The notes under the pieces are model-generated. The model did no database searches and was not told where the DNA came from. It saw nothing but the letters and a program-made list of their open reading frames with translations. 11,455 bases of DNA from Oculatellaceae cyanobacterium bins.114 (GTDB taxonomy: Bacteria; Cyanobacteriota; Cyanobacteriia; Elainellales; Elainellaceae). The stretch covers positions 1 to 11,455 of the forward strand of contig JANRJA010000047.1 in the NCBI GenBank assembly GCA_033764315.1, read 5' to 3'. Made by a program: the position numbers and the translations under genes. Of this stretch, positions 1 through 11,455 are shown one piece after another; within the stretch, counting starts at the first letter, position 1; each line of letters begins with the position of its first letter.

Positions 1-86
1 AGCAAGCGCTCAAATTCTGCTTGAGTCAGTCCTGTCAAGCTTCTGAGCACTTGAGGTTTGCTTTGAATTTTGGCGTACGATAGCAT
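1..86 (-). CDS. IS5-family (ISL2-group-like) transposase, N-terminal part, runs off the window edge
   Basis: Manual translation from the ATG at 86 gives MLSYAKIQSKPQVLRSLTGLTQAEFERL, 19/28 identical to the N-terminus of the 164..1075 transposase (MLNYAKVQGKPYILQSLTGLKPAEFEQL). Not in the ORF track. Confidence 0.9.
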   Translation of the reverse strand, partial: MLSYAKIQSKPQVLRSLTGLTQAEFERL

Positions 87-120
87 TGCCGGTTCCGAAA
101 TTATTTACTTTCTAGGCTAA

Positions 121-140
121 CCTATTTCCGATTAAGTCTA
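121..140 (-). repeat. Left terminal inverted repeat of the minus-strand IS
   Basis: CCTATTTCCGATTAAGTCTA reads TAGACTTAATCGGAAATAGG on the minus strand, upstream of the ATG at 86. It is 18/20 identical to 1121-1140 and in the same orientation. Confidence 0.8.
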
Positions 141-163
141 GTGCATACTCGGAGCACAACCGG

Positions 164-1075
164 ATGTTAAACTACGCCAAAGTTCAAGGTAAACCCTACA
201 TTCTGCAAAGTCTGACTGGACTCAAGCCAGCAGAGTTTGAGCAATTGCTGACCAGCTTTGATGGGGCATGGCAGGAGTACATCGAGCGGGAGTATGTGCA
301 ACGACCGCGGGCGCGCCGGTATGGTGGGGGACGTCATGCGGAACTAAGCAGCAGTGCCGATAAGTTGCTATTCATCCTGGTGTACTTCCGGTTGTATCCG
401 ACTCAAGTGGTGCAAGGCTTTCTGTTTGGCTTGGGGCAAACACAAGCGTGTGAGTGGATTCACAAATTAAGTGGGATCCTCAATCAAGCCTTGGGCTACG
501 AGAAACAACTGCCAGAGCGTTCACCTGCCCGGTTGGAGCAGGTGTTGAGTGAGTGTCCGAGTTTAGAATTTTTGATGGACGGGACTCATCGACCCATAAA
601 TCGTCCGAAAGACCGGGACCAGCAGCAGGACTACTACAGTGGTAAGAAGAAGCGTCACACGGTAAATAACGTGGTGATTAGCGAACGGGGTGGCAAGGTG
701 AAGTTTTTGAGCGACACTTATTGCGGTCGGGTGCATGACAAGGCGATTTGCGACGGGGAGGACTATCAGTTTCCACCGGGGAGCACCGTTTGCCAAGACC
801 TGGGATTTCAAGGATTTGCCCCACCAGGAGTGAGGATTAAGCAACCGAAGAAGAAACCCCGTAACCAGGAGTTAAGTGAGAGCGATCAACAACACAATCA
901 GGAGATTTCGAGCGAGCGGGTTGAGATTGAACATCACATGAGTGGCATCAAGCGCTGCAACATTGTGGTGCACAAGTTTCGCAACCGGATGAAAGACTAT
1001 GTGGATGAGGTGATGGAAACGGCGTGTGGGCTGCACAACTTCCGCCTCACCCATCGTCAACTCAAAGTTGCTTAA
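164..1075 (+). CDS. DDE transposase (HTH_Tnp_4 + DDE_Tnp_4-like)
   Basis: 303 aa. N-terminal SLTGL..EF, DKLLFILVYFRLYPTQ HTH region, catalytic motifs MDGT..PINRP, YSGKKKRHT, QDLGFQG and RVEIEH..GIKR. Confidence 0.93.
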   Translation: MLNYAKVQGKPYILQSLTGLKPAEFEQLLTSFDGAWQEYIEREYVQRPRARRYGGGRHAELSSSADKLLFILVYFRLYPTQVVQGFLFGLGQTQACEWIHKLSGILNQALGYEKQLPERSPARLEQVLSECPSLEFLMDGTHRPINRPKDRDQQQDYYSGKKKRHTVNNVVISERGGKVKFLSDTYCGRVHDKAICDGEDYQFPPGSTVCQDLGFQGFAPPGVRIKQPKKKPRNQELSESDQQHNQEISSERVEIEHHMSGIKRCNIVVHKFRNRMKDYVDEVMETACGLHNFRLTHRQLKVA

Positions 1076-1120
1076 GTCCGAATGCTGATGCACCCTACCT
1101 TCAACTGTTTTGAATGTTAC

Positions 1121-1140
1121 CCTATTTCCGATAATGTCTA
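1121..1140 (+). repeat. Right terminal inverted repeat of the plus-strand IS
   Basis: CCTATTTCCGATAATGTCTA lies 45 bp after the transposase stop and ends in TA; composition shifts to AT-rich immediately after it. Confidence 0.8.
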
Positions 1141-1323
1141 TTGAAGATCATGATTATCAAGATCATATAATTCAGTCTTGCTTAAGATGTCTTCAAGCTT
1201 ATCAAGATCAGATCCTGAAGGAATCACAATTATAGTGCTATCAAATGAATAAGCCTCACGACAAAAATCGCGAAATATTTCAACATTTTGAGGCTCGATA
1301 ATTCTAATATTTCGCTCCCGCAT
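1138..1323 (-). pseudogene. Fragment of an AT-rich gene of unknown function, truncated by the IS
   Basis: Its TAG stop (1140-1138) lies in the terminal bases of the IS repeat. The frame stays open upstream (VDGDGSKQ-MRERN...) up to the MITE-like element. Confidence 0.5.
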
Positions 1324-1347
1324 TTGTTTACTACCATCGCCATCAAC

Positions 1348-1483
1348 GGCACTGGTCTCTAAAGAGGTGATAAAACCTGTAAGGTTCGTCTTGCAAGGGT
1401 TCTAGCCGATTTTCTGCAAGTAGCCTGAAATCTTTATTGACTTTGGCTTTTAGAGGTTCATCACCTATTAACAGTCCAGTGCC
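1348..1483. mobile_element. MITE-like non-coding element of about 136 bp
   Basis: Imperfect inverted ends of about 35 bp: GGCACTGGTCTCTAAAGAGGTGATAAAACCTGTAA versus (reverse complement) GGCACTGGACTGTTAATAGGTGATGAACCTCTAA. No target duplication is visible. Confidence 0.65.
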
Positions 1484-1626
1484 GGCAAAATTGACCTTTG
1501 TAGGTTGAATTTGATTTAGTGTACTTAATTAGTAATGGTAAGATATATCCAAGCTCATTAGCTAGATTATTTGCACTTTGCTATGAAAGTCTTCGCTAAT
1601 AAAAGTACGCAATCCAAATATATTTT

Positions 1627-2169
1627 TTATGCGTTAGGGTTCTTAGGCACATGAAAATGGAAGCGTTTTCCTGAATCTTGCCAAACGTCATAATTGGCAA
1701 GGATTAGGCGTTCCTTCACAGTTGCGGGCTCAAGCTTAAGCGTCTTCGCTAGCCAAAGTCGAAATTCGTCAGCTTTTTCCTTGCTAACAGTAATGACCTG
1801 ACTCTCTTTGAAGAACTCTCTGATCTTGACCAGTGTTGCTTTGTATTTTGATTGAGTTGTTTTAGCCAGGTCAGGTAATTTTGCTTCAAAGAATCGTTTG
1901 AATAGGTCAGCAACTTTCACCTGTTCCCGACGTTGTGCAGTTGTCGAGGATTTGTATTTCTCAAGGGTGGGGTCGAAGTTTCCAGTCGCCATATCCCCTT
2001 CGATAATCCGAGCTTTTCCCTCTCCAACCGTCCGGTTCAGTTTAGTGTCGGGCAAACCAGTGTAGTGATAGTAGCGTTTATACTGCCAAGTCCACACAAG
2101 CCTTAGTCTTTCTGTGAAGGATTGAACAACGACGGTTCCCTTCAAGGCTTTCTTCCGCTTCTCTGACAT
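1627..2169 (-). pseudogene. Truncated tyrosine integrase (arm-binding DUF3596-like and core-binding/SAM-like domains; catalytic domain missing)
   Basis: RLRLVWTWQYKRYY..GLPDTKLNR...KARIIEGDMATGNFDPTLEKYK is typical of cyanobacterial integrase N-termini. Resemblance ends after TVKERLI (about 1700), no R-H-R-H-Y catalytic motifs are present, and the gene lies next to a tRNA-derived att. Confidence 0.85.
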
Positions 2170-2199
2170 ATTGGTAAAAGGGCGATTTTAGCTAGAACG

Positions 2200-2221
2200 G
2201 CACATCAATCCGCACATCAAT
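2200..2221. repeat. Tandem direct repeat GCACATCAAT x2, putative integrase arm-type sites of the left element
   Basis: Exact 10-mers at 2200-2209 and 2212-2221, between the att core and the integrase start. Confidence 0.6.
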
Positions 2222-2304
2222 AATCAAAGAACTGTAGTGAAAATGGTGAATTTTGAGCAGGTGTACTCACTCTCGAAAAGCTCGAAACACCTATCTAGAA
2301 ACGT

Positions 2305-2329
2305 TAAAACCCTCTGTGAAAGGGTTTTA
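2305..2329. other. Perfect 9-bp inverted repeat just downstream of the tRNA fragment
   Basis: TAAAACCCT-ctgtgaa-AGGGTTTTA; either a terminator-like hairpin or an att accessory site. Confidence 0.55.
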
Positions 2330-2334
2330 GAAAA

Positions 2335-2381
2335 AGCCCGTGACGAGGATTGAACTCGTGACCTCACCCTTACCAAGAGTG
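2335..2381 (-). other. 3' fragment of tRNA-Thr(GGT), att core of an integrative element (not a functional tRNA)
   Basis: Minus strand reads CACTC-TTGGTAA-GGGTG-AGGTC-ACGAG-TTCAATC-CTCGT-CACGGGC-T: anticodon arm (GGT), T-arm and 3' acceptor strand. No D-arm or 5' acceptor strand lies upstream. Confidence 0.92.
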
Positions 2382-2440
2382 TATCAGATCTACATAAAGC
2401 TTCTTCAGAGAGGCAATTTCAGCCATTCTCAATAAGACCG

Positions 2441-2459
2441 TCTACCAATCTTCTACCAA
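2441..2459. repeat. Tandem direct repeat TCTACCAA x2, putative arm-type sites of the right element
   Basis: Exact 8-mers at 2441-2448 and 2452-2459 (11-bp period), about 60 bp from the att core. Confidence 0.5.
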
Positions 2460-2527
2460 AGCATAGTTCATTTTTCTCTATCTCCTGAGCTTTTATAAGG
2501 ATATTTTCCTTGAAGCAGCAAGTCTAT

Positions 2528-3154
2528 CTACCGAACTAATAACTTGTTTTGGGCGTTCGCCTGTTGAATCACAAAGCTGTTGCTGGTAAAAACTTGGATA
2601 CCTGGAACGATAGCGTAGTCCATATCATCGGTAATAATTCTGACTTGTCCTGATCCTGCTTTGCTAATAGCTTCGAGAATCAGTAGGTCATAACCATCCA
2701 AGGCTTGAGTTTGGAAGCGTGCCAGAGCCGCGCTCGTTGTGTCATCATCAATGGTCAACCTAACAGGTACCGCGATCGCCTCTACTTGAGTCCAAGCAGA
2801 CCGAACTTGAGACACAACATTTAGTCTCTCTGCTGGAAGATTGTGGCGGTATTCTTTTGGTCTTATAAATCCATTAGCTTGAATATAAATTTCTCGCTCA
2901 GTTTTCTCAATGATATGAGCGAGTTCAGCAAGGATCAGTCCAAGATAGGTCAGAGTCGATCCTTGAGAAAGGGCTGACGACAGGTAGCTAGAATACTCGC
3001 TGATTTTTGCGGGAGCGGTGGGATGTGAAACACTAGCGTTACTGTAGGTCTGCCAGAACCAAACGTTAGTATCGACCAAGAAGATGTCATCCTGTTGAGG
3101 AGTATCGTTTCTAATATCAATGACATCGGCTTGAACGCTGAGATTGACTGGCAT
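2528..3154 (-). CDS. PIN-domain protein (putative ribonuclease toxin)
   Basis: 208 aa with the acidic PIN motifs FLVDTNVW, LAELAH, LDGYDLLI and IITDDMDY. Confidence 0.88.
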   Translation of the reverse strand: MPVNLSVQADVIDIRNDTPQQDDIFLVDTNVWFWQTYSNASVSHPTAPAKISEYSSYLSSALSQGSTLTYLGLILAELAHIIEKTEREIYIQANGFIRPKEYRHNLPAERLNVVSQVRSAWTQVEAIAVPVRLTIDDDTTSAALARFQTQALDGYDLLILEAISKAGSGQVRIITDDMDYAIVPGIQVFTSNSFVIQQANAQNKLLVR

Positions 3155-3156
3155 AC

Positions 3157-3504
3157 CTAGAAGCTAGAGGCGTATTCTTCCAACACCGTATCGACCGCTC
3201 TCTGGTACTGCGGGTCAGTGTAGTAACGCTTTGCGCTAGTAATTACCTGCCTTAAAACAGTTTGCCCATTAGTATTGAGGTTTGTAAAGCTCAGTAAACA
3301 ATTTAGGTTTTCTACTGAAATGTCTTTTAGAAGCTGCCCGACAGCATTGTTGAAGAAGGGGGAGGCAAAAATTTTCACTCCAGCAAAATCTAACTCAATC
3401 GGGGTTTCTGCTATCAAAGCTGGATGAATTAAGTCATAAACTTTCTGCCCACTATCAGCGGCAATTGCATACTCGCCAGCAATTTCATATATCCTATAGA
3501 GCAT
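3157..3504 (-). CDS. STAS-like domain protein (DUF4325-like)
   Basis: GQKVYDLI...IELDFAGVKIFASPFFNNAVGQL pattern. Start reassigned to the ATG at 3504, which has an upstream AGGGAG SD-like sequence. The stop is 2 nt before the PIN ATG. Confidence 0.85.
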   Translation of the reverse strand: MLYRIYEIAGEYAIAADSGQKVYDLIHPALIAETPIELDFAGVKIFASPFFNNAVGQLLKDISVENLNCLLSFTNLNTNGQTVLRQVITSAKRYYTDPQYQRAVDTVLEEYASSF

Positions 3505-3518
3505 TCTTTTTTCTCCCT

Positions 3519-4433
3519 CTAGAACCACGGCTTCTCAAAATCAGAGATTTCTGAGGCTAGACAGTAGTAAGACTCATCACACCCAAATGCGATATTGACA
3601 AGTGCCCCAGAGAAATTAGTACATTTGTCCTCGCATCTCATTCCATTATCGTCGATCGTGACACAACCATCATTACTGAAAATCATGAGGTTTCCATGAT
3701 TTTTCGTAACAAATTCTTGAAGCAAGCTTAATCCACTCCCACCACAGATGTCATCTTGCTTTGTGGTGTTTCCAGGTAAAAAAGCCCAGGTTAATGCCTC
3801 TGTGGCAGACTTTGTTGAATTCATCGGTAAAGAACGGACACTATTAGGGATACCGATACCAAAGTCAATGACGGTTAACTGAAGAACACCCATGTAGGGG
3901 TAGTGCTGCCCACAACTGAATACTCCAATCTCAGAACGGCTGTGCTCGAAGGCGTTTAAGTAAATTTCTGAGGTTTGCCCAGTAATCGCCTCCTGAAGGG
4001 CAGGACTGATATTGACCCAACCCTTCCCTAACCACTTGTAACGGAGATAGTCTGCGATCGCGTTTGGTTCATGCTGGAGATCGCAGCGGTAAGGGATTGA
4101 ATTGCCATCCCAAGGATTGAGGTTACAACCAAAGTCGCAGAGAAAACCGTTTTGAGCCAAATTCATGTGAATTTTGCGAGGCAAACTTTCCCAATCGAAC
4201 GTTACTCGACCACCGCGGAATTCAATCAAGCGAATCAAGCCGCCCAAGAAAGCAACACCGTTATGCCCCAGGAATTCGCAGTAGTGAAAGTCAATAGCAA
4301 TGTCTAGCTGACTTTCAGGTAAGTGCTGGATGTCGTGCCATAAGGCAAAAAGTTTATCGAAGTAGCGAGGGTCATCGTAAATCGTGGGGACATACAGGAT
4401 GGGATGAGGTAGGGATGGGAGGTTTAACAGCAC
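3519..4433 (-). CDS. STAS-like + HATPase (GHKL) protein, RsbW/SpoIIAB-like putative serine kinase/ATPase
   Basis: N-box SEIYLNAFEHS, G1 DFGIGI, G2 GGSGL, G3 GALV. N-terminal IAIDFHYCEFLGHNGVAFLGGL..GGRVTF..LAQNGF is STAS-like. No HisKA H-box or TM segment. GTG start. Confidence 0.85.
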   Translation of the reverse strand: MLLNLPSLPHPILYVPTIYDDPRYFDKLFALWHDIQHLPESQLDIAIDFHYCEFLGHNGVAFLGGLIRLIEFRGGRVTFDWESLPRKIHMNLAQNGFLCDFGCNLNPWDGNSIPYRCDLQHEPNAIADYLRYKWLGKGWVNISPALQEAITGQTSEIYLNAFEHSRSEIGVFSCGQHYPYMGVLQLTVIDFGIGIPNSVRSLPMNSTKSATEALTWAFLPGNTTKQDDICGGSGLSLLQEFVTKNHGNLMIFSNDGCVTIDDNGMRCEDKCTNFSGALVNIAFGCDESYYCLASEISDFEKPWF

Positions 4434-4482
4434 ACCACATTAGAGAGTATTGAGGCAGTTTTTCCATTCATAGCACTGCTTG

Positions 4483-4511
4483 ATTGTAGAGGGACAGGCA
4501 AAAATTGTTAA
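4483..4511 (-). promoter_or_regulatory. Candidate sigma70-type promoter for the HATPase-STAS-PIN operon
   Basis: Minus strand TTAACA (4511-4506), 17-nt spacer, TACAAT (4488-4483), about 50 bp upstream of the GTG. Confidence 0.5.
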
Positions 4512-4562
4512 TCCGTTCCTTAGTACATAATTTAGACAAGTTGAGGGAATGGGATTTTGGTT

Positions 4563-6113
4563 CTACTGACTGTCACTCAGCACAAAAATCAGTTCAACCT
4601 TCGCCCGTGTCAAAGCCACATAGTTTAGGTTCATTTCCTGCTTTAATTCCCAGGGCTGCTGATTCTCCCATATTAGAGGCAACTTGTCAGGGTAAAGGAT
4701 GAACACTCGATCTTCCTCCAAACCCTTTGCACGATGGACAGTAGAGAGAATCACCGACGGACGATCGTCGCTAAATAGTCCCTCAATCTCCATACAGAAA
4801 ACCTCCAGGGTTTTGCAGTTGAAGGCTTCGTAGCAGGCTTTTACCCCATTCACGCGATCGCTAAAGCTCTCAATCTGCGATTCTGAATTTGACCGTTGCT
4901 TCAGCTTGGCGATCCGGTTGGTTCGATACTTGTCCAGAAACTCGTCAAACTGACAGAAGTTGAAACTGGGAAGTTGTGCCACCTCACGGGCGATCGCCGT
5001 TAACATTCTTCCAATATCTCGCCCGCGAACTCGTGCTGGAATGCGTTGAGTAATCAAGTCAATGCAAAGGCTGATCAGTGGAGCCGTTAAGCGACAGAGA
5101 ATTAGATCCCCTTCCTTGACGACTTCCGGCAGTTTCGATTCTTTGATCGTTTCCACTTTGCCATCAGGTGCGCCTGGTGCTGCTTCAATTTGGGGCACAA
5201 TCTTTTTTGCCAGTTCCAGCACATTCACCGGGCAACGGTAACAGATGGAAAGGGGTAGTTCTTGGGCTTGTAATGTCTCTTTGATCCGGTTGAACGATTC
5301 ACAATCAGCCCCCGCAAATCCGTAAATGGCTTGCAGTGGATCACCGACTAACAGCATCCGCCCACCCCTCGCCCGCGCTTTGAGGATCAGATGCAGTTGT
5401 GCGGCTGAAAGATCCTGCGCTTCATCGACAAACACCCATTCAAACGTCTGCGGCTTCAGCTCCCAGACATAGGGTAAGTAGAGCATATCGGAGTAGTCGA
5501 TGATTTTGTCATGCCGCGCCAGGTCTTGCCCCTGTTCGAGGATGGTCACGATCGCTGGGATGATCACACTTGAATAAGGCACCTCCAAACCAAAGTGATT
5601 CGCCATGTCCAGAATAGCGATCGCACTACCTGGATCGGTCAAGGTGCATTGAGTGAAGTGAACCAGTTGCGCGATCGTACCCTGCAAGTCTTCCTGTTTT
5701 GGGATAGATTCCGGTTCATGCTCCGGATCTGCTCCTGCCCTTGCCCACTCCTGCAACTGCCGCGTATAGTGAGCCGTTAACTGTGAATGCAGCCCGATCA
5801 CCACATCCCGACATAGGTTTCGATATTTGTTGTCATCCAACACAGTTCGCCCTAGATAGCGAGACACACAGCGATTGCCGAGACTGTGAATGGTGCGACA
5901 GGTCATGGAGGGAATGCGATCACTCAAAGTTTTGGCAATGTGGGTATTGAATGCTGCAAACAATGCGCGGGAAGTTTTGAGTCGTTCTGAAGCTTGGATG
6001 AGTGTTGTGGTTTTACCGGAGCCTGCCACGGCATTTACGATCGCATCTCCGCGACCGTTGATAATCCAATCGAAGATAGCTTGTTGATAGTGAGACGGTG
6101 TGAAATTCGGCAT
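4563..6113 (-). CDS. UvrD/Rep-like superfamily 1 helicase (phage/mobile-element type)
   Basis: AVAGSGKTT, VDEAQD, VGDPLQAIYGFAGAD, LSICYRCP, STVHRAKGLE and YVALTRAK motifs; 516 aa. Confidence 0.93.
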   Translation of the reverse strand: MPNFTPSHYQQAIFDWIINGRGDAIVNAVAGSGKTTTLIQASERLKTSRALFAAFNTHIAKTLSDRIPSMTCRTIHSLGNRCVSRYLGRTVLDDNKYRNLCRDVVIGLHSQLTAHYTRQLQEWARAGADPEHEPESIPKQEDLQGTIAQLVHFTQCTLTDPGSAIAILDMANHFGLEVPYSSVIIPAIVTILEQGQDLARHDKIIDYSDMLYLPYVWELKPQTFEWVFVDEAQDLSAAQLHLILKARARGGRMLLVGDPLQAIYGFAGADCESFNRIKETLQAQELPLSICYRCPVNVLELAKKIVPQIEAAPGAPDGKVETIKESKLPEVVKEGDLILCRLTAPLISLCIDLITQRIPARVRGRDIGRMLTAIAREVAQLPSFNFCQFDEFLDKYRTNRIAKLKQRSNSESQIESFSDRVNGVKACYEAFNCKTLEVFCMEIEGLFSDDRPSVILSTVHRAKGLEEDRVFILYPDKLPLIWENQQPWELKQEMNLNYVALTRAKVELIFVLSDSQ

Positions 6114-6131
6114 GGGTCGGCTAGGATGAAA

Positions 6132-6156
6132 GTGTGATTTTTGTTTGTGAAGGGGC
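6132..6156 (-). repeat. Start-associated leader motif, copy 1 (before the helicase)
   Basis: Coding strand GCCCCTTCACAAACAAAAATCACAC, 18 nt before the ATG at 6113; overlaps the AGGGGC/GCCCCT hairpin at 6151-6176. Confidence 0.8.
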
Positions 6157-6179
6157 TTGGTGTGATGCCTGCCCCTCTT

Positions 6180-6473
6180 TTATTGGGGCTGCCAAAGCTT
6201 GCGACAATTCATCACCCTGGCATTGTTCTTCCAACGTTTGTACTTCGCTTCGAGCCGTCGTGCGTCCTGGCTAGTGGGCACCTCCAACAAGCGACAGAGA
6301 TGATAAGGGATGCCCTGCTCACCCGCCACTTTCAGCATCTTTGCCCCGCGACCTGAATTGTGTTCGCGCATCCGTTGGTTGATGTCGATGCAACTGCCCA
6401 GATAGAGCGAGGCTTGATGCTGTGAGGTTCCAAGTGGACGGGACAGCTTCACCATGTAGAGGTAAGCCATCAC
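6180..6473 (-). CDS. Small GIY-YIG nuclease family protein
   Basis: YLYMV...LYLGSCIDINQRMREHNSGRGAK...ARRLEAKYKRWK pattern (YhbQ/SLX1-like). Confidence 0.8.
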   Translation of the reverse strand: MMAYLYMVKLSRPLGTSQHQASLYLGSCIDINQRMREHNSGRGAKMLKVAGEQGIPYHLCRLLEVPTSQDARRLEAKYKRWKNNARVMNCRKLWQPQ

Positions 6474-6479
6474 ATAGCC

Positions 6480-6710
6480 TCAAAACTCGTCCATCCAGGC
6501 GGTTTCGGCTTCAAACTCTGCCAGTAGTTTCCTTACTCGTTCTAAAACAATTCGGCAACCATCGGCGTAACCTTGCAAGTATTCCAAACTACCTCGGTGC
6601 TTGGGTGGAGTGCCATCGGTGCCATCAGTTACACCGTCGTCGTACATTTCCTTTGCCAGTTGTTGAGATTCGATCGCATAGCGTTCATAGGGTTCGCAGT
6701 TGATGATCAT
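6480..6710 (-). CDS. Hypothetical protein (76 aa)
   Basis: Co-oriented and tightly packed in the operon, preceded by the leader motif; has internal YDDGVTDG / YLQGYADG pseudo-repeats. Confidence 0.7.
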   Translation of the reverse strand: MIINCEPYERYAIESQQLAKEMYDDGVTDGTDGTPPKHRGSLEYLQGYADGCRIVLERVRKLLAEFEAETAWMDEF

Positions 6711-6713
6711 GGC

Positions 6714-6735
6714 GTGATTTTTGTGGGTGAAGAGG
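6714..6735 (-). repeat. Start-associated leader motif, copy 2 (degenerate)
   Basis: Coding strand CCTCTTCACCCACAAAAATCAC-gcc-ATG(6710). Confidence 0.65.
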
Positions 6736-6744
6736 AACAGAAAG

Positions 6745-7065
6745 TTAGTACTCAGAGGAGTGCATCAGGGTGAGGACTCGTCGAGTGGCGTTGGGACTGG
6801 CAGGATCAATGGAATGAGCTTGCAGGGTGGGATCGGGATAGTCGATTTTCCAGAAGTAGCGTTCGCCATCGAGTTCAACGATGCCAAAGTCGTGTTCTCC
6901 GTGGGGGTCGTTCTCCGACGTGAAGTTGTTGAACTCCTGCACTTGTTGGATCAAGGCTGCTTTTTTGTCACCTGGTAAAGAGCTAACTCGCATGGTTAAC
7001 ACCCATTTACCAAGGCGTTGATCTCCCCGACGGAATTGGTCGTTAAGTTGGGCGATCGCGTTCAT
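6745..7065 (-). CDS. DUF3768-domain protein
   Basis: IAQLNDQFRR...F..ENDPHGEHDFG...FWKIDY.D...S.DPASPNATRRVLTLM..EY signature. Confidence 0.9.
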   Translation of the reverse strand: MNAIAQLNDQFRRGDQRLGKWVLTMRVSSLPGDKKAALIQQVQEFNNFTSENDPHGEHDFGIVELDGERYFWKIDYPDPTLQAHSIDPASPNATRRVLTLMHSSEY

Positions 7066-7067
7066 GA

Positions 7068-7091
7068 TGTGATTGTTGTTTGTGAAAGGGC
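7068..7091 (-). repeat. Start-associated leader motif, copy 3
   Basis: Coding strand GCCCTTTCACAAACAACAATCACA-tc-ATG(7065). Confidence 0.85.
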
Positions 7092-7130
7092 ATGAAGGGC
7101 AGTTTTAGGACATACCCAGGTCGAAAAGTG

Positions 7131-7346
7131 TTAGTCAATGGAAATGTGACCACAGCTTCCGGTGTAGGGTTTACCCGTGGTGCGTTCGTGAAACTGCGCT
7201 AAGGTTTCTGGTCGAGCGCGATGCAGGTTTACCGTCAGATATTCCAAATCCCGTGGATCTAACCCAGCCCGGACATGAGCAGTCATGCTGCCAAGTGGAG
7301 TCTGAACAAAGGGATTGATGAAGATGACAGCGGTTGTGTTTTTCAT
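7131..7346 (-). CDS. Hypothetical protein (71 aa), first gene of the leftward operon
   Basis: Start moved from 7409 to the ATG at 7346 (MKNTTAVIFINPF...), which directly follows the leader motif. Confidence 0.65.
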   Translation of the reverse strand: MKNTTAVIFINPFVQTPLGSMTAHVRAGLDPRDLEYLTVNLHRARPETLAQFHERTTGKPYTGSCGHISID

Positions 7347-7347
7347 G

Positions 7348-7370
7348 GTGTGATTTTGTTTGTGAAAGGG
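7348..7370 (-). repeat. Start-associated leader motif, copy 4
   Basis: Coding strand CCCTTTCACAAACAAAATCACAC-c-ATG(7346). Confidence 0.85.
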
Positions 7371-7452
7371 TGAACTGCTGAGAGAATCTGCTTCCGGGGC
7401 TTTACCCACCTTGCGGCTTGTGCTGTAGCCGTTTCGTATCTCTATAGTTAAT

Positions 7453-7481
7453 ATATTAGCTGATTCGGCTAATTAAATCAA
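7453..7481 (-). promoter_or_regulatory. Leftward promoter (PL-like) overlapped by a 17-bp operator
   Basis: Minus strand TTGATT-taa-TTAGCCGAATCAGC-TAATAT with a 17-nt spacer. Operator at 7456-7472; an extra half-site ATCAGCTAA at 7485-7493. Confidence 0.85.
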
Positions 7482-7532
7482 TTTATCAGCTAATATAATT
7501 ACCCTTTCGACTTCTCTGTTAATTGAACCCAT

Positions 7533-7567
7533 AAAAAAGAACCCCACCAGACGCATCTAGCAGGGGC
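7533..7567 (-). terminator. Intrinsic terminator after the XRE gene
   Basis: Minus strand GCCCCTGCTAGA-TGCG-TCTGGTGGGGT-TCTTTTTT, an imperfect stem followed by a U-tract. Confidence 0.65.
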
Positions 7568-7595
7568 ATAAATCAAGTTGACATGAGCAACCCGA

Positions 7596-7844
7596 TCAGG
7601 GGTCTGGTTGCTCCTCTTCGTAGCGTAGAAGCTCTCCCGGCTGGCACTTCAACACTCGGCACAATTTCTCTAATGTCTCTCGATCCAGTCGGGGCGGCAT
7701 TTCAAATGTATTTTTCAACTTGTTCACAGTGACATGGTGCAGTCCAGCGGCTTCTGCCACTTGGCGGTAGGACATTTCTCGGTCTGCCATTACAGCGGCA
7801 AGTCGCCATTTAATTGGCATCTGCTTACTCATTAGTTGCTTCAT
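7596..7844 (-). CDS. XRE/Cro-C1-type HTH repressor (HTH_26-like)
   Basis: IKWRLAAVMADREMSYRQVAEAAGLHHVTVNKL...RLDRETLEKLCRVLKCQPGELLRY; HTH only, with no peptidase domain. Confidence 0.92.
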   Translation of the reverse strand: MKQLMSKQMPIKWRLAAVMADREMSYRQVAEAAGLHHVTVNKLKNTFEMPPRLDRETLEKLCRVLKCQPGELLRYEEEQPDP

Positions 7845-7923
7845 CTTTCACCTTAGCCTTTTCAACTAAATTAGTCGATACTACTGTCGCTTTAAGCATA
7901 ACGGAGAAATAACAGCCGAATCA

Positions 7924-7952
7924 TTGATTATCTTAGCCGAATCAGCTAAGAT
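7924..7952 (+). promoter_or_regulatory. Rightward promoter (PR-like) overlapped by the same 17-bp operator
   Basis: TTGATT-atc-TTAGCCGAATCAGC-TAAGAT with a 17-nt spacer. The operator at 7933-7949 is the exact reverse complement of 7456-7472. The palindrome extends over 7927-7955, and a partial copy AGCCGAATCA lies at 7914-7923. Confidence 0.85.
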
Positions 7953-7973
7953 AATAGTTGTAAAGGCTAAACT

Positions 7974-7993
7974 CCTTCACAAACAAAACCACA
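7974..7993 (+). repeat. Start-associated leader motif, copy 5 (opposite strand)
   Basis: CCTTCACAAACAAAACCACA-aagg-ATG(7998). Confidence 0.8.
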
Positions 7994-7997
7994 AAGG

Positions 7998-8534
7998 ATG
8001 GACATCATGAGTCGGACATTGATTGATATTTCTCAGGATTTGCTGGAACTGGAAGCGGATTTGGAGAATCTGGAAGGGTTGCCCCAGGAGCAGGTGGAGG
8101 AATTGAAACTCTGGTTTGAAGAGTTGCAGGAGGAGCATCGGGAGGCACGCGATCGCAAGCTGGACAATTATGCTGCTTTGATCGCTGATCTGAGTGCCCG
8201 TGCTGAAGCTCGTCGGAATGAGGCGAAACGGTTGATGAGTCGTGCCCAAACCGATGAGGGTAAGGTGCGATCGCTCAAGTCGATGCTGCAATGGTTCTTT
8301 GCTCAACATGGCTATACGACAATCGAAACGGATCGTTATCGGTTAACGCTGGCAAATAGCGGCGGTAAGGCTCCTCTGTTGCTAGATGAGATGCCGATTG
8401 ATGACTTTCCGCCGCAGTTTGTGAAGGTGCTTCGGGAACCAGATAAGGACGCGATCCGCGAGGCGTTGGAAACGGGACAAGAGTTGGACTTTGCTCGATT
8501 GGGTGAGCGGCAGCAGTCCATCCGGATCAAGTAA
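7998..8534 (+). CDS. Siphovirus Gp157 family protein
   Basis: Acidic coiled-coil N-terminus, KLDNYAALI..L.A.AEARRNEAKRL, and C-terminal EPDKDAIREALETG...ARL.ERQQSIRIK. The start could alternatively be 8007. Confidence 0.88.
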   Translation: MDIMSRTLIDISQDLLELEADLENLEGLPQEQVEELKLWFEELQEEHREARDRKLDNYAALIADLSARAEARRNEAKRLMSRAQTDEGKVRSLKSMLQWFFAQHGYTTIETDRYRLTLANSGGKAPLLLDEMPIDDFPPQFVKVLREPDKDAIREALETGQELDFARLGERQQSIRIK

Positions 8535-8541
8535 TTCAACG

Positions 8542-8564
8542 GGTAGGGGGGCTAACCCCTTACC
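8542..8564 (+). other. Intergenic GC-rich hairpin
   Basis: GGTAGGGGG-GCTAA-CCCCTTACC, a 9-bp stem with one G-U pair and no U-tract. Confidence 0.5.
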
Positions 8565-8597
8565 TCCTCTGATCCTTTACCTCTTTTATCGTCCATC

Positions 8598-9113
8598 ATG
8601 AACCAAGCTACTTTAGCCCAACCAAGTTCTGAGCCAGCGATCGAGAAGCCATTATTCAAACCCTTTAAACGAGCGATCGTGGATATTCTGGCTGACCTTG
8701 CCAAACCTGTTCCCGATCGCTTCCTCGATACTCGCCAGCAAGGCGGCGCAACCCTGACTTATATTCCCTGGTACACTGTAGCGAAGTTGCTCGATTACTA
8801 TGCTCCTGGTTGGGAAGGGATGGTGACAGGGATGCACACGACGGGCGATCGACTCTTTGTTACTTACCGCATTTCGATCCATGCTGAAGAGGGCACCTTT
8901 ACCCGTGAGGCAACGGGAACGGAGTTGCTGAAGGAAGACAAACCGATTAAGCAAAACGGCAAAGTCTTAAAAGATGAACACGGCAACTCAATCACGAAAC
9001 GAGTTGAACTTGCTTATGGCGATCCCTCTTCCAATGCTGAGAGTATGGCGTTTCGTAGAGCAGCCGCTAAGTTTGGGTTAGGGTTGCATCTGTATGAGAA
9101 GGACGATCGTTAA
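8598..9113 (+). CDS. Rad52/Rad22-like single-strand annealing protein
   Basis: LTYIPWYTVAKLLDYYAPGWEG...REATGTE...YGDPSSNAESMAFRRAAAKFGLGLHLY; adjacent to Gp157 as in phage recombination modules. Confidence 0.88.
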   Translation: MNQATLAQPSSEPAIEKPLFKPFKRAIVDILADLAKPVPDRFLDTRQQGGATLTYIPWYTVAKLLDYYAPGWEGMVTGMHTTGDRLFVTYRISIHAEEGTFTREATGTELLKEDKPIKQNGKVLKDEHGNSITKRVELAYGDPSSNAESMAFRRAAAKFGLGLHLYEKDDR

Positions 9114-9163
9114 CTTTATTCATCTACAGATTTTGCCTGTACCTCCTACCACTAACACTCATA

Positions 9164-10129
9164 TCAAAATAACAAAGACGGTATGGGATCATTGGTGATC
9201 GCTTGAATCCCAGGATAGAGGTTTTGAAAATAGGGACGTTGAGCAAATAAAGCTTCTAGTTGCTTGCTGGTTAAGCACAAAATTTCAACACCACTAACCG
9301 TTTGGAATGATGCACCACACTCCAATGGAAAGCGTGACCAGCCAATTTGGGAATTACGCGCTAACTCCAACCTCTCCTTAAATGACATCGCTTTTACAGC
9401 CTGCCGCATTGCATCATACTCAGGCATTGGAATTGACGTTTGGGTGCCAAATCGGTTTTCAGTCACCACCTCATACATGCTTGGATTGTGCATAAGCCGT
9501 TCTCCAAACAATGGAATTAAGAGCACTTCAATCCCGTTGCAGCGGGTGCGCCAAAAAGCTTCTGACGGACCTCGAACAACCTCCACCCATCTAATCAAAC
9601 TGTTTGGTTTTCGGTTGATGGCTTGCAAGCTTTTCCGAACTACACCTGTGACAGCCCGCGTCTCTGTAGAAGCAGACAAATACCCTAAAACAACCTTCTT
9701 CAACTGCTGCTCATTCGACGGGCAAATCCCAAAGCCAATTACTCGTTCGTTTAACTTTGTCAGGGACACCTTAAACATTTGAAAGCTCGGTATAAGCTTT
9801 CGTTTTGGAATTTTGGTTTGATTGAGAGCAGGGCAATAATAGTCAATGTATTGGCGTTCTAAATCATTCAGTTGGTTTTGGTTGCAACTGAGCCAAAACA
9901 ATTTCACTTCATACCGTCGATTGATTGCTTCAAGTTGAGGTAGGCGATGGTGGTTGCCCTGCCATCGATTTCTTAGATTTGTAGCTTGCCCCACGTAGAG
10001 AACATAATCACGGGCGATCGCAAAGTAAATTGCTGAACATTCTGGCAATTGGGATCTCTGTGTCAGTGTTAGAAATGGAAATGTACTAAATTCCTGCATT
10101 ACCTTCTCAAGCAGCTTTATCATCGACAC
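9164..10129 (-). CDS. GIY-YIG nuclease domain protein with an uncharacterised C-terminal region
   Basis: SAIYFAI...VLYVGQATNLRNRW...LERQYIDYYCPALN within the first ~105 aa. Start uncertain (10129 GTG, 10123 or 10099). Confidence 0.82.
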   Translation of the reverse strand: MSMIKLLEKVMQEFSTFPFLTLTQRSQLPECSAIYFAIARDYVLYVGQATNLRNRWQGNHHRLPQLEAINRRYEVKLFWLSCNQNQLNDLERQYIDYYCPALNQTKIPKRKLIPSFQMFKVSLTKLNERVIGFGICPSNEQQLKKVVLGYLSASTETRAVTGVVRKSLQAINRKPNSLIRWVEVVRGPSEAFWRTRCNGIEVLLIPLFGERLMHNPSMYEVVTENRFGTQTSIPMPEYDAMRQAVKAMSFKERLELARNSQIGWSRFPLECGASFQTVSGVEILCLTSKQLEALFAQRPYFQNLYPGIQAITNDPIPSLLF

Positions 10130-10166
10130 GCAATTGTCGCTTCTGTCGTCGCCCCTGCCAATTCCA

Positions 10167-10676
10167 CTACTGCCCAGGACGAAAATTACGGGTAAAGTTC
10201 ATCCATTGGTCTACTTTAGTTCCAGTAATATTCAGGATTGGAATTCCACCTGTTCTCCTACTTGAGTTTCCGCCTTCCTCACTGCTGAAGGAAATTGTGG
10301 TATTTTCCATCTTGCCTAACCCGTAAGCAGAAGCTATGTCTGCTGCAAGACGGCAAGAAATCTGAAATCGACCCATTGGAATGCTCCCATTCCCAGCCCT
10401 GTAGCTCCAGGTCGTTCCTCCACTAATTCGCCCCATTTCACACATGTGGTGAGTCACTTCAAACATCTTGGCAACATGCACATCGTAGATTCGCAATTTG
10501 CCACCATAAGCTGGGCGAGTCGTGTTTGGATCAGGCACCGTTAGGCTATACATTTCCTCAGCCGTCGAAATAGTCATTGGTAAAGCAGTATTTTGGGCAG
10601 ATGTAGGCGAAACTGCTGCCAGTGCAGAAACCAATGCCGTACCAAACAGCAACCCGAACTGACGACACAAACTCAT
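10167..10676 (-). CDS. Hypothetical exported protein
   Basis: N-terminal Arg, a hydrophobic stretch (FGLLFGTALVSALAAVS) and a plausible TSA/Q cleavage site. Confidence 0.7.
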   Translation of the reverse strand: MSLCRQFGLLFGTALVSALAAVSPTSAQNTALPMTISTAEEMYSLTVPDPNTTRPAYGGKLRIYDVHVAKMFEVTHHMCEMGRISGGTTWSYRAGNGSIPMGRFQISCRLAADIASAYGLGKMENTTISFSSEEGGNSSRRTGGIPILNITGTKVDQWMNFTRNFRPGQ

Positions 10677-10773
10677 GCTGAATGCCTCAAGTGGTGAAAC
10701 TATGTCTAGAATTCCCTACTCAAGAAGTATTCGCACAATTTCCACTCTGAAAGTGCTGAGCGTTGACAATTTC

Positions 10774-11367
10774 TTACCCCGACATTTCATCGCGCTTGAA
10801 GCTAGTTGGAGCAGGCATTCCCAGTTCATCCAACTTGAATTTATCTGTTAGCCCAAAGCCATATTTGTGGACAATGGCGATCGCAGCATTCAGATCACTG
10901 CCCCACAATTCCGATGATTGTCTTCCTAATGCCACCGCTAACTGAGTCATCGCCGCCGCATCCCGAAAACCCCACTTAGCAGGCTTAATTACCGTCCTCC
11001 CATCTTCAGATACTTCTTTGGTCGTCAGAGGAAACTGCAACATCTTTTCTGCCTTTGCCATGAGTGCCTGACTCATCTCCCATTGCTTCTCGCGCATCTG
11101 TCGCCGCCGCTCCTGCCAAACTAAATCTTCCTGGTCGCGCTGGTGCTGATCCCAGCTATTCGCCCTTTCCTTCCATTGCCATTTATTTGATGCTTCTCGC
11201 CATGCACCTGACAAAGATTGACTGAGCTTTTTTGAGCCTTTTTGAGCTTCTTCCTGGTTGAGGCAGCCTAAAAGCGATCGTCCACTCCCCATCAGTAAGT
11301 AGCGATGAAATCGCCCATACCAGCGATCCGGTTCCTCCGGTTGTTGCACCCAAGTCGGTTCAATCAT
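10774..11367 (-). CDS. Putative terminase small subunit-like protein
   Basis: W.QQPEEP..WY.RF..YL.MG.GRSL...W...S.KWQWKERA..WD followed by a charged helix, resembling a phage HTH family usually found upstream of large terminases. Recognised from memory, not from a search. Confidence 0.6.
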   Translation of the reverse strand: MIEPTWVQQPEEPDRWYGRFHRYLLMGSGRSLLGCLNQEEAQKGSKKLSQSLSGAWREASNKWQWKERANSWDQHQRDQEDLVWQERRRQMREKQWEMSQALMAKAEKMLQFPLTTKEVSEDGRTVIKPAKWGFRDAAAMTQLAVALGRQSSELWGSDLNAAIAIVHKYGFGLTDKFKLDELGMPAPTSFKRDEMSG

Positions 11368-11455
11368 GAATCAATCCCTCAGCAGTTAGGGCATTGTGAA
11401 CCACCGTTCTTAACCAGTCTGACCGATTTGGCAGCGATCGCACGACTTCATCATC
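11360..11455 (-). CDS. C-terminal part of a small ribbon-helix-helix-like protein (partial)
   Basis: Manual translation ...DDEVVRSLPNRSDWLRTVVHNALTAEGLIHD*; its stop overlaps the start of the next gene (ATGATTGA). Confidence 0.55.
   Translation of the reverse strand, partial: DDEVVRSLPNRSDWLRTVVHNALTAEGLIHD

Follow-up and report, generated by a model that had tools for sequence, protein, structure and literature searches.

A probable vapKSC operon beside an att-like site in a cyanobacterial genome

Results

Organization of the locus

The window analyzed here is a stretch of 11,455 nucleotides from Oculatellaceae cyanobacterium bins.114 (contig JANRJA010000047.1). It contains three minus-strand open reading frames (ORFs) encoding, in order, a STAS-GHKL kinase, a lone STAS protein and a PIN protein, which we designate vapK, vapS and vapC on grounds given below (Table 1). 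The ORF coordinates agree with the tight spacing of 14 nt and then 2 nt described in a first-pass annotation made from the sequence alone; for vapS, the ORF list also holds a longer alternative GTG start at 3528. Each of the three genes is present in one copy in its own genome, and comparison with the nearest relative (L027) reveals purifying selection on all three (pN 0.16-0.20 and pS 0.76-0.81, with synonymous sites saturated). The region first taken as the operon ends at 4511 on the -35 element of a promoter-like match that is itself at chance level, five promoter matches being seen against 4.5 ± 2.0 expected, and terminator matches were likewise at chance level.

Table 1. Features of the window, with positions counted from its first nucleotide
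Feature	Position	Strand	Description
DDE_Tnp_4/HTH_Tnp_4 transposase	164-1075	+	
Truncated tyrosine integrase	1627-2169	-	Arm-DNA-binding and SAM-like N-terminal domains only
att-like copy, 3' part of tRNA-Thr(GGT)	2333-2382	-	47/50 bases identical to host gene on contig C77 (33928-33977)
vapC	2528-3154	-	PIN-fold RNase toxin by homology, 208 aa; D28, E77, D153, D156, D177 and D179 intact
vapS	3157-3504	-	STAS (DUF4325) antitoxin by homology, 115 aa from ATG; putative phospho-acceptor S48, short C-terminal helix region
vapK	3519-4433	-	304 aa, GTG start; N-terminal STAS (1-103) and SpoIIAB-like GHKL (109-287)
Sigma-70-like promoter match	4483-4511	-	5' of vapK; at chance level
UvrD-like superfamily 1 helicase	4563-6113	-	Directly upstream of vapK; no match next to the operon among 80 related loci
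Gp157 gene, then 171-aa ORF	7998-9113	+	171-aa ORF without Pfam match
321-aa protein	9164-10129	-	GIY-YIG at N terminus; C-terminal part without assignment
169-aa ORF	10167-10676	-	Apparent signal peptide; no Pfam, NCBIfam, PHROG or PADLOC match

The neighborhood encodes a terminase small subunit-like protein, Gp157, a Cro/C1 helix-turn-helix (HTH) protein, DUF3768, two GIY-YIG proteins and the UvrD helicase. We take the 171-aa ORF that follows Gp157 to resemble a single-strand annealing recombinase. An att site next to the operon had been proposed, and an att-like sequence copying the 3' portion of a tRNA-Thr gene does lie 146 bases downstream of vapC, followed by the truncated integrase and then by an insertion sequence (IS). 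The operon looks like cargo of a decayed prophage-like element, placed at its att end. Cargo end, att and integrase follow one another as they would where tandem elements meet or at an attP junction. On contig C77 the tRNA-Thr gene lies among ordinary-looking host ORFs, with no integrase next to it (in an assembly 90.7% complete), and two of the three mismatches between the att-like copy and this gene are compensatory, pairing with each other in the T-stem; together, these two observations suggest that the site is an attP-like relic acquired from another host's tRNA. Rfam and ARAGORN returned no matches on the window, and tRNA arrays elsewhere in the genome comprise 24 genes on C69 (26989-29180) and seven on C117 (99-931). 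Contig C28 opens with the same 143 bases as the contig analyzed here.

The upstream helicase and the other element genes were considered as parts of the system and rejected for want of co-conservation: tblastn of ten window neighbors against 80 related loci (E ≤ 1e-5) found no match beside the operon. Since none of these ten recurs there, the system is the trio alone. Pfam found neither a sigma factor nor a PP2C phosphatase among the 16 window ORFs, in keeping with the first-pass annotation. PADLOC had no model for the STAS or PIN protein and only a weak DrmA match for the kinase (E 1.5e-4), its results for six window proteins included no named defense system apart from helicase-domain matches to GajB, and no member of the trio matched NCBIfam above the cut-off.

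Domain structure and conservation of the kinase

The kinase gave a weak Pfam match to HATPase_c (E 0.017, below cut-off), and its domains were assigned from an AlphaFold2 model built on a 58-row alignment (pLDDT 91.9). VIA-align identifies residues 1-103 as a STAS fold, with TM1442 (Z score of 10.5, rmsd 2.4 and 96 aligned residues) and RsbV (PDB ID: 6m36, Z score of 10.1, rmsd 2.6 and 94 aligned residues) as structural matches, and residues 109-287 as a SpoIIAB-like GHKL domain (PDB ID: 1til, Z score of 13.4, rmsd 2.8 and 135 aligned residues). A Foldseek search of the PDB with the same model gave GHKL matches, with no STAS among the matches listed; VIA-align recovered both domains. The two are joined directly, leaving no room between or in front of them for an HTH or a histidine-bearing dimerization domain, which accords with the earlier description of a STAS-GHKL protein lacking a His-phosphoacceptor box.

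The kinase retains F54, E156/N160, D190-G192-G194 and G232-G234. Among 119 homologs drawn from the best 120 of 879 matches, F54 is Phe in 116 (the other three are gaps) and N160 is present in all 119. At position 277, in the last GHKL motif, the window protein has Ala where 116 of the 119 have Thr and two others have Ala; judged from sequence, this substitution may weaken the kinase. T277A is its sole departure across 89 conserved columns, against a homolog median of 2 (n = 119). The VapK model of Chambers et al. (EMBO J 2026; PMC13373217) has a basic groove for single-stranded DNA (ssDNA) and draws K180 and K181 beside the DNA without describing them as conserved; the window protein has Y180 and M181 at these positions, both of which vary widely in the family (Lys at 180 in 47/119 homologs and at 181 in 29/119). 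A scan of viral contigs using the kinase gave no pattern match, and comparison with INPHARED phages returned 10 distant records with 26-34% identity.

The trio matches the published VapKSC system

Chambers et al. (EMBO J 2026; PMC13373217; PDB ID: 9Z7O) have already named VapKSC, crystallized it and demonstrated protection against a phage. The crystal structure of Escherichia VapS2VapC2 shows the STAS protein bound to the PIN protein. Escherichia VapC is toxic, its toxicity is abolished in D28A and is rescued by VapS, and neither S48E nor a C-terminal deletion of VapS retains the rescue. The complete system gave about 2-log protection against Bas42, the one phage concerned, and protection was lost in D28A, S48A and VapK F54A (PMC13373217). 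Phosphorylation of VapS S48 by VapK was inferred by those authors from the S48E, S48A and F54A mutants; activation by ssDNA was demonstrated for the relative CapK and modeled for VapK, the Escherichia protein being insoluble. They also allow a role in stress response. Their search began from vapK, and they list 289 operons in Dataset EV3, only 103 of the 289 being near other defense genes (PMC13373217). The main text contains the word "cyanobacteria" zero times, and term searches of it brought up no passage on kinase-less operons. A full-text literature search located the name VapKSC in the EMBO J paper and preprint copies of it alone, and DUF4325 in three papers. An earlier survey had noted, in 2017, a PIN cluster coupled to DUF4325 genes (Matelska et al., PMC5499597).

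The window STAS protein belongs to PF14213/DUF4325 (E 7e-17), and its sole PDB sequence match at E ≤ 1 is Escherichia VapS (9z7o_A, E 1.2e-17), with which residues 7-112 align ungapped, S48 falling on S48. This is the motif Ser singled out in the first-pass annotation; of 79 STAS proteins from related loci, 76 have Ser or Thr at position 48. Likewise, the sole PDB sequence match of the PIN protein at E ≤ 1 is Escherichia VapC (9z7o_C, E 6.7e-44, residues 7-206), D28 aligning on D28. Pfam gave no match for the window PIN protein at E ≤ 0.1; homologs of it from E. coli and Deinococcus score above the PF01850 cut-off. The acidic motifs, correctly read as intact, comprise six residues (listed in Table 1) that are invariant in a 21-row alignment. 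By these matches the STAS protein would itself be the antitoxin VapS, which corrects the earlier statement that no cognate antitoxin is present.

Because VapK has no solved structure, we took an E. coli locus (L106, 6047-7906) as a stand-in. Its PIN protein matches 9z7o_C from end to end (E 3.8e-122), and its kinase, compared by eye, differs little from the VapK sequence printed in Appendix Table S2. VapK numbers in Chambers et al. run 5 ahead of that printed sequence; with the offset applied, the published F54 and N160 fall on F54 and N160 of the window kinase. Identity between window and L106 is 43% for the kinase (over 289 aa, E 5e-79), 37% for VapS and 45% for VapC. The E. coli operon stands at a prophage end beside tail-fiber genes, between mntR and phage tail genes. 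Among 5426 complete E. coli genomes, just 2 matched a Rahnella query over at least 80%.

Ten of the related loci come from strains named in Dataset EV3, matched by strain name and not by gene identifier. The seven cyanobacterial loci among them are 58-70% (VapK), 54-61% (VapS) and 48-67% (VapC) identical to the window. A FastTree phylogeny of 45 intact trios places the window within a cyanobacterial clade beside L027, with weak support (0.67). Gene order in the window is also that of published VapKSC. On these matches in sequence, fold, residues and synteny, we assign the trio to vapKSC, with the basic logic of a kinase-controlled toxin-antitoxin module, at a probability of roughly 0.93. The operon is real, intact and already described, and cyanobacterial members are already in EV3. 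The novelty that the first-pass annotation had entertained therefore falls away, as it had itself foreseen should the operon match a described system; the operon looks new because VapKSC has as yet no name in PADLOC-DB 2.0, Pfam or NCBIfam.

Relatives and uneven loss of the kinase

Matches to the PIN protein occur in 18 of 301 genomes of a phylum sample, its own genome included. A GTDB scan yielded 105 loci, of which the best 80 were compared. The STAS gene adjoins the PIN gene in 79 of these 80, and all three genes are intact in the order K-S-C in 42. Setting aside eight loci with a partial PIN gene and eight with an intact PIN gene and less than 1.1 kb upstream leaves 64, in all of which the STAS gene is intact. 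Of these 64 loci, 41 have an intact kinase gene and 13 a partial one; in the other 10 no kinase ORF was found, and tblastn picks up a remnant at one of them (L050).

vapK is therefore broken or missing in 23/64 loci versus 0/64 for vapS, where kinase loss scaled by gene length predicts about 10 STAS losses. We treat this difference as supportive and attach no p-value to it, since the loci are related (many are Nostoc), were selected on the PIN gene and have the kinase further from it than the STAS gene. A counterexample outside the 64, among the eight loci set aside with an intact PIN gene, is a MAG contig (L095) in which a frameshifted STAS gene stands beside an intact PIN gene. Judged from sequence, the pattern fits a STAS protein that is the obligatory antitoxin and a kinase that is a dispensable trigger.

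The genes next to kinase-less pairs are ordinary ones, for example one encoding a TPR protein at L061; at L093 and L050 the neighbors are ORFs that we take to be psaB-like and ATP synthase gamma-like. Kinase-less L093 (6683-8606, Cronbergia sp. UHCC 0137) has a 227-aa gene in place of vapK, and its STAS protein, an N-terminally extended 204-aa ORF, has Ala at position 48. At L033 (6537-8001), about 1.46 kb is inserted between intact vapS and vapC and the kinase is partial. The L086 locus is truncated where its contig stops.

Discussion

The first-pass annotation proposed that partner-switching parts had been rewired to gate a PIN RNase, possibly against phage, and this is what has been demonstrated or proposed for Escherichia VapKSC (PMC13373217). 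Carried over to the window, the mechanism would run as follows. In the resting state VapS would sit on a VapC dimer (2:2) and keep the RNase off, as seen for the Escherichia proteins and assumed here by homology, the interface enclosing S48 and the C-terminal helix of VapS lying near the VapC active site. Upon phage infection or DNA damage, ssDNA would probably bind VapK around F54, between its STAS and GHKL domains. VapK would then phosphorylate VapS at S48, a step that draws on the mutants in PMC13373217, and VapS would let VapC go. Freed VapC would cut cellular RNA, and the resulting growth arrest would protect the lysogen population by abortive infection.

A reading that is compatible with membership in VapKSC, and that we consider unlikely yet worth keeping in mind, is that the cyanobacterial module is triggered by something other than ssDNA, or that its role is general dormancy upon DNA damage and not phage defense. 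The two modeled groove lysines are missing from the window kinase and variable in the family, ssDNA activation of VapK is a model, only 103 of 289 operons lie near other defense genes, and Chambers et al. leave room for a role in stress response (PMC13373217). Against this, the window kinase keeps F54, whose mutation ended protection in Escherichia, and the window and E. coli copies both stand at ends of prophage-like elements.

It is rather doubtful, in our view, that cyanobacterial vapKSC operons repeatedly lose the kinase to become trigger-less two-gene VapS-VapC modules, locked or under another input, with the window copy, given its T277A and missing groove lysines, possibly retuned to a different signal or en route to that state. 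Some of these pairs stand in chromosomal housekeeping neighborhoods, and L093 combines Ala at position 48 with the extended STAS protein. If true, such shedding would define a class of toxin-antitoxin modules made of two genes, with STAS as the antitoxin. Kinase-less pairs of this sort would be missed by Chambers et al. because their search began from vapK.

We hold it improbable that the window carries a copy whose kinase is already crippled, so that VapS-VapC would persist on a decaying element as a simple addiction pair that can no longer be triggered. T277A does fall at a nearly invariant GHKL position, the kinase gene is lost or broken in more than a third of the 64 related loci, and the element itself has a truncated integrase with an IS alongside. 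However, the vapK ORF is whole with N160 and the G boxes intact, T277A is a single departure where the homolog median is 2, and two other homologs share the Ala. Finally, a canonical RsbW/RsbV-like pair serving a distant sigma factor, with the PIN gene an unrelated neighbor, finds an echo in the closest folds (SpoIIAB for the kinase domain, RsbV/SpoIIAA for STAS) and is scarcely credible given the near-constant STAS-PIN adjacency (79/80 loci), the homolog crystal structure with STAS on PIN, the rescue of toxicity by VapS in Escherichia (PMC13373217) and a window whose 16 ORFs held no sigma factor or PP2C phosphatase by Pfam.

Taking the trio as vapKSC, the interest of the architecture lies in a partner-switch kinase that gates an RNase. 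The window copy adds an intact cyanobacterial allele, and because Escherichia VapK is insoluble, other VapK alleles could help to test whether VapK phosphorylates VapS in response to ssDNA. That relatives lose the kinase so much more often than the STAS protein is independent comparative support for the published roles.

Among known systems, SpoIIAB/SpoIIAA and RsbW/RsbV share with the window a GHKL Ser kinase fold and a STAS substrate fold; they differ in that the window kinase has a STAS domain of its own, that phosphorylation would release a toxin, and that the window is without a sigma factor or PP2C phosphatase. The PIN.4 cluster (Matelska et al., 2017; PMC5499597) can be compared by its stated genomic coupling to DUF4325 alone, and the accessible text of that paper does not mention a kinase. 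CapK-CapS likewise pairs a STAS-GHKL kinase with a STAS partner phosphorylated at a conserved Ser, and has an aromatic residue, W68, with an equivalent in the window kinase. However, CapK-CapS, a pair of transcriptional regulators from the paper on VapKSC, is an HTH-STAS-GHKL kinase with a STAS-winged HTH repressor, encoded upstream of an immune operon, whereas the window kinase lacks the HTH, its STAS domain beginning at residue 1, and the 115-aa STAS protein lacks the winged HTH and is covered by its match to VapS; the expected output is a PIN toxin and not transcription. We therefore ruled out CapK-CapS. With VapKSC the window operon has in common gene order, gene sizes, domain layout, S48, D28, F54 and N160, and differs from the Escherichia system in being a cyanobacterial allele, without the two modeled ssDNA-groove lysines and with A277 for Thr, carried on a decayed tRNA-Thr-type element.
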